A DNA stretch of 64,000 nucleotides from a virus, in the IMG/VR virus record IMGVR_UViG_3300029922_000003. One strand, given 5' to 3'. The translations under genes and the position numbers were made by a program. The notes under the pieces are model-generated. The model made no database searches. It worked only from the letters and a program-made list of their open reading frames with translations, and was not told where the DNA came from. Below are positions 1 through 64,000 of the stretch, in pieces; the stretch's first letter is position 1, and the number at the start of each line of letters is the position of its first letter.

Positions 1-858
1 GTTGATTTTTTTAAACACGAAGCACGCTTCAGGACGAGTTGGTGTATCGTACTTGTTCGGGCTATAATAAATGACACCAGGCAACTCTGTTAGTTGCACC
101 CCATTATTTCGTGCTGCCTCCAGCATCAGCTTTCGGATTCCATGCATATGAGCATGTACCCGAGGTGAAGAATCTCCTTTCATATCTCGCCAAGCCTGAT
201 TACAGTCAATAATCTGATAAGCTTCGCTTTCCATTACGGGATATCCCAACCTTAATGACTTTTGGTATAATTCACTTTGAGTATTCCTCAGGTTTAGTGA
301 GAGAGTAATCATGAATATTCCACCATCAGCCAAAATACTTTGATTCCTGAACAAGATTTCTACTTCTCGCATCTTAGGAATCGCCAGACAACCCATGTAG
401 TCTGCGTAAATTATATCAAACTGTTTTCCCCTTCCATTCAAGATCATATGATCACAATGAAATCGGCCCTGGAGGGCTTTCTTCATTGTTTTCCCATACT
501 CAAGCAATATCAGTTTGTAGTTTGTTCCGTGGCCAGTATCCAATTGGCGTCTTCTTATTTCGGAACGAGCGTGAACATCCTTATCTCTCTCTACACCAAC
601 AAACACAATTATGTTGTTGGGAAAATAAGCAGCAAGCTTCATTTCCCAAATCCATAGGTCTGCTGGCAGGGACAATATGTACGTAATCCTTCCTAGTCGC
701 TCATTACGAGCCATTAGGGACTTTAGGTGCATAAAGTTGTGATCGTCACTATCTCGTTTTTCTTTTCTTCCTATGTCCCAGCGGATAGGCAGTCTTTTCT
801 TACTCTCTATTTCTTCTACTAGAGACTGCTGTCTTCTCTTAGGTTCTATCTTTATCAT
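1..858 (-). CDS. Class I SAM-dependent methyltransferase-like protein, partial (runs off the window; absent from the ORF track)
   Basis: Manual translation from ATG at 858 (ATGA overlap with the macro-domain stop) is open to position 1. It contains IVFVGVERD (motif II-like), FDIIYADY (motif IV-like) and LADGGIFMIT. Confidence 0.6.
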   Translation of the reverse strand, partial: MIKIEPKRRQQSLVEEIESKKRLPIRWDIGRKEKRDSDDHNFMHLKSLMARNERLGRITYILSLPADLWIWEMKLAAYFPNNIIVFVGVERDKDVHARSEIRRRQLDTGHGTNYKLILLEYGKTMKKALQGRFHCDHMILNGRGKQFDIIYADYMGCLAIPKMREVEILFRNQSILADGGIFMITLSLNLRNTQSELYQKSLRLGYPVMESEAYQIIDCNQAWRDMKGDSSPRVHAHMHGIRKLMLEAARNNGVQLTELPGVIYYSPNKYDTPTRPEACFVFKKIN

Positions 859-1412
859 CGTTTCGGGCTTGAGTTTGTCGGCATAATACAAACAATTGCG
901 CCAGGCAAGTGTCTGTCTACAAGGGTATTAATTACAGACCACTCGCCGGCGTTAGCCCCTGACCCCATTTTGTAGGGAAGATAGACAAAACCTCCTGCTT
1001 CAGTCAATGCGGCTAAATAAGCATTACCTGCTAATTGAGCCAAGCATAGTCTAAGTGCTGAGTACTCCAGTACTCGCTGCTGACCCCTGTCAGACATGCA
1101 GAACAGCATGGCGACAAACAAAGAGCTGGTGACTGGCACGAGCAATGTTGTCCCAAGTAGATCTGCTGGGAATGGATGGCCCTTGAGGTAGGACTTGTAA
1201 AGTTCAACTACCTCTGGGTACTTTTGTGTGATTTGAAACGAAAATCCACCATCTAGATTTCCATTAACACTAACGGCATGAAGGATCATGCCTGAACTAA
1301 CTTTGATTATGTCTTGTGTTACTTGCTTCACTTGCGATGGTACGGGGAGGACTCTTGGTGCTAAATATCTGTAGCGAGTTCCAAGAGTTCCTGTCCGTAC
1401 CCCGACTGACAT
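855..1412 (-). CDS. Macro-domain protein (TARG1/DarG/Poa1p-like fold, divergent); true start probably downstream of 1412
   Basis: VTQDII...ILHAVSVNGNLDGGFSFQITQKYP and VYLPYKMGSGANAGEWSVI match the N- and C-terminal macro-domain signatures. Confidence 0.7.
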   Translation of the reverse strand: MSVGVRTGTLGTRYRYLAPRVLPVPSQVKQVTQDIIKVSSGMILHAVSVNGNLDGGFSFQITQKYPEVVELYKSYLKGHPFPADLLGTTLLVPVTSSLFVAMLFCMSDRGQQRVLEYSALRLCLAQLAGNAYLAALTEAGGFVYLPYKMGSGANAGEWSVINTLVDRHLPGAIVCIMPTNSSPKR

Positions 1413-1741
1413 ACCGCATCAATTGGTCTAATCCCTTTGGATAGCCCTTTGGCGATTGCATCGAAGTTCGTCTTTTTGCGAAGTCGTTCGTATATAATAC
1501 GATAGACTTCATTCCAGCGCAGGTTCAAGGTTCTAGCTTTCGATCTAACAACTTTATTGATCCTTGCGCGGACAATTTCAACTTCATCATTCAAGACCTT
1601 TGATGAAGCCCTTTTTACTGGAAATGGGGCTGAAGATGCGTTCAATTCCTCGAACGCACTTACCATGTTCTTTGATGCAGTTCTGAACTGCACCACAGCT
1701 TCTGTAAAATTAAATACTAACTGATTTTTATTATTCTTCAT
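1361..1741 (-). CDS. Hypothetical helical protein, ORF6C/antirepressor C-terminal-like
   Basis: RARINKVVR...WNEVYRIIYERL...IDAV...LLELA pattern; weak resemblance only. Confidence 0.4.
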   Translation of the reverse strand: MKNNKNQLVFNFTEAVVQFRTASKNMVSAFEELNASSAPFPVKRASSKVLNDEVEIVRARINKVVRSKARTLNLRWNEVYRIIYERLRKKTNFDAIAKGLSKGIRPIDAVCQSGYGQELLELATDI

Positions 1742-1801
1742 TTTATGAATACTTTGGGGTTTACTAAAAAATGTATTAACTTAGCGTTGCGCCGCAACAA
1801 G

Positions 1802-2263
1802 TTAAGAAACGTACTGAGCCACGCTTTTTAAGATTCTACTAGAAAACTTAGGCGGCTTAGTGGGATGTAACGCCAATCCCAGGCGGTGAGGGGTCTTTTC
1901 GTACAATCCCTTTGCAATACTTGGACTTATGGAAATGCCAGTGGGGCAGGATACAACCAAATCTGCTTCAGAATTCCAAAAACCACGGTTTAAGAAATTT
2001 GCAATCTGCTGTGCAGTACTATCAGAGAATAGAGTAGCACCAGGATAATCAAAAGGGTCTCCATCAAAACACTCTATGCGCAGAATGTCCTGTAGAGGAA
2101 TCTTATATGACTTTGTAAGGACACGCTCGTCAATCATTGCCGACCTAGCGCTCATCTCATTTGAAGACACCAATACTACCCAGGGGGTTCTCCCCTGGGC
2201 AGCAGCGGCGTCCCGAAGGACTGCATTGAGTCCCATGTAGCAGGATGCTCGGACTGTTTGCAT
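1802..2263 (-). CDS. Protein-tyrosine/dual-specificity phosphatase-like protein with a degenerate P-loop
   Basis: ILRIECFD...F....AQQIANF...LVVSCPTGISISPSIA aligns with phage PTP-like HCxxGxSRS proteins, but the catalytic Arg is Ile. Confidence 0.55.
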   Translation of the reverse strand: MQTVRASCYMGLNAVLRDAAAAQGRTPWVVLVSSNEMSARSAMIDERVLTKSYKIPLQDILRIECFDGDPFDYPGATLFSDSTAQQIANFLNRGFWNSEADLVVSCPTGISISPSIAKGLYEKTPHRLGLALHPTKPPKFSSRILKSVAQYVS

Positions 2264-2271
2264 CTTTGTGA

Positions 2272-3630
2272 TTACAGACTGAAGTCTTCGTCAAAAGTGA
2301 AGTCATTAAATGCCTCAATCAACGCCTCACGGAATTCATCCGAGATGATGCTGGTTGGGATAACGAAGAATTTCTTCGTCAAATCAAGAACCGAAGGGTT
2401 CGACTGATTGTTGGGGAATACAAAGTAATCCCCAGTCGCCCTAATTCCCCAGGTATTTTCCTGGAAGTAAGCAGTAACCGGAATTACATCATCCTCACTA
2501 TTAACTATGTCTGCGATATTTTTCTCCTCATCATCGACCCACTCATCCTGATCGTTATATTGTCCGTCAGGGTACCTATCAGATCTTGGTTTCTTACCAA
2601 TACTGATGGTGATCCCTGTCTTGAATCCAGGAGTCGTCATGTCACTGGTGGTGCCTGTGGAGATTGTGACAGTCTTATCTTCAATAATAGCTTTTCTCAT
2701 TGATTCGAGCACTTCCTCAAATGTTTCAGAATCTCGAACAAGGAAGTCTTTGACATCTAGTTCGAGATTGTGCTCTTTAATGGCCTTGAAGAAAGCAGCA
2801 TCTTTGACGGATGATGTCTCTTCAAGGTGATAGCTGTAGTTTCCCATATCTTTCTTTTCGGTCTTGTATGGTCGGAACAACCCGACAACTAGACACCCTG
2901 GATACTTGGCTTGCAAAGAGTCAACTTCGACAAAGAAGTCATCTTCATTGACATCAACTACATCCTGGGCTGGGACAACTGCCCCAACGAGTGGATTCAG
3001 CTCTGTGGCTGGAACAACTTGTGCGGCAAGTGGATTTGCCGGAATAACTTGTGCTGCTAGCGGATTTGGATTCACTGGTGTTGGTGTTGGAGTTGGTGTT
3101 GGAGTTGGTGTTGGGGTTGGTGCTTGGGTTACCACCCTGTTTTCCTGCCAGTCCAATGACCTTGCGGGGACAATAGGCCCGTTGATGTTTACTTCCTGGA
3201 GGATAGTAGTGGCTTTGGGGACCACCTTCTTTGCGGCCCAATCAAACTCGACTGGCTGGACTGCACCAACGAGACCACTAACAACCGACTCAATTTCCTC
3301 TGAATCAACATATGGTGAAACGAAGTCAGGTGCAACAGTAGAGAAGTCGTACGAACTACTCGCAACAATAGACCCAATCACTGCGTACAGGTTGTTGTTC
3401 CGCAAGATCGACTCAGTCACATTGATGTGCTGTGCCAATAGCCCACTCTCAATAGAAGCGAGTGCAACTGCATCAATACCAGGAAATGCAGCAAGGAACG
3501 TTTTTGTTTTTACATCTTCGATTTCGAGTGGAGTCTGGATCGCAGGGAACTCTCGACCAAGCGAGATATATGCAGACCTTGCCTCTCTAACAAGCTTATC
3601 GATGATAAAAATTTGTATAGATTTTAACAT
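2272..3630 (-). CDS. Hypothetical protein with a (PT)n linker and short NPLAAQV repeats
   Basis: 452-aa ORF, A-rich leader, same orientation as neighbours; function unknown. Confidence 0.75.
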   Translation of the reverse strand: MLKSIQIFIIDKLVREARSAYISLGREFPAIQTPLEIEDVKTKTFLAAFPGIDAVALASIESGLLAQHINVTESILRNNNLYAVIGSIVASSSYDFSTVAPDFVSPYVDSEEIESVVSGLVGAVQPVEFDWAAKKVVPKATTILQEVNINGPIVPARSLDWQENRVVTQAPTPTPTPTPTPTPTPVNPNPLAAQVIPANPLAAQVVPATELNPLVGAVVPAQDVVDVNEDDFFVEVDSLQAKYPGCLVVGLFRPYKTEKKDMGNYSYHLEETSSVKDAAFFKAIKEHNLELDVKDFLVRDSETFEEVLESMRKAIIEDKTVTISTGTTSDMTTPGFKTGITISIGKKPRSDRYPDGQYNDQDEWVDDEEKNIADIVNSEDDVIPVTAYFQENTWGIRATGDYFVFPNNQSNPSVLDLTKKFFVIPTSIISDEFREALIEAFNDFTFDEDFSL

Positions 3631-3670
3631 TTGTTTTTTGTTTTTGTTTAGTTTTTAAAAATCGAAGTAA

Positions 3671-3694
3671 GGACCTACCATCTCTGGTAGGTCC
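3671..3694 (-). terminator. Stem-loop ending the Ubl operon
   Basis: GGACCTACCA-GAGA-TGGTAGGTCC (10-bp perfect stem, GNRA loop) followed by TTACTTCGATTTTT. Confidence 0.55.
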
Positions 3695-3744
3695 ATACAA
3701 CAAGACCGCCCTGATATATGTTATATCAAGATTTCTAAACTATA

Positions 3745-4956
3745 TTATTCTCCGGCATACCCCATCATGATATCTTCCATGGAGGCTCCATTTTCTATCC
3801 CACTAGCAATCCTCCGGCCCTTAATCCATTCCTCAAGATTCAAGATCATGCATGCCTCGGATATATTGTATACCGAGAAGATATTGGTCTGCATATCAAT
3901 GATGACATTCAGCTCAGAGCTAGTAAGATTCCCATCTGCTTTAGATAGAATGTTCTTGAGATTGAGTTGAGTTATCTTGTGCCTTGCCGCGACCTTGTTT
4001 ACCTGTGGTTCTATCAGAGACTGATTAACCGGCATCAGCGCCGACGAAGCAGCTGTCGAACGCCCCGCCCTTTCTCGCTTTTTTTTTGAACTGTTTGACT
4101 TACCCCCACGGTTCCAATAGTCGGATCCTTGATGGTGAGCCCCGGTACCGTGATGGGGCAACCCCATGTACGGATGACGTTGAGCATATGGCACAATCAC
4201 CCTAGGCGTGAGGGCCTTGGGGATGCGGTTCTCAACCCAGCGCTTTACCAGCTCTTGATCAACCAACTCCTCACTGGGAGTATTGATCAAGAAATCAAAG
4301 GCAAAGGTCCTGATCTCTGGTGGAGCATTTTCTGATACGAAACAGTTAGGAACCTCAACGAAGTCGCGAAGATCCGGCTTGGATTGATACACCCTTGCCT
4401 TCACAGCCGTCTCCTTGCCTTCACCATCAAACTCAAGAGATCCAGGCAGAATGACAGTAAACCGAGCATGAAGATCAATCTTCGGCCCAGACACCGTTCC
4501 CATGGTGATATGGATACCAGCTGAGTTATCTTCGTCGGTCTTGTCCGTCCCGCTCTGAAACGCTGTAGCGTTGCAATGACTATGGGCAGTTCCCCACTGA
4601 TGGAAACCACCGGCCAGCATCTCGTTCATGTCAGTCTGGAACCTCTCATGGTCTGGCAACTCCTTGGTCGTCATCCCAGTGTTCATCTCCTGAGGGAAGG
4701 CGTGAGCCTTCCACATCCGAGTTGTTTTGTTGTAAAACAAACGAACCTGAGCTTCGGATTTTTCAGTATCATTTATCTTCTTGAAGAAGAACGCAATGGT
4801 GCGCCACAGAGACAGGGACATCTTCCCAGTCTTGAGTCGTAGCAATGGCTCGCTCTTCAGCTCGGTAAACTCAACAGGAGTATACACAGATATTTCTTCC
4901 GTCAGGCTCCTCAAGTAAAGAGGCTTATTGTTGTGGATATACAGTCTTTCGGACAT
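3745..4956 (-). CDS. JAB/MPN+ metallopeptidase (prokaryotic Ubl-system deconjugase) with a C-terminal extension
   Basis: E(AQV)...GTAHSHCNATAFQSGTDKTDE...GIHITMG is the JAMM motif E-x(n)-HSH-x7-S-x2-D. Confidence 0.87.
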   Translation of the reverse strand: MSERLYIHNNKPLYLRSLTEEISVYTPVEFTELKSEPLLRLKTGKMSLSLWRTIAFFFKKINDTEKSEAQVRLFYNKTTRMWKAHAFPQEMNTGMTTKELPDHERFQTDMNEMLAGGFHQWGTAHSHCNATAFQSGTDKTDEDNSAGIHITMGTVSGPKIDLHARFTVILPGSLEFDGEGKETAVKARVYQSKPDLRDFVEVPNCFVSENAPPEIRTFAFDFLINTPSEELVDQELVKRWVENRIPKALTPRVIVPYAQRHPYMGLPHHGTGAHHQGSDYWNRGGKSNSSKKKRERAGRSTAASSALMPVNQSLIEPQVNKVAARHKITQLNLKNILSKADGNLTSSELNVIIDMQTNIFSVYNISEACMILNLEEWIKGRRIASGIENGASMEDIMMGYAGE

Positions 4957-4963
4957 AGTATTG

Positions 4964-6577
4964 TTATCTTTTGATTATGAGTGACTTTTTATCCAAGACA
5001 AAATCTACTCTCTGAATAGACTCTTCTTGGGGCGACGATGGATCTTCTTCCTCAAACATGCTTCGAGAAAATATTTCCTTTCTTTGTATAAATGCCTCAA
5101 TCAATCCCTTGGATATGTTTGAGGGTTGATTGGCGATAGCCGAAGGAACTTCCACCATTATGGCGGTTTTGATCTTGGCTTTTGATGTCCTCTTGATTGT
5201 GGACACAAAAGTCCCAGAGCACTCAACTTTGACTTTCTTAAATAGACCCTTTGCTGTTTTGGGGTCCATCTGAAGATGAGACAATGTTCTATCGTAGTTG
5301 TCACTACTTGGACGGTAGCAATGAAGTCCAAACCCCCCTAGTATACTTGATATGTTACCTGAACCAAGTTCGACAAACTGGTTATCCCAGTAAAGTGGAA
5401 CCTGATCCTCAGCAGCACGAATAGCTGCTTGCCATATAGACATCATTGTTGAACCACTGTGCAGTGATACACTAATTGATGGGGTTTTGGACACCAGCCT
5501 GTCGGCAAACTCAATGACGTTTTTCATCGTCTTGTGTTCACTTGACTGCAATAGGTTGGTCTTTACGGGACCCAGGATCTCAGAGCCGAACTCGTTACAG
5601 AGCATTTTCATGATCTGTCCTCGTACAGTTCCGTAGGTTGAATCCTTGACACCAACCGACTTGATGCTCTTTTGAGCAACTCGAATAGTGTCACTCTCCA
5701 TCATTTTGGATACTGTTTTATGTACCTCGATCTCCTCACCCGATGTTTGAAACACAACTGCCCTCTCGTTGGATCCACCACTTTTTGTTGCTGCAACCTC
5801 AACAAGACTGAAGTCCATAACACCATCTTTGGTCTTAGATGTCTTAACGCTGCAGGTAGTCCATTTTTGATTGTTCCAAAACCACACCACTGAACCAATA
5901 GGTAGAATAAATAATCCCAAGAGACTTTTATTAACCGTATGTTTTGAGTCGATAAAGATATTACTTATATCGAAATTGGCCATGTTCACGTTGTCCTCAA
6001 TTGTCATAACAGTAGGAGTTGAGGTATCTCCGTCAGCAAGACGAATAAACTCAACCTGAATATTGTTATTGGTCGGGTCAAACAGTGAAGACCGTCCACC
6101 ACCACGAGAGCTCCTGGTACGACGACCAACGCTCAAGAACTTGCCCTTGGGAAGGCTGTAGTTAGACCCGCAAACCGTCTTGCATGCCTTTGTTACCTCA
6201 AATGGAATGAATGGAATATCCGCCATGTATGACAGAATCTTTCCATCAATTACTGGATTGAAGTACCCCATAGGGGTCATGTGACTGAATATCTTTTCGT
6301 ACGCTTCAGGTACGATAGGATATCCACATGCCGTCATGTCAAATGGGACGCAATCTGCACCAGGGTGTCCTTCTAGTAAGAGCGCCCCCGCAAAATTACC
6401 CACAAATATATTTCTCTGTGGATTGAGACCCCATCTAACCAACTGGGCCCTACGATCAGACAACATCGAAGACCGATACGATGTATTTTTGAAGTAGTGA
6501 TATGGAGCTATTGGGAAGAACGGCTTATCCACTTGCTCTTCCGATGCTGGTATTGATTGTTCTGGTGTTTGTTCCAT
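4964..6577 (-). CDS. Hypothetical protein within the Ubl operon
   Basis: 537-aa ORF packed between E1 and JAB with 0-7 nt gaps; no recognised motif. Confidence 0.8.
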   Translation of the reverse strand: MEQTPEQSIPASEEQVDKPFFPIAPYHYFKNTSYRSSMLSDRRAQLVRWGLNPQRNIFVGNFAGALLLEGHPGADCVPFDMTACGYPIVPEAYEKIFSHMTPMGYFNPVIDGKILSYMADIPFIPFEVTKACKTVCGSNYSLPKGKFLSVGRRTRSSRGGGRSSLFDPTNNNIQVEFIRLADGDTSTPTVMTIEDNVNMANFDISNIFIDSKHTVNKSLLGLFILPIGSVVWFWNNQKWTTCSVKTSKTKDGVMDFSLVEVAATKSGGSNERAVVFQTSGEEIEVHKTVSKMMESDTIRVAQKSIKSVGVKDSTYGTVRGQIMKMLCNEFGSEILGPVKTNLLQSSEHKTMKNVIEFADRLVSKTPSISVSLHSGSTMMSIWQAAIRAAEDQVPLYWDNQFVELGSGNISSILGGFGLHCYRPSSDNYDRTLSHLQMDPKTAKGLFKKVKVECSGTFVSTIKRTSKAKIKTAIMVEVPSAIANQPSNISKGLIEAFIQRKEIFSRSMFEEEDPSSPQEESIQRVDFVLDKKSLIIKR

Positions 6578-7291
6578 TTATTCCTTTAGGTCTCCAACCA
6601 TCTTTGTCGCATAGCGCATGTCGGTGTTGCTTATCTCAACCGGCCAGAAGTCGTATGACTGCTCGGGGTCAAGTTCTTTGTACTCAGTGGTCCAGAAGTT
6701 CCACAAGAGTAGTGTGTGTGCTCCGGCAAAGTAATTTGCCAGTGATGTTTGTGGAATCTCTTCCAGGTGCTCTTCGGTATTGCACCCAGCCGCATGGACA
6801 GGTGAACCGCGCTCAGTAGTAAGTATCTCAGGATATCGCACTCGCGGATCCAGAGTAGTCCCCTCCCACTTGTGGTCGTAATAATACGAGCTGGCAGATA
6901 TCCGACCATTGGCTCCAATGAAGCACTTTGCCTCATGACGATCAACAATTGATAGGATGTCTTTTCGAGCCGGATGATTGTCGACAAACGCAATGACAAC
7001 AGAACCATCCTTAATGGGGAATGATCCAGTCACATATTCGGAATGTGTCTTGAGATTGATGTTGGGGTGACTTTCACCAAGAACCGACATCAAGGCCTCT
7101 GCCTTGTTCATTCCCGTCAATCCGCTGGCGAAGAGCTGACGCTCATAATTCCTGTCCTCGATTGTATCGCCATCAACTAGGGTTACTGTTGACCCCTTAA
7201 ACTCCTTGGAGTAATTGAGGGTCTTGAGGAATGCTGGCAAGAAATAGCTGCATACCCCTCCACATCCGATGACGTAGTAGTTCTGTTTCAT
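6578..7291 (-). CDS. ThiF/E1-family ubiquitin-like activating enzyme
   Basis: VIGCGGV nucleotide-binding loop, DGDTIEDRNYERQ, NKAEAL, FVDNHPAR, candidate catalytic Cys in AAGCNT, PQTSLAN. Confidence 0.9.
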   Translation of the reverse strand: MKQNYYVIGCGGVCSYFLPAFLKTLNYSKEFKGSTVTLVDGDTIEDRNYERQLFASGLTGMNKAEALMSVLGESHPNINLKTHSEYVTGSFPIKDGSVVIAFVDNHPARKDILSIVDRHEAKCFIGANGRISASSYYYDHKWEGTTLDPRVRYPEILTTERGSPVHAAGCNTEEHLEEIPQTSLANYFAGAHTLLLWNFWTTEYKELDPEQSYDFWPVEISNTDMRYATKMVGDLKE

Positions 7292-7333
7292 ATTTTGATT
7301 AATTGTTTTTTGGTTGATTTTTGTTTATCTAAG

Positions 7334-7370
7334 AAATGGTCAGTGCCGACTTTTCGGCACTGACCCATTT
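7334..7370 (-). terminator. Strong intergenic stem-loop (attenuator or processing/stability element)
   Basis: GGTCAGTGCCGA-AAAG-TCGGCACTGACC, 12-bp perfect stem, short U run. Confidence 0.5.
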
Positions 7371-7391
7371 AACTTTCAGTTAGTGCGTATA

Positions 7392-8498
7392 CTATTCGTT
7401 TATTGCGCGTACGCGCCTACGAACTGTATTCCGAACTGCCTGCTGCACATCTGGAACATCAGCTACTGGAGCTGGAGTATCACCCACTGCCAGATTGTTA
7501 TCAGCAGTAATGAACAGGTTGTGATCAGTAGGGGTAAACACTATGTGGTCATCTCCCTGATTAACTCCAAAGAATTGATTACCAACAGCTGGTGTATGCC
7601 ACAATCCAGCGGCACCTGCACCATCAGTAACCTGAACCACCGTAGTACCAACAGCTGGTGGTGTAACAATCTGATCCACAGCCTCAGGTGTACGAATTTC
7701 ACCAAATCCTGTAATCGCACCTTCGCCAACAGCTGGAGTTTCATTGGCCATGGTAGCGCGAGGAACTTCTCCCGCCTCTGCTGCCTCTGCTGCCGTGGGA
7801 GCGGGAGGAGGGGTAGTAGGAGCTGCCGTAGGAAGATTCTCAAAGTCAGCTGGATCCATATCGACGAATCCATCTGTAACCTGAGGAGCACCACGATTAG
7901 GTGCAGGTGTTGGCTCAGCTATATCCGCCCAATTTACTTCAGCCCCAATTCCACCAATAATTGGTGCAATGGGAACTTGTTGACGTGGAGTTGTAGGCTG
8001 ATAGGCAGCTGGGGCAACAACTGGAACAACTGCTGGAGTAGCCTGCTGCGCCACTGGAGTATTGAATGCATCAGCTGGGAAAACTCCCGTAAGGGGTTGT
8101 TCCTCCACTCGAACCTCTGGTAGGGCTTGTGGTACAGGAGCCTGTTGTGGCTCCTGCTGTCGAGGCATCTCTGCAATGAATCGCAAAGCCCAAGGAGAAT
8201 CTTCTCCTCTGGAAACCTCTGCTTCCAGCTTTTTAACAACTGCATCGAATATTTGGCACTGGAATTGACCAATCTCAAAGGACTCGGATAGCTCCTTAGA
8301 TATAAAACTTCGGTCCCGCCTATCCGCTTTTTGTTCTGCAGTAAGTGGGAATATTTTCAGCTCCCCTCCATTTTTTTTGAGATAACTAAAGTCGTCAAGA
8401 AGAGACAACATCCTGGACCGACGAGTAGCTCCGAAAATAGTTTCGGAACTGACAGGCAATCCAGGCAACTCCAACATTTCTTGGAATAAGGATTTCAT
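7392..8498 (-). CDS. Pro/Ala-rich protein with a 278-aa lysine-free region (putative scaffold/adaptor in the Ubl operon)
   Basis: 368-aa ORF; last Lys is at residue 90. Confidence 0.75.
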   Translation of the reverse strand: MKSLFQEMLELPGLPVSSETIFGATRRSRMLSLLDDFSYLKKNGGELKIFPLTAEQKADRRDRSFISKELSESFEIGQFQCQIFDAVVKKLEAEVSRGEDSPWALRFIAEMPRQQEPQQAPVPQALPEVRVEEQPLTGVFPADAFNTPVAQQATPAVVPVVAPAAYQPTTPRQQVPIAPIIGGIGAEVNWADIAEPTPAPNRGAPQVTDGFVDMDPADFENLPTAAPTTPPPAPTAAEAAEAGEVPRATMANETPAVGEGAITGFGEIRTPEAVDQIVTPPAVGTTVVQVTDGAGAAGLWHTPAVGNQFFGVNQGDDHIVFTPTDHNLFITADNNLAVGDTPAPVADVPDVQQAVRNTVRRRVRAINE

Positions 8499-8507
8499 GT
8501 ATGTGTA

Positions 8508-9317
8508 TTACCAACCAACTGTGGCGTATGGAAGGCCATCAAGATAGTAGTTTCCAACTTTGACGGTGAGGATTGTTTTGGCGGACTTGATGGGAGCAAC
8601 CTGCTTCTTTTCTCTGTTCCACCCAATTAGCTGGTCTGCCAACTCGATGCGATTTGCACCTTGAGTGATCAGATCCGAATTCATGCGGCTCTCAAAGAAT
8701 GACTTGAGGGTACGCTGGATTTCTTCATCCGAGGTTTTGACAGGATTGGTGTACTTATCAAAGGCACTACCCATGCAAACCCTGGCGTCAGCGAAGACGT
8801 TTGGGATACACGGCAAGAAGTTGCCCATAATTAACCCCGCTTTCACATCAAAAAGTTGGAAGCAGAAATATGCATTGATTTCGTAATTGCCTGACCCCCC
8901 TGGAGTAAGAGAGATAGCAACCAAGAACCGAACCTTGCAATCCGAAGTACTGAGAGATTCCGATGAGCAGTAAATCCTATCCTGGAATGCGTCAGTTGCT
9001 GAGCGAGTAAAATCAGCGATCAATCGAGGGGTTCCACTGTGTTCCACAATCTGGAAGGAGGTATCAAAGACAATCCCAGGAATATATCCCCAGTAGACAG
9101 CTTCGTTCTTCTTCGTAATGGACAGGTGGAATGGCACCCTTTTGTACTGTACGCCTGATGATCCAACTGATTCTGCAACCTCAAAAGTCGTATGCTTTTT
9201 GATGGTTGAGAACGACTGATTTGAGACTCGTTCGATGATCTCACTAACATTTTGTAGAGCGAATGGCTCCATACGGTATGCGACACCGTCTTCGTTAAGG
9301 ATAATAAGAGGTTTCAT
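8508..9317 (-). CDS. Prokaryotic E2-like conjugating enzyme (Prok-E2 family D / PRTRC protein B-like)
   Basis: LPCIPNVFADARVCMGS (PN-x-x-x-x-G/A-x-VC active-site motif) and FFESRMNSDL; lies beside Ubl and E1. Confidence 0.78.
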   Translation of the reverse strand: MKPLIILNEDGVAYRMEPFALQNVSEIIERVSNQSFSTIKKHTTFEVAESVGSSGVQYKRVPFHLSITKKNEAVYWGYIPGIVFDTSFQIVEHSGTPRLIADFTRSATDAFQDRIYCSSESLSTSDCKVRFLVAISLTPGGSGNYEINAYFCFQLFDVKAGLIMGNFLPCIPNVFADARVCMGSAFDKYTNPVKTSDEEIQRTLKSFFESRMNSDLITQGANRIELADQLIGWNREKKQVAPIKSAKTILTVKVGNYYLDGLPYATVGW

Positions 9318-9363
9318 GTGTTTTGAAGAACTTGTGGGATATAAAAAAAATAAATGTCTAAGA

Positions 9364-9399
9364 TATCCCCCAATCTCGGCGCAACGAGATTGGGGGATA
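9364..9399 (-). terminator. 15-bp perfect stem-loop directly downstream of the Ubl gene
   Basis: TATCCCCCAATCTCG-(6 nt)-CGAGATTGGGGGATA, followed on the minus strand by a T-rich tract. Confidence 0.55.
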
Positions 9400-9415
9400 A
9401 AATTAGCCTACGAGA

Positions 9416-9661
9416 CTAGGCGGAAGCCTTCTCGTGTGCCTTGTGCTGAACGTTAACGACATCGCCGTCAGAGATGACAGTATTGTCGCTTGCGCGGGAG
9501 CCGTTGAGGACGAACTCCACGTTCTCGTTGCTGTAGCCGAGGGCTGCAGAAACGTTGCGGTTGGCACGAATGCAGCTCAGAGTGGACCCCACAGGGAGAC
9601 CATTGATTGGGAGCTGGTTGCCTCCGAAGGAGACAGTGATACGAATGTTACCGTTTGCCAT
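9416..9661 (-). CDS. Ubiquitin-like beta-grasp protein (ThiS/MoaD/PRTRC-C-like), C-terminus KAHEKASA
   Basis: 81 aa; beta-beta-alpha-beta pattern IRITVSF...STLSCIR...FVLNG...ISDGDVVNV; heads the E2/E1/JAB operon. Confidence 0.82.
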   Translation of the reverse strand: MANGNIRITVSFGGNQLPINGLPVGSTLSCIRANRNVSAALGYSNENVEFVLNGSRASDNTVISDGDVVNVQHKAHEKASA

Positions 9662-9806
9662 AATGTGTATATTATGTTTGCTACCTGGACGCCAGGAGCC
9701 AGCGTTAGTTTTTAATCAAGAACCACAACTAGGCGCTTTCTATAGAAAGGCGCTTAGCCGGCATAACCCCGTAAAAGGTTACACCGGCTGTAGCGCATCT
9801 CCGTAG

Positions 9807-10274
9807 TCAACGCACAACAACACTCTGTATAGGATGGTTCGTGGTCTTGATGACCAGGGACGCTTGCTTGGTGAGGATCTTTTTAGGAAACTCATCCAAG
9901 TGCCTTTTAGGACTGAGGGTGTTGAAAGTCTCGCCCAGATTCTGGATACGAGAGTTTCTACGCCTTGTGTTCTGATTAAAAATACTGGCCTTCGCTAGCA
10001 AATGAGGAATTATCTGGTTATGATCTGAGGTGGCTTCAATTTTGACAGTGAACGCTACAATCGCGTCGGTATCAATCACGTCAATGGTCTCCTGAGAGCC
10101 AAAAAGGATTGTTACATCCCTGGTCTCTACAGCAGGCTCTGCCTCGTCCTGATCATTTGCAAGATTCGCAATATAATTACGAACCTCTGCTAAAATTCTT
10201 TCTTTCTCTGCTCCGTCCTGGACTGAAGCAGTCAAGACTGTATCTAACTCCTCTACACTAATCTTCTTTGCCAT
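9807..10274 (-). CDS. Hypothetical protein
   Basis: 155-aa ORF in the ORF track, same orientation as neighbours. Confidence 0.7.
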   Translation of the reverse strand: MAKKISVEELDTVLTASVQDGAEKERILAEVRNYIANLANDQDEAEPAVETRDVTILFGSQETIDVIDTDAIVAFTVKIEATSDHNQIIPHLLAKASIFNQNTRRRNSRIQNLGETFNTLSPKRHLDEFPKKILTKQASLVIKTTNHPIQSVVVR

Positions 10275-10329
10275 ACTGAACTTTCTACTAAACTAACATG
10301 GGCAATATCTGAGCGGCCTTTGCCGCTTA

Positions 10330-10473
10330 TTTTGTAGTAATAGTTTTGTGCACTGAATGGTAACAGGATGATCCGGCCCCTGCCTCTGTCCTGAAGAAAC
10401 CTGCAGCTCGCAAAGGGACTCGGTCACTTACTATTTGTGGATGGTTTCACCACAGCCTTGCGGCACTACAAAA
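10330..10473 (-). ncRNA. Candidate multibranched structured RNA
   Basis: Closing helix TTTTGTAGT/ACTACAAAA, GCC-GCAA-GGC, TGTGG/CCACA with a TGAAA loop, AATAGT/ACTATT, CAGGA/TCCTG; ORF-free. Confidence 0.45.
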
Positions 10474-10481
10474 AGGCAATT

Positions 10482-10695
10482 TGGTAGGGTGGGACGTTAC
10501 TTCCCACGATTATCTGCGTTTCGGTATACTCTCATTTCTAACCGGACTGGTACTCCAGTATTTCCTTGTAGAGTATTTTAAGGTCTAAGCTTTATCAGTG
10601 CCTTGCTAAATACCTGATTCAAAGTCCTAAATTTGGGGCCCTAGGATTATCTTTGAAACTAACCTTTATGTTCTACGATTTCACACCGCCTACCA
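10482..10695 (-). ncRNA. Expanded tRNA-shaped RNA (about 214 nt)
   Basis: Acceptor-like TGGTAGG/CCTACCA; D-like GTG-TGAAATCGTAGAA-CAT; AAGGT/ACCTT stem enclosing two hairpins; ATACTCT/AGAGTAT arm; T-like GTGGGA-AGTAACG-TCCCAC. Confidence 0.5.
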
Positions 10696-10702
10696 AAATC
10701 AA

Positions 10703-11449
10703 CTAAATGTTTTTGAAGACCGATAATGGCTGCCAATAGTCGTCACCAGCACTAACCTCATATTTGTCCGAACGGATGAGACTTAGTACATCGTGTCTAA
10801 CATTATTAAATAACAACCCCTCGGGACGGCCTGAAGTTAAATCAAGGACAATTTCTGTTACAAGCCACGCAGTAGACTTGTCTCGCTTGAGTCGAATCCA
10901 AGTCATTGTTGGAGTGAACCAATCATCAGTTTTTGAACTCAGTGGGTTCTTGTACTTACGCTTGGTGCGGTAAGTGGTTAAACCGTTCTTGCCAGCAAGG
11001 GCACTGCCTAGGTGACGCGTTCTCCAAACACCGGAGTCGTAAAATTCAAGATCGCCAATGAAGCATTGTGAGACCTTACCTAGCTCGATTGCAATCTGTT
11101 CATTCTTTGTCAATAAACGATATCCCGCTGCAGTATTGATCTGCTCGGGAGAGAGGCGACCTGGGTTTAGCCAAGTGTCTTTCGGTTCGATGTCAGCGAG
11201 TGCTGGATACACCACACGGCGAACCGGCTCGATTTGATAGGTCTGCTCCTGTCCCGAAATCGGGATTCTAAAGAAGTTCTGACGAACATGTTCGTCTGTT
11301 ACTTCTGTGCATGGGAAGTCGAACCAAGTATTATCCTGAGAGGATCTTGGGCGGAACTGAACTCCATGCTGTCTGCTTGCTGATACTGCTGAGATGACTT
11401 TGAATTTGTCCTCAATGCTGTTTTGTGGGTCGAGTACTAAGTACGACAT
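10703..11449 (-). CDS. Hypothetical protein between ncRNA blocks
   Basis: 248-aa ORF; no confident family. Confidence 0.7.
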   Translation of the reverse strand: MSYLVLDPQNSIEDKFKVISAVSASRQHGVQFRPRSSQDNTWFDFPCTEVTDEHVRQNFFRIPISGQEQTYQIEPVRRVVYPALADIEPKDTWLNPGRLSPEQINTAAGYRLLTKNEQIAIELGKVSQCFIGDLEFYDSGVWRTRHLGSALAGKNGLTTYRTKRKYKNPLSSKTDDWFTPTMTWIRLKRDKSTAWLVTEIVLDLTSGRPEGLLFNNVRHDVLSLIRSDKYEVSAGDDYWQPLSVFKNI

Positions 11450-11599
11450 ATACTAATTCCTTTTTGAGGGGCTGCTGATATTATCTGTAGTAGAATTTTT
11501 GTGAGTTTGGACTTCACATAATTCTACATTGTTACTTTTTTTGGGCGGGAAAGGATTGCTCCTCGCGGCCACAGACGGGTTTTCAACATTTAATTCGGC

Positions 11600-12020
11600 A
11601 ATACCGATACTAACCGAAACACATCTTCCAAAAAAGGATCTTGAGTAGTGAGAATAGGCGCAACAGGGTAAGCGTCGGTATCAGCGATGCGCAATGCAAG
11701 AAGCTTGGCCAACACTATCCTGCTTGTTTTCTGCCTTCAAGGCGTGGCTTGTCTGAAAGCCAATCATACCAAAGCTGATAGGGTCATGACAGTTTGCCAG
11801 GCCAAACTCAACCAACAAGCGGTATTTTTCACTACCCAAGAAGTTCTACAAAAATGTTTTCTGGACAATCGTGCTTTTACGCCAAATGACTGGTCTCGTA
11901 GTATAACACTCATATACCTACTTGTAATCAATAGGTTATAACTAGATTTCATTACAAGAGGAGGTAGCAACCTCGCAGCATACCCTATTCAAATCACCTA
12001 GGGAGAGTGCCCTAGGTAAC
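11600..12020 (-). ncRNA. ORF-poor, helix-rich region; candidate large ncRNA (strand inferred from neighbours)
   Basis: Helices CTTGTAAT/ATTACAAG (11921-11958), ACCTAGGG/CCCTAGGT (11996-12017), and crossing helices TTGGCC/GGCCAA (11705-11805) and GCTTGTT/AACAAGC (11722-11820). Confidence 0.35.
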
Positions 12021-12198
12021 ATATGCCTTTATTTAATGAATAAGATAAGTCTTCAGATATATTCCCTAACGTATACTACATTTATCTCCTTTTTATCGGT
12101 GTATTTGATGTAGACTCATAGGTATCCTAGACCCCCGACTACGGTCAACTCTCTATGGATGGCTGCTTCTAAGCCCACCTCCTTGTCCAGAAAATACG

Positions 12199-12270
12199 AG
12201 CGTGAGCGGGACTCGAACCCACATTCCCGAGCCCCATTTGGCCAGGTTCCTGCCAATTGAAAGATCACGC
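12199..12270 (-). tRNA. tRNA-like gene with an aberrant anticodon arm (isotype undetermined)
   Basis: GCGTGA/TCACGC acceptor (6 bp), TTTC-AATTGGCA-GGAA D arm, canonical GTGGG-TTCGAGT-CCCGC T arm; the anticodon arm CCTGG-CCAAATGGGGC-TCGGG has no 7-nt U33 loop; no encoded CCA. Confidence 0.6.
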
Positions 12271-12282
12271 ATAAAATCAAAA

Positions 12283-12519
12283 TAGTCAGAACGGGAATGC
12301 ACTCCCTTTTCAAGTCATCGAGTATAAGGATTGCGCTTTGGATTGTCGGGTAGAGGTGCTTCTGTAAGTATACAGCAGATTTTCACTTAGTCCCTCCGCT
12401 CTTTGGGCTCTCGATCCCGTAGGCGCTTTTAAATGACAATCGTGGAGGGAGCTAGGGACGTTACTCCTAGCACTCTATGTCAAATGTGCTACCAGACGTT
12501 GTTACTGACCTGCTGACTA
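12283..12519 (-). ncRNA. tRNA/tmRNA-domain-like structured RNA (about 237 nt)
   Basis: TAGTCAG/CTGACTA acceptor-like stem, adjacent GGGA-GTGCAT-TCCC hairpin, CAGGTCA/TGACTTG closing stem, internal TAGCAC/GTGCTA and TCCCTCC/GGAGGGA helices. Confidence 0.45.
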
Positions 12520-12786
12520 GTATCGCTTATCCCCACGCCTGTACTCCACTGGAGGACAGATTTTTGGGGGATTAAAAAATGCTTGGTCCTCATCTCTAGT
12601 CTGACACTTGATGTTGTCCTGACTAAAGATGGGCTTGCCATCCTTGTCAATTCCTGGGAAGTGTCTGAGGCACTTGGTCGCCTCCTCTCTCAATTCCTTG
12701 AGTGTTCTTTTCCTCCCAGTAAAGAAGCTCTTCAAAAACTTCTCAGTAGCAGCTATTGCTGAATCCTGTTCATATCGAAGACTCAT
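12517..12786 (-). CDS. Small phage protein, BPSL0761-family-like
   Basis: MSLRYEQ..AI..TEKFL...LREEATKCLRHFP resembles the family pattern (FL...R..A...LRHYP). Confidence 0.5.
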   Translation of the reverse strand: MSLRYEQDSAIAATEKFLKSFFTGRKRTLKELREEATKCLRHFPGIDKDGKPIFSQDNIKCQTRDEDQAFFNPPKICPPVEYRRGDKRY

Positions 12787-13562
12787 TGAAATAAATCGTT
12801 GTCGAACTCCTCAATGTAGATATACGAAGGAGATCGGGGTTTACCTGACACTATCCTCCAGAGTCCACCTCTGTGCTGGAGAGACCAACTCTTCTTGTGG
12901 GCATCTTGACCAATAAAGGTTCTTACAAAGTCTAGGCCAACGTGGAGGAAATTTCCTCTAGCAGCCCTGAATTGAATTTGCCTGGATCCAGCAACTGAAT
13001 CTCTTCCAACCCAAAGCCTCTTGGCATCTGGAAGGGGAACTACCCCTAGCCGTACCATTCCAAGCTCTGAGAAGAGAGAGAACCCAATGTTCCACATCTC
13101 TACATTCCATTCAGCTTTGTATGCGCCCTCAGACAACCTCTGCGAGCAGTATATTGCCAGTCTCTCAAATTGATCTTTGGATAGAGTAGCGACAACTCCT
13201 AGAAGTTCGTCGTTCTCCATTGCCATAACCTTCTGGGTACCCTCTTGGTCTGTGAGGGTTTCTAGGAAGTTGTTGTAGAGCCACTCCTTAGTTTCCTTAA
13301 CTGGAAGGATCCCTTCGTTTCTGTAGGAGTTGACGAATGGCAGGTTGGGATGCCAGAACGCTTTTGTATCGAACTGACAGGAGGAAGGGACAGAGATCTC
13401 TTTTCCTGAAACAATCAGGGAGGTTAAGACTGGCCTAGGGGAGTTATCAAAGAGATCTTCTTTCTCAGGAAGCTCTGAATCCTCCTCTGACTTTATGACT
13501 GGAAACTGAGACTCATCTGTCTTTTTGTTTTTTTCTGTCACGAACTTTTTGGATGAAGACAT
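12783..13562 (-). CDS. Hypothetical protein
   Basis: 259-aa ORF; 4-nt overlap with the downstream gene. Confidence 0.7.
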   Translation of the reverse strand: MSSSKKFVTEKNKKTDESQFPVIKSEEDSELPEKEDLFDNSPRPVLTSLIVSGKEISVPSSCQFDTKAFWHPNLPFVNSYRNEGILPVKETKEWLYNNFLETLTDQEGTQKVMAMENDELLGVVATLSKDQFERLAIYCSQRLSEGAYKAEWNVEMWNIGFSLFSELGMVRLGVVPLPDAKRLWVGRDSVAGSRQIQFRAARGNFLHVGLDFVRTFIGQDAHKKSWSLQHRGGLWRIVSGKPRSPSYIYIEEFDNDLFQ

Positions 13563-13611
13563 GGCTCCCTTTCAGGGAGCTTTTTGTCATGTTGTTTAAG
13601 TATTTATGGTG

Positions 13612-13710
13612 GGGAAAAGATCTGCTTTCGCTACCGAAGTGACTGATCCCTCGGAAACCTTCGGATTCCTCACGATAAGTCACTTCGCTAACGCGAAGCG
13701 GACTTTTCCC
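13612..13710 (-). ncRNA. Structured 5' leader or small RNA
   Basis: GGGAAAAG/CTTTTCCC closes GCTTCGC-GTTA-GCGAAGT and GACT/AGTC subdomains. Confidence 0.4.
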
Positions 13711-13731
13711 GAACTCATCCTGACGGATTCG

Positions 13732-13761
13732 ATTTTAACCACTGGATTTAAGGCAGGTCAA
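13732..13761 (-). promoter_or_regulatory. Sigma70-like promoter
   Basis: TTGACC-18 nt-TAAAAT immediately upstream of the structured leader. Confidence 0.45.
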
Positions 13762-13794
13762 CAAGAATCTTAAGTTTCAGGGTAAAATAAATTT

Positions 13795-14505
13795 CTATCC
13801 AGAAACTCCCAGTGGGAATACTGACCTCACTGCAGAATTGAATTGATTACAAACCAAGGTTGTCTTTGTAGAAGGACTAGCACCAGATGGAACTGAACTC
13901 ACCTTGTAATAGATCTCAACAGTCACTCCAGCAGCTTCTGGCATAAAGAATATTTTTGTAATCTTCTCTCCCAGCATCAATCTCATAACCGGAATCCTAA
14001 TGGACAGGTCTATACTGTTCTCAATGAAGTAGTCGTTAACTACATCCTGCAGCTTAGAGATTACTTCAGAAAGACCATTAATGTCTGTTCCATTATTCTG
14101 TGGATCTACATCCAGGTACTGTTTGTACCAGGATTGGAATTTAGGTATCTTGGAGTCTCGGTGGGATAGGAACATCTTTCCTTCTACAGATCCAAACCCT
14201 GTATCAACCACTACTTCCTTTTTCTTGATTGGTTTTTCTGGGGTAACTTTCTCAACCCTCTTTGCCCTCACCTTTGGTTTGGTAGCAGTTGGAGTAGGCT
14301 GATTCTTAAAAGGTCTGCCACGTTTTTTCTTCTCAGTCGGAAGTGATTGAGGAGGATTTTTAAATGGACGACCCCGTTTCTTGGGCACAACTGGCAGTTG
14401 CGATTCCTTTACTTTGGGGGGTCTACCCCTCCTTTTCTTTTTTGGTGGCATTTGTTTCAGCATTTTGAGATTGTACAAATTTTTGAAAGTCACCATTAGC
14501 AACAA
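13795..14505 (-). CDS. AT-hook DNA-binding protein (three RGRP motifs); likely start at 14463 or 14451
   Basis: KKKRRGRPPK, KKRGRPFK, KKKRGRPFK, then a globular C-terminal domain. Confidence 0.7.
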   Translation of the reverse strand: MLLMVTFKNLYNLKMLKQMPPKKKRRGRPPKVKESQLPVVPKKRGRPFKNPPQSLPTEKKKRGRPFKNQPTPTATKPKVRAKRVEKVTPEKPIKKKEVVVDTGFGSVEGKMFLSHRDSKIPKFQSWYKQYLDVDPQNNGTDINGLSEVISKLQDVVNDYFIENSIDLSIRIPVMRLMLGEKITKIFFMPEAAGVTVEIYYKVSSVPSGASPSTKTTLVCNQFNSAVRSVFPLGVSG

Positions 14506-15121
14506 GGCTAACCTGGACTGTTTGTTTGATTAGGTGTCGAAGGTTTTCAATCCCTTTACTATTCTGAAGTTGGTTCTCTAGGTCTTTCTCCCTCCAGAGA
14601 TTGACAGCATCAGTTATTGCAGATTCATTGGAAGATCCAATAGCGTCCACGAACTGATTAAGGTTGATTGAGATCAGGTGTGGGAGTTTCTTGTTCTCGC
14701 TATTTTCGTGATGATTAATCATCCCCATAATGATTTGTGGAACGAAGAAACTAGAGCACACAACACCTGTTGGGTCTTTAATGAGTTCGTTTACACATTT
14801 TGTTTCAAATGGGTATCTTTCCTCGATTGTGGAAAGAGTAATAGCAAGTCGCTTTTCGTACGATTCAGACACTCTCTTCTTCACAGAGTCCAGAACATCT
14901 TTAACTCGAACGACAGCGCCTTTTAAAAATTCTGTATCATTGAAAATCCCTTCCTGCTCGTACTTATCAAACTCAATCATGATCCTGGAGACCATATAGG
15001 AGTGGAGCAAGTCGGCTTTGTCCATTGAGTTGAAGATACTTTCTTGTCCTTCAAGGGAGAATACCGCAGAGAACATGTGGCACTTATAGTCAGTAGTTAA
15101 AATAAATTTGTCTTTACTCAT
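14423..15121 (-). CDS. Hypothetical protein
   Basis: 232-aa ORF with an AATAACATAC-ATG leader. Confidence 0.7.
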   Translation of the reverse strand: MSKDKFILTTDYKCHMFSAVFSLEGQESIFNSMDKADLLHSYMVSRIMIEFDKYEQEGIFNDTEFLKGAVVRVKDVLDSVKKRVSESYEKRLAITLSTIEERYPFETKCVNELIKDPTGVVCSSFFVPQIIMGMINHHENSENKKLPHLISINLNQFVDAIGSSNESAITDAVNLWREKDLENQLQNSKGIENLRHLIKQTVQVSLVANGDFQKFVQSQNAETNATKKEKEG

Positions 15122-15135
15122 GTATGTTATTTCAA

Positions 15136-15193
15136 GCAGTAGTCAGTGTTAAATATATGTGGTAACCTAATATAATTTAACACTGGCTACTGC
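15136..15193. repeat. 19-bp inverted repeat (long leader hairpin)
   Basis: GCAGTAGTCAGTGTTAAAT ... ATTTAACACTGGCTACTGC, one mismatch/wobble. Confidence 0.7.
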
Positions 15194-15232
15194 CAGAAAC
15201 GTTAATCGTATCTTTTCAAAAGATGACGGGCA

Positions 15233-15260
15233 AGGGTGGTGCTATTGCTAGCACCACCCT
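15233..15260 (-). terminator. Stem-loop after the 15276 gene
   Basis: AGGGTGGTGCTA-GCAA-TAGCACCACCCT, 12-bp perfect stem. Confidence 0.5.
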
Positions 15261-15275
15261 AAATCCGTATTTGAA

Positions 15276-15680
15276 CTAGATGAGTTCTTCCTGGGGCACT
15301 AGGCCCTCAGGAACAATTTCATCCGAGTCTTTCTTGGGGCCCTTGAAGACCCCAGTGGCTTTCAGGACAATGCCTGTTGCCAACCCGACTGCGCCTGCGG
15401 CCTTGTGTTTGACCATGGAGGCAGCAGCCCCTGCGGTCTCCATCGCCCTCTTGCCGGCACTCGCCCCCTTGTGCGCAACCTTCTCCGCATTGTCCACGAG
15501 GGAAATGCCGAGTCTGGCACCGCCATAGAGGGCGGCGACTCCAGCAGCGACCTTGAGGCCGTCTACTGCGTATGGCCTTACTGCACTAATGGCAGCTTTG
15601 GCGATGACACCGGCCTTTTGGCCAGCGGTGGGTGCGGCTTTTTTGATAAAGAGGCCGCCGATCTTTGCAATGATGTTCAT
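15276..15680 (-). CDS. Ala/Gly/Lys-rich amphipathic hypothetical protein (start MNIIAK preferred over 15773)
   Basis: A-rich leader before the ATG at 15680; removes the overlap with the upstream gene. Confidence 0.65.
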   Translation of the reverse strand: MNIIAKIGGLFIKKAAPTAGQKAGVIAKAAISAVRPYAVDGLKVAAGVAALYGGARLGISLVDNAEKVAHKGASAGKRAMETAGAAASMVKHKAAGAVGLATGIVLKATGVFKGPKKDSDEIVPEGLVPQEELI

Positions 15681-15726
15681 TGTATTTTGTTTTTGTTGTT
15701 GTGTTTGATTACCTTCTTGCGCGGTA

Positions 15727-16983
15727 TCATTCCAGGGAAGGTATTTCCCAGAATGACTTAAGACTGATACCACCGGTTGTCGCGTGCTCCTTTACGGGAG
15801 TCTCAACTGGTGATGTAATAGATGGGTCGACCTCAACCTTAGGTTGTTCGACTTGGACTGGCTCAGGTGCAAACTCTGACGAGTAAATGACCTGGGCTTC
15901 TTTTTGAACTGGCTTGCGGAAGAACGGAGCTTTTTCGTCCTTTGACTTTGCCTCGAATGGCGTGTTGCGCCATGTACGAGGGAACTTGAATCCATCCACG
16001 AGATCTGCTCTGCCGACTCCCACAGGGGAACCTTGGATGCCGATCAGGAGGGGGATCTGGGTTGGGTCCACAGCGCACAACTTCAGGTTGAATGTATCAA
16101 CTGGCTTCACTAGTTCAGGGAAGTAGCTGACTATTTTCGTGCAGATATTGTTCATCCGCTCGCAATACTCATTCTTGAAGTCCACAGACCCTGGTGTGAT
16201 CCAGTTTCTGTAGCAGTGTGCCGTTAGCAACTCTTGCAACCCAATGGCCATATCCTGTATGGCCATTCGAGCTGAGTCGGGGTCGTGGGTGATATTGACT
16301 TCTTGTGCACGCTTGATGTAGCGGTGCCAGGTAGTCATCAATTCCGTGTTCATGAACATCAATGACTTCTCGAGTCTAATGGTCATGAGGTGTGTGAACT
16401 TCTTCGCCTTGACGGGGAAGTTGCTGAGCGCACCTGGGGCTCCGTCTTCATCAATCTGGAGAATCTCCAGCTTGGTGGTGGATCCCTCTCGTGCTGGCAG
16501 TAGGAGCTTTGAGATCTCCACACATTTTCTGTGTGGTAGAGTAGCAAATAGCTCGCGACGCCGAGTCACTTCGGGTCCGAAAGTCTTTTGTTGCTTGTTC
16601 CCACGTTCTTTCCAGAACTTGGGGAGCTCGATCCTCTTTTCCAGTTCTTCCACCGGAATGTAATAACTTCCCGTAGGGAGGTCATTCGTAGATGATCGTT
16701 CGAGGATTCCCACCATCCAATTGACGGCTGGTTGGAATTCCCTTCTTGGGCAATATGCCCCATTTGTTCCTGATACAGGAACTGAGGCCGCAAGGCATGG
16801 AATGCCATTGACGATCTCATAAACTCCGATTTTCCCTTGGAACGTCTTTTCGTTCCACATCCCATACACAATTACACCGCCTTCTTCAGGTAGCATAAAT
16901 GGATCGCCCTCCATAGGAAATGCCCCGTTGATAGGGCAAAGTGTTTTTAAGCTGACTATGCTCCGACAGACCCGGTGAAACAT
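15727..16983 (-). CDS. Hypothetical protein
   Basis: 418-aa ORF; first gene downstream of the repeated promoter-like motif. Confidence 0.75.
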   Translation of the reverse strand: MFHRVCRSIVSLKTLCPINGAFPMEGDPFMLPEEGGVIVYGMWNEKTFQGKIGVYEIVNGIPCLAASVPVSGTNGAYCPRREFQPAVNWMVGILERSSTNDLPTGSYYIPVEELEKRIELPKFWKERGNKQQKTFGPEVTRRRELFATLPHRKCVEISKLLLPAREGSTTKLEILQIDEDGAPGALSNFPVKAKKFTHLMTIRLEKSLMFMNTELMTTWHRYIKRAQEVNITHDPDSARMAIQDMAIGLQELLTAHCYRNWITPGSVDFKNEYCERMNNICTKIVSYFPELVKPVDTFNLKLCAVDPTQIPLLIGIQGSPVGVGRADLVDGFKFPRTWRNTPFEAKSKDEKAPFFRKPVQKEAQVIYSSEFAPEPVQVEQPKVEVDPSITSPVETPVKEHATTGGISLKSFWEIPSLE

Positions 16984-17052
16984 ATGAGATTTCCTTTTTG
17001 GTTTGTTTTTAACTTGCTATCTCCTTACGTAATGTAAGTGATAATTCTTTTA

Positions 17053-17097
17053 CCAATGTATTATGGAAGAACAGGGCACCTTTTATACCCCCCCCTC
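17053..17097 (-). promoter_or_regulatory. Repeated phage promoter-like motif, copy 1
   Basis: GAGGGGGGGGTATAAAAG-N4-CCTGTT-N3-CCATAATA-N-ATTGG; 38/45 identical to 51172-51216. Confidence 0.6.
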
Positions 17098-17103
17098 CTA
17101 CCC

Positions 17104-17133
17104 AAAAGAAAAGGGCCCCTTGCGCAGGGGCCC
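17104..17133 (-). terminator. Intrinsic terminator
   Basis: GGGCCCCT-GCGCA-AGGGGCCC followed by TTTTCTTTT. Confidence 0.8.
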
Positions 17134-17160
17134 TCTCTCCATTATGTGGTAACAATGAAA

Positions 17161-17628
17161 TTACAGAATGCCAGACTGACTCATGAATGAATGTCCAGAC
17201 GGCTTGACACCAATCTCTTCAAAGATCTTGGTTAGTAGAGCGTGCTCAGCGGCAGGTACATTATACAAGAACTCTGACTCAAAGCCTCCATTATTGGATG
17301 CAACGATTCGAGCAAAGGTATAAATACCGTTTGAGGTCCTTACCAGAATATACCCAGTAGTTGGAGTAACATTAGCGAATGTTGCAACAAGATGCTTAGA
17401 TGTGCCAGCTAATGCTGGAACAAGCTTTTCTAGTATTTCGTTGTATGGGTTGGGTTCGGAATTATCTGTCCCAACAACATCAAATACTGTTACTGATGGT
17501 GTGGGCTCTACTACAGGCTCTACCGTAGGGGTGGGCTCTGGTGTAGCAGTAGCCTCTGGTGCTACTGGTTCTATTGGTGTAGGTGTTGGAGTTTCTACTT
17601 CAACTTGGGTTGTTTTGTCTTTTGCCAT
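17161..17628 (-). CDS. Hypothetical protein with a Pro/Thr/Glu-rich N-terminus
   Basis: 155-aa ORF. Confidence 0.7.
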   Translation of the reverse strand: MAKDKTTQVEVETPTPTPIEPVAPEATATPEPTPTVEPVVEPTPSVTVFDVVGTDNSEPNPYNEILEKLVPALAGTSKHLVATFANVTPTTGYILVRTSNGIYTFARIVASNNGGFESEFLYNVPAAEHALLTKIFEEIGVKPSGHSFMSQSGIL

Positions 17629-17637
17629 ATTGTTTAT

Positions 17638-17979
17638 TTATTGTGTATCACCTTCGAGAGCAAGGTAAAAGTCTATAGCCCTCTTGATGATTTCTTTTAC
17701 TACCTTTGTGTTTTTTTCGTACGATAGGGGCTTAAGTCCAGTGTTACTAAACTTCATCGCCTCTACCTGAAAATCTCCAGTTAGACTCTCTGGATCCCTT
17801 GGTGGCTCTTCTTCGTCTCCTTCTTCATCATCTATATACTCATACTCGAAGTCCTTAATCTTTAGGATCATCGGGAATTTTCCAGTACAGATGATATACT
17901 CGTTTTCATTCTCGTCCATTGTGTACAGGAACGGGGGTGGGCCAGAGCGTATCGGTTCGATGGAAATAGACTGTTTCAT
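17638..17979 (-). CDS. Acidic hypothetical protein
   Basis: 113-aa ORF. Confidence 0.65.
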   Translation of the reverse strand: MKQSISIEPIRSGPPPFLYTMDENENEYIICTGKFPMILKIKDFEYEYIDDEEGDEEEPPRDPESLTGDFQVEAMKFSNTGLKPLSYEKNTKVVKEIIKRAIDFYLALEGDTQ

Positions 17980-18085
17980 AGTGTTAGAAGGCTTTCATTA
18001 AGCTAGACCCTATGACTATGATTGACAAGTTGTTTTTCGCCTAATAATAGTTGACTATGTTGATTTTGTTATATATTTTTAGATC

Positions 18086-18589
18086 ATGATTTTATGTGGG
18101 ATAGACAATGGTGTCACAAATAATGGAATAGGGGCGGTAACTCCAGACGGGCGCGGACTTTTATTTAAGCTTCCAATCAAAAAAGAAAGATCTTACACCA
18201 AAGAGAAAAAGAATATTAGTAGAATAGATTATCCAAAATTAGTTGAAATATTTAATAAGATAAAAGCTCTCTTCCCTGGAGAAGAGGTGGTAGCAATATT
18301 AGAGCGTCCCATGGTTAATAGCCGGAGGTTCACAGCCTCAATGAGTGCTATGAGGTCTGTGGAGTGTGTCCAGATAGCTCTAGAGGAATGCAAAATAGAG
18401 TATTCATTTATTGATTCAAAAATTTGGCAACATTCTCTATTGCCGCCTGGAACGAAAGGGGATCAACTCAAGGTAGAAAGTCTAAGAGTGGGCAAAGAGC
18501 TGTTTCCATATCTACCTCTTAAGCACGACGGAGACGGCATTCTAATTGCGGAATATCACAGGCGCAAGCATATGGGACTTTGCTCATAG
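18086..18589 (+). CDS. ruvC: RuvC-like Holliday junction resolvase
   Basis: CGIDNG, ILERP, SKIWQ and DGDGILIAEY supply the RuvC acidic residues. Confidence 0.85.
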   Translation: MILCGIDNGVTNNGIGAVTPDGRGLLFKLPIKKERSYTKEKKNISRIDYPKLVEIFNKIKALFPGEEVVAILERPMVNSRRFTASMSAMRSVECVQIALEECKIEYSFIDSKIWQHSLLPPGTKGDQLKVESLRVGKELFPYLPLKHDGDGILIAEYHRRKHMGLCS

Positions 18590-19135
18590 TTTCAAGAGCT
18601 TATCTGCTAAGATACTCACGGGACAAGCAAAAAAGTTACTTTCTTCTCCAGGTATAGCTATATACCTAGCACCCAATTCGTCCATCTCGTTTTGGTCATT
18701 TGATCCAAAAACCCATAGCACTGTGGCTGAGGCGTTTGTAGCTAACAGGAGGGTGGGGGCATTAGCCCCCCTAATCCCCTCATATTTACAACTAACTTCG
18801 CATATCCTATTTGTCACAAGCTTCTCGAAGTTATTGAATTGTGACTTTTTACTGGGGCGCATAATATCGCTAACCCCCTCTACAAAGAACAGCTCAGTGG
18901 GTGCTGTATCTATTACTAAATCTCCACCAAAGGCTTCGACCCTATTTAAGTGTCGAACCTCTTTGGTCTGGATGTTGAATTCCAAGAACGGATCCTCAGC
19001 TGACCTAATTGCAGCCTGCGGAATCTTCGTCTTGAGCTGCGTTGACAGTGCTAGGGCAAACTTGAGGTTGCCTCTTGTATTAATCTCCTTCCCCTCTTCT
19101 GTCATAGAGAGATAGGCTTTACGTGGGTCGGTCAT
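18584..19135 (-). CDS. Hypothetical protein
   Basis: 183-aa ORF. Confidence 0.65.
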   Translation of the reverse strand: MTDPRKAYLSMTEEGKEINTRGNLKFALALSTQLKTKIPQAAIRSAEDPFLEFNIQTKEVRHLNRVEAFGGDLVIDTAPTELFFVEGVSDIMRPSKKSQFNNFEKLVTNRICEVSCKYEGIRGANAPTLLLATNASATVLWVFGSNDQNEMDELGARYIAIPGEESNFFACPVSILADKLLKL

Positions 19136-19143
19136 AATTTATT

Positions 19144-20019
19144 ATGTTTTGTTATTTGGGTATTGAAGTTTTGGGTAAACTAGCATACACTCTGTATATG
19201 AAAAAGTGTACCAGATGTTTGATTAAAAAAGATGAAATAGAGTTTATGCCAAGATCAGATAGACCAGGGAAATTTACCTCTAGGTGTGCTGTGTGCATTA
19301 ATGAGATTGCTAGGGGGAAATATAACAATAACGAAGAGACTAAAAGGAAAGTGTCTGAAAATGGAAAAGCATATAGGGACTTAAATGAAGAGAAGGAGAG
19401 GTTAAGGCACCAAAAATGGAGAGAAGCCAATATAGAAAAAATCAAAGAGAAGGCAAAAACTGATTACTGGAAAAATAGAGAAGCTGATAAAAAGAGGCAT
19501 CAAGAGTATTACATAAACAATAAAGAAAAGATTGCCGCCAGAGTAAAAGACTACCGATTAAGAAATCCAGGAAAACAGGCTGCGCGATTGAGAAAAACAA
19601 GAGCGGAAAGCCTTCCATATCGTTTAACAAGAAATCTTAGTAGAAGGATGGTAAGCATTCTTCATGGCAAAAAATGTAATGAGCCAACAAAAGCTATATT
19701 GGCAAAACTGGGATATACAGTTGAGGACTTAATTAAACACATTGAGAGTCAGTTCCAAGACGGAATGACATGGGAAAACTATGGTCGCCCAAATGGTAGC
19801 TATACCGATGGTTGGCACATAGACCACAAAAAGCCCTGCTGCTCTTTCGACTTCGATTCAACCGATCACCCACAATTCAAAGAACTGTGGGCTCTCAGTA
19901 ATCTTAGGCCATTGTGGGCCAGAGATAATGCATCGAAGTCAAAAGAGGACAGGGTGATGAGTATTAGTGGAAAAGCAATTATTCCACAGGAGACTCCGGT
20001 AGAACCACCGATGGAATAA
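19144..20019 (+). CDS. Free-standing HNH homing endonuclease (likely start 19198)
   Basis: N-terminal CxxC pairs and basic helix; LIKHIESQFQDGMTWENYG...WHIDHKKP...NLRPLWARDNASK; overlaps the recA 3' end antisense. Confidence 0.88.
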   Translation: MFCYLGIEVLGKLAYTLYMKKCTRCLIKKDEIEFMPRSDRPGKFTSRCAVCINEIARGKYNNNEETKRKVSENGKAYRDLNEEKERLRHQKWREANIEKIKEKAKTDYWKNREADKKRHQEYYINNKEKIAARVKDYRLRNPGKQAARLRKTRAESLPYRLTRNLSRRMVSILHGKKCNEPTKAILAKLGYTVEDLIKHIESQFQDGMTWENYGRPNGSYTDGWHIDHKKPCCSFDFDSTDHPQFKELWALSNLRPLWARDNASKSKEDRVMSISGKAIIPQETPVEPPME

Positions 20020-21181
20020 TCCCAGATTCAGTGTTTAATTGATCCTCCTCTTTCTTTAGATGCTCATATGTCAATATTTTGTCATCTAATACAATATCTA
20101 GTTCCTGCTGGAATACTTCTATTCTGCTTGGGTCGTGGGCGAAGTCATAAAACTCTTGCGCAGTTAATGCTCTTTCCTTAGGAATCCCCATTTCATCAGA
20201 AAAAAACTTAGGACCTTTGACTTGTTGGAAGCCACCAATTTCCCCAGAAGCGAGCATGGAGGTTGTTGCCTCTACAAAATCAAAAGACTTGTTCCATCTA
20301 ATATTATAATTAATCTCTCTAAATGGTACTCCAATTTTGTTCTTTTTAAGCGTTAGTTTGGTTTTGAATCCATCCTTTTCTTCTCCTGAAGAGTCCTTTA
20401 AGGCACTTTGTCTTTTAAGTATCAGATTGTATGTACTTACAAAAGGAATTGCCTTCCCGCCACTTCCAATCAGTTTGTCTATCTCGGCAACGGGAACTCT
20501 TGCTGCAAAACCAGTTGCAATAGCTTCCCTACCCTGATTTACAAGAACGAGAAGGGTATTGGTTTCTTTTATTTTGTTTTTACAAAGATTCAACCAATCT
20601 TTGAGCTGCTTGGAGACCCCACCTACTTTTTGTTGAACAAAATTTTCCTCATCCTCTTCTAACCTCTCATCAGAACTGCCTGCTATTGAATCAATTACGA
20701 TGCACTTTGGGATTTCCCCTTCGGGGTCTAATTTAAGAAATAAGTTTAATTGATCAAGGGTCATTCTCATAGCACCTTCAATACTGGTCGGATGGAAGAC
20801 TCTAAACTCTTCTGGCTTAGATAGATATGCCCTCATGTGTTTTGTTGAACCCGCTTGCTCGGTCTCTATTAAGCAGCTCAACCCTCCAGCTCTCATACAG
20901 AGGTCTGCTATCCACAATCCCAATGAAGTCTTCCCAGACCCCTCGGCAGCTAATATTTGCATCACCCTTCCAAGTGCGAACCCCTTTCTGCCTAGAGCCC
21001 ACTGAAATCCCAAGTCTGGGACATAAATATATTGTAAATTTCCATCTTCCTCAGTCGCTGAAGACACCATATCAGATCCATATTTTTCTTTAACTCCAGC
21101 GGCACTCTCCGCAAAATATTGCTCAACAACGCTTGAGTATTTACTAACTTCCGTCGATTTCTCTTTCTTTGTTCTTGCCAT
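19979..21181 (-). CDS. recA: RecA/UvsX-like recombinase
   Basis: GRVMQILAAEGSGKT (Walker A), IETE, VIDSIAG (Walker B), LVNQGRE. Confidence 0.9.
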   Translation of the reverse strand: MARTKKEKSTEVSKYSSVVEQYFAESAAGVKEKYGSDMVSSATEEDGNLQYIYVPDLGFQWALGRKGFALGRVMQILAAEGSGKTSLGLWIADLCMRAGGLSCLIETEQAGSTKHMRAYLSKPEEFRVFHPTSIEGAMRMTLDQLNLFLKLDPEGEIPKCIVIDSIAGSSDERLEEDEENFVQQKVGGVSKQLKDWLNLCKNKIKETNTLLVLVNQGREAIATGFAARVPVAEIDKLIGSGGKAIPFVSTYNLILKRQSALKDSSGEEKDGFKTKLTLKKNKIGVPFREINYNIRWNKSFDFVEATTSMLASGEIGGFQQVKGPKFFSDEMGIPKERALTAQEFYDFAHDPSRIEVFQQELDIVLDDKILTYEHLKKEEDQLNTESGIIPSVVLPESPVE

Positions 21182-21204
21182 AAATTTATTTTGTTTGGTT
21201 TGGA

Positions 21205-21224
21205 GAGGGGGCCGAAGCCCCCTC
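21205..21224 (-). other. C(UUCG)G tetraloop hairpin between SSB and recA
   Basis: GAGGGGGC-TTCG-GCCCCCTC; no U-tract on the minus strand. Confidence 0.6.
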
Positions 21225-21232
21225 CCACTTTA

Positions 21233-22447
21233 TTAATCAAAGAGTTCAGCTACGCTGCTCTTCGTTGCTTTCTTTCGTTGTGGAACGGACTCAACCACTA
21301 CATCCTCTAGTTCATCATCGTCGTCGAGAGATGTTGCTCTCTTGGAAGCTGGAGCTGGAAGTTCATCTTCCTCTGGCTCAAAGCTCCGAGCCGACTCACG
21401 TACTGGCTCATCAGCAGACTCCTCTTCCTCATCATCAAGGCTATTCCTTTTAGAGGGACCTGCCTTTGCTGCTGGGCGTCTGAATTCTGCATCAGGGATC
21501 TCGTCTTCTTCCTCATCGTCATCGTATGAGGTTGAGGTGACACTGACTCCTGTTGCCTTCTTGATCATTGCCTCAATGCCTGGCACCCTTCGCGAGAATG
21601 CCCTTTCGAGCAGCTTGGGTGTGTCACTGAAGTAATAGATCAGCTTGCTGATAATTTCACCCTCAGTGATTTCATTGAAGATGCTATCAAGGTCGTATCG
21701 AGCCTTGAGAACAGAGCTTGTCGTCTTGATAGGATCTTCGTCATCGAGCGGAACCATGTTGTAGATGGAGATACCGCCAGTAGGTCCTGGGCAGATCTTC
21801 AGAGAGCAAGGAACTAGCTTCCTTGGATCAGTGATATCACCCCAGTAATACTCATCTGCAGATCCCTTCTCTGCCTTGCGGTTCTTACGCCCAAGTTCAG
21901 ATAGAAGACCCCAGCCCTTCGACTCAGAGTCTCTGCTAGTGAAAGCACCAATAGGGATCTGTAGGATTACGGGCTTGTCGGATGGGTTATCCTTGTCGTA
22001 CAAAATAATTGAATTAACAACATAGCCGCTCCACATGGATCCAAGACGAACATGTTCGTTCTTGTATGCATTGGGGATCTTCTTGCCATCAGAACCATAC
22101 CCTGCGATGAGGGCATACTTCGGATCGGCCTTGGCTGTTTTGATTAGCTCCTGAATTGGATCGTATGCGTCTGGGTCAAACGTCTTGGCGCTAATAATAT
22201 TTGATTCCTTTCCAACGAATGGATGGAAGTAAACTCCCACTGCCCAGTTGGTGTATGCATCTGGGTTCTCTTCGTCACGATAGGGCAAGAAACTTGCCTT
22301 ATCCTCTTTGTCACCAATTGCCGGCAAGATGCAGGCAACGATATCCTTGTTCGCATTTGCGAACTTCACTCTAACACCTTCGCGATATACAAAATGCTTG
22401 GACGTATAGTTCCGATCATTTTGGAAATCATTAATTCCTCTGGCCAT
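21233..22447 (-). CDS. Putative single-stranded DNA-binding protein (gp32-like) with a long acidic tail
   Basis: Lies between the polymerase and recA; aromatic-rich core; D/E-rich tail ending ELFD. Confidence 0.6.
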   Translation of the reverse strand: MARGINDFQNDRNYTSKHFVYREGVRVKFANANKDIVACILPAIGDKEDKASFLPYRDEENPDAYTNWAVGVYFHPFVGKESNIISAKTFDPDAYDPIQELIKTAKADPKYALIAGYGSDGKKIPNAYKNEHVRLGSMWSGYVVNSIILYDKDNPSDKPVILQIPIGAFTSRDSESKGWGLLSELGRKNRKAEKGSADEYYWGDITDPRKLVPCSLKICPGPTGGISIYNMVPLDDEDPIKTTSSVLKARYDLDSIFNEITEGEIISKLIYYFSDTPKLLERAFSRRVPGIEAMIKKATGVSVTSTSYDDDEEEDEIPDAEFRRPAAKAGPSKRNSLDDEEEESADEPVRESARSFEPEEDELPAPASKRATSLDDDDELEDVVVESVPQRKKATKSSVAELFD

Positions 22448-22479
22448 ATGTTATTTTAGTTTATTTAGTTTTGTTTTTA

Positions 22480-25272
22480 TTAGTTTATTTCGTCGATGTC
22501 GTAGAACTCAATACCATCTGCAAGGATAGACTTCCTGCCTCCATATACATTAATCTTCCCATATACAAATACTACCGCTTCCTCTTTCACCTTATCTGCC
22601 ATGCCTGCATACAACTTGGGAAAGATAGTAACACTCATTTTGTGTTCCTTATTTCCCATGTCAATGAAGCACATGTCATCACCCTTCTTCGTCTTTATCT
22701 TGTTGAAGCCTACAACTACGCCTGCACAGCAGACGCGCTCATCGGCTGGAAGCAATGAAGCCGTAGCAATGTCGACACAACGAGTCCTTCCTTGTGACCG
22801 GAAGAACTCAACTATGTCAGGGTTGCCGATGCAAAGACTCTTGCTTTCAAGCATCTCTACCTGTCCCCTACTTAGAGGGACGTGAGGGACATTATCCTCT
22901 TTTTTCTTGCTGACAGAAAACCTAAGCTTTAGGTATTCCGTCATCAAATTATTTCTCTTATCTGTTACACTATCTCCAGCGGCCTCTGGCATTTCATCCA
23001 GAGCACCAGACCAGATCAATGCAGATATAACTCTCTTGCTGACGATTCTACGATCAGACCTCATAAACAAATCATTTAGGGACTTGTATGGAGCATTCTG
23101 TTTTAGTTCGACAGCAGCATTCTTAATCCCCTTAATCATTGTTAGTGGATATACAATCTTCTCGTATTTCTCATCGATAATATAGAAGTCGACATCACTA
23201 ACATTAATGTCTGGGTGCTTAACTCTCTCGTGGAAGAATTTTGCATTCTCTTCTAGATCTTCATGAGTAGAGTTCTGCAGGATAGCAGTCCACCACTCAA
23301 GAGGATAGTGACCCTTGAGCCAAGCACAGATGTATGCCATATAGGAATACGCCACACTATGACTAAGGTTGAAAGAGTACGAGCTACTAGCTATACAAAG
23401 ACTAACGAAGGCTGATGTCTGCTCTGCATTCCACCCTCTATCTGCAAGCCTTCTGCGGATATCTGGTAGAATCTCATTCATCTTGTCAGCCTTCTTCTTG
23501 CCGATGATCTCTCGAATCTCGTCAGCCTGCTCTCCTGTGTAGCCACAAGACTTTTGGAACATGGCAGCAATTTGCTCTTGGAACAAAACGATACCATGAG
23601 TGGACGACAGGATATCTTCAAGGTCTGGGTGTAAGAACGTAACAGCTTTTATGCCCTGACGCCTTTTAATCCAAAGATCAATGAGAGTAGTCTTCTCGTT
23701 GGTTTCCTCATCAATCATCTCTGCATACATCGTACCAGGACGACATGCTGCGGTGATGGCTGCTAGATCTAGAACGCTCCTAGGCTGAACCTGCATGCAG
23801 GTTTGTGTTGGAATTGGGCCTTTGAACTGGAAGACAGTTTCGGTTCTGCCTTGGCAGATCTCATCAAAGATCAAAGGGTCTTCTGGGATTTTGTAAATAT
23901 CCACTGAGATCTTGTGACGCTTCTTGATGAGCTTAACACAGTTGCCAATATCCTTTAGGGTATTGAGTCCTAGAAGATCGAACTTGATAAGCCCCATAGC
24001 CTCAACAGCTTCCATTGTAAACTGAGTACAGTCTTCGTTGTTGATAGTACAGACAGGGACAATCTCCACAATCGGCACGTCAGACAAGCAATATGCGCTA
24101 GCATGTCTTCCAAGTGATTTAGGGATACCAAGAACCTGAAACACAAGATTCCTCACAGCCTGAAATTCATCAAAGAACTCTCCAAGCTCCTTGTTGTTTT
24201 CTATCTCCCCCATGTGGACTATACCATCGTCATCTGTCCACCCAGTTAGCCAACCCAAGAGATCATTAAACCCCTGTGGGATATCTGGAATCGTCTTGCA
24301 TAGATTGTCCACACGAAGCTTCATCGCCTCATCTTCCTTTGTATTCAACAGAACCCTAGATACGTCTTTGATTGCGCTCTTGACCTTGTTGGTGCCAGTA
24401 GTACAAACCCTGATGAACTTGTCACCATGCTTTGCCTTAAGACACTCAACAAGCCTACCTGGGTCACTGAAGTCCACATCGATATCTGGCAGCTTTCCTC
24501 TGTTGATTCGTCCCATAGAGAGGAATCGGTCAAAGGACAATCCATAGTGAATGGGATCAACATGGGTGATCATCAAGAGATATGCCAGAAGCGAACCTCC
24601 AGCAGAACCTCGACCAGCACCAATCTCAATCCCAATAGACCTAGCTGTCTCGCAAAAATCGTGTAGTGCAAAGAAGTATGGGAGAAGGTTTACCTTACCA
24701 TTCTCTGCGATCAGCTTTACCTCCTGCTTGATTCTAGCCTTGTAGACAGGATCATCTGGTAGACGACCATATCTAGTGATCAGATCAAATAGGTGGTGCT
24801 TGTACTTGGTATCCAGATCGCAGTCCAGTTCGATAACCTCTCTGGACATCTCTACCTCTGGAAGATGGTATTCCTTCTTGAGCTGTACACGCTCACACAT
24901 TGCTGCCAATGCATGGTTGTTCTCTACCCCCTCTACAAATTGAGCTGATGTATTGCCATGCAGACTCTTCCACTTATCCCAAGCTTCCTCTGTGTTTAAT
25001 TGGTAGTACTTTGTGAAGAACTTGAGACCGCCGTCCTCCCCCCTACCGTTTTGCAGTAGGAGATCTTGAACAACCTTCTGGTCCTTATTCACAAAGTGAG
25101 CATCCAAAGTAAGCAGAAGAGGAAGACCTTCTTTCTTAGCGATCTTCATGATGAGCTCATTGCCCGCTTTCTGTAAGTCGCCATGCTGTGCTTGTGGAGA
25201 GCATTCCATTCGCACGAACATACCTCTCTCTACTTTTCTCCAGCTGCTTTTGTTAACTCTCATGCGTTTCAA
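22480..25272 (-). CDS. dnaE: DNA polymerase III alpha, C-terminal part (end of PHP, palm, fingers, HhH, OB); probable start ATG 25263
   Basis: LTLDAHF, GAGRGSAGGSLLAYLL, PDIDVDF, GRHASA, KFDLLGL, RPG, LFQEQ, YSFNLSH, GIKN. Confidence 0.95.
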   Translation of the reverse strand: MKRMRVNKSSWRKVERGMFVRMECSPQAQHGDLQKAGNELIMKIAKKEGLPLLLTLDAHFVNKDQKVVQDLLLQNGRGEDGGLKFFTKYYQLNTEEAWDKWKSLHGNTSAQFVEGVENNHALAAMCERVQLKKEYHLPEVEMSREVIELDCDLDTKYKHHLFDLITRYGRLPDDPVYKARIKQEVKLIAENGKVNLLPYFFALHDFCETARSIGIEIGAGRGSAGGSLLAYLLMITHVDPIHYGLSFDRFLSMGRINRGKLPDIDVDFSDPGRLVECLKAKHGDKFIRVCTTGTNKVKSAIKDVSRVLLNTKEDEAMKLRVDNLCKTIPDIPQGFNDLLGWLTGWTDDDGIVHMGEIENNKELGEFFDEFQAVRNLVFQVLGIPKSLGRHASAYCLSDVPIVEIVPVCTINNEDCTQFTMEAVEAMGLIKFDLLGLNTLKDIGNCVKLIKKRHKISVDIYKIPEDPLIFDEICQGRTETVFQFKGPIPTQTCMQVQPRSVLDLAAITAACRPGTMYAEMIDEETNEKTTLIDLWIKRRQGIKAVTFLHPDLEDILSSTHGIVLFQEQIAAMFQKSCGYTGEQADEIREIIGKKKADKMNEILPDIRRRLADRGWNAEQTSAFVSLCIASSSYSFNLSHSVAYSYMAYICAWLKGHYPLEWWTAILQNSTHEDLEENAKFFHERVKHPDINVSDVDFYIIDEKYEKIVYPLTMIKGIKNAAVELKQNAPYKSLNDLFMRSDRRIVSKRVISALIWSGALDEMPEAAGDSVTDKRNNLMTEYLKLRFSVSKKKEDNVPHVPLSRGQVEMLESKSLCIGNPDIVEFFRSQGRTRCVDIATASLLPADERVCCAGVVVGFNKIKTKKGDDMCFIDMGNKEHKMSVTIFPKLYAGMADKVKEEAVVFVYGKINVYGGRKSILADGIEFYDIDEIN

Positions 25273-26110
25273 TTATCCTTGTTGGACCAGTGAGTTCGTA
25301 TAACTCTTCTTCGCTTATGCTCATTGGAGAGTCAATTATTCGATTGGAGAGAGGGAACTCTTGTGGTCTGTCGTTGAGGGATGAAAATACCTCAGTAACT
25401 TTCCTGGTGCAAGCCTCTAGAGCAGAAATCGTACCGATGTCTGTTTCTAGCATATCTGTTTCCTTGAAGGTATACATAAATCCATTTTCTCCCTCTACTT
25501 GTATAACTCCCTTTGTCTCCCAGTCTCTATCGACGTTGTGGGGCATTACCTCCATAAATAGCCTATTGTCCGATCCGAATATCTCCATGAGCCTTTCTAG
25601 GCCATAAGCGGCCATGTCATTCTCTCCACGAAGATACGGCTTTACAATAGGCCCCTCAATACATCCACTGCCGCAGATGATTCCCTCATTGAACTCCTCT
25701 AGGTCTTCCCAAGCAACCCTGGGCTTCAAGTTTCCAAATATGTTTACAACCCTACCTGGGCCCCATGAAGCATTTGATAAAGCAAGTAGGTTCTTATACC
25801 CAGTTTGGTTCATCGCCCATAGGGTTAGATGAAAATATTTGAATGCCTTTTTGCCTGGTGCTACGTTGTATTCTTTGTGGGGAAGAAGGTATATTTCTGC
25901 ACCTGGTATCCCTTTAATATCTGTTTTTGAGGTCTTGGTTATGAGGTCATATAGCCCAAGGACATACCCGTGGTCAGTGCAACTACAAGCCTCAATCCCA
26001 TTCTCCTGGCAGTACTTTATGTATTCGTCTATTTTTGACACTCCATCCATAAGGCTATACGCTGTATGAGTGTGGAGTGGCAATATACTTAATTTAGTTG
26101 GTGCGCTCAT
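25253..26110 (-). CDS. dnaE: DNA polymerase III alpha, N-terminal PHP part plus an 88-aa non-homologous tail (start MSAPTK)
   Basis: LHTHTAYSLMDG, TDHG, GAEIY, HLTLWAMNQTGYKNL, SGCIEG, FMEVMPH. Confidence 0.92.
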   Translation of the reverse strand: MSAPTKLSILPLHTHTAYSLMDGVSKIDEYIKYCQENGIEACSCTDHGYVLGLYDLITKTSKTDIKGIPGAEIYLLPHKEYNVAPGKKAFKYFHLTLWAMNQTGYKNLLALSNASWGPGRVVNIFGNLKPRVAWEDLEEFNEGIICGSGCIEGPIVKPYLRGENDMAAYGLERLMEIFGSDNRLFMEVMPHNVDRDWETKGVIQVEGENGFMYTFKETDMLETDIGTISALEACTRKVTEVFSSLNDRPQEFPLSNRIIDSPMSISEEELYELTGPTRIIETHES

Positions 26111-26203
26111 ACTTCTGTGTGTGTTTGTGTGCAGACGCAACGAGCCCCTTGCGCGGGGCTGTGGCGATCTACGATAGCCTACCAATGGGTAGGCGCAGTA
26201 CTA

Positions 26204-26536
26204 TTAACTGAACGAGAAGTTCGGATCGAACTCAATCGCTTTGTAGTGATTGTGGGAAACTTTCTCTACCATACCCTCTTCGCACATGCGCTTCATAAAG
26301 ATGAATACGCTTTCTGGATTGATCTTGGCCTTCACTCTCTTACTGACGAGTTTGATCACGTCAGGAAGGTGAACAACACCATTGTCGCTTTCCATAGAGA
26401 GCATTGATTGATAGATTATATCTTCAAAGTCATCAGGGTACTTTTGGGCGGTAGTCATTTGGGTTTCCATATTTTGCTTCAATCTGCTTCCAGATTTCCG
26501 ACCTAGGTGCTTCACCTGGATCCTTGAATCCTTCAA
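26204..26536 (-). CDS. Small winged-helix-like protein (true start probably about 26464)
   Basis: Helix-turn-helix followed by EEGMVEKVSHNHY wing-like end. Confidence 0.45.
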   Translation of the reverse strand: MKDSRIQVKHLGRKSGSRLKQNMETQMTTAQKYPDDFEDIIYQSMLSMESDNGVVHLPDVIKLVSKRVKAKINPESVFIFMKRMCEEGMVEKVSHNHYKAIEFDPNFSFS

Positions 26537-27485
26537 GCTTCATAGTTAAAAGATATACCCCCTTGAACGAATCTTCAAGTCTCTTGAACCATTCGTCTTG
26601 GGTATTTACATCCTGGTCCAAAATCATAATGATCTTAGTCCAGTTGGTGCAAATTATCCTAATTTGATCTCGTGTTAGTTTCTTTCCAAAGGTGGCGACA
26701 GAGCAGCACCCTACCTTTAGAGCATCAATTGGCCCTTCAGTAACAACGACATATCCTTCATTTTTGACGGCTTTATCAAAGTTAAATAGGGATCTTGCTC
26801 GCTGCATTCCAGGGCAAGTATAATACTTTGGGACATGGTGATCTGACCAATGAAACCCACCACCCTCAAGCGGGATCTTTTCCATTATGTCCCAACCGAA
26901 GGCATCTCCCTTCCAGATCATCCTATCCCCGCGATCATTTACCTTTTCCACCTGTCGTGCCTGCCACCCCATAAGGGTACCAGCCATGACTACGGGGAAT
27001 ATAATTCTCCCAGAGGTAGTTCCCATATTGTCACTGAACCTATATGTACCATCAGTACAGTATGACAACTTGAATCGGTCAGCATCTTCCATAGAGATGC
27101 CTCTTTGGGTTAGATACTCTACAGCGGGATGATTGTCCTCAAGACTACTCATCTTTACCATCTCACCAGGGACAGGAATATCGTCTTTCCAGATTGTTCT
27201 GTTTGATCGATATACCTGACACGATGTCTCAGAGTCTTTGGGTCTACGAACCTTCATTCCTATAAAGAATTGACGACCCTCGTCGAAGAAGTCTTTGTAG
27301 GCATTGCCGGCGTGTCCGCAGTCGTGACAGATGTATGCGCCAGTGTCAGCGTTGATGGACATCTTATACCGTCCACCCTTCTTGTGGAAGCGTGGACAGT
27401 GTACGGTGAATTCTGTATGATCCCTGGAAAAAGTCTGCTGAGCTTCAGGAAAGACTCGTTCTACTTCTTCAAAGGATAGACTCAT
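26433..27485 (-). CDS. dnaG: DNA primase (Zn-binding plus TOPRIM)
   Basis: HCP...CHDCG, VVTEGPIDAL, ILDQD, KDPGE. Confidence 0.9.
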   Translation of the reverse strand: MSLSFEEVERVFPEAQQTFSRDHTEFTVHCPRFHKKGGRYKMSINADTGAYICHDCGHAGNAYKDFFDEGRQFFIGMKVRRPKDSETSCQVYRSNRTIWKDDIPVPGEMVKMSSLEDNHPAVEYLTQRGISMEDADRFKLSYCTDGTYRFSDNMGTTSGRIIFPVVMAGTLMGWQARQVEKVNDRGDRMIWKGDAFGWDIMEKIPLEGGGFHWSDHHVPKYYTCPGMQRARSLFNFDKAVKNEGYVVVTEGPIDALKVGCCSVATFGKKLTRDQIRIICTNWTKIIMILDQDVNTQDEWFKRLEDSFKGVYLLTMKLEGFKDPGEAPRSEIWKQIEAKYGNPNDYRPKVP

Positions 27486-27820
27486 GTGAGATCGAATTCG
27501 TATCCGTATTTGGTTTTTGTTGCCCTATATTCCTGGGCAGGGGTTCCTAGGTTGTTTATGTGCTTCAACGCATAGTTCCTGAAGATCTCAGAAAGCTGAG
27601 AGAACAGCACCGGGTCAAAGGGGAGTTTATAAACATTTATTTCATCATCTGGTGAGACAAATGTCGCAATGACAATTGCCTCTCTGTCGTCGTCCTCTTG
27701 ATAGGTTATGTCCATCTCTGAGGAGTATAACTCAAGACCTACTATTTCTCCTAGGTCCGCCGAGTCTCCAACTTTTCCAATTGGCCATTGCTGTATTGGT
27801 CGTTGTTCTGTGTATTCCAT
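27482..27820 (-). CDS. Hypothetical protein
   Basis: 112-aa ORF coupled to primase and helicase. Confidence 0.65.
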   Translation of the reverse strand: MEYTEQRPIQQWPIGKVGDSADLGEIVGLELYSSEMDITYQEDDDREAIVIATFVSPDDEINVYKLPFDPVLFSQLSEIFRNYALKHINNLGTPAQEYRATKTKYGYEFDLT

Positions 27821-27821
27821 A

Positions 27822-29213
27822 CTATCGTGTGTTCTGTGTTCGTCTATTTACTGGAGTAAAATTTGCCGCACTTGGAACTGCATTGAGCAGGTCTGGTGGG
27901 ATATCCTCAAAGGTCTGTTTGTCTAGCCTTGCGAGAATTTGTGATTCAAATATCTGTCCGTCTCGCATCTTGCCTGCCTTAACTGTCATTCTCCCGCCCT
28001 CTCTGTCTTGGTCAGTTGCGCCGATTCCAAGAAAGACTGAGCATCGCCATGACTTACTAAAGCCCTCTGCTGCGTTTGACATACGGACTTCTCTCTGTCC
28101 ATCCCCCTTGGCATTTGCCTGGGTTGCTGTCCAAAATGCCACGTTAAATCTCTTTGCGATGTCAGAGCATCCCTTAGAGTAGTTCTGAAGCTGGTGTCGC
28201 AGCTCTCTGGATACATACCCATTGCTTCTATCTGATGGGTCTGTTTCGAGGGCGTCTAGCCAATCAAGGAAGATCATGTCTGGCATCTCCTCAGGGGACA
28301 GTCCAGCCAATCGATTTTCTATCATCTTGAGGGAGCAAGCTTCCTCTGAATAATCCCAGATATCAAAGTTTGCTCTAACCTCTAGGGGAAATGTATCCCT
28401 AATCTGATGAACCTCATCCCTAACTTTATCCATGTCACCATCATCACCATACCTGATCCTGTTGTAATCAACCTGGGTCATTCTGGAATACAACCTTTCT
28501 GAGATCTTCTTCTGTGGCAGCTCTAGGGTGATTAGTAGTGTCTTCTTGTGAGAGAGGCAAGCTCCCCAACAAAAGTTAATCCCTACGGTTGTTTTGCCTA
28601 AACCAGAAACACCGCAAACTACTCCAAACTCCCCCTTACCAAGACCGCCATTCATCCTAGAGTCAATTGCGTTAATCCCGCATGGGACATACTCAACCGG
28701 AACATCGGACATCTGGCAATCAATAAGAGGCTTTATGGATACAGATTTTGAACTACTTGGTTTTGATTCCTCAAGCGCCTTAGATATCTTACTGGCAAAC
28801 TCCTGTGGCGTACCCTTCTTATATCCACTGATCAATCTTGAAATTTTTATCTCAGACAGAAATGCAGGAAGAATTTTAAGGAAGTACTCCTCGTGGAGTT
28901 TCATGTCATAGATTGCCTCAACCTCTCTTATTAGTGGTTTTCTTTCTGTAGCCAAAATATCTCCTGATTCAATCATCTCCTTGAGATGCATTGCCAGGAG
29001 TTCTACTGGGATACATTCGGTGGGTACTACCCCCTGAACATTCAGTATCTTTTTGGCTGCAATTAAGATTCCACTATGAATCGGTAGCTCTACGTCGTTG
29101 TGGGTAAATCTGCCTTCGTGCAGGTACCTTAGAAGGCTCGGGCAGCGTATCGTGTGCGCTATCATCGACCTCTGAAAGTCTTTGTGGAAATAATCTGTTG
29201 TATCTTGAGACAT
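27822..29213 (-). CDS. dnaB: Replicative DnaB-family helicase
   Basis: GVSGLGKT, ITLE, FLDWLD, WTATQAN, KMRDG. Confidence 0.92.
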   Translation of the reverse strand: MSQDTTDYFHKDFQRSMIAHTIRCPSLLRYLHEGRFTHNDVELPIHSGILIAAKKILNVQGVVPTECIPVELLAMHLKEMIESGDILATERKPLIREVEAIYDMKLHEEYFLKILPAFLSEIKISRLISGYKKGTPQEFASKISKALEESKPSSSKSVSIKPLIDCQMSDVPVEYVPCGINAIDSRMNGGLGKGEFGVVCGVSGLGKTTVGINFCWGACLSHKKTLLITLELPQKKISERLYSRMTQVDYNRIRYGDDGDMDKVRDEVHQIRDTFPLEVRANFDIWDYSEEACSLKMIENRLAGLSPEEMPDMIFLDWLDALETDPSDRSNGYVSRELRHQLQNYSKGCSDIAKRFNVAFWTATQANAKGDGQREVRMSNAAEGFSKSWRCSVFLGIGATDQDREGGRMTVKAGKMRDGQIFESQILARLDKQTFEDIPPDLLNAVPSAANFTPVNRRTQNTR

Positions 29214-29769
29214 AGGTATCCTTTATATATTTGTCAATTGATGGGTTGGCCTTGACCTCCGCGTATGCAGTTGCCCCATATCTTTCTAAAAACTCTGGTA
29301 AAACGTCCTCGCTGCATAGCAATATACGAATATATGCCTTCACCGGAACGAAGTCTAGACCAAGAATATTGTCGACTTCTCCATGAGTTTTTGTATAGAA
29401 AGCTATGGCGTCATTGAGGTATCTTATTTGGTTTGTAAACTCCAGCTCGCCAATGGTTTTCCCTTTGTTGAGATAATTGTTGTAAATGCTCTGTGCTCTC
29501 GGGGAGCACAGTTGATTTACAAATGGAGCACCACCCCAGCACTCAAAAAGTGATTCTAGGTAGGTTACTGGATCTGCTTTTAGTCTAATAAGTGTATTGG
29601 CCAACTTGAACCATTCACTATCAAACTTTTTGCCGCACTTGTACCCAGGGGCTGATCGCCCCCTAAAGCACTCGTAGACTCGCTGGCATTTTCTAGCTAG
29701 CGAACTGGCATCTACTTCTTCAGGTTGCATCTTGTAAAAATTGTATTTGGTCTGGTGAGACATCTTCAA
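29074..29769 (-). CDS. Hypothetical protein (helicase-loader position)
   Basis: 231-aa ORF between the SF2 helicase and DnaB; function inferred from position only. Confidence 0.55.
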   Translation of the reverse strand: MKMSHQTKYNFYKMQPEEVDASSLARKCQRVYECFRGRSAPGYKCGKKFDSEWFKLANTLIRLKADPVTYLESLFECWGGAPFVNQLCSPRAQSIYNNYLNKGKTIGELEFTNQIRYLNDAIAFYTKTHGEVDNILGLDFVPVKAYIRILLCSEDVLPEFLERYGATAYAEVKANPSIDKYIKDTYVSRYNRLFPQRLSEVDDSAHDTLPEPSKVPARRQIYPQRRRATDS

Positions 29770-31177
29770 ATAATTTGTATCCTCTTGATTTGTATAGGTC
29801 TATGCGAGTTTTTGATTTTCTTTGCATTCTCTCACACCACATGTCGTTGAAATCTATTACTACTCCATACCCCTTACCCTCTGTCAACCTTCTATTTCTT
29901 CCAGCTTTTTGAAGGACCGAAACATCAGACTGAGTCCAGTTGGCATTTATAGTCACAAACAGCGCCTTGGGATCTACACCCTCTGCCAGGCAGTCAGTAG
30001 AGATGATTCTCTTCATATCTCCAGAGTTGAATCCACCCATAACCCTAATCTTCTCTTTTGTAGATATGCTACCGTGGTATATCTCAAATCCACTGTCTTT
30101 CAGATAGTCGGACATCAATTCCTCTAAGTGCGCTAGAGTTCTTACATAGATTACTAGTTGTTGGTCTTTGGGGACTAGATTCACGCACTCGCTAAGTAGC
30201 TTGTTCCTGTGACGGTTGTACCAAACCCCATTTTTCTCCATTGTGAGATTCTGGGTTGTCTTTGAGAACTGGACCCCTTTGTCTACTTTTATAGTGTAGA
30301 CATGTAGTGGAGTAGCCCTTTCCATTTCCTCTAGCTCCTGATCTGTTAAGGTAAACACGGTTGGTCCAAAAACAGACTCAAGGTATTTTGAAAGCCCCTT
30401 GAATCCACCAGATAGGGTTCCAGAGAACCCACACTTTTTGGATGTTTTGAATCTTAACAATTGCTCTGACGTAACCGGACTTGATGCTGAATGCGCCTCA
30501 TCGAACAGAATATAACTAATATTACTTGGATCAAACTTTTGTAGAGATTTTGATGTTATTACCATAGTTCTACCCTTCGCCTTTTTTGATGAAAGGTAGA
30601 CGCCTGGATCGCACTCGGGAGCAAGATCCTGCAGATCTTTATAAAGCTTTGTAGCTACAGATTGGCGGTTGGTTACAACCAATCCCCTGTGTTTGCTAAA
30701 AGCCCTACAGAGTGCCGCGATTATCCTTGTCTTACCAGTATTGGTTGCTGCATTTACTAAGCACCCACCATCGTGACTCAGGACAGCCTCTACCGCAGTT
30801 TTTTGATCTGGATAGAGACCTTCAAATACCCTTTCGGTTATTTCTGGTTCTTCGTAAATAGCACCATTCGGTTCAAGGATATCAATCTCATATTTTAACT
30901 TGAATAGGGTTTTCTTTACTAGGGTCAATAGACCATCGTACGTAATTACCCCATTCCCATCTTTTGTTATTTTGTACAGGTTCTTCTTAACAGAACCAAT
31001 AGGACCATCTACAAACACCTCTCGCATCTTTCCAGTCTTTTGATCAAAAAACTTTTTCTTAATTTTATCCCTCACTGTGTAAGAGAAAGATAGTTTTGCG
31101 AGAAGATCTGGAATGATCGGATCTATTCGTAAGTACCCTCCAGATCTGGTGATTGTTACTTTCATTGTGCTCTGCAT
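29720..31177 (-). CDS. uvsW: SF2 DNA helicase, UvsW-like
   Basis: YPDQ, AATNTGKT, FDEAH, SGT, EGVD, QKAGRNRR. Confidence 0.88.
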   Translation of the reverse strand: MQSTMKVTITRSGGYLRIDPIIPDLLAKLSFSYTVRDKIKKKFFDQKTGKMREVFVDGPIGSVKKNLYKITKDGNGVITYDGLLTLVKKTLFKLKYEIDILEPNGAIYEEPEITERVFEGLYPDQKTAVEAVLSHDGGCLVNAATNTGKTRIIAALCRAFSKHRGLVVTNRQSVATKLYKDLQDLAPECDPGVYLSSKKAKGRTMVITSKSLQKFDPSNISYILFDEAHSASSPVTSEQLLRFKTSKKCGFSGTLSGGFKGLSKYLESVFGPTVFTLTDQELEEMERATPLHVYTIKVDKGVQFSKTTQNLTMEKNGVWYNRHRNKLLSECVNLVPKDQQLVIYVRTLAHLEELMSDYLKDSGFEIYHGSISTKEKIRVMGGFNSGDMKRIISTDCLAEGVDPKALFVTINANWTQSDVSVLQKAGRNRRLTEGKGYGVVIDFNDMWCERMQRKSKTRIDLYKSRGYKLFEDVSPDQIQFLQDAT

Positions 31178-31216
31178 ATTTAGTGGGAATCCCCGGCCTA
31201 AAGGCCGGGGAGGATG

Positions 31217-32230
31217 TCAATCGCGTACTTGCTCTATCCACTGCTGCCAAGAATCACCAAGATACTTCTCTAGAGAATTCCTCTGCTTCATCAAGTAGAG
31301 GGGCTTTAAAATACCCTGTGACTTGATTATAGCTCTGACAATGGACTTCCTGTCGTTTGGGTTGCACTTTAGGCTATTTAGCCAAAAGATGTCTTCACTA
31401 GATACAACAGGAACGCCCTGAGACACAGCATCCGCTGCAACGATACAGAATGTTTCTGTATAGCTAGCTGCAAGTACAACGTCCATGCTCTTTATGAGAG
31501 AGCAAAACGTATTGTGATCTTTCCACTCGTGTTCGATTAGTTCGTGGTATCCATTGTTGGCAAATAGGTTCTTTAGATTTTTGTATACCTGCGCACCCCA
31601 TTGCTCCAATCTCGTGGAATTTATATGGAAGTGCAGAACCTCGCCACTCCGTTCCGCGTAGTCAATAGCAGCCACTGCCTGCATCATCTGGTTCTTTAGT
31701 GGCCGGATGGCTCCAAAGCACCCAATGTTAATTACATCATTATGTACTGTAGGAAGTTCAAACTTATCCACTTTCTTGTGGATGTAGTAGTTCGGCAGGT
31801 AGACAGTTCTCTGTTTTGTGAACACAGAAATGTTCTCGCATGACCGAACGGTATTTGACGAAACAAACACCCCAGGGATCTGTGCATACTGATAGACCCA
31901 GTCCGTAGCAATACCTTCGTTCGCTAGGAATGGAATCTCAGAGTGATTCCGAATCACCCAGGTGATGTTGGGGTGCAGCTTAGTAAGCTCCTTCAATTTC
32001 TCTGGAGTTACCCACAGTGCTTCAATGATAGCGATGTTCGGCTTGTGCTGTGTAACAACCCTATCGATGGAATTCCCGTCCACGACAATCTCGATCTTTG
32101 AGTCTACGCAATTGTTGCTTAGCATGTCCGACACGAATGTCGCTGAGTTTTGCAATCCACTAGAGAACCCCTTGGCTCCATAAGAACTGTCATAGTCATG
32201 TCTTAGTTTTAGTATAAATAATACTTTCAT
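31217..32230 (-). CDS. GT-B fold (GT4-like) glycosyltransferase
   Basis: IGCFGAIRPLKN and SYTETFCIVAADAVSQGVPVV (E-x7-D variant of the E-x7-E motif). Confidence 0.8.
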   Translation of the reverse strand: MKVLFILKLRHDYDSSYGAKGFSSGLQNSATFVSDMLSNNCVDSKIEIVVDGNSIDRVVTQHKPNIAIIEALWVTPEKLKELTKLHPNITWVIRNHSEIPFLANEGIATDWVYQYAQIPGVFVSSNTVRSCENISVFTKQRTVYLPNYYIHKKVDKFELPTVHNDVINIGCFGAIRPLKNQMMQAVAAIDYAERSGEVLHFHINSTRLEQWGAQVYKNLKNLFANNGYHELIEHEWKDHNTFCSLIKSMDVVLAASYTETFCIVAADAVSQGVPVVSSEDIFWLNSLKCNPNDRKSIVRAIIKSQGILKPLYLMKQRNSLEKYLGDSWQQWIEQVRD

Positions 32231-32396
32231 TTTGTTTTTACGATCTTCTTGTGTTTTTGTGTATTTACCGGTCCAATTACTTTTATTCAGTTGGCAAGGT
32301 ACCAGACACTACCCTGTATCTGCGGCCTGATCAACTCAATTTGACAGAGACGTGATATCTCCATTAGCCTTTTTTCTGAACAACTTGAATGCTGTC

Positions 32397-33068
32397 TTAG
32401 GTTCCAGTGCGTTCAGGTGGGTCATTGATAAGTCCCATGGATTTTGCATTTTCGTAGGTCAGACTCAGATCGTGTGTGAGATAAGCCTCAGCCTCTTTCA
32501 CATCTCGCTTGAGTGTCTGCCAGAACAATTCCTTGCTCTTTGTCTTGGTTCCATTCCCTAGGTGGATAGACAGCTCATTCAGACTGACGTAATCTTTTCT
32601 ACGGCAGTCCCAAATAGCAGCCAAGTCAATCAATGGCGCATTCCTGGAAAGAGAACCATCAATGCCGAAGAACCATGGGAATAGGTTCTTGCCATACTTC
32701 AGGGCTCTCCTACACAAGAATGGAATATCGAATGAGATACCATTGAATGTAATTATCTCAATCTCTGGAACACCGCTGACATTGCCAACACACAGATTAG
32801 AGAATACCGTTATCAGGTCTTTCTCGTCCTTTGAGTGATGTAGTACTGGAGACGCCTTGCCTACTTCCCAGACACCCACTGCACACACTTTTGCTGTGAG
32901 TGGATTTAGGGCTGCTTGGTCATAGAACTTAGCCTTCTTATCTTCAATATCAGCAGCAATCTTTACTGGGTCCTTGAGGTTCCCTGCTGCCTTGATCTCA
33001 GGCATTACTGCCTCTATCTCCTCTCTTGAGAGAGGTTCTGTTTCGATGTCTACGATTACTTGTATCAT
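32397..33068 (-). CDS. Stand-alone DEDDy 3'-5' exonuclease (PolB-exo-like; candidate proofreader)
   Basis: VDIET (ExoI), TFNGISFDIPFL (ExoII), YLTHD (ExoIII). Confidence 0.88.
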   Translation of the reverse strand: MIQVIVDIETEPLSREEIEAVMPEIKAAGNLKDPVKIAADIEDKKAKFYDQAALNPLTAKVCAVGVWEVGKASPVLHHSKDEKDLITVFSNLCVGNVSGVPEIEIITFNGISFDIPFLCRRALKYGKNLFPWFFGIDGSLSRNAPLIDLAAIWDCRRKDYVSLNELSIHLGNGTKTKSKELFWQTLKRDVKEAEAYLTHDLSLTYENAKSMGLINDPPERTGT

Positions 33069-33210
33069 GGTTATTTTTTATTTTCGCTCCCTAATTTGCT
33101 CCAAAAGTCATCAAACTCCTTCCACGTCTGCTCGTTGTGGTTGTGTGGATATATATTATCGCAAATAGGGCACCGATTATCTTCTTCATTATCATCATTT
33201 TCTGTTTCCA

Positions 33211-34998
33211 TCAGAATTCGATTGTTTGTCTAAAGTATGGGATCAGAGATCTCTCGTGAGTAACAGTCAGGATTTGTAGGTTCTGGCTATCAGAGAGTTC
33301 TGAAATACTTTCGATGATTTCTTTAAAATTTGCAATGGTGTTTCTGTCAAGCCATGTGGTTGGTTCATCTAAGACTATCAAGTCCACTCCTGTCGAGAAG
33401 ATCTCGCAAGCAGCAAACCTAAATGCCAAAGATAGTGTTACCTTTTGTCCACAAGACAGGTCTGACGCTGGAACCTTCTTGGATCCAAAGTCACACACAA
33501 AATCATTATCTTTGTCTACACTGACTCGGTATTGCGCTCCGAAGCTTTGTAGGTATTGGTTAATAGATGAACACATTTGGTTCATCTTGGAATTTACATA
33601 AAGGCCACTAATGCCATCATGCCTAAATACATCTCTAACCCTAGAAATCCTAGACTCATGAATCTTAGTCCCAGAATACTTGAGTCCCACAGTCTTGGCA
33701 GACTCTAGGTCTTTTTCGTGCTGAGCAATCTGATCAACTAATCCACCAATGGAGGAGATTATTATACTTGCCTGTTCCTCTGCATTGCTCATCTCTGTGC
33801 GAGCATCTCGTATATTCATCAGCCCACCTTCGTACGCTTCAGATGAGTGCTTTGGCCATTGATTATCTTCTAGCTCTTTTTTCAAAACCTCAATAGCTGT
33901 ATTGGCGCTATCTATGTTGGCAGTATATTGATCCCTCTTGGTCTCATACGATGACAACTCGCTAGAAGCATCTTCTAACTCTTTTGATATAGCAAAGATG
34001 GTTCTATCTATCTTGGATGATGCCTTACGAGATTCCTCAAGCCTTCTACCCATTGATTCTACAATATCTTCTGTCAACTTGTTCCCACATATAGAGCAAT
34101 CGCCACTTTTGTCGTGAGAGCAACTGGCTGCATCAAGAATCTTGATCATCTCCTTGATCCCTCCAGACTCCTTGACTGCACTAGCCAACCTTTCTTTGAT
34201 ATTTTCTATGTCTAGGTTAGTTACCTTGGGAATAGTAAGTGATTTTAAGCTATTAGACAGAGACTCTTTGTAAGCGATCTTCTCCTCTATCTTTGCTTCA
34301 ATTGACTCTTTGCGCAATGCCCTCTTCTTGTTGGAAAGAATCTTATCCTCATTTGCAGAGTCAAGAAATTCACGAAGAGACGAGATTTTATCCCTCCTTT
34401 CACCTAGCTCTGCCTCGAGATTTTTCTTCATCTTAGAGACACTCTCAATAGCAGCCCTAGCTTGGCTTTCGTCAATTATTGCAGGGTATGGGATGTTTGA
34501 CTTCCAACGTCCAATTAGCTGCTCAATCTTTGCAGCCTTCTCTAACCCAAAGAACTTCTGGAGCATCTTATTCCTCTCAGCGGCCCTGCCAAATAAGAGC
34601 CCCAAAATATCCTGCTGAGTAACAAATACCATATTGGGAAGGAATGACTTGTCGCACCCCAGTAGTTCCAACATCTTATCCGTAACAGCGTCTGATCCGT
34701 TGATAGTGTCCGATCCATACTCCAACGATGCTTCGTTGTTGTGTAGATTCCTGTTAATTACAAATGGCACATCTTTGATAATACCACTTACCTCTATTGA
34801 GCCAGTTTTCTCTCCATAAGTAATCAGGTCCTTCTTCTTTTTTCCAAACTCCCCAGTTACAGCAATAGATATGGAAGAGGCAAAATTACTTTTGCCTGAT
34901 CCATTCTGACCAATAATGCCAACGACGTTATCATGGATATCGATATTGACATCTCTATGCTGAGTGACGTTTTTTAGTTCTACTCTAGTTATTTTCAT
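33211..34998 (-). CDS. sbcC: SbcC/Rad50/gp46-like ATPase
   Basis: GQNGSGKS, coiled coils with a CSIC Zn hook, LSCGQK signature, LDEPT, VTH. Confidence 0.92.
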   Translation of the reverse strand: MKITRVELKNVTQHRDVNIDIHDNVVGIIGQNGSGKSNFASSISIAVTGEFGKKKKDLITYGEKTGSIEVSGIIKDVPFVINRNLHNNEASLEYGSDTINGSDAVTDKMLELLGCDKSFLPNMVFVTQQDILGLLFGRAAERNKMLQKFFGLEKAAKIEQLIGRWKSNIPYPAIIDESQARAAIESVSKMKKNLEAELGERRDKISSLREFLDSANEDKILSNKKRALRKESIEAKIEEKIAYKESLSNSLKSLTIPKVTNLDIENIKERLASAVKESGGIKEMIKILDAASCSHDKSGDCSICGNKLTEDIVESMGRRLEESRKASSKIDRTIFAISKELEDASSELSSYETKRDQYTANIDSANTAIEVLKKELEDNQWPKHSSEAYEGGLMNIRDARTEMSNAEEQASIIISSIGGLVDQIAQHEKDLESAKTVGLKYSGTKIHESRISRVRDVFRHDGISGLYVNSKMNQMCSSINQYLQSFGAQYRVSVDKDNDFVCDFGSKKVPASDLSCGQKVTLSLAFRFAACEIFSTGVDLIVLDEPTTWLDRNTIANFKEIIESISELSDSQNLQILTVTHERSLIPYFRQTIEF

Positions 34999-35269
34999 CG
35001 CTGTTGTCGTATAGACAAAACATCCTAGCCCTCTCTTCTATGAGTCTCTCTAATCTTTCTGGAGATACTTCTAGGAATGGCGTGTTATAACCAAATCTAC
35101 GTCTCCACACAGTTATGTGTTTGCCTGTTGTAGGGCTGTACTTAGTTGAGGAGCGGTAGATAGTGTCACCACTCTTTAGCGCCACTGGAGTCTCATATGA
35201 GAATAACACCATTACTCCATTTAGAAGATCTAGTGCGTGACTATTTGCTGTGTAGTGTCTGAGCTTCAT
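34985..35269 (-). CDS. Small conserved phage hypothetical inserted between sbcD and sbcC
   Basis: LFSYETPVA...YSPTTGKHI pattern typical of small phage proteins. Confidence 0.6.
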   Translation of the reverse strand: MKLRHYTANSHALDLLNGVMVLFSYETPVALKSGDTIYRSSTKYSPTTGKHITVWRRRFGYNTPFLEVSPERLERLIEERARMFCLYDNSDENN

Positions 35270-36362
35270 GAATCGTTTCGGTTAAGTCCTTTTCAAGGAT
35301 TGCAGCTATATTATCTGTAGAGGGGTTGTTCCATATCTCACTAACGAGATCTACATCCCTCTGTTCCAGGCTATTCTCTTTTTCTACAAGAGATATGAAG
35401 TCTGTATCTTCCGTAACCTCACTGTCGCTCTCTAGGGAGTCTGCCACCTTTGGAGGCTTATCTCTATGTAGGTGAATGATAGCTCCTGGGAAGTGTTTGT
35501 TGACTTCAGAAACTAGCCCCCTAGCTTCATCCTCTTGAGCGGGAGTATATCTGACAATGTAAAAAGCAAATGGATCTTTAGCAACAATACCTAGTACGCT
35601 ACTTGATTCAAATAGGTTTATTACATAGGAGGCTTGATCTGGAGAATATGGAATGGATTTGATCTTTGAAACCTTCTTTTTTGTTTCGTCGAACTGGATC
35701 TCCAAGAACTTGAAGTCGTTGCATTCCTCACCCAACTTCAAGAAGAAGTTTGTACCAGGATATGCGGCAGTACACCCATTAGATAGCTTCATGATCTTGT
35801 GAATGTGAAGATCGCCTAATGCCAAGTATTTGCACTTCTTTGAAAGCTCTGCGAGATCTTCTTCGTCTAGCTGCGGCCTAGCAATTGATGGTAAGAATCC
35901 AGCGGCTGACTGATGCATCATAATAATGTCCATTCCATCCGGTATATTATTAATTACATCTTTAATTTGTTTTTTGTGTATATAACTAAGATTTAGTATT
36001 TTAATCCCCAATATGGTGTCGTGCAGATCACCAGATTTCTCCTTGTGAATATCACGCTCCTCAAGTAGTCCAGTCTCTACCCACTGATACTCAGATCCGA
36101 CAACCATATCGTGATTCCCCACATTAACTATCAGTTCTGCTCCAAACCCCTTTAGGTCTCGGCAGAAGTATATCCACTGGATCACATCTAGTGGGCTAGG
36201 CTCTGGAGAGTCAAACACATCTCCAGTTATCATCACGATGTCGTAATCCTTAAGCTCATCTGCGAGCTTGTGTAAATTCTTGCCGTGGTGTTTTTGTCTA
36301 CCGACATTACCCCACTGGTGACTACCGATATGTAAATCTGAAATGTGTGCTATTTTAATCAT
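35241..36362 (-). CDS. sbcD: SbcD/Mre11/gp47-like nuclease
   Basis: SDLHIG, TGDVFD, GNHD, MHQ, LGDLH phosphoesterase motifs. Confidence 0.92.
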   Translation of the reverse strand: MIKIAHISDLHIGSHQWGNVGRQKHHGKNLHKLADELKDYDIVMITGDVFDSPEPSPLDVIQWIYFCRDLKGFGAELIVNVGNHDMVVGSEYQWVETGLLEERDIHKEKSGDLHDTILGIKILNLSYIHKKQIKDVINNIPDGMDIIMMHQSAAGFLPSIARPQLDEEDLAELSKKCKYLALGDLHIHKIMKLSNGCTAAYPGTNFFLKLGEECNDFKFLEIQFDETKKKVSKIKSIPYSPDQASYVINLFESSSVLGIVAKDPFAFYIVRYTPAQEDEARGLVSEVNKHFPGAIIHLHRDKPPKVADSLESDSEVTEDTDFISLVEKENSLEQRDVDLVSEIWNNPSTDNIAAILEKDLTETIHEAQTLHSK

Positions 36363-36367
36363 GACGC

Positions 36368-36398
36368 AAAAAGCGGGGCACCCCTATGGATGCCCCGC
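36368..36398 (-). terminator. Intrinsic terminator 5 nt upstream of the sbcD start
   Basis: GCGGGGCA-TCCATAGGGG-TGCCCCGC-TTTTT. Confidence 0.7.
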
Positions 36399-36412
36399 CC
36401 TCAGCTTTGGAT

Positions 36413-36688
36413 TTAGCGAGATGCTTTGGCCGCTTTCTTCTTAGGAGAAGAAGAAACCGTCTTGGATGCACGCTTGCCCATACCAGCCAGCATGACCTGG
36501 AAAGCCTGGTACTGCTTCTGGCGCTTCATCGTGACAGAGCGCTTCACTCCACGAATCTTGTCGGGATTGAGTAGGCGACTGCAGATATACGCAATATCTG
36601 CGTTTTGAGTGATCTTGTTAGACTCAAGGAGGCTAACGATATCACAGAGGACTTCTTGTTCGGACCGTGGTTCTGGTGTTTTTTCCAT
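36413..36688 (-). CDS. Small basic hypothetical protein
   Basis: 91-aa ORF with a Lys-rich tail. Confidence 0.65.
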   Translation of the reverse strand: MEKTPEPRSEQEVLCDIVSLLESNKITQNADIAYICSRLLNPDKIRGVKRSVTMKRQKQYQAFQVMLAGMGKRASKTVSSSPKKKAAKASR

Positions 36689-36703
36689 TTTGTTTGTTTG
36701 TGT

Positions 36704-36976
36704 TTATGGGTGTATGTCTTGTCCATCAAACAGGAGGGCATCTACAATAGATACTTCCTGGGCTAGGACTTCGTTTCTGCTCTTACCTTTGGCAATTACT
36801 TGCCCCGTCTTAATCAAGGTCGCAACCCACTCTTGGGATTCGTTATCGAATTCAACATCTGTCACACGACAGTTGTTGACGCGGCCTTGATCAAAAATAC
36901 TCAATTCGTCATGATAGACTGACTTAACAGTTCCATCAGTGGCGAATATCATTGATATCTCTTTATCTTGAGACAT
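36704..36976 (-). CDS. Small hypothetical protein of the AAA/DUF1257/DUF2997 module (start MSQDKE)
   Basis: DGTVKSVY...VEFDNESQEWVA...SRNEVLAQEV; start moved to avoid nesting in DUF2997. Confidence 0.6.
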   Translation of the reverse strand: MSQDKEISMIFATDGTVKSVYHDELSIFDQGRVNNCRVTDVEFDNESQEWVATLIKTGQVIAKGKSRNEVLAQEVSIVDALLFDGQDIHP

Positions 36977-37160
36977 TTGATTTAGTGGAGACTTTTGTCC
37001 CCATGTGCAGCTCGGGTTTATCCTTACTGCTAATTTCTTCCTTGTAGATAGCTTCGTGTGCCTTGGTGGCAGCTTTGCAGCCATCTCCAGTAAACCCAAA
37101 TGCTTCAATACTAGCTACCCCCTCTGGGGTTATTTCGATTTCGATAGTTTCTACACTCAT
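36963..37160 (-). CDS. DUF2997-family protein
   Basis: IEIEITPEG...EAFGFTGDGCKAATK. Confidence 0.8.
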   Translation of the reverse strand: MSVETIEIEITPEGVASIEAFGFTGDGCKAATKAHEAIYKEEISSKDKPELHMGTKVSTKSNVSR

Positions 37161-37546
37161 CGGCGTTCAATTGTCAGCTTGATGTTACCATTCTTGGGGT
37201 TTGTCCTTTCGATAACTTCATACCCCTGATTCCTGGCGATTTTGCGGTGTTGCTCAATCTGGAATGCTTGACTAAGTAGAGAGCAGTCTTTGCCAACGAT
37301 GGCGCGAAGCCTTGAGTCATACAGATCTGCCTCGATCTCATACACTCCATTTTCGTTTTTGATTACTGCTATCTCGTATGTGCTATCTGAGAACTTAATC
37401 ACAGCATCGCACCCCTTTTGTTGCCCTGCATAGAACTTAGCTTGCTTGGCTTCTGTATCCAAAACTCCACCAAGCCGTTTGCAGGCTTTTTGAAGTGTAT
37501 CTAGGTCCCTGATTTCAGGCAGGGCCATTGCTCTCATATGTGACAT
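37157..37546 (-). CDS. DUF1257 (Ycf35)-family protein
   Basis: MSH...EIRDLDTLQKAC...YEIAV...ADLY...ARNQGYEV...GNIKLTI. Confidence 0.8.
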   Translation of the reverse strand: MSHMRAMALPEIRDLDTLQKACKRLGGVLDTEAKQAKFYAGQQKGCDAVIKFSDSTYEIAVIKNENGVYEIEADLYDSRLRAIVGKDCSLLSQAFQIEQHRKIARNQGYEVIERTNPKNGNIKLTIERR

Positions 37547-37553
37547 ATTTTTG

Positions 37554-39290
37554 TTATAACTCCTCTTCGTTAATTTTGATGGGTTCCATTGGATCAGGCT
37601 TTCCTGTCTTACTCAAGAAAGATTTTTTGGGTGGCGTCAAATCATCGTCTGCATTTGCCATCATAACCCCCCTTGATTTAGCCCACTTGAACAATCCAGA
37701 AGCCTCATCTGGGTTTAGCTCTGCCATGATCTTTACATCGCCAATTGCATCAAGGAAATAATCTGTTTTGATGGGGTTGGATTTTCCAAACCCAATCGCC
37801 TTTCCTTTTCTAATTAGCCCCTCGTTTACAATTTGCTCAATCTCTGATCCAGTTCGGTGTGGAGTCTTCATGGCTAGTAAGCCAAGATCAATTCCATACT
37901 CCTCTGGATTCCACCCTCTTTTGTTTAGGTGGATGTTGAAGATGTCCACTCTCTGCTTTAGGCCTGGTAGACCTACGTAGAATATTTCATCTACCCTACC
38001 TTTTCTAAGTGCGGGAGCTGGGACATCTTGTACGCTATTAGTTGTGCAAACAACAAATACATCTGCTTTCCTAGATTGATTCCAAGTAAGCCATGTGCCA
38101 TACATTCTCTGAAATGTACCCCCATCGCTAACTACTCCACTAGCGCCTGCCATCAGCTTCTCAGCCTCGTCAATAAAGAGAATACATGGTGCTTGTGCTT
38201 CAGCATCACCTAGGGCACGCAACAATTTTCCCTCGGATTCCCCAAGCAAGCTACCCATACAAGCAGCCACATCTAACCTAAGGATAGTTCTATCCCATTC
38301 TTTAGCTAGCGCTTGTGCTACATGAGTCTTACCAACTCCAGATGGGCCTACAACCCATATGCCCCTTGGAAGATCAATTCCGTCATCCCTGGCCCCCTGA
38401 CTAAATATCAACTCCCTATCCTTTGCCCACGCCTTCAGATTCTCCATGCCACCAACAGAGCTTAGCCCCTGATTAACTTCTATGATCTTCAGAACTCCTG
38501 ACTTCTGGATGAGCCTAGCCTTCTCTCTTCGGAGTACTTCCCCCTTAAAGGTTCTAGGCGGCTTATCTCCAGTGCCATAGGTTATGTCGATTGCATTCTC
38601 TCTGTTTGCCAAAGACAGGACATTCTCTGCCTGCCACTTAGTCAGTCCAGTGAGCTGTTGAGCAATCACCCCCTGCTCTTCATCTGTAAGAGTAATCTTT
38701 GGGATAGACTCTGAGATCAAAGCACCCTGGCTGCTCCTGACGATGGATTTCATCATCTTCACATCTGGGAGCTTGTGCTCAACATAAGTGACGATGTTTT
38801 CTAATTCGATAGGAATATCTGTGTGGTGATTCACAAACACCAAACTCTTTTGTTGCTTAATCAACTCCTGAGCAGCTGACTTAATTGCGCGAGTCAGCCT
38901 TGCGTTGGTGTGCTTGACGTTGTTTGAATCCACCATATGGAAAGCGGCGTCAAGAAGTACCATGATAGATTTAGATGGAAACCCATTGTCATTTAAATCC
39001 CACGTACATTGTTTATCTACAACAAAGTCCTCAAACTTGAATCTCGAGGGCTTGATAAATTCACTGATAGCCTCGGTAGGGCCACCAACCTCCATTACCT
39101 GAGGCTTACCCCCACGTTTCTGAAAGTCATAAATGGTGTTGCTAGCATCGTAAATGTACACCCTATTGGTTGTACCCTTGTCTAGCAGGAAGTTGGCCTC
39201 TTGTTGCAAGAGCCTATCTTCCTCAATGCTATACACCCAAACTATCGGTATTCTGGAAAGAACATAATCTCTTAGAATTGAGGATGACAT
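37554..39290 (-). CDS. Ycf46/SpoVK-like AAA+ ATPase
   Basis: VGGMENLK, GPSGVGKT, FIDEAEK, RKGRVDEIFYVGLP; degenerate N-terminal AAA-like domain. Confidence 0.9.
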   Translation of the reverse strand: MSSSILRDYVLSRIPIVWVYSIEEDRLLQQEANFLLDKGTTNRVYIYDASNTIYDFQKRGGKPQVMEVGGPTEAISEFIKPSRFKFEDFVVDKQCTWDLNDNGFPSKSIMVLLDAAFHMVDSNNVKHTNARLTRAIKSAAQELIKQQKSLVFVNHHTDIPIELENIVTYVEHKLPDVKMMKSIVRSSQGALISESIPKITLTDEEQGVIAQQLTGLTKWQAENVLSLANRENAIDITYGTGDKPPRTFKGEVLRREKARLIQKSGVLKIIEVNQGLSSVGGMENLKAWAKDRELIFSQGARDDGIDLPRGIWVVGPSGVGKTHVAQALAKEWDRTILRLDVAACMGSLLGESEGKLLRALGDAEAQAPCILFIDEAEKLMAGASGVVSDGGTFQRMYGTWLTWNQSRKADVFVVCTTNSVQDVPAPALRKGRVDEIFYVGLPGLKQRVDIFNIHLNKRGWNPEEYGIDLGLLAMKTPHRTGSEIEQIVNEGLIRKGKAIGFGKSNPIKTDYFLDAIGDVKIMAELNPDEASGLFKWAKSRGVMMANADDDLTPPKKSFLSKTGKPDPMEPIKINEEEL

Positions 39291-39293
39291 TTG

Positions 39294-39683
39294 TTATTTG
39301 GGTGGATCGAGATATCCTTCATCAAAGGATCTTGCTACTTTATTTTTGAAAAACCCTAGCACTTTGGCAAACTCTACAGCAGCCAACATTGTTGACTTGA
39401 TGTTGCTTAGTTTGATTCCAAACTTATCCTGCTCAGAGGCTGTTTGTGGAGCGATCTGATAGAATGGGAATGTACCACTGTATTTATCATCTACCACCAC
39501 AGTGAGGGCAGCAAATGATATCTTGCCTGTCATAAGCTCCCTGGCAATCATTGGAGAGATGCTCGCTGCTAGCCTCGAGGCTATCATTGCCTGCACTCCT
39601 GCAACCTCCTGGTCGCTTATAACCCCTGGGGCTGGTGGCTGTTGTGCTACGTTTTCTTGATTATCAACTGGTGTATCGGACAT
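39294..39683 (-). CDS. Hypothetical protein
   Basis: 129-aa ORF. Confidence 0.65.
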   Translation of the reverse strand: MSDTPVDNQENVAQQPPAPGVISDQEVAGVQAMIASRLAASISPMIARELMTGKISFAALTVVVDDKYSGTFPFYQIAPQTASEQDKFGIKLSNIKSTMLAAVEFAKVLGFFKNKVARSFDEGYLDPPK

Positions 39684-40110
39684 ATGAGTCTTGGAAGTTT
39701 TTTGAACAAAGGTGTAGGAATGAGAACTTTAGCTCTTCTGAGTCTTTTTTTAGTTCCTCTTCGCTGAGATCCCCTAGGAACTTCAGCGCCAATTCCTGCA
39801 TCCGTGAATCAAAAGAATCTGGTAATATTTGTTTTTTGTCGATCAACTTACTGACCCCTGTAGACTGCTCCAGGGAAGAGAACACTTGGACGAGTAAATC
39901 CTTGTGCCTCTCCTCTGGAACACCTACATCACCCTCAATTATTTTTGCCGCATCCGTTAGGATGTAGTTCCCAGACATTGGGCACGAAATGGTTACATGC
40001 TCCATCTGCATAGACACAGGAGAATACAAGATTGTCTTGAATTCAACAGTCGCCCCCAACTGGGAGATATCGGAAACGAACTGGCAGTCTATTAGATCTT
40101 TAATGTCCAC
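39664..40110 (-). CDS. Hypothetical protein
   Basis: 148-aa ORF. Confidence 0.65.
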   Translation of the reverse strand: MDIKDLIDCQFVSDISQLGATVEFKTILYSPVSMQMEHVTISCPMSGNYILTDAAKIIEGDVGVPEERHKDLLVQVFSSLEQSTGVSKLIDKKQILPDSFDSRMQELALKFLGDLSEEELKKDSEELKFSFLHLCSKNFQDSYVRYTS

Positions 40111-40435
40111 TGCTGTCTTCCTTTTTTAGTTTTTCGAGTTGTGTGCCATAGATGACTAGAGTCAGCAATATACACAGAACTGCAGTGATTGGAACAGAAA
40201 TATCCAGTAGCAAAGAGAAAGCGGAAAATGCGGAGGCAACCAGAAAAGCAGCCCAGAATGAAAGGCAATACCGGCAGTTCATCAAGTACTCCAATGGAGT
40301 ACCTGAGTAACGTGCTTCGATATAACCTCTCATTCGGGCTGTGATTTCTGCTTCCTGCACAACATATAATATAGCACTTACTCCTTTGTCACCAAAGATA
40401 ATAAGAGCAATGAATAATGTTAGTACGGGAAACAT
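40100..40435 (-). CDS. DUF1360-like membrane protein
   Basis: Hydrophobic helices flanking LMNCRYCLSFW (CxxCxxxW motif). Confidence 0.7.
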   Translation of the reverse strand: MFPVLTLFIALIIFGDKGVSAILYVVQEAEITARMRGYIEARYSGTPLEYLMNCRYCLSFWAAFLVASAFSAFSLLLDISVPITAVLCILLTLVIYGTQLEKLKKEDSSGH

Positions 40436-40439
40436 GGTT

Positions 40440-40697
40440 TTATTTTATGTTCCAGGCTAGAGACACCAGTCCAAGAACTCCAAGGAAAATCCCCAGAGCT
40501 GACCAAAACTTTACGTCTTCTGCCCCTACAATAAACTTATCTGCAATGTACCGAGAGATACTCCAACCAGCTGTCAACCATACGGCAAACAGGAATGGGC
40601 AAAGAATCTTACCGAACAAAAGCTTGCAAGTTATGATGTAGAAGAAAATGTATCCTCCCACAAACCCGACATCCACTCTCTCTTTGTAGTGTGACAT
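40440..40697 (-). CDS. Small multi-pass membrane protein
   Basis: 85 aa with 2-3 hydrophobic segments. Confidence 0.6.
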   Translation of the reverse strand: MSHYKERVDVGFVGGYIFFYIITCKLLFGKILCPFLFAVWLTAGWSISRYIADKFIVGAEDVKFWSALGIFLGVLGLVSLAWNIK

Positions 40698-40698
40698 T

Positions 40699-40827
40699 TT
40701 AGTTAAGCAATATGGGTTGTGGTCGAGGCTGGCTCTTCGTGAAAGATGTCTTTTCCTTCTTGCGAAGAATGCACACCACTACAAAGGAAATAGCCGACCC
40801 TGTTAATAAGAAGGTCCACTCAGCCAT
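40699..40827 (-). CDS. 42-aa single-TM protein (below the ORF-track cutoff)
   Basis: MAEWTFLLTGSAISFVVVCILRKKEKTSFTKSQPRPQPILLN; TGATG overlap with the upstream stop, stop 2 nt before the next ATG. Confidence 0.6.
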   Translation of the reverse strand: MAEWTFLLTGSAISFVVVCILRKKEKTSFTKSQPRPQPILLN

Positions 40828-41036
40828 CAGGAAGCCTTAGCTTTCGATGGGAATGTAATAGTAGAGGCGGAACCCACCTCTGTGTCTGCGCTTACTTCAC
40901 TTAGTTCTTCTGCAAGCTCAACAAGTTGTTTCTTGCACAGTGCTGCCGTCAGCACTAGGACCGTCACTGATAGAATCAGATTCGTTAGACCGTTCATGTG
41001 TTTGTGTGATTTGTTTGATTGTGGGCAACTTATCAA
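40827..41036 (-). CDS. Small single-TM protein (likely start MNGLTN)
   Basis: LILSVTVLVLTAALC followed by KK. Confidence 0.55.
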   Translation of the reverse strand: MISCPQSNKSHKHMNGLTNLILSVTVLVLTAALCKKQLVELAEELSEVSADTEVGSASTITFPSKAKAS

Positions 41037-41107
41037 AGATCAAGGATTTAGATGGCTGAAACTTCGCAAACGAAGGTTCACCGCCCTTGGATAAAAACAA
41101 ATTTGGA

Positions 41108-41506
41108 CTACGAGAAATCATCCTCTTCAGTATCCTCTTTTTTGATAACAACGTCGAGACTTTCATGAATCAGAGCAGGGGAAGCCTCTTCGATCTTTTT
41201 GGGGACTTTTCTTTCAGTCTCCTCTGGGATCGAATCTTCATCTGCATCTGCTCCAAAACGCTCCTCTGACCAGGCCCTAGTTTCGTCAATCTTGTCACAA
41301 AAGAACTCAGTTCCTTCGTCGTCGACAACGATAATCTTTTTTGGCCTATAGGTCGCGTTGGCACCATTGATACTTGTTAGGTTGTATTCTAATACTCCCT
41401 CCCCAAGGAGATACTCCACCCGCTCGGGATGGATAACTTCTCCAGTTACGCAGCAAAGGAATTGCTTACTATTGCTGTAAGCTGTTAGGGGCTTATTGTT
41501 TTTCAT
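41108..41506 (-). CDS. DksA/TraR zinc-finger-like protein, degenerate, with an acidic tail
   Basis: CCVTGEVIHPERVEYL resembles CxxCGExIxxxRL; the second CxxC is absent (TSING). Confidence 0.45.
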   Translation of the reverse strand: MKNNKPLTAYSNSKQFLCCVTGEVIHPERVEYLLGEGVLEYNLTSINGANATYRPKKIIVVDDEGTEFFCDKIDETRAWSEERFGADADEDSIPEETERKVPKKIEEASPALIHESLDVVIKKEDTEEDDFS

Positions 41507-41805
41507 CTTTAATTATTTGTAACATTACCAATTGTTGGTGCTCCTTTATACAAGGAAGCGACCTTTATATCGTTGTGGATTCTCATATAGCTCTTCAAAG
41601 GTTGGTGCTCGTAATACCTTATCCATTCTTTTGGAGCAGGATGCAAGAACTATTTTTTCACCAAATCTTTCGATGTGCGCAAACAAGAATTGTAATGCTT
41701 GACTATACATATATTTATAAAGTGTTCAATAATTTCTTTACTGAACACCCCTTTTAGCTTATTTATTTTAACTGCCACCACTATTACAAGTGGTTTCTAT
41801 TATTT

Positions 41806-44800
41806 ATGGACAAACAAATCATCCCAGTAAGCGATAAGGAACTGGAGCGCCTGTATGGCCAACTATCAAACAAGATCGACTTGGTCGACCTAGTACCCGC
41901 AAGTATAAGTTTCCAAGGGAAACCTTTAAATATTTTACACCGTCGTCCGATGTTTGCTGGGATTTTTAGCAAAACCAGAAAGGTTAGAAAGCATGTTTAC
42001 ATGTGCGCTCGTCAATTAGGAAAATCTACGAGCATCAGTGCATCTATATTAATGAACTGCTGGTGGAGGTCATATTTTAGAGTAATGTATGTTGCCCCAC
42101 TAAGCATTTATACTCAGCGTCTACACTCAATGTTTATGGCTCCAATGACCCAGGGCAAGCTATTGCCATGGCCGGTTGTGAATAACACCTGTACAGCTAA
42201 TGTCAACGAAAAGAGTTATGTAAGTGGGAGCAGATTTGTGGGCATTTCTTGCTTCAATAACGTATCTAATTCATTGGGGGTGACGACCGATGAAGTTTAC
42301 CTGGATGAATGCAATTTGGGCTCTACAGCCCTATTTGACGGGATCAATCTTGACACTCTAGTTGACAAAAAACCAGGGGATCGTATTGTTGGATTTAACG
42401 AATCAACGTTAAAATTAGAATATGACACAATTAAATCAATTAAGCACAAAGGCAAACGACACGTCTGGCGAATCATTTTATCCAACGGGGACCACCTCGA
42501 CTGCACAGGGAACGAGCGAATCATGTCCGACAGGGGATGGATATACCTTGCAGAAATACTACCGTGGCATGAAGCTAACAGATGCCCAAGAGCAAGCAAA
42601 GCTAAGGCCATTAAATCACAGTCAAGAGCAAATGGTCTTTGGGACACTATTGGGAGATTCCTGTCTGACAAAAGTGGGTGGTACCACTCCAAGATCCCAC
42701 CCCAAGTATTACGTAACACACGGCCAGTGTCAGGAACGATACTGCAACCGCAAAGCGGAAGTGTTGGGGGACCTAGTGAGGACAAAGCCCAAGATTGTAG
42801 AGAACAGGGGCTGGGGGGAGAAAAGCTGCGTTTTTGGATCCCTAAGTGCTCCATGCCTAGACTCTATACACCAGATCTGCTACACGGGTACTTCAGACAA
42901 GGGCTTGCCAAAGAAGAAGGTAACTCAAGAATGGGTCAAACACTTGACCTGGGAAGCGATTGCGTGGTGGATGATGGACGATGGGAGCCTATCCAATACA
43001 GGGAGAAGTTTTGTGTTCAATACCCAATCATTCTCAAAAGAGGAATCCAGTCTATTGGTGAGCTGGTTAAAAGAAAATGGAGTGAGCTGCAAAGCCATAA
43101 AAATAAAGAAGAAAAGCAGGAACAAGACGTATTACATAATCACAGTGGATGTGGTTGGGACCAAGGTGCTCTTAGAAAACACCAGGATATACTCATTCCC
43201 AGAGATGGAGTACAAGTGGGCCTATCAGGAAGTAAACCTGGAGAAGCCATGCAGGCTCTGTGGGCAACCATTCGTGGGGAATGGGATCCAACCGTATTGT
43301 GGCGAGAAGTGCAGTGCTATCGCCAAGAAGGGAGTAAAGACAAGATGGGTGGAAAGGAATCGAGACGCCATGAACACAAAACGCAAAGAGAGATACTGGG
43401 AGAACTTAGAGGCTTCAAGAAAAAGGGGAAGGGAAACCGGAATGAGGCTGAGACAGGATCCAGTGCGCCATGCAAAACAGATACAAAAAAGGAGAGAAAA
43501 CAAACTCAAGAAAAAGGAAGCACTGAGGACTTCTCAGACATCGTCGGGATTGCCTACCTTGGGGTAGATGATGTATATGATATAGAGACAGAGAAGAACC
43601 ACACATTCTTTGCTAACGGGATAGGCGTACACAACTGTCAGGATCTTAATGCAGACTTCATTCCTCAGATTAGAGAAACATTAGGAACATCTGATTATCG
43701 ATACGAAAGCTATTTCGGAACCGCTCGTGGCGTTGACAACACACTTACCAAGCTTTTTGAAAACTCGACTCAAAACGAGTGGATAATGAAATGTGGGTGT
43801 GGGCACGAAAATGTACCTACCGAAGCTGGAAGAGTTTTGGAAATGATTCAGATCAAAGGGATTTGCTGCATAAAATGTGGCAAGGTAATAGATGTGACCA
43901 GAGGAAAGTGGATTAGGTCGTACGAATACGACCCAATCCACCGTGACTCAGAGGGGTATCATGTCCCCCAAATTATTGTTCCAGACCGTATATTTCCACA
44001 CGATAGATACATCGAAACTATTTATAATAAACTTCATGGGTCTAGCGCATATTCACAATCTAGATTTCTCCAAGAGTGCTTAGGAATACCCACCTCACAG
44101 GGCGGTGTTCCAATCACTCAGAAGGACATTAAAGAGGCTAGTATCTTAGACATAGACCAACACGAACCACCAAACGCTCAGATCTACCACAGGGTAGCTG
44201 GGGGCGTTGACTGGGGCGGTGCTGAGGTGGTCAGCTTTACTGTTGGTGTAGCCGTCGGGTACAGAGACGGCTGCTTCGACGTTCTAGGGGCTATTAGGCC
44301 CACAGGATTGCCGGATGAGCAGCGTCACTATGTTATCGGAGATTACCTCAAAAGCGTAACCGGAAGTAGAATTGAAATTGTAGGAGCTGATGCTGGATTC
44401 GTTGGATCCGTACAGAACCCCAACCTTGGAGCCTACATGGGGGTGCCCACAGGTTCTATTGCCTATGGGACCACCAAGAAGTTCTTCATGCCCAATACCA
44501 ACAATTGCTTTACCGTAGATAGAACAACACTGATTTACATCGTGTTCACTCTTATCAAGGCTCAGCGGATTCGGTTTCCTAAGGGAGGCTGGTTCGAGCA
44601 GTATTCCAGAGATTTGCTCGCTACCTTCACTGAGGACGCAACAAACTCTCATGGAGCCACTATTCGACGCTACAGCCGCTATCAGGACAAGCCAGACGAC
44701 TTTCTGCACGCCCTTGGATATGCCATCTTCATGGCAGCCCTAGGTATTACAGATTTGCCGTCAATGGCTGGTATGGCTACGAACCTATCTATCAATGCTT

Positions 44801-44850
44801 CCTACATCAACGACATCGGAATGGAAGTCGGTAGATTCGGGAATTATTGA
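41806..44850 (+). CDS. terL: Terminase large subunit containing a 442-aa intein
   Basis: ARQLGKST (Walker A); the Walker B VYLDE|CQD is restored by removing the intein; FGTA; C-terminal nuclease GVDWG...PDDFLHA. Confidence 0.9.
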   Translation: MDKQIIPVSDKELERLYGQLSNKIDLVDLVPASISFQGKPLNILHRRPMFAGIFSKTRKVRKHVYMCARQLGKSTSISASILMNCWWRSYFRVMYVAPLSIYTQRLHSMFMAPMTQGKLLPWPVVNNTCTANVNEKSYVSGSRFVGISCFNNVSNSLGVTTDEVYLDECNLGSTALFDGINLDTLVDKKPGDRIVGFNESTLKLEYDTIKSIKHKGKRHVWRIILSNGDHLDCTGNERIMSDRGWIYLAEILPWHEANRCPRASKAKAIKSQSRANGLWDTIGRFLSDKSGWYHSKIPPQVLRNTRPVSGTILQPQSGSVGGPSEDKAQDCREQGLGGEKLRFWIPKCSMPRLYTPDLLHGYFRQGLAKEEGNSRMGQTLDLGSDCVVDDGRWEPIQYREKFCVQYPIILKRGIQSIGELVKRKWSELQSHKNKEEKQEQDVLHNHSGCGWDQGALRKHQDILIPRDGVQVGLSGSKPGEAMQALWATIRGEWDPTVLWREVQCYRQEGSKDKMGGKESRRHEHKTQREILGELRGFKKKGKGNRNEAETGSSAPCKTDTKKERKQTQEKGSTEDFSDIVGIAYLGVDDVYDIETEKNHTFFANGIGVHNCQDLNADFIPQIRETLGTSDYRYESYFGTARGVDNTLTKLFENSTQNEWIMKCGCGHENVPTEAGRVLEMIQIKGICCIKCGKVIDVTRGKWIRSYEYDPIHRDSEGYHVPQIIVPDRIFPHDRYIETIYNKLHGSSAYSQSRFLQECLGIPTSQGGVPITQKDIKEASILDIDQHEPPNAQIYHRVAGGVDWGGAEVVSFTVGVAVGYRDGCFDVLGAIRPTGLPDEQRHYVIGDYLKSVTGSRIEIVGADAGFVGSVQNPNLGAYMGVPTGSIAYGTTKKFFMPNTNNCFTVDRTTLIYIVFTLIKAQRIRFPKGGWFEQYSRDLLATFTEDATNSHGATIRRYSRYQDKPDDFLHALGYAIFMAALGITDLPSMAGMATNLSINASYINDIGMEVGRFGNY
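42310..43635 (+). mobile_element. Intein in terminase (Cys1 ... His-Asn, Cys+1)
   Basis: Starts CNLGST after LDE; block B HLDCTGNERI; block F VYDIETEKNHTFFANG; block G VHN|C. Confidence 0.92.
42569..43567 (+). CDS. LAGLIDADG homing endonuclease encoded in the +1 frame inside the intein (ORF open from 42422)
   Basis: QMVFGTLLGDSCL and AIAWWMMDDGSL motifs; C-terminal CRLC...CGEKC Zn finger and basic helix; own stop TAG at 43565-43567. Confidence 0.88.
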   Translation: MKLTDAQEQAKLRPLNHSQEQMVFGTLLGDSCLTKVGGTTPRSHPKYYVTHGQCQERYCNRKAEVLGDLVRTKPKIVENRGWGEKSCVFGSLSAPCLDSIHQICYTGTSDKGLPKKKVTQEWVKHLTWEAIAWWMMDDGSLSNTGRSFVFNTQSFSKEESSLLVSWLKENGVSCKAIKIKKKSRNKTYYIITVDVVGTKVLLENTRIYSFPEMEYKWAYQEVNLEKPCRLCGQPFVGNGIQPYCGEKCSAIAKKGVKTRWVERNRDAMNTKRKERYWENLEASRKRGRETGMRLRQDPVRHAKQIQKRRENKLKKKEALRTSQTSSGLPTLG

Positions 44851-44857
44851 TGGACCC

Positions 44858-46069
44858 CTATTGTTGTGTTTCTTCGTACATTTCTTTTAATACTTGATTC
44901 TTAGAAAGACCGATCAGGTGCAACATCTCTGAAGCTATTGACTCATCCCAAAATGGGGCAGTCAATATATCAAAGAACGCTGTATCTGATGGGATATCCT
45001 GTTGCCAATCTTGAAGCCAGGAAAAATCTAAGATATGTCCAGACCTGTCTGCAGCTACAATAGCTTTCTCAAATGAGGTTCTGATTCTATTTATCGCATC
45101 CTCCACAGTAGTTGCTTTGGATTTTATAAAATGAGCTCCTGGGCTATAGACCTCTCTCTTGTATACTCCAGCATGGAACTCTCCAGTATCCATACTCTCT
45201 GTCACAATATAGGTGATGTTCTCGTCTCCACCCTGAAGAACCGCAGCTAGTCGAATTAGGTCATCTGACTCGAGATTCATAGCTGGCCAATAGAGTGGTT
45301 GCCAAGTCATCGCGTGCTTAGAGATACTCATTGATGGATATTCATTCTGTAGAATACTTCCCTCTTTGGTGTACTTTGCATGCAAAGATGTGTCCGGTCT
45401 ACCATAAGAGCTAGAATAAATATCTACAACTGTCATAAATTCATCAGACTTCCTGTTGTCTACCTCTATAGCAGCTTTCTTGCGGAACAGATCTGGATTG
45501 GGAGTTTTGTCATCACCAAGCAGATACGATTCCCTATTGCTTACCATTGAGTTTTGATCAACAACCCTGGATGTAGCAAACCGGAGTAGTTTGTGGGTAA
45601 GGCTACTGCGCATTGCGCACGCAGTCATAGCTGCAATTTTTTCCATGTGGTTGAACATACCAAGTCTAAAACTCTTTTTGGTAGTAGACTCCATGAAGTC
45701 TTCGATGTCACTTTCTTCCCCAAATTCGTCAAACTTGGGGATAAAGCACCTCGCTGCTCCAACATCTCTACCATCTATCTCATCATCTCCCCCAGGGAAA
45801 TTCTTGTTCTTCGCTATATCCTGTGCAATCTTCTTTAGTCCATTGGGTGATCCATACGAAAGATTGATAAATCCTTCCTGAGCAATCAGTGACTTAAGAA
45901 TGACATTCCCCCTTAGGATGCTAGATGATGGTCCGATCCATTTGCAATTCCCAAGGCACACCGAGTGCTGACTACTGACTGCTACTACCTTTGATTTGCA
46001 CTTTGGGCAAAAAGGGTACTTCATCTCATCGACAATGTCTGCCAATGGATACTCTTCGTCTCCTAACAT
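44858..46069 (-). CDS. Hypothetical protein with an N-terminal Zn ribbon
   Basis: CPKC...CLGNC; 403 aa. Confidence 0.7.
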   Translation of the reverse strand: MLGDEEYPLADIVDEMKYPFCPKCKSKVVAVSSQHSVCLGNCKWIGPSSSILRGNVILKSLIAQEGFINLSYGSPNGLKKIAQDIAKNKNFPGGDDEIDGRDVGAARCFIPKFDEFGEESDIEDFMESTTKKSFRLGMFNHMEKIAAMTACAMRSSLTHKLLRFATSRVVDQNSMVSNRESYLLGDDKTPNPDLFRKKAAIEVDNRKSDEFMTVVDIYSSSYGRPDTSLHAKYTKEGSILQNEYPSMSISKHAMTWQPLYWPAMNLESDDLIRLAAVLQGGDENITYIVTESMDTGEFHAGVYKREVYSPGAHFIKSKATTVEDAINRIRTSFEKAIVAADRSGHILDFSWLQDWQQDIPSDTAFFDILTAPFWDESIASEMLHLIGLSKNQVLKEMYEETQQ

Positions 46070-46116
46070 AATATTTTGTTTGTTTGGTGTATTTATTCGT
46101 GAATTATTTGACTTAC

Positions 46117-46905
46117 TTAATCAACTACTATTCTATCTGGTGGTAGTGGTAAGACAGCTTGGTTCCACCAAGCCCTATACTCTTCTGGAATTACGCTACC
46201 CTCACCCAGAGTCGTACCTATACTTAGTATGGGGTAATAGTCTGGACTGTATATACTAACTTCGATTATTGATAAGTCAGTATCTCTAGTTATCTGGACT
46301 AGATACCAAATTCTTTTTCTCCCTGGATAAATGAGCAATTCTGGGAAAGAGGCAAGTATCTCTGATTCATACATTAAAGCCCACTCACCTCCGCATGAGT
46401 ATAGAGTATTCTCATGAATCACTTTAAACATATACCGCTTAAATCCCTGATAGAACCATCTTTGAAGATCTTTGATTGACATAACATACTTATTCTCAAG
46501 TTTTATTAGTCCGTCTGTAGCGGGTCTCTCTAGGTCTGGGCTTATGGGCATCTTTAGTCGGGGTAAATCCAGGTCAAAAATTGGCCCATTCATTACATCT
46601 TTATAGCTGTTGGGTTTCGCCCACGTGGAGTGATAGAATATAGTATTACACTCAGTGATATATTTCTTGATCTCTGCCCGTGTGAAGGGGGCATCTAGGT
46701 GCTTAGGAACCAACCCTAACCTAGCAACTGCTATGGCCCCTGGAGATATGAATGTATTTAAGAGGTCGTTATGCCTCTGAATTCTAGCCCTTAGATTATA
46801 ATTATCTCGCCTCCTCCTTACATCATCGGGTACAGGATTTTTTTTCTGAACTATCTTGCACGGTGGCGGTGGCATTGGGATAAGTGACTTAGGTATGTGA
46901 GTCAT
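46117..46905 (-). CDS. Hypothetical protein
   Basis: 262-aa ORF. Confidence 0.7.
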   Translation of the reverse strand: MTHIPKSLIPMPPPPCKIVQKKNPVPDDVRRRRDNYNLRARIQRHNDLLNTFISPGAIAVARLGLVPKHLDAPFTRAEIKKYITECNTIFYHSTWAKPNSYKDVMNGPIFDLDLPRLKMPISPDLERPATDGLIKLENKYVMSIKDLQRWFYQGFKRYMFKVIHENTLYSCGGEWALMYESEILASFPELLIYPGRKRIWYLVQITRDTDLSIIEVSIYSPDYYPILSIGTTLGEGSVIPEEYRAWWNQAVLPLPPDRIVVD

Positions 46906-46938
46906 AATTGTTATATTTTAGGAAGAAACTTGCAATAG

Positions 46939-47985
46939 TTGGTGAGTTTGGATAAATTTATGGTAATCATCATGAAAGACTTCTACACTGACTTTGGCCA
47001 CAATTTTATTAAGATTTTCCAGAATAGGGAAGTTCCTTCTTTCGCTAAGGAAGCTGAGACGCTCGATTCTGAATACCTTCAGTCTCTTCCAGACTCCGCC
47101 TTTGCAGACTCTGATTCCCGATCACTTCCACTTACCGATGCCGGCAACGTTTATGTTAGCGCTGCCTACTACTATGGGGCAAACGAAAAGAGTGCTAGTG
47201 TAGAAGAGAGGATCGTCAAAGCAGCTCAGCTTTTCAATATCTCAAAAGAGGTAGAGGAGCTGGCTGCTGATCTCTCTGAAGAGAACTCAAAGACCGCTGC
47301 GGTTGTCTATCAGGATTGGGCAATTACCGTTACTGGAGTAGACAACATCACTCGTGTATTTGATGGATGTAGCGGGGAGTCTCTGAAGAAGTTTGCTAAG
47401 TACTTTGTGAATGACCTATTTGGAACATTTGATTTTAGTCAGAAAGTTTCCTGTGCAAAGCAGATCGCCGACAAGATGGCTTCTTACGACATTGAGATCC
47501 CAGAGCGCATCCTACAGGTCGCAGGACTGAATATCCCTAACACAGAGAAGGTCGCTCAGGAGATCAAAGCTCGTGCCGTTAGAATTCACGACAACAGCGA
47601 AAAGGTTGCTCTCTGCAAGATCGCAGACGACCTAATTGAATCTGACGACAAGGATATCAATGGTATGTTCAAGGTGGCACAGCTTCTGGAGATCTTTGAC
47701 AAGAAGCACTCTCTGGCTCGCCACTACGGGAAGTCCATCCAGGACCCATTTGCTAGCGTCTTTAATACTCCTCGTGCAGAAGCAGAAAAGCTTGCATCAG
47801 TAGTAGATCTTGGTGGAGACTCTTATTCTTATGAAGAGCTTTCCGAAATTCCACAGGGCGTGCTCAAGCTTGCCCTTTCTGAAGAGTCCGCCAAACTTGT
47901 TGGGGTTGGGACAGATGAATACAATCCATCAAAGCTGGCTAGCCTAAGCGAAGATGAGCGTACTCGTCTTTCGTCCTACCTGTAA
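46939..47985 (+). CDS. Helical hypothetical protein rich in K-x-A motifs (possible head/internal protein; likely start MKDFYT)
   Basis: 13 of 27 Lys are followed by Ala at +2. Confidence 0.7.
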   Translation: MVSLDKFMVIIMKDFYTDFGHNFIKIFQNREVPSFAKEAETLDSEYLQSLPDSAFADSDSRSLPLTDAGNVYVSAAYYYGANEKSASVEERIVKAAQLFNISKEVEELAADLSEENSKTAAVVYQDWAITVTGVDNITRVFDGCSGESLKKFAKYFVNDLFGTFDFSQKVSCAKQIADKMASYDIEIPERILQVAGLNIPNTEKVAQEIKARAVRIHDNSEKVALCKIADDLIESDDKDINGMFKVAQLLEIFDKKHSLARHYGKSIQDPFASVFNTPRAEAEKLASVVDLGGDSYSYEELSEIPQGVLKLALSEESAKLVGVGTDEYNPSKLASLSEDERTRLSSYL

Positions 47986-48686
47986 TGTTACTCCACAAGT
48001 CTAAAGACCAAGAGGTCTGCGGGGCTATTATGGCTCGCGCTGGCACGATGGCTACCGTATCCCATGCTATCGCCCTACACTTCTTCGGAACAGATATCTA
48101 CACCTGGGAACCCGAGACTCTCGCAATGGAGTTCAAGGACAAGCTTGATGTCGATATTGATGAAGAGAACTTGGATCGCCTTCATGCTATCATTGCCGCG
48201 ATTACTAGCGATAGCTTCCACAACGATTGGGTAGCTTTCAACGCTATTTGTTCTACCCTCAATGGAGAGAACGACCCCAACGACATCGCAGAGATGACGG
48301 TAGCGGAATTTGTCTGGGGGATCATAGAGGTCAGCCTTAATGAGGAAAAAGGAGATGAACACTTTTCTCCTGACATTGCAGCACTCGTTGGTACTATCCT
48401 GGATCAGGAGGGATTTGAGTCAGCGCCTATCCAATTGCACTTTGCCAAACTTCCAGAGAAATATGTGGATGGAGAATCTGAGCACGCAAAGCAGGATGCT
48501 CAGACAAGCTACCAGATGGGTCTATTGCAGGAGTATATTCGGGACCAAGCCCTAACGCTCTTTAAGCAAATCAATGCTTTACCTTGGCTGTCCAAAGGGG
48601 ACATCCACGATATAACAGAAGCCCTATCAGACGAGATAAAATCGGTTTCGAGTAAATACAAGGGCGACCCTGTGTACGGTTCCTAA
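47985..48686 (+). CDS. Acidic hypothetical protein (putative head-associated)
   Basis: 233 aa; TAATG coupling to the upstream gene. Confidence 0.7.
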   Translation: MLLHKSKDQEVCGAIMARAGTMATVSHAIALHFFGTDIYTWEPETLAMEFKDKLDVDIDEENLDRLHAIIAAITSDSFHNDWVAFNAICSTLNGENDPNDIAEMTVAEFVWGIIEVSLNEEKGDEHFSPDIAALVGTILDQEGFESAPIQLHFAKLPEKYVDGESEHAKQDAQTSYQMGLLQEYIRDQALTLFKQINALPWLSKGDIHDITEALSDEIKSVSSKYKGDPVYGS

Positions 48687-48699
48687 TCTCCAGCATCTA

Positions 48700-49110
48700 A
48701 CAAAAAGCACACAGTTCTGGTGTACAGGAATCCATCCCCAACGCAGCAGGTCGCTTTTGATTGAATCAAAATCCGCTTGTATGGATTCTGATTCGGGCGA
48801 CCCACTCGCGTGGGGTATGGTTGGTTTTGTGAGCTTTTTGTTTTTCCCCTAAGGGGTAGGTATTACTTTTTACAGAAAGTGGATCCCACCCCCCGAGGCA
48901 AGGGGGAGTGGGATTTTGGTTGTATCTTGTTATACCCAACAAGACCCTGACCAGGGTTTCGCTTTGAATAAATCAAAGCAAAAAGGTTCTGCGATTTAGA
49001 GCACAACAAAACCGTTCACCAGTAAACAAAAACTTTTGTGTTTTAATTTACTACAGTTTTTTCACAGTGTATTTCTAAACCGCAGAGGTGTTTTCCCTCC
49101 CCAGGGAAAT
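48700..49110. ncRNA. Hairpin-dense non-coding region (structured RNA or cis element)
   Basis: TTTTGATT-G-AATCAAAA, GAATCCAT/ATGGATTC, CAAAAAGC/GCTTTTTG, ATCCCAC/GTGGGAT, TCTTGTT/AACAAGA, GCTTTGA/TCAAAGC. Confidence 0.45.
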
Positions 49111-49183
49111 TGGCTGGGACGAAGGAATTGAACCTCGGATTTCCCTGCTTACACAAGGTGTCTTATCATTAGACGATCCCAGA
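49111..49183 (-). tRNA. Degenerate tRNA (Thr-UGU-like ancestry) with a 6-nt anticodon loop
   Basis: TCTGGGA/TCCCAGC acceptor (1-72 mismatch), GTCT-AATGATA-AGAC D arm, CCTTG-TGTAAG-CAGGG, GAGG-TTCAATT-CCTT T arm. Confidence 0.6.
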
Positions 49184-49190
49184 AAATCAT

Positions 49191-49461
49191 ACTACGGCTC
49201 AGGTCGCTATCTACCTTCAAAGACGAGGGACTCGGCCTTATCAGTTGTAGACCCCTCAATGACCGTAGCTTTATCTCTTTCGAGATAAATTGGCCTGGTG
49301 TTGGGACTTGTACCCCTCTTGATCGGCAGCCCACCAGGGAAGTGCCAATGAGCTTTCTTTCTGCAGAAATTGTCCAGTCCCAGTCCATGGTATTGGACAA
49401 GGGACTGGAGGTTAACCTACAAGAGCTGGGAAAGCTCAAGTCGGTTTGGGTCTCGACTCCC
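49191..49461 (-). ncRNA. Structured RNA block including a CCA-ending minihelix-like module
   Basis: GCTACGG/CCGTAGT domain; TTTATCTC-GAAA-GAGATAAA; CCTGGTG/CACCAGG-CCA with GGG-TACAAGT-CCC; TCCAGTCCC/GGGACTGGA; GAGCTTT/AAAGCTC. Confidence 0.45.
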
Positions 49462-50103
49462 TTAATTTTGTTTTAAAATTGGGTAAAGAACTTCTGGTGG
49501 AATAACTGCATTGCTTTTGGTTGGTATCCTAAATACTGACCACCCAGAGCTACGCAAAATACCATCTCTGTAAGAGTCCTCTGCTTTCATGCTTTCGTGC
49601 TCGTCTCCATCAAACTCTACAACTATTTTTCTGTTTATTAGAGCAAGGTCGTGGACAAAGTCAAGGGTAGGGATCCTGTACTCAAACTCATACGCTTCTT
49701 TTTGAAATTCAAGAAAATCTTTCAGGCGTACATATTTCCATGCCTCTCTCTTTTTTAGAGTTTCTTCAACCGAAATAAGGTTTGTTCCACACGTAGCCCT
49801 ACCACCCCTGGCGTTACCCTCTAATCTATTTTCAGTTATACTCCCCCTTGATGCACAGCTTGGGGTACAAAAAGTTTTTCTATTCTTACCAGAAACTGTA
49901 TCAAACTCCTTTTTGCAATGTGGACACACTGCATGTATTTCTACTACCCTATTTGGTCTTATTGAGTTCCTATAGCTTGCAGAACAAGAAAGGGAGCAGA
50001 AGAACTTGTCTGCCCCCTTTCTAATTTGCCTACTTATTTCTCCCTTGGGTTTGTAGGCTGGTTCATCACAGTAATGGCAAATTATTTTAATTGAGTTTTT
50101 CAT
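49462..50103 (-). CDS. Vsr-like/DUF559 (EDxHD-type) endonuclease with N-terminal Zn-finger repeats; putative free-standing homing endonuclease
   Basis: CHYC...FCSLSC, CPHC...FCTPSC; DLAL...VVEFDGDEH...D..RD..L...GWSVFRI. Confidence 0.82.
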   Translation of the reverse strand: MKNSIKIICHYCDEPAYKPKGEISRQIRKGADKFFCSLSCSASYRNSIRPNRVVEIHAVCPHCKKEFDTVSGKNRKTFCTPSCASRGSITENRLEGNARGGRATCGTNLISVEETLKKREAWKYVRLKDFLEFQKEAYEFEYRIPTLDFVHDLALINRKIVVEFDGDEHESMKAEDSYRDGILRSSGWSVFRIPTKSNAVIPPEVLYPILKQN

Positions 50104-50112
50104 GTCTCAATT

Positions 50113-50141
50113 ATTAAATCACATTATGGAGAAGCAGTCAA
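50113..50141 (-). promoter_or_regulatory. Sigma70-like promoter for the endonuclease (near-leaderless)
   Basis: TTGACT-17 nt-TTTAAT, 9 nt before the ATG. Confidence 0.45.
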
Positions 50142-50161
50142 CAGAACTTGATGGAGATAAA

Positions 50162-50595
50162 TGGTGGAGGCGACGACATACGATAGTCGTGTCCACTGTA
50201 ATCTTCAACTAACCTTTATACACGCTTCGTTCATCTAATCAAGGGCTGTAGCGATGAACAACTACAGGGCCCAGGTTTTCAACTTAACGCAATTGATGCA
50301 TGCTTGGCTGAACCCTCATTAAGCAATTGAGGTGCCCTTTTGAAGTTCTGGGCATCGGGCGTCCCTGAACCGTGACGCTATGAGCGATCCTGCTTATTAG
50401 GCAGCTGCGAGCTCGTAGGAATCTTCATTGCTGAAGAGAACCTCGGCTGCATTGACCATTGCTGATCGGATCGACGTAGCTGCATTACGAATAGTAGCTG
50501 CATTTAGTCTTTTTACCAGATGATTAAAGAGGCCAACTGATATCCTCTACGTGTGGGTTGTGTCTCAGATTTCAATGTCGAATCCTTGCGCCCCC
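50162..50595 (-). ncRNA. ssrA: tmRNA; tag (A)AATIRNAATSIRSAMVNAAEVLFSNEDSYELAAA
   Basis: 5' GGGGGCG-CAAGGATTCGAC; 3' GGAC...CGCCTCC-A-CCA with a G3-U70 Ala identity pair; resume GCA at 50501 after TAAAT; tandem TAA TAA stops. Confidence 0.92.
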
Positions 50596-50609
50596 TAAAT
50601 CTTCTACTA

Positions 50610-51170
50610 CTATCCCAGAATTACCTGGGATTGTAAACCGAATAGTATTGGCTTTTGCGATACTTCCTTATGGAAGCATTCCTAACCAACCTATTCACTG
50701 AGTTCATAAACATAATGATACAACAGGAGAAGCTCCCTCTATGATATATACCCTCATTCTAGAATTTGGTATCCTTCACATAGCGCGGTAAAGTCGGTTA
50801 CGTCCCACTTTAGCGCCTGCCAACCTCACGCACGAACTTACGTATAAGCACACCGGGATATACGCACTCTTTGTGCTTGAGATTCTCTAAATTTGGAGTG
50901 GGGGCATTGAAGTAGGTTTTATGCTAAAAACATAGAGTCGTTTTCTCCTTCTTCGTTGCCCCCACAAATTGTTCCCCACCCTATATAGATTTGCAAGCTC
51001 TAAACGACATTACTCTCGCCAGTCTTCGCTCTGGGTCTTAGGTGTCGGCCTCACCCCTGTGAGATGGGGCTGGCTAGGGTGTCAACTTTTAGGTAGCAGA
51101 ACTTGCATTCCTGCTAGAACCCTAAAAGTTGAAATTGGGATATCTCTGGAGGTAATATGTAATTACTAAC
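50610..51170 (-). ncRNA. ORF-free structured region between the repeated promoter and tmRNA
   Basis: ATCCCAG/CTGGGAT, GCGC..TAAAGT/ACTTTA..GCGC, TGGGGGCA/TGCCCCCA, TCAACTTTTAGG/CCTAAAAGTTGA with inner TAGCAG/CTGCTA. Confidence 0.4.
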
Positions 51171-51171
51171 T

Positions 51172-51216
51172 CCAATATATTATGGCAAAACAGGAGTACT
51201 TTTATACCCCCCCCTC
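51172..51216 (-). promoter_or_regulatory. Repeated phage promoter-like motif, copy 2
   Basis: 38/45 identical to 17053-17097. Confidence 0.6.
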
Positions 51217-51218
51217 TA

Positions 51219-51992
51219 CTAATTTGTAACAGACATCGTACCCTCTAGAAGTCTCTTAACCGTGCTACCACTTGTCAGCGTTAAGGTATATACATATGTT
51301 CCCACTGTAATAGTGGATGTATCTTCAGAAGAAATATTTAGAGCAATCGTGCCGGCCTCGCCACCAAGAGCAATTCTTTCATTGCTGGTAGAAAGGGTGA
51401 AGATCGCTGAGTCGCTACTTAAGCTATTCTTGATCAGCATCTCTGCAGTATACCCAGTAAGATTGACTGGCTCGCCTGCAGAATTCCAGGTGATTATCTT
51501 GCTGAATGTAGACCCATTGATGATGTACATATTCAGGGTGTTAGTCTGAGATGGGTATGCATCAATGGTGTTTGTCGTAGGAGTAGTCTGAAGTTGGATA
51601 GTAGAGGAGGATGGGTACTCGACAATATTCACCGTACCGGTGTTGTAGGCAGACCACACATCCTTACTTCCATCATCTCTAAGTTGGAATACGTCCCAGT
51701 AATACACACCAGGAGAAAGTCTTGATGTCGTATCAGCGCCAACAGAGAACTCTGCTATCCCACCCTGACCATTCTGTGGAAATACAATCTGCTGGAACAC
51801 AACCGAATTAGATCCGAATGACCTTGTACTAATGGTGAACAATAGTCGTTTTGTACCAGGCTTGAATTGTACATAAACCTGGAACGACTCACCAATTCCG
51901 TAGGACAAGGGATCTGAGCCCCCTATTGGAGCTTGTACTCCTGGGATTATGATTGAGCTTGGATTAGCTAGGTTGCCTTCAAAGATTTCCAT
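51219..51992 (-). CDS. Virion protein with two BppU-like/Ig-like beta domains
   Basis: GSTFSKIITW...VNLTGYTAEM...GTIALNIS..DT...YVYTL...RLLEG pattern, duplicated. Confidence 0.6.
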   Translation of the reverse strand: MEIFEGNLANPSSIIIPGVQAPIGGSDPLSYGIGESFQVYVQFKPGTKRLLFTISTRSFGSNSVVFQQIVFPQNGQGGIAEFSVGADTTSRLSPGVYYWDVFQLRDDGSKDVWSAYNTGTVNIVEYPSSSTIQLQTTPTTNTIDAYPSQTNTLNMYIINGSTFSKIITWNSAGEPVNLTGYTAEMLIKNSLSSDSAIFTLSTSNERIALGGEAGTIALNISSEDTSTITVGTYVYTLTLTSGSTVKRLLEGTMSVTN

Positions 51993-51993
51993 A

Positions 51994-53550
51994 TTACAGT
52001 CCTACTTGAGTCCAGTTGGTGATTATGCCGTTAGAGATCCCGATGGTATTGGTGACAAACGCTGCGGTGTTGGTTGTACTAATAGAGATCAAAGTAATAT
52101 TGGTTGTTATCCCATTACCAATACCAAGGTTCACCAAAGAGTTAGATGCATTTGTTCCTCCAGTTCCACCAAGGGAAAGTGGCACTGGCGTTCCACTAGC
52201 TATAGCTTGCAAATTAGAACTATAGGCTTGTACATTAGTACCAATCGAAACTCCCATTGCAGCCCTAGCAGTACTTCCAGAGACAGCCGTCCAGCTGCTT
52301 GATATACTAGCCAGGAACTGATTTGCTGATGGGGTCCCTATCGAAGAGATCGATTGAAGATTTGCATTAAAGGCTTGAACATTTGTTCCGATACTCAACC
52401 CCAGGGTCGTAACCAAAGACGCTGGTGATGCATTAGTCCAATTTGTAGAAACACCTCCAATGAGTACATAGTTGTTTGTTGGGACCACAGCAGAAACACT
52501 TGTTAGGTTGGAGCTGAATGCCTGAACGTTTGTACCAATAGACAACCCAAGAGAGCCAACAAATTGAGATGCGGTTTGTAGCACCCAGTTCGTAGATCCG
52601 CCTACAAGCACAGAGTTTGATGTAGGTACACCAAGAGTGCCGATCTGATTTAAAGACGAGCTATATGCTTCTACATTTGTTCCAATAGATAGTCCTAGGG
52701 ATGACTGAGCCGTTACTTGGTTGGTTCCACCGGTACCACCGTTAGATAAAGTCAGAGCCGAGGGCAATGCAATGCCTCCAGAGAATGTCTGAAGAAGTGG
52801 CCACGTATTGTTTGTATACACCCTCGCATACAGATTGTCGGCACTCGTTGAGTTTAGTGCATAACTCCTATAGGTGGAAACTACAGCTGAGTTTGTGTTA
52901 AAAAACCCATTAGTCCCTAGGTTTGACACAATCACATTTGCATTTGTAAAAACAAAGTCATTTGTAGATGAGAACACACTATTACTGAAGTTTATAGAAA
53001 GCCCGTTTGAAGCACTAGCAGAAGGGAGAGATAGGTTTCCGGTTATAGTTCCAGACCCCAAATAAAAGTTTCCAGGTCCACTAATTGACCAACTGAACCC
53101 AGTATATCCAGTGTTTGCCGCACCGACTGTTTGTGCTGTCGCAAAATAAATAGTGCTCTGACCACCTCTAATAACTATCGGCTGATTAAATCCAGAATCT
53201 AAACTGATACCATATAGGGTTAGTGCATCATTCTCAATTAATCCAACATTTACGTGAGACATAGAGATTGTATTAGATGTAAATGTAAGTCCCTGGACAA
53301 CAGCTAGGCCAGATCCAGATTTTACCCAAAAAGATCCATTAGTTGCACTCACAAAACCAGGGAATAGGTTTGTGCCCGGAACCAGTGCGTTGCTATCTAG
53401 CGGTGCATATCCATTGGTAACACCTCTTGCAATTAGTGGTTGGTACCCAGCATTTCCAGCTAAGGTAGATGATACATTAAGGGCACTAGACTGAGAGAAT
53501 CCAGTAGCGCACAAGGCCAAGAACAGTAGTGTAGTTAGTATTTTTTTCAT
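51994..53550 (-). CDS. Tail-fibre-like repeat protein with a Sec-type signal peptide
   Basis: MKKILTTLLFLALCATGFS|Q; four LG(L/V)SIGTNV(Q/E)A repeats; L(S/T)xGGTGGTN motifs. Confidence 0.65.
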   Translation of the reverse strand: MKKILTTLLFLALCATGFSQSSALNVSSTLAGNAGYQPLIARGVTNGYAPLDSNALVPGTNLFPGFVSATNGSFWVKSGSGLAVVQGLTFTSNTISMSHVNVGLIENDALTLYGISLDSGFNQPIVIRGGQSTIYFATAQTVGAANTGYTGFSWSISGPGNFYLGSGTITGNLSLPSASASNGLSINFSNSVFSSTNDFVFTNANVIVSNLGTNGFFNTNSAVVSTYRSYALNSTSADNLYARVYTNNTWPLLQTFSGGIALPSALTLSNGGTGGTNQVTAQSSLGLSIGTNVEAYSSSLNQIGTLGVPTSNSVLVGGSTNWVLQTASQFVGSLGLSIGTNVQAFSSNLTSVSAVVPTNNYVLIGGVSTNWTNASPASLVTTLGLSIGTNVQAFNANLQSISSIGTPSANQFLASISSSWTAVSGSTARAAMGVSIGTNVQAYSSNLQAIASGTPVPLSLGGTGGTNASNSLVNLGIGNGITTNITLISISTTNTAAFVTNTIGISNGIITNWTQVGL

Positions 53551-53876
53551 CCTAGTTTTTTTAGATTAACTCCGGTTTGGGTAGATGTGTATGCATAAAT
53601 TGGTTCGTTTATGGAAAGGGTTTTCTTTAGTTTCTGCAGATCATCTTCAGAGAGATTTATTATAGCAGATAGGGCTTTGTCAGATATATCAGAAAGAATA
53701 TTGTTTGCTTGGCAAGTGGTACACCGCTCTTTTCTACCAGCCTCGGTTATCTTAGCTTTAGCTGCTTCAAATATAGGGTGTAAGGCTGGAATGTCTTTTA
53801 TTACGGCAGCAGTAGATACAATATTTAGAGCCTTCTTCTTAGTGATTATCATGATGTTAGGCACCAACGAATACAA
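53547..53876 (-). CDS. Hypothetical protein with CxxC
   Basis: 109 aa. Confidence 0.6.
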   Translation of the reverse strand: MYSLVPNIMIITKKKALNIVSTAAVIKDIPALHPIFEAAKAKITEAGRKERCTTCQANNILSDISDKALSAIINLSEDDLQKLKKTLSINEPIYAYTSTQTGVNLKKLG

Positions 53877-54582
53877 TAGAATTACTTCCAGATGCTAGTG
53901 CGGCAGTTGTTGTGTATACATTGTACAGTACTGGGGCCCCGTACTTGTTGGTAAGAGTTACAGTGGAAAAATTAGTGGCTGTAGAAGTGCCATTCACAGA
54001 CAAGGATGACGTACCTATTGTGGCTGGATAACAGAATGAGTAGTAGTTAGACCCACTAGAGGTTTCCGATACAGTGAGTGATGTAGAGAATGATGTGTCT
54101 GATTGTAGTGCTGTAAGGTCAGATCCAGATGGAGTAGCGGTGGTATTCCCGTAGTATCTTGGGAAGGCATCAGCTGGATACATAGCAACAACATCTGGGG
54201 ATGTGTTGATCAAAAGGTCGTTTGCTGTAGCTAGTGACAGAACGTCCTGAGATATCACACTCCATGCATTGTCTAAATCTTGTGGAGACTTAAAAACCAT
54301 CTCTAGTGAGGATACACGGAAGAAGTTTGATCCATCAGGGTCTGGAGCATTTGGGGGGATAGACTCTAGCTCGTCTACAGAAGCAACTGAATACAGCGTG
54401 TCGCATACTCCATCAGTGTATGAGCTGTTTACATCCCTTTGCATTACGAATATTTCTGGAACTATATTGTATGCAGTATCTACATATACTTTCATACCAT
54501 AACCAACGAATCCAGAGATTGGGGTACTAGAGCTCTTATAACTAGAGCTTGTCTCTCTCTTTAGTAGCAAAACCGTATTCAT
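53857..54582 (-). CDS. Putative virion structural protein (start MNTVLL)
   Basis: Ser/Thr-rich beta C-terminal domain; lies in the tail cluster. Confidence 0.6.
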   Translation of the reverse strand: MNTVLLLKRETSSSYKSSSTPISGFVGYGMKVYVDTAYNIVPEIFVMQRDVNSSYTDGVCDTLYSVASVDELESIPPNAPDPDGSNFFRVSSLEMVFKSPQDLDNAWSVISQDVLSLATANDLLINTSPDVVAMYPADAFPRYYGNTTATPSGSDLTALQSDTSFSTSLTVSETSSGSNYYSFCYPATIGTSSLSVNGTSTATNFSTVTLTNKYGAPVLYNVYTTTAALASGSNSIVFVGA

Positions 54583-54592
54583 TAAGCTTATT

Positions 54593-55024
54593 TTACTGAA
54601 AAATAGCCTGATAGCAAACACCATCTGTCCCGCCAGCACATCCAACCTGACCAACGGGGCCAGTAGCTACGGGAGTACTAAAGTCTGGTATCCCAGTGGG
54701 ACCTATAGGACCAGTAGCCCCTTGTGGTCCAGTAGGTCCAATACTACCAGCGGGAGTAGGATTCCCAGGAGGACCGGCACCACCCTGTGGTCCAGCAGGT
54801 CCAGCAGGTCCAGCAGGACCAACAGGACCAACAGGACCAACAGGACCAGCAACTGCCTCACTATACGGCCCCGTAGGGCCTGTACAGCCAATAGGGCCTG
54901 GCGCACCATCTAGTGCTACAGAAACTACAGTTTTAGGTATTTTAGGGCATAGTGAATCTATGGGTCCAGATGGGACTTCGCACCCCTGAATTACCGGTGC
55001 ATTAAATAAGCAGTCAGATTCCAT
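54593..55024 (-). CDS. Collagen-like (Gly-X-Y) protein, paralog 3
   Basis: DCLF..P.I.GC....DSLCPKI, GCTGP, (GPx)n, C-terminal Cys. Confidence 0.85.
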
Positions 55025-55025
55025 A

Positions 55026-55439
55026 TTAAGCCCAGGTACATTTTACACAACTACTGCACATAGATCCACCAGTTCCACCAGGAGATCCAGCTGCACCAGC
55101 TGATGGCGTTGGCCCAACTCCTCCCACAACTCCAGTGGGACCAACAGGGCCTACGGGACCCACGGGACCAGTAGGACCAACAGGGCCAGCGGGGCCTGCA
55201 GGACCGGCTGGGCCGACAGGGCCAACTGGACCAGCTGGACCAAGGGGGCCTGGTAATCCTACAGATAGGGGAGAGATTAACCCTGCTGGACCTGTACAAC
55301 CTACTGGTCCATCTATACCTTGATTAGATACAGAAGTTGGTGGAATTGGTTGTATCTTTGGACACAGTGGATCCACACCAACAGAAATTGTTGGGCAATC
55401 TAAAATTATGGGGTCATTAAATAAACAGTCTTGGGTCAT
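55026..55439 (-). CDS. Collagen-like protein, paralog 2 (start MTQDC, ATGA overlap)
   Basis: Same architecture; ends CSSCVKC. Confidence 0.85.
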
Positions 55440-55867
55440 TGCATGAATAGGCAAATAGAACACGGAGAACAGCCAGTGGAAATCCCTCCACCTCCATCAG
55501 AACCTTGTGGCCCCACGCCAGGACCAAATCCTGTTGCCCCCCTCGCCCCAGTAGCTCCAACTGGTCCAACCGACCCCATCGCCCCAGTAGCTCCAACAAC
55601 AACTCCATCGCCACCTTGAGGTCCAACTGGCCCCGCCGGACCCTGTGGACCGATACCACCCGCTGGTCCAGGAGGTCCTGCCGGCCCAGTACTTACAGCA
55701 ATAGTACCTGCAGGCCCAGTAGGGCCAGTGCATCCTTGTACTCCTTCCAGTGATACAGAAAGTGGTGGTGGAGCTGTATTAATCTTTGGGCACAGTGGTT
55801 CTACGCTAGTAGATGGACCAGTGCACCCAAGAACCGTTGGTGGAATAAAATCGCAATCCTGTTCCAT
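55436..55867 (-). CDS. Collagen-like protein, paralog 1
   Basis: Same architecture; ends CSPCSIC. Confidence 0.85.
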
Positions 55868-55871
55868 ATTA

Positions 55872-56696
55872 TTAAGGGCATTGCGCAGAATTGTTGGCGG
55901 GGTCTAGTGAAATCATTATGCTATTTGTAGATGGGCTATCTTTTATAATAACTCCAGGTCCAGCTACAATACTAAATACATCGTTGTTGTCTGGTGAGGC
56001 TCCATTAATAAGGGAAACATTTCCGTCACATACCCCATTGTCTGTACCATAGTAGACTTGTTGTCCAAGACCATACCCCTGTTGAGTAGTAAGAACAACT
56101 CCGCTACCGGACTGAGTAACTTCATTGTTTATGCCAGGAAGGAACACTACATCTCCGGTTATAAATCTTTCTGGGTTTCCGACCTGGGAGTGAATGACAC
56201 TAAGGCTATCAATAACAATACCACCCACATTCATCAATTGGGCCGGCTCCACAAACATAGGTCCTACCGTAGCGGATCCATTATTTTCAGGGATGAGCAC
56301 TGACAAAATTGGAGAATCAACAACTATTTTTACCTCAAGTGACTTAGCTCCAGAACTGGCAAGTAGCGTACTCTTGGATAGATATGGCCAGGTACTATTT
56401 GCGGCTGGGACATAAAAGCAAACAGTCCTTGATATAAGAGTATTGCCAGAGATGAGCTCAAAAAACAAATGAACCATACCAGTCTGTACAAATGATTCGT
56501 ATCCAGTGGGAACTGGGTGCCCAGATGTCTGGTCATAGATCATGTAGAAATTTGGTAGCGTATTTATTCCGAGTCTACTCCACCCCCTAAAATCTAGAAA
56601 ACAGGAATCTGGAACACTACTTGAGATAGTGTTCTCTACAAAAGGAAATGCCCTGTTGGCATTTTCATCTAAGAATGTAGGGAATAGTCCTGTCAA
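55872..56696 (-). CDS. Baseplate/tail-associated paralog family member
   Basis: N-terminal [12 protein letters not shown]; C-terminal C...INGASPD motif. Confidence 0.65.
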
Positions 56697-57403
56697 TTTG
56701 ATAGAGATATTTGGATTCCATTTGGAATCGGATTTATTCTTATAATTTGCTGCACATCAGTAGAAGAAGCTGGTTGTCCAACATCCTGTGCCCTGATGAA
56801 AAGATTTCCATTCTTTGTTGTAATGGAGTTAATAGACTTTAGCGGTTGGAACGTTTTTAAGCAACAGTCTGAGCTATTGTCCCCCCCAATACTATTTACT
56901 ACAACATTACTGCCAGTACCAGTAATAGTGACCCCCTCTCCCTCAACAAGCTTGATAACTCCACTGTAGACATCTCTACCGATTTGTATAGAAGATACCT
57001 GTTTGGGGCTAAAGACAAAAATACATAGTGGATCTACTAGAATTGTGCCATCTTTGATCGAAGAGGAGGAGCTAGTAATAAAAGGAACCATAGATGGAGC
57101 AGATTCTCCAAAGACAATTGTACCAACCTGCTTGCCCCTTGAAGATGTAATTGGAGCAGCTGCGTTACATGAATTAAACGATGTCTGGCTAAATGAAAAT
57201 ACCTCGCCACTGTCTGACTTTAAAATCCCATTAATTACACTGCCACTCTGAGACAAAGATGATAGCCAGATGGATTGGGAACCATAAGACGCAATAGATA
57301 TATCAACAAAAAGATTGTTGGGGAAATACCCAGAAGAACCAATAAATGGGAACTCCTGACTCTCATGTTGATTTCTCCACTCTGTATAAATATCTGTTTC
57401 CAT
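56693..57403 (-). CDS. Baseplate/tail-associated paralog family member
   Basis: WRNQHESQEFPF; CC...INSI...GN. Confidence 0.65.
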   Translation of the reverse strand: METDIYTEWRNQHESQEFPFIGSSGYFPNNLFVDISIASYGSQSIWLSSLSQSGSVINGILKSDSGEVFSFSQTSFNSCNAAAPITSSRGKQVGTIVFGESAPSMVPFITSSSSSIKDGTILVDPLCIFVFSPKQVSSIQIGRDVYSGVIKLVEGEGVTITGTGSNVVVNSIGGDNSSDCCLKTFQPLKSINSITTKNGNLFIRAQDVGQPASSTDVQQIIRINPIPNGIQISLSN

Positions 57404-58236
57404 TATGATGTAAGGTATGACTCACTTGGGAGTCTTCCATCTGGGAATGGCAATGTTTGAGTCTTATTACACGCTGTCTGTGCTGTTTGTGGCAAAGACA
57501 ATAATATGCCATCGGACACATTGGTTATCTGCAACCCAAATGATGGGTCTACAACTATATTTATATTACCAGAGGAGTCTGGAGAAACGGTATTTATTTT
57601 TGCAATTGGAGGCAACAAGCAGTCGCACAGATTTGAGGCAGGGGTGCAGAGAGTAGAAATGTCTCCAGTGGAAGATAGATAAAATACAATACTGTATTCA
57701 ATAACCCCATTGACTACCTCCGAGCTTACGCTAGTAAGTAGCTCCCCTGATGCTGATATCAATACATTTCCAGTAAACTTTCCCCCACCACCTGACACAG
57801 AGGAAACAACCTCTGGACCCGCTGCCATAAAGCAGTGTGAGGAGAGATAGTTGGATGTTTTACTCAGCTTGTGCAATCCAGATCCAGACCAATGAGATAG
57901 TGTAGAAACCTCCCCAAAGGCAACCCACCCAGAAACATCAAAGTTGCCAACGCTTATAATATTTGCCACTGAATAGTCACTGGATATAGGTACCTGAGCT
58001 ATAAAAGAATCTTGCCCAGAAAAGCTGTCGTAAAACGAAGCAGTAATTAGAGTTTTAGAAAAATGAATCGAAGAAAGCACTGGTTGGAAGTCGTTGGATT
58101 GTGCAACCACCATGCAATCCACAATGATTGATGGAACAAGCACAAACCCAGTGTCAGACACTGGAGTGTCTCCGTATTCCAGCGGGAAAGACCTCAGCGA
58201 ATTTAAGTTGAACCAATCTTCTTTTGTTCCGATCAT
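57403..58236 (-). CDS. Baseplate/tail-associated paralog family member
   Basis: WFNLNSLRSFPL; CDC...INTVSPDSSGNI. Confidence 0.65.
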   Translation of the reverse strand: MIGTKEDWFNLNSLRSFPLEYGDTPVSDTGFVLVPSIIVDCMVVAQSNDFQPVLSSIHFSKTLITASFYDSFSGQDSFIAQVPISSDYSVANIISVGNFDVSGWVAFGEVSTLSHWSGSGLHKLSKTSNYLSSHCFMAAGPEVVSSVSGGGGKFTGNVLISASGELLTSVSSEVVNGVIEYSIVFYLSSTGDISTLCTPASNLCDCLLPPIAKINTVSPDSSGNINIVVDPSFGLQITNVSDGILLSLPQTAQTACNKTQTLPFPDGRLPSESYLTS

Positions 58237-59759
58237 GGCACTAGCTGTTTAATATCCCATTGTGGGATTGTGTTTGGTTTCCCGCACGAATTTAGAGTGA
58301 TTGGTTGACCATCAACCACCTTAGCAGTGTAGTGATCTAATTTGCACCCATAATTCTTGTTTGCCCCATATATACCATTTGAATAAGCGTCGACAGTAAT
58401 ACCAATCGTTCTAATGTCTCGGGATAATTCAGTGTTGTCTACAAATATCAAATCTACAAAACTACCTGGAGCAACTGGTGATTGAGTGCAGTAATCAGTA
58501 ACACCAGCCACTGTGGGGACTTGATTGGAGAATGATCCTGCATAGTCCTTGCTAGTACCCACAAGTGGAGGAAGTGTGGGTGGCACTCCAACATACAAAA
58601 TACTATCGCCATCAACAATAGAGAATTGTGATGGTAGTACAGTGGGATCATTCCCAGTAATATTGATAGAAAAGTGGATGTATGCAGGCAGTACACAAAC
58701 ATTCTGGAGGCTCACCTTGAAGTAGTTTGGATATACCCTCAAGTTTCTGACTTGGACTATGGGAGCTCTAGCATTATTGATTGTATCTACAGCCTCGTTG
58801 TATAGGGCTGTATTAGCTTGGATCATGTTAGATAGAATTGTGCACAGATCTTTTAGCTTTTGAGACCGCCTAGAAATAGCAGCACTGACGGCTCTATATT
58901 CTTCACAAGAGCAGCATGGTAGGCAGCTGCTTAAGATCTGAATAGTGTTTGCTACAACACCACCCCCATCAACGGGAGGTTGCTCGATGTGGTGCAAGCA
59001 ATCAGAAGTAGAGAGCGTTACATTGGAAGTAGGACCAGAACCAGAGACATCATTTATCCACAACAGCTCTCCAGAGACACCAGGGGTTCCACCATCTCCT
59101 GCTCCTGGAATAGAATCCAGGATAATCATAGATGGGTCGGCAAGGTCTTGGGTAATACTTATGTTATCTCCTCCGATTATTTTCTGGGTCACCTCCCTAC
59201 CCCACGTAGACTCAGGAGGGATTGGGGGAACCTGAGAGGTCGGCGAGTTGGTAGCAACAGGCTCAATAAAAATTCTCCTTATTGTGTGAGGTCCAGGATT
59301 AACCACACTATCGTCAATGGCAGACTGGCTTGACAAAAAACTTAATGTGTAAGCTCCAGACACGAGCGATCCAGCGCTCATTATCCATAGAGCCAAACTT
59401 GAATCTGGATCCCACTTCGCTCCTGGAGTAAAGGTTAGGCAGGAGTATTGAGTAGAGGACTTTACGGAGATCGGATGACCCACCCTACTTACAGAATTTA
59501 ATAGCCTATCTACAGTGACAACGATTGCTACTGTAGAATCTGAGATATAACTCAGTGTAAGTTCATACTGGTCAGCAGTTTGAAAGTATCGAATTAGTGA
59601 CAGGTAGACATCGTGATTGTGCCACCTGCCTGGTGTAAACTTAAGATCTACAATAAAGTCAAAAGGGATCGCTGGGTTTGACTGATTTTCTAAAACAGTT
59701 TCAGAAAATGGAAAAACCCTTATTGAATTCTCTTGTTGCCATCCTTGGGTATCTATCAC
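58233..59759 (-). CDS. Baseplate/tail-associated paralog family member with a Cys cluster and coiled coil
   Basis: WQQENSIRVFPF; INDVS; CLPCCSCEE plus heptads. Confidence 0.65.
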   Translation of the reverse strand: MIDTQGWQQENSIRVFPFSETVLENQSNPAIPFDFIVDLKFTPGRWHNHDVYLSLIRYFQTADQYELTLSYISDSTVAIVVTVDRLLNSVSRVGHPISVKSSTQYSCLTFTPGAKWDPDSSLALWIMSAGSLVSGAYTLSFLSSQSAIDDSVVNPGPHTIRRIFIEPVATNSPTSQVPPIPPESTWGREVTQKIIGGDNISITQDLADPSMIILDSIPGAGDGGTPGVSGELLWINDVSGSGPTSNVTLSTSDCLHHIEQPPVDGGGVVANTIQILSSCLPCCSCEEYRAVSAAISRRSQKLKDLCTILSNMIQANTALYNEAVDTINNARAPIVQVRNLRVYPNYFKVSLQNVCVLPAYIHFSINITGNDPTVLPSQFSIVDGDSILYVGVPPTLPPLVGTSKDYAGSFSNQVPTVAGVTDYCTQSPVAPGSFVDLIFVDNTELSRDIRTIGITVDAYSNGIYGANKNYGCKLDHYTAKVVDGQPITLNSCGKPNTIPQWDIKQLVP

Positions 59760-60697
59760 AGATTGGAGATTAGGTTTGCCAGCATTTCACTCTGCTGACC
59801 TTGGGTACTGGAAATTAATGCTGCAAGAGTGGTCTCTTGAGCCCTGAGCTGCTCTAGGGCAGTAGTTAGTATCTCGAGCTGGGTGCATCCACAACATGAT
59901 GTAGAACATGTGTCTATGATTTGGATACTGTTTGTTGCCGGGTCTGTAGTTATCTGGATACAGTCAGATCCCTCTAGAAAGATCCTGCCATTGGCGTCTG
60001 GAGATACACCATTTATCTGTGTAATAGGAGATGGGACAAATGCTAAAGCGTTGTTACAGGTAGAAGTTTCTACCAGGTTCTCTCCATTGATAGCATCAAT
60101 ACGAATTACACCATACGGATCTGAATCTAACTGTTCGTAGGTAAGCCTAATGTTCTGCCCAGCCTTTAGTTTAAGAACATCTGTAGCTGTGTATAGCAGG
60201 GAGTTGCTAGGGTTGTAGATCTCAACCGACTGAAGAGCCGGCACTGAAACAAACTGGGTGTTTGCCTCAAATAGTGTACTTGCTGGCAGGAATTTAAAAA
60301 CTCCAATACCTTCACTGATTGTCTCAGAAATATCTCCAACGCCAATAGACCCCAGTACAGACACATTCGATCCAGATCCAACAAACGAATAGTAAGAGTC
60401 CTGAGTAAAAGAACTCCCCTCAATAGTTACTGTTGAAATTTGAATTGGAGATACAGTTGTGTCGCTAGGTTGGAACGAAATCTCGATAGACACATTGTCC
60501 TCAGAGACAGTTAGTGTGGATATATAGAACGTACCACCCACATAGCTCCTGGGGTAGTTGATCTGGAAAGCAACTACTAAACTATTTGGTATTACAAACG
60601 CACCAGAAACATCCGTCCTACTAGCATTCTCTTGAATCGGATAGTTTCTTTGTGAGTTTGAGTTTAGCCATTCTGGAAATACAATACTTTCTGACAT
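59756..60697 (-). CDS. Baseplate/tail-associated paralog family member with a Cys cluster and coiled coil
   Basis: WLNSNSQRNYPI; INGVSPDANG; CSTSCCGC plus heptads. Confidence 0.65.
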   Translation of the reverse strand: MSESIVFPEWLNSNSQRNYPIQENASRTDVSGAFVIPNSLVVAFQINYPRSYVGGTFYISTLTVSEDNVSIEISFQPSDTTVSPIQISTVTIEGSSFTQDSYYSFVGSGSNVSVLGSIGVGDISETISEGIGVFKFLPASTLFEANTQFVSVPALQSVEIYNPSNSLLYTATDVLKLKAGQNIRLTYEQLDSDPYGVIRIDAINGENLVETSTCNNALAFVPSPITQINGVSPDANGRIFLEGSDCIQITTDPATNSIQIIDTCSTSCCGCTQLEILTTALEQLRAQETTLAALISSTQGQQSEMLANLISNL

Positions 60698-60706
60698 TTG
60701 GATCTA

Positions 60707-62986
60707 TTATGATGTAGTTAGCTGCCAGTTGACACTGGTGAATCCGATATTCCCTGTGTATGAGTCAGCTTGACCATCAATAATAGAAGCAACTCTCTCG
60801 ATTACTGTCAAGATTGAATCCCCTGGAAGCAGCCCTTGTGGATTTGACCCACCATTACTAACAGTCCCACTTGTCAGAACAACTCCACTCGCTGGTGGAG
60901 ATGAAGAGGTAACAATAGAAGACACACTTGGATAGCTTGGGATAAGGACCGAATACGCAGTGTAATTAGCAAGACTGACAGACCAGTACTGGACTGCAAA
61001 GGCAGAGGACTCAATAAAGCTGCTTAGATTTACTCCATTCCTAAGAACGTAATGAGTAGACTTGAATGTAGCAATTACTGGAGCACTACCAACTGAGGTT
61101 GACCCAAAGATTGACGATGCAATTGTTAAAGAAATGTTCCCAACAATCCCGTTCACAGGAATGTTGACTTTAGAGACGATCTGACACTTTGTTGTAGATG
61201 GTGGCAAGAAAAGCACACACGGAGTAATACCATTATAAAGACTCTCCTTGGCATTCTTCAAAGACACAATAGATACCTCCCCTGATGTCTGTACTCCATC
61301 TGTAGACAGGGTTAGAGCACCGGTTTGCTGCCCATTTATGTTGGTGGTGCTACCAACGATCTTTATGCCAGCTCCAGCGGTCAGTCGACTGACCAAAGCG
61401 GATGTAAGGAATTTCTGAGATGTTGGGTCGGTTCCTGCTATGCACGAATTACTGTCCGGTCCAGCAAGTGTGTTTAAGTCTAGTGTTAGACCTAGTGCAA
61501 GATTGCCAGATGTTGCAGGATTTCCTGTTAGGCAATCCGTAACTGAAATGGCATTGCTATTGCTCTGAAGAGAAACAACAAGTGGTTTTGCAGTGCTAAT
61601 GTTGGCACTGGAAAAGAATACCTCAAGAGCCTTAAAATATGGAGAATTCGGATCTTCTGCACTGCGAGCATTGTAGTCGTATGGCCATGGAGCATATAGC
61701 CTAAGATTTACTGTATCAATAGCTGCTGGGATCCACAGTAGATCCTGAGGAAGGCAATAAAAATCCTGACCGGCAGAAAGTGACACTCCATTGTTGGAGA
61801 TCTCAACAGAACTGGTAGGGGTTGGAGGCCACACGGAATTGAGTGGTACATCCCCCTCCCTTACGTATCTAAATACTGGTCCAGAGACAACCTGGTTGTC
61901 GAATGGATTTAGGTTAGCCCATCCAGTCAAATCTGATGGGAGGAAAAACTTAAATCGGTCTGTGTTAATGGCAATCCCTTGGACACTGTCCGTAATATCA
62001 GATGCCAATGTATTTGTGGAATACGTTGCATCCTGCCTGAAGAAAGCAACAGACAATCCTGTATTGGGGACAGCATACCAAGACCCGTAGGTTGGCCAAG
62101 CATTCCCAGTAACAGATGTAATAGAAGCTCCACTTCCTGATCCGCCAGTGTGATCAGGTTTTGATTGATCTAGGGACGAGCCACCCCAGACATCAACCCC
62201 CATTAGTCCACCAGAGTCTCTATATATCTCAACTCTAAATTCTGCTCCATATCCAACAGACGGTGTAGTCCCATTGCCCTTTATCGCAACCAAGATGTTT
62301 GGAGGAGTGTTGGACGCTGGTGAGTAGAAGTAATCTACATACCTATTACCACTGATAGTAACGCCACCAGACCCATCCGTATTCTGGCTGGATGCTGGCT
62401 TCGCGTGCAGAGGGAAATTGTAGTGGATGTGAGACTCAAATATATCTTTCTGGAGTGGAGACACAAAAGCAGAATCTCCGCTGAGGAATCCCAATTGGAC
62501 AATGGGGGCATTTGCCACCGAAGTCATCTTCCCAGGAGTCTTTGAGGATAGATAGTATCTACCAGGGGTATATGTCTGGCCTCCCTCAAGCATATAGGAT
62601 GTATTAAATCCAAGAACAGAAAGAGATTGAATATACCCACTCATCAGAATGGATCCAAGGTTGCTAGATGCACTCACGCACACTCCAACGACATAAGTCC
62701 TAGGAGTTGCTGTATACTGCTTTAGGGTTGTATTGTAAACCCCTTCAGCAATAGCCTGTTTGTAGGACTGAGAAGAGGAGTCAAAATAAACCCAATCTCC
62801 CACTTGAACTGCATTATCCAAAACAACATTTTGAATAACCAACTTCCCGTTTTGAGCACTAAAGTCGTTGAGCCTCTGGTACAGGAAGTCAGTTCTACGC
62901 TGCAAAGTAGCGATAGATCTGCCAGTAACAGATTGATTTACGAGTTCCCCGTCCGAAGGGGGTTGTACGATTGGATCCCAATTCAT
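60707..62986 (-). CDS. Large tail/baseplate structural protein
   Basis: N-terminal DGE.V...R.I..L..RT.FL fibre-anchor-like motif, VGD.VY...A.A module, S/T/G-rich beta body. Confidence 0.65.
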   Translation of the reverse strand: MNWDPIVQPPSDGELVNQSVTGRSIATLQRRTDFLYQRLNDFSAQNGKLVIQNVVLDNAVQVGDWVYFDSSSQSYKQAIAEGVYNTTLKQYTATPRTYVVGVCVSASSNLGSILMSGYIQSLSVLGFNTSYMLEGGQTYTPGRYYLSSKTPGKMTSVANAPIVQLGFLSGDSAFVSPLQKDIFESHIHYNFPLHAKPASSQNTDGSGGVTISGNRYVDYFYSPASNTPPNILVAIKGNGTTPSVGYGAEFRVEIYRDSGGLMGVDVWGGSSLDQSKPDHTGGSGSGASITSVTGNAWPTYGSWYAVPNTGLSVAFFRQDATYSTNTLASDITDSVQGIAINTDRFKFFLPSDLTGWANLNPFDNQVVSGPVFRYVREGDVPLNSVWPPTPTSSVEISNNGVSLSAGQDFYCLPQDLLWIPAAIDTVNLRLYAPWPYDYNARSAEDPNSPYFKALEVFFSSANISTAKPLVVSLQSNSNAISVTDCLTGNPATSGNLALGLTLDLNTLAGPDSNSCIAGTDPTSQKFLTSALVSRLTAGAGIKIVGSTTNINGQQTGALTLSTDGVQTSGEVSIVSLKNAKESLYNGITPCVLFLPPSTTKCQIVSKVNIPVNGIVGNISLTIASSIFGSTSVGSAPVIATFKSTHYVLRNGVNLSSFIESSAFAVQYWSVSLANYTAYSVLIPSYPSVSSIVTSSSPPASGVVLTSGTVSNGGSNPQGLLPGDSILTVIERVASIIDGQADSYTGNIGFTSVNWQLTTS

Positions 62987-62987
62987 G

Positions 62988-63626
62988 TTATTGGAAAGCT
63001 AGCCCCCAGAAGCAGTCGATATAGCTATTCGCCTGTACGACAATTGGAGAGGAGAGAGCTAGGCGGCTAAACACCACGTCCTGGCTATTATCAGAATTAA
63101 CTGGAGCACAAACCAGGGCAACACCGATAATGTTGCTAGGTCCATTAGCTCCGCTGTCTGCAAAGTAATAATTTTCAGATGACTCTCCAGCCTGAGTTGC
63201 ACTAGAAGCACTAGTCGCCACAAAAGTAGACATGTTGCTTGTGTAATTTTCAGCCAGAGTTGGGGTTGCCCCATACGCGCTAAGTTTAGCTGCAGTAAAA
63301 ATAGGTATACGAAGCCAATCCTGGATAACAGAATGGTCGCTAGAGTTCATTGACTGAAAGAAGCTAGATCCCTGGCTCCTATCTGTAATTGCAGAAATGC
63401 TTGGAATTGAAGAGCTTGTGTTTATGTAGTGGTAGTACATATGCGACACAACATATCGCATATCTCCAGAGACAAGGCGAGCCATAGCGTCTGCCGCCCC
63501 ATACATAACTAGGTTTTGTTTATGAAGAACCGGAGTGAAAACGTTAGTAGACTTGCTTCGGTACCCCATCGTAACCAATCCCTTACAAGAGGGTTGGTAA
63601 ATGTCTGTAAGGTCTAGGTTGCACAT
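62988..63626 (-). CDS. Baseplate/tail-collar-type structural protein
   Basis: NLVMYGA..A.ARL...FSRL...I.W.L.F pattern of myophage baseplate proteins. Confidence 0.55.
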   Translation of the reverse strand: MCNLDLTDIYQPSCKGLVTMGYRSKSTNVFTPVLHKQNLVMYGAADAMARLVSGDMRYVVSHMYYHYINTSSSIPSISAITDRSQGSSFFQSMNSSDHSVIQDWLRIPIFTAAKLSAYGATPTLAENYTSNMSTFVATSASSATQAGESSENYYFADSGANGPSNIIGVALVCAPVNSDNSQDVVFSRLALSSPIVVQANSYIDCFWGLAFQ

Positions 63627-64000
63627 TTTGGTATTTGTTTAATCTCTAAAGTCTGCACTAAATTTGATGTATTGGAAAGATCGAATTGTTCTATTAAGAA
63701 GCCCCTGTAGTCAAGGTCATAATCATAAAAATTGTTAGATCCATAAGACCTCCCTCCTTTACTGGAAGAGCTGGCGTCAATAGATATAGCCTCTAGTATA
63801 CCAGTGGTATCAGGTGGAGCAGACCACAATGCCTGCTCCCCTGACGGGAAATCATTGAAATTCACTTCAATTAAGTCATTTAGATTAACAGAGTCAGTTT
63901 GAGTTTGGTTAGATGAAGCAGCTAGCTGGTATTGATCTATTAAATTTATTTCTAGGAATAGCATCAAAATAACATGAACAGGAGTACTAAGTTTGAGTGG
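63614..64000 (-). CDS. Baseplate wedge-like protein, C-terminal part (ORF continues beyond the window)
   Basis: Frame is open to 64000: PLKLSTPVHVIL (PAH-like motif of gpI/wedge proteins). Confidence 0.55.
   Translation of the reverse strand, partial: PLKLSTPVHVILMLFLEINLIDQYQLAASSNQTQTDSVNLNDLIEVNFNDFPSGEQALWSAPPDTTGILEAISIDASSSSKGGRSYGSNNFYDYDLDYRGFLIEQFDLSNTSNLVQTLEIKQIPKCAT

Follow-up and report, generated by a model that had tools for sequence, protein, structure and literature searches.

Six adjacent genes of an uncultured large phage resemble a full kit for a ubiquitin-like tag

Can a phage own a complete set of genes for attaching and removing a ubiquitin-like tag? The question is raised by a 64,000-nucleotide stretch (the window) from the 73-kb IMG/VR record IMGVR_UViG_3300029922_000003, in which six adjacent genes look like such a kit. 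An earlier reading of the sequence alone had described six co-oriented open reading frames at positions 3745-9661, and all six are present, on the minus strand like every feature below. The record encodes a DNA polymerase, DnaB, helicases and a large terminase, which identify its source as a large phage. The cassette is surrounded by replication and recombination genes in the replication/early-middle block, outside the virion genes. The analysis shows in silico which genes it contains, how the tag is folded and that the catalytic motifs are intact, together with homology to proteins B and A of the PRTRC cassettes of plasmids, conserved synteny and a conserved hairpin.

Gene content, catalytic residues and RNA hairpins

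The first gene (9416-9661) encodes an 81-aa protein, read before as a beta-grasp ubiquitin-like modifier (Ubl). The predicted structure upholds this: the AlphaFold (AF2) model is a beta-grasp (pLDDT 84.9), and SUMO1, ubiquitin and Caldiarchaeum ubiquitin head its Foldseek matches in the PDB (probability 1.0; TM 0.65-0.71 for SUMO1 and ubiquitin). At the sequence level, matches fall short of curated Pfam and NCBIfam cut-offs, with a weak Pfam match to ThiS (E 0.07) and a non-significant hhalign comparison with the PRTRC_C profile (E 0.04). On identical contigs, gene callers pick an antisense 93-aa ORF over this gene that is disrupted in the homologous locus L009. The Ubl itself is 80% identical to its L009 orthologue, the highest value in the cassette (58-64% for the enzymes), and the nucleotide differences at codon positions 3, 1 and 2 number 33, 13 and 8, a signature of purifying selection by which we take the ORF to be a real gene.

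The family alignment places K78-A79 of the window Ubl at a nearly invariant terminal K-A, followed here by S80-A81. Most tags end exactly at K-A, and a few carry 1-28 residues more, which implies processing at this site; S80-A81 would presumably be trimmed by the JAB protein described below. Alanine is an unusual C-terminal residue among E1 substrates.

The second gene (8508-9317) encodes a 269-aa E2-like protein of the Prok-E2_D/PRTRC_B type. Its putative active site reads P172-N173 ... V180-C181-x-G183, with the predicted catalytic C181 in an I-P-N-x7-C-x-G motif and an N-x-D-L motif downstream. N173, C181, G183 and L216 are invariant in the family alignment, and the first three are kept from the phage clades to canonical PRTRC_B. 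The match to Pfam Prok-E2_D lies just below threshold (18.4 bits, cut-off 25; E 0.0019), and 7 of the 16 aligned family members match this model, the best at 9e-37. An hhalign comparison with the PRTRC_B set (probability 96.5%, E 7e-10) indicates that the E2 is a profile-level homologue of PRTRC protein B.

The E1 candidate (6578-7291, 237 aa) has a minimal ThiF fold and passes the Pfam ThiF threshold (41.2 bits, cut-off 28.1; E 1.4e-10). It carries G9-x-G11-G12, D42-x2-E45-x2-N48-x2-R51-Q52, K63, D104 and a loop cysteine, C170. No variation is seen at the nucleotide, Mg or Arg-finger residues, and every one of the 17 aligned sequences has a loop cysteine. PRTRC_ThiF is its first NCBIfam match (1.1e-10), followed by ThiF models. 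Profile matches begin with E1s of protein conjugation, UBA6, SAE2, UBA1 and UBA5 (about 2e-14), continue with ThiF (1.4e-11) and MoeB (2e-9), and include BubCD in the PDB (1e-10). Inspection of its cysteine positions revealed no zinc CxxC pairs, and the ubiquitin-fold domain is absent. The latter is the domain by which eukaryotic E1s recruit E2.

The last gene (3745-4956) encodes a 403-aa JAB/MPN+ metallopeptidase with an N-terminal domain bearing an invariant W51, a JAB core and, at the C-terminus, some 230 aa of extension. In the family alignment its metal site is intact (E68, H125-S-H127-x7-S135-x2-D138). It scores just below the Pfam Prok-JAB threshold (21.8 bits, cut-off 25; E 1.8e-4), matches NCBIfam PRTRC_A at 6.4e-5 and aligns with the PRTRC_A set in hhalign at 95.5% probability, which indicates a profile-level homologue of PRTRC protein A. 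The E1, E2 and JAB motifs first noticed in the sequence alone are each present and conserved in family alignments, and the phage does carry what looks like a full Ubl/E1/E2/JAB set in which no catalytic residue is lost.

The two remaining genes, X and Y, had been proposed as adaptor/E3 and substrate, which we regard as a guess. For neither protein could a function, an overall fold or a family be recognised. X (7392-8498, 368 aa) begins with a conserved domain of some 50-85 aa, shared with the X proteins of L009 and L086 (blastp 1e-10 to 1e-26). The tail beyond it, roughly 280 aa long, has no lysine and is rich in Ala, Pro, Val and Thr. The last lysine of X is residue 90 (residue 83 in L009), the background frequency of Lys being 7.5%. 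Pfam, NCBIfam and PADLOC searches gave it no family match. Y (4964-6577, 537 aa) is a lysine-rich (7.3%) orphan with 12 representatives among 1.84 billion proteins, and sits between E1 and JAB throughout its own sub-clade, including L009, L085 and L086. Its AF2 model (pLDDT 75, pTM 0.74) contains a central SH3/Tudor-like barrel and is otherwise without a recognised fold. It has no match in the PDB or BFVD (best VIA Z 5.2, residues 220-388), nor in the Atlas.

The structured leader and terminal hairpin reported earlier are real by comparison with shuffled sequences. The leader 5' of the Ubl gene (9662-9806) consists of a 15-bp hairpin within a longer stem and two smaller hairpins (-56.9 kcal/mol, z -5.19; none of 200 shuffles equally stable). 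It has an equivalent hairpin in L009 and no match in Rfam, and may double as a terminator for the upstream 155-aa gene. Two hairpins follow the JAB stop codon (3671-3731; -35.2 kcal/mol, z -6.21); the second, a 10-bp stem at 3671-3694 and then a U-rich tract, is likely the operon terminator.

Two further hairpins lie within the cassette. A GC-rich 12-bp hairpin between X and E1 (7338-7365, z -5.71), with an equivalent in L009, could be an internal terminator or a processing site. Directly 3' of the Ubl stop codon (9342-9399) there is a terminator-like attenuator, a 15-bp stem (9364-9399) and then a U8 run (z -5.56 against shuffles). L009, L085 and L086 have a hairpin of differing sequence at the same place, as do 9 of the 10 loci from the two other clades, so that structure but not sequence is conserved. 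Such a hairpin implies that the tag is made in stoichiometric excess, which fits a tag that is consumed stoichiometrically.

Kinship with PRTRC and comparison with other systems

Three deeply diverged clades keep the order Ubl-E2-X-E1-(Y)-JAB. They comprise about 36 loci, of which some 23 lie on viral contigs of IMG/VR and some 13 on contigs of Verrucomicrobiota or Hydrogenedentes MAGs. The sequence-only reading had likened the set to PRTRC and to Bil/Bub systems. Homology of the B and A profiles bears out the first comparison, and no specific kinship with Bil or Bub emerged, PADLOC returning weak Rossmann-fold matches to Cap2 only. These sequence comparisons place the cassette on a divergent branch of PRTRC, a cassette of plasmids, and members of this branch are mostly carried by phages.

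PRTRC (ParB-Related, ThiF-Related Cassette; NCBIfam TIGR03734-03742) is the same as class 6d in the operon classification by Iyer, Burroughs & Aravind 2006 (PMC1779556) and is carried by plasmids, ICEs and some prophages, such as Burkholderia gladioli prophage AB2 (PMC13366799). The same 2026 paper describes PRTRC function as unstudied, and our literature search found no functional study of any PRTRC cassette. Both cassettes lie on mobile elements, adjoining replication genes. In both, the small Ubl has an invariant Lys as its penultimate residue, the E2 is of the Prok-E2_D type, with a PN...C.G site and no classical E2 His, the E1 is a minimal ThiF-type enzyme, and the JAB bears an additional N-terminal domain. 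The best NCBIfam models for the window E1, E2 and JAB are those of PRTRC.

The differences are also considerable. The gene order here is C-B-X-ThiF-Y-A, whereas that of PRTRC is ParB-E-C-F-B-A-ThiF; the window cassette lacks ParB and any detectable PRTRC E or F, and every component scores far below the PRTRC cut-offs. Downstream of the E2 cysteine, where PRTRC has an invariant His (S-H-L), the window-type E2s have Asp (N-x-D-L), and the window-type E1s form their own clade (support 98/98) outside that of PRTRC. The tag ends in K-A instead of the T-K-G or A-K-G of PRTRC_C. The latter's C-terminus is extended in both loci with a PRTRC_A-type JAB (L050 and L088, the latter from Cupriavidus oxalaticus plasmid NZ_CP032520) and ends exactly at Gly in the four loci where no JAB was recognised.

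A cultured phage carries a similar set. The 181-kb Salmonella phage Arash (OQ632216, gp246c-gp249c) has successive genes for an E2-like protein, a JAB and a ThiF-type E1, which the window-family HMMs match at 2e-6, 6e-20 and 2e-30, respectively. Its E2 has the PN...C.G and N-D-D-L motifs, but the order is (small ORF)-E2-JAB-E1, the Ubl is not confirmed, and the E1 groups with the PRTRC clade on a long branch. The label 'structural protein' on the Arash genes derives from virion MS that listed 116 proteins (PMC10585845), which we judge to be weak evidence.

Other systems share the chemistry and differ in architecture. BilABCD combines Ubl, E1, E2 and JAB deubiquitinase activities in a demonstrated thioester cascade that joins the tag to a phage protein, but it is a host-encoded defence, its type II form belongs to Iyer class 6C, in which the E1 is multidomain and the E2 of the CEHH type (PMC10557695), and the PADLOC search of the window gave no Bil match. 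Type II CBASS has E1 and E2 chemistry, a JAB (Cap3) and a conjugated C-terminus from an operon-encoded protein, but Cap2 is a fused E1-E2, the substrate is a CD-NTase instead of a beta-grasp tag, and the window E1 matches Cap2 models in its Rossmann region only (4e-6). Bub (class 6E/DUF6527) likewise comprises a bacterial Ubl, E1, E2 and peptidase; its E1 and E2 lack catalytic cysteines, form oxyesters and act with a serine protease (PMC11601596), whereas both cysteines are conserved here alongside a JAB.

Proposed mechanism and competing explanations

The cassette is a real conjugation set and, judging by its sequence, probably a functional one. The best explanation overall, to which we give moderate confidence, is a working, phage-owned Ubl-conjugation cassette that is a divergent sister of PRTRC (class 6d) of plasmids, ICEs and prophages. 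From the features above we infer every chemical step, including the trimming and the conjugation through alanine, as well as what X and Y do and what the cassette is for. The tag would be transcribed in excess, the post-Ubl hairpin passing only part of the transcripts on to the enzyme genes. JAB would clip S80-A81 and expose Lys78-Ala79, and E1 would adenylate the Ala79 carboxylate to form a tag thioester on C170. The tag could then move to C181 of E2, which would join it to an amino group of the target protein(s), alone or with X and/or Y for specificity. JAB may also be able to detach it.

Most likely the cassette modifies host or phage proteins during infection, in host takeover, counter-defence or control of replication/recombination factors, a role favoured by its position in the replication/early-middle block. 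The sequence-only reading had suggested that it may tag host defence proteins, protect virion proteins from host conjugation or chaperone assembly; the position outside the virion genes weighs weakly against the assembly ideas.

The first alternative, which we consider unlikely, is that the cassette encodes its own target: conjugation, of the tag or of Y itself, would stay within the set. Tagging would turn Y, or else X, on or off as an effector or regulator, and the cassette would be a self-contained regulatory switch instead of a modifier of host proteins. A gene always fills the slot between E2 and E1, and two of the three clades always have one between E1 and JAB as well. The lysine-rich Y and lysine-avoiding X would fit one substrate and one protected partner. 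There is a precedent in type II CBASS, in which Cap2 conjugates the operon's own cyclase. However, the marine clade is entirely without Y, Y has no effector-like domain, and hhalign detected no relative of X or Y among same-slot proteins of the sister clades or PRTRC E and F. Slots filled by unrelated proteins look more like interchangeable specificity or accessory modules.

Ranking next, and also doubtful, is phage-carried defence or competition, in which Bil-like tagging of a competing phage's proteins would serve superinfection exclusion or act on rival mobile elements. The two bacterial Ubl cascades that have been studied (Bil and type II CBASS) act against phages, and genomic context predicts the same for Bub. 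Iyer et al. 2006 made this proposal for the mobile 6a-6e operons (PMC1779556), PRTRC protein B of a prophage is reported to be a hypervariable hotspot (bioRxiv 10.64898/2026.10.01.756045), and some relatives of the cassette lie on MAG contigs that are possibly prophages. Against this stand the PADLOC search, in which no model matched beyond weak Rossmann-fold hits, a location within the replication block of an apparently lytic-type large phage (no integrase was noticed in an unsystematic search) and broad conservation in viral contigs, unlike that of sporadic defence islands.

A sulfur-carrier pathway of the ThiS/MoaD type is very improbable. Here the tag would be thiocarboxylated for a modified nucleotide or cofactor, with the 'E2' and JAB otherwise employed. 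The minimal ThiF fold of the E1, its second-ranked ThiF models and the tag's weak resemblance to ThiS fit this idea, and ThiS/ThiF and MoaD/MoeB likewise pair a ThiF-fold adenylating enzyme with a beta-grasp protein. Those pairs, however, lack an E2 and a JAB, their carriers end in G-G, their enzymes have the zinc CxxC pairs, and they lie in cofactor operons. The only thi operon that we recovered (L063) has a distant ThiF, unrelated to the cassette E1. The sequence-only reading had named thiamine, Moco or tRNA sulfur transfer in homologous operons as evidence against conjugation; none of the approximately 36 loci contains rhodanese, cysteine desulfurase, thi, moa or other sulfur-transfer genes. 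A Cys-bearing UBC-type E2 and a JAB are present every time, and the excess of tag implied by the attenuator also argues against a carrier.

The least probable reading is a decayed, non-functional PRTRC remnant hitch-hiking in the phage genome, which would account for the low PRTRC scores and the missing ParB, E and F but sits poorly with catalytic residues invariant across three clades, purifying selection on the tag, conserved synteny and hairpins, and identical copies of the cassette on at least 24 metagenome contigs.

The cassette and its tag gene

The cassette consists of six co-oriented ORFs on the minus strand (3745-9661), at exactly the coordinates listed by the sequence-only reading, which had proposed a complete ubiquitin-like conjugation operon. 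They encode a ubiquitin-like tag (Ubl, 81 aa, 9416-9661), an E2 (269 aa, 8508-9317), protein X (368 aa, 7392-8498), an E1 (237 aa, 6578-7291), protein Y (537 aa, 4964-6577) and a JAB peptidase (403 aa, 3745-4956). The source record, an IMG/VR virus of 73,391 bp with a completeness estimate of 58%, also encodes a DNA polymerase, two helicases (one of them DnaB-type) and a large terminase. At least 24 metagenome contigs, up to 186,740 bp long, carry an identical copy of the E2 protein. The large terminase ORF (41806-44850, plus strand, 1014 aa) is covered by terminase profiles only at residues 55-178 and 612-974, and a 381-aa ORF in another frame (42422-43567) is nested inside it. TerL may be split by an intein or by insertion of a homing-endonuclease-type element.

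On identical contigs, gene callers chose a 93-aa antisense ORF (window 9434-9715, plus strand) and passed over the Ubl ORF. In L009, a 58%-related contig of the same sub-clade, the Ubl frame is open throughout and the antisense one is disrupted; thus, the tag gene is probably missing from public annotations of this phage lineage. With 80% identity to its L009 counterpart, Ubl is the most conserved protein of the cassette (enzymes 58-64%, Y 42%, X 32%), and the nucleotide differences fall on codon positions 3, 1 and 2 in the ratio 33/13/8. On these sequence comparisons we take the 81-aa ORF to be a genuine gene.

The AlphaFold (AF2) model of the tag, computed from a 23-sequence alignment, has a pLDDT of 84.9 and a pTM of 0.69. 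A Foldseek search with this model returned 312 PDB matches at E ≤ 0.001, headed by SUMO1, ubiquitin, Caldiarchaeum ubiquitin and MoaD (probability 1.0, TM 0.65-0.71). Predicted model and Foldseek agree on a beta-grasp fold, and the lack of such a fold, named in the sequence-only reading as grounds for giving up its proposal, is averted in silico. Pfam and NCBIfam gave no match for the Ubl, X and Y proteins of the sister clades.

All 23 phage-family tags compared keep the penultimate Lys, which Ala follows in 21 of them. Most tags terminate exactly at K-A. Residues beyond this point are S-A in the window and L009 and A in L085, another contig of the sub-clade, and among further loci compared G-K (L054), six residues (L026) and 28 residues (L031). 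This pattern of a conserved K-A with variable extensions suggests that Ala79 is very probably the reactive terminus of the tag, exposed through trimming.

Every intergenic gap of the cassette contains a hairpin (z-score -5 to -6). The one directly behind the tag gene leads into a U-run. A hairpin unrelated in sequence is retained at this position in the three contigs of the sub-clade (L009, L085 and L086) as well as in 9 of 10 loci of other clades. The post-tag hairpin could serve as an attenuating terminator that keeps the tag in stoichiometric excess over the enzymes, and an excess of this origin would be better suited to a consumed modifier than to a recycled sulfur carrier. An Rfam search over 3500-11000 gave no match at E ≤ 1.

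A 155-aa protein is encoded just upstream of the cassette (9807-10274, minus strand) and a 153-aa protein downstream (1802-2263, minus strand). Both are syntenic in L009, L085 and L086 with 35-68% identity to their counterparts there, and neither matches any family. We cannot tell whether they reflect lineage synteny or are extra cassette members. Upstream of the 155-aa gene lies an intergenic stretch of ~430 nt (10275-10702) that had been flagged from the sequence as a highly structured RNA.

Enzymes of the cassette

The best NCBIfam matches of the three enzymes are models of PRTRC (ParB-Related, ThiF-Related Cassette, TIGR03734-03742), but all three fall short of the curated PRTRC cut-offs. 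The E1 is a single-domain protein that scores above the Pfam ThiF cut-off. Its best NCBIfam match is PRTRC_ThiF (TIGR03736, E 1.1e-10), at 41.3 bits against a cut-off of 144.75 bits. G9xG11G12, D40, R51-Q52, K63 and D104 are invariant in 17 aligned sequences out to canonical PRTRC, and the crossover loop has a cysteine in all 17 (C170 in the window). The family profile finds UBA6, SAE2, UBA1 and UBA5 at ~2e-14, ahead of ThiF and MoeB.

The E2 has the active-site motif I-P-N-x7-C181-x-G, in which N173, C181 and G183 are invariant across all phage clades through PRTRC_B. The whole protein stays under the cut-offs of TIGR03737 (12.1 vs 131.45 bits) and Pfam (18.4 vs 25), and 7 of 16 aligned family members match Pfam Prok-E2_D, the best at 9e-37. 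Profile comparison with the PRTRC_B set gives an hhalign probability of 96.5% (E 7e-10), and the E2 family HMM finds PRTRC_B at 1e-5 to 3e-10. At the level of homology this is a PRTRC_B or Prok-E2_D-type E2, with the conserved Cys and without the classical His. The E2s of operon class 6d are described as having an "absolutely conserved" histidine C-terminal to the conserved cysteine (PMC1779556, Table 1 row 6d). In contrast, at the column where PRTRC_B reads S-H-L/T-H-L, the window and all three phage clades carry Asp (N-x-D-L). A word-indexed homologue search with the E2 returned only itself and one 58% relative, and the E2 and JAB alignments, searched as profiles against the PDB, found nothing.

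The JAB protein retains an intact JAMM motif (E68, H125-x-H127, S135, D138). Its hhalign probability against PRTRC_A is 95.5%, which makes it a PRTRC_A-type JAB at the level of homology, and it matches TIGR03735 with E 6.4e-5 (22.6 bits, cut-off 101.8).

Proteins X and Y, distribution and genetic neighborhood

Protein X begins with a conserved domain of ~50-85 aa that is common to L009 and L086. The remainder (within 7392-8498, minus strand) is a low-complexity tail of ~280 aa that is free of lysine, against a Lys background of 7.5%. In the L009 counterpart, of 389 residues, no Lys occurs after residue 83, so that the lysine-free property is kept and the sequence is not; X of L086 follows this pattern too, with an acidic run at its end. 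The tail could avoid self-tagging or be DNA-mimic-like.

The Y family has 12 representatives among 1.84 billion proteins, always located between E1 and JAB, and a word-indexed search with Y found only itself. Its model, computed for the whole chain (pLDDT 75), has no convincing fold match in PDB or BFVD, and the ESM Atlas returned nothing; we do not claim a new fold from this. The best VIA-wide match is a Tudor/SH3-like barrel with a Z of 5.2, inside the tool's stated noise range. In other clades, the X and Y slots hold proteins that are unrelated by hhalign. Judged by their sequences, the two slots behave like exchangeable accessory modules that may supply adaptors, targets or other roles.

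The E1 alignment, used as a search query, brought up 23 loci from IMG/VR plus 35 from bacteria or archaea. Iterative searches within these loci show that the order Ubl-E2-X-E1-(Y)-JAB recurs in three clades: (i) the window with L009, L085 and L086, (ii) marine-type contigs with DNA polymerase I, and (iii) ~57-kb contigs together with contigs binned into Verrucomicrobiota/Hydrogenedentes MAGs. E2 and JAB are found in nearly all related loci that span those positions. In the E1 tree, the three cassette clades group with 98/98 support. A separate clade holds canonical PRTRC (Cupriavidus, Pseudomonas, Bacteroidota, Herpetosiphon) and Salmonella phage Arash, and the join between the two is not resolved (30/42).

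None of the six cassette proteins matched PHROGs, and neither blastn of the operon nor tblastn of the window's E1 and JAB matched any of 50,697 GenBank phage records. Among GenBank phages, only sister-clade E1s gave weak matches, to Salmonella phage Arash, Vibrio phages D69, D148 and D181, and Acinetobacter phage ME3.

The identifiable neighbors of the cassettes are replication and recombination genes (RecT with an exonuclease, a ligase-like protein and a sliding-clamp homologue). The nearest 'cellular' cassettes, on Verrucomicrobiota (L037, L041, L043, L045) and Hydrogenedentes (L039) MAG contigs, adjoin the ligase-like protein and, in L045, the clamp homologue 1.3 kb downstream of JAB. These contigs may represent prophages or phage sequence that was mis-binned; they provide a host clue for clade iii. 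A DnaN-like sliding clamp (TIGR00663, 8.5e-37) also lies directly upstream of PRTRC_E in a Bacteroidota PRTRC locus (L082, 4954-6048). DnaN was not found in the 73-kb phage record, and we do not claim a clamp association for the window's cassette.

Relation to known ubiquitin-like systems

The cassette is best described as a variant of PRTRC, an already-known class without functional study. This class was predicted in 2006 (PMC1779556) and occurs widely on plasmids, ICEs and prophages. Row 6d of Iyer et al. describes exactly the PRTRC gene set and traits (PMC1779556), and the 6d species list and traits fit PRTRC. Canonical PRTRC has already been recorded in prophages, with its function stated as unstudied (PMC13366799), and a preprint reports a gut prophage with a hypervariable PRTRC protein B (bioRxiv 10.64898/2026.10.01.756045).

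The gene content departs from canonical PRTRC in several ways. The canonical order is ParB-E-C-F-B-A-ThiF on the Cupriavidus plasmid and E-C-(F-like)-B-ThiF in Bacteroidota, whereas the window's cassette is ordered otherwise. ParB_N had no match anywhere in the 73-kb record (~58% complete), and no ParB adjoins the cassette in any related locus, unlike in PRTRC. X, Y and the sister-clade X/Y families align to PRTRC_E and PRTRC_F with hhalign probabilities of at most 0.4%, from shallow alignments that leave room for very remote homology. The tag resembles PRTRC_C in its predicted beta-grasp fold and invariant penultimate Lys, but it has no HMM match to it (hhalign E 0.04), and its terminal residue is Ala where PRTRC_C ends in T-K-G/A-K-G. 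Three traits distinguish the cassette: the Ala terminus, the E2 with Asp for His, and the conserved hairpin after the tag gene, a putative attenuator.

PRTRC_C extends beyond Gly in both loci with a PRTRC_A-type JAB, the Cupriavidus oxalaticus plasmid and Herpetosiphon, and ends exactly at Gly in four loci where no JAB was recognised. In Herpetosiphon aurantiacus DSM 785 (L050, 4259-4714), the PRTRC_C-like Ubl continues past G-T-K-G for ~80 residues in the same ORF. By its sequence this would be a pro-form in need of cleavage by JAB, whose gene is in the same locus. The Ubl of Bacteroidota PRTRC loci without JAB stops exactly at G.

Other systems were compared as well. Type II Bil, which is class 6C (PMC10557695), so that Bil cannot be equated with 6d, is a host defence operon with a multidomain E1 (BilD) and a Bil-type E2; the window's E1 is a single domain. 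PADLOC gave no Ubl or E2 match, a weak generic JAB match (E 0.0065) and only Cap2 for the E1, in a release in which Bil models are unconfirmed. The Cap2 match (3.7e-6) is limited to the Rossmann region; type II CBASS has a fused E1-E2 and a CD-NTase substrate, while the window's E1 and E2 are separate genes and Pfam, NCBIfam and PADLOC detect no CD-NTase among the cassette proteins. Bub, class 6E (PMC11601596), has E1 and E2 without catalytic Cys and a DUF6527 serine protease; here, both cysteines are conserved, the peptidase is a JAB and Pfam finds no DUF6527 in the cassette proteins. Sulfur transfer of the ThiS/ThiF kind, the alternative function that the sequence-only reading had set against conjugation, does not fit. 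ThiS/ThiF systems have a G-G end, no E2 or JAB and cofactor-biosynthesis neighbors, unlike the K-A end, E2, JAB and replication/recombination neighbors seen here. No sulfur-transfer gene adjoins any homologous cassette, and the sole thi operon recovered goes with a distant, ordinary ThiF.

From its sequence, the PRTRC-like cassette is genuine and probably functional. Its clade is compact (~36 loci, mostly viral contigs, all catalytic residues intact), making it a tractable entry point to PRTRC/6d, helped by small, soluble-looking proteins (81-aa tag, 237-aa E1, 269-aa E2) and a clear predicted processing site. The terminal alanine would broaden known E1 chemistry. It is possible, if rather doubtful, that a near-virus-only family evolved its own Ubl write/erase system, with a C-terminal Ala, an Asp-for-His E2 and swappable X/Y, that tags proteins of the host, for instance those of defence or replication, during infection. 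[quoted passage not shown] Tagging of host proteins by the phage would mirror Bil from the viral side and give the PRTRC/6d class as a whole its first assigned function, and both sides of the phage-host conflict would then use ubiquitin-like tagging.

The cultured Salmonella phage Arash (OQ632216) encodes an E2-like protein (gp248c), a JAB (gp247c) and a ThiF-type E1 (gp246c) in a row (176281-179480), deposited as 'structural' or 'hypothetical' proteins. We rejected the 'structural protein' label as evidence of virion packaging because the underlying MS list called 116 proteins structural (PMC10585845). Arash might offer a laboratory model for PRTRC-type phage cassettes.
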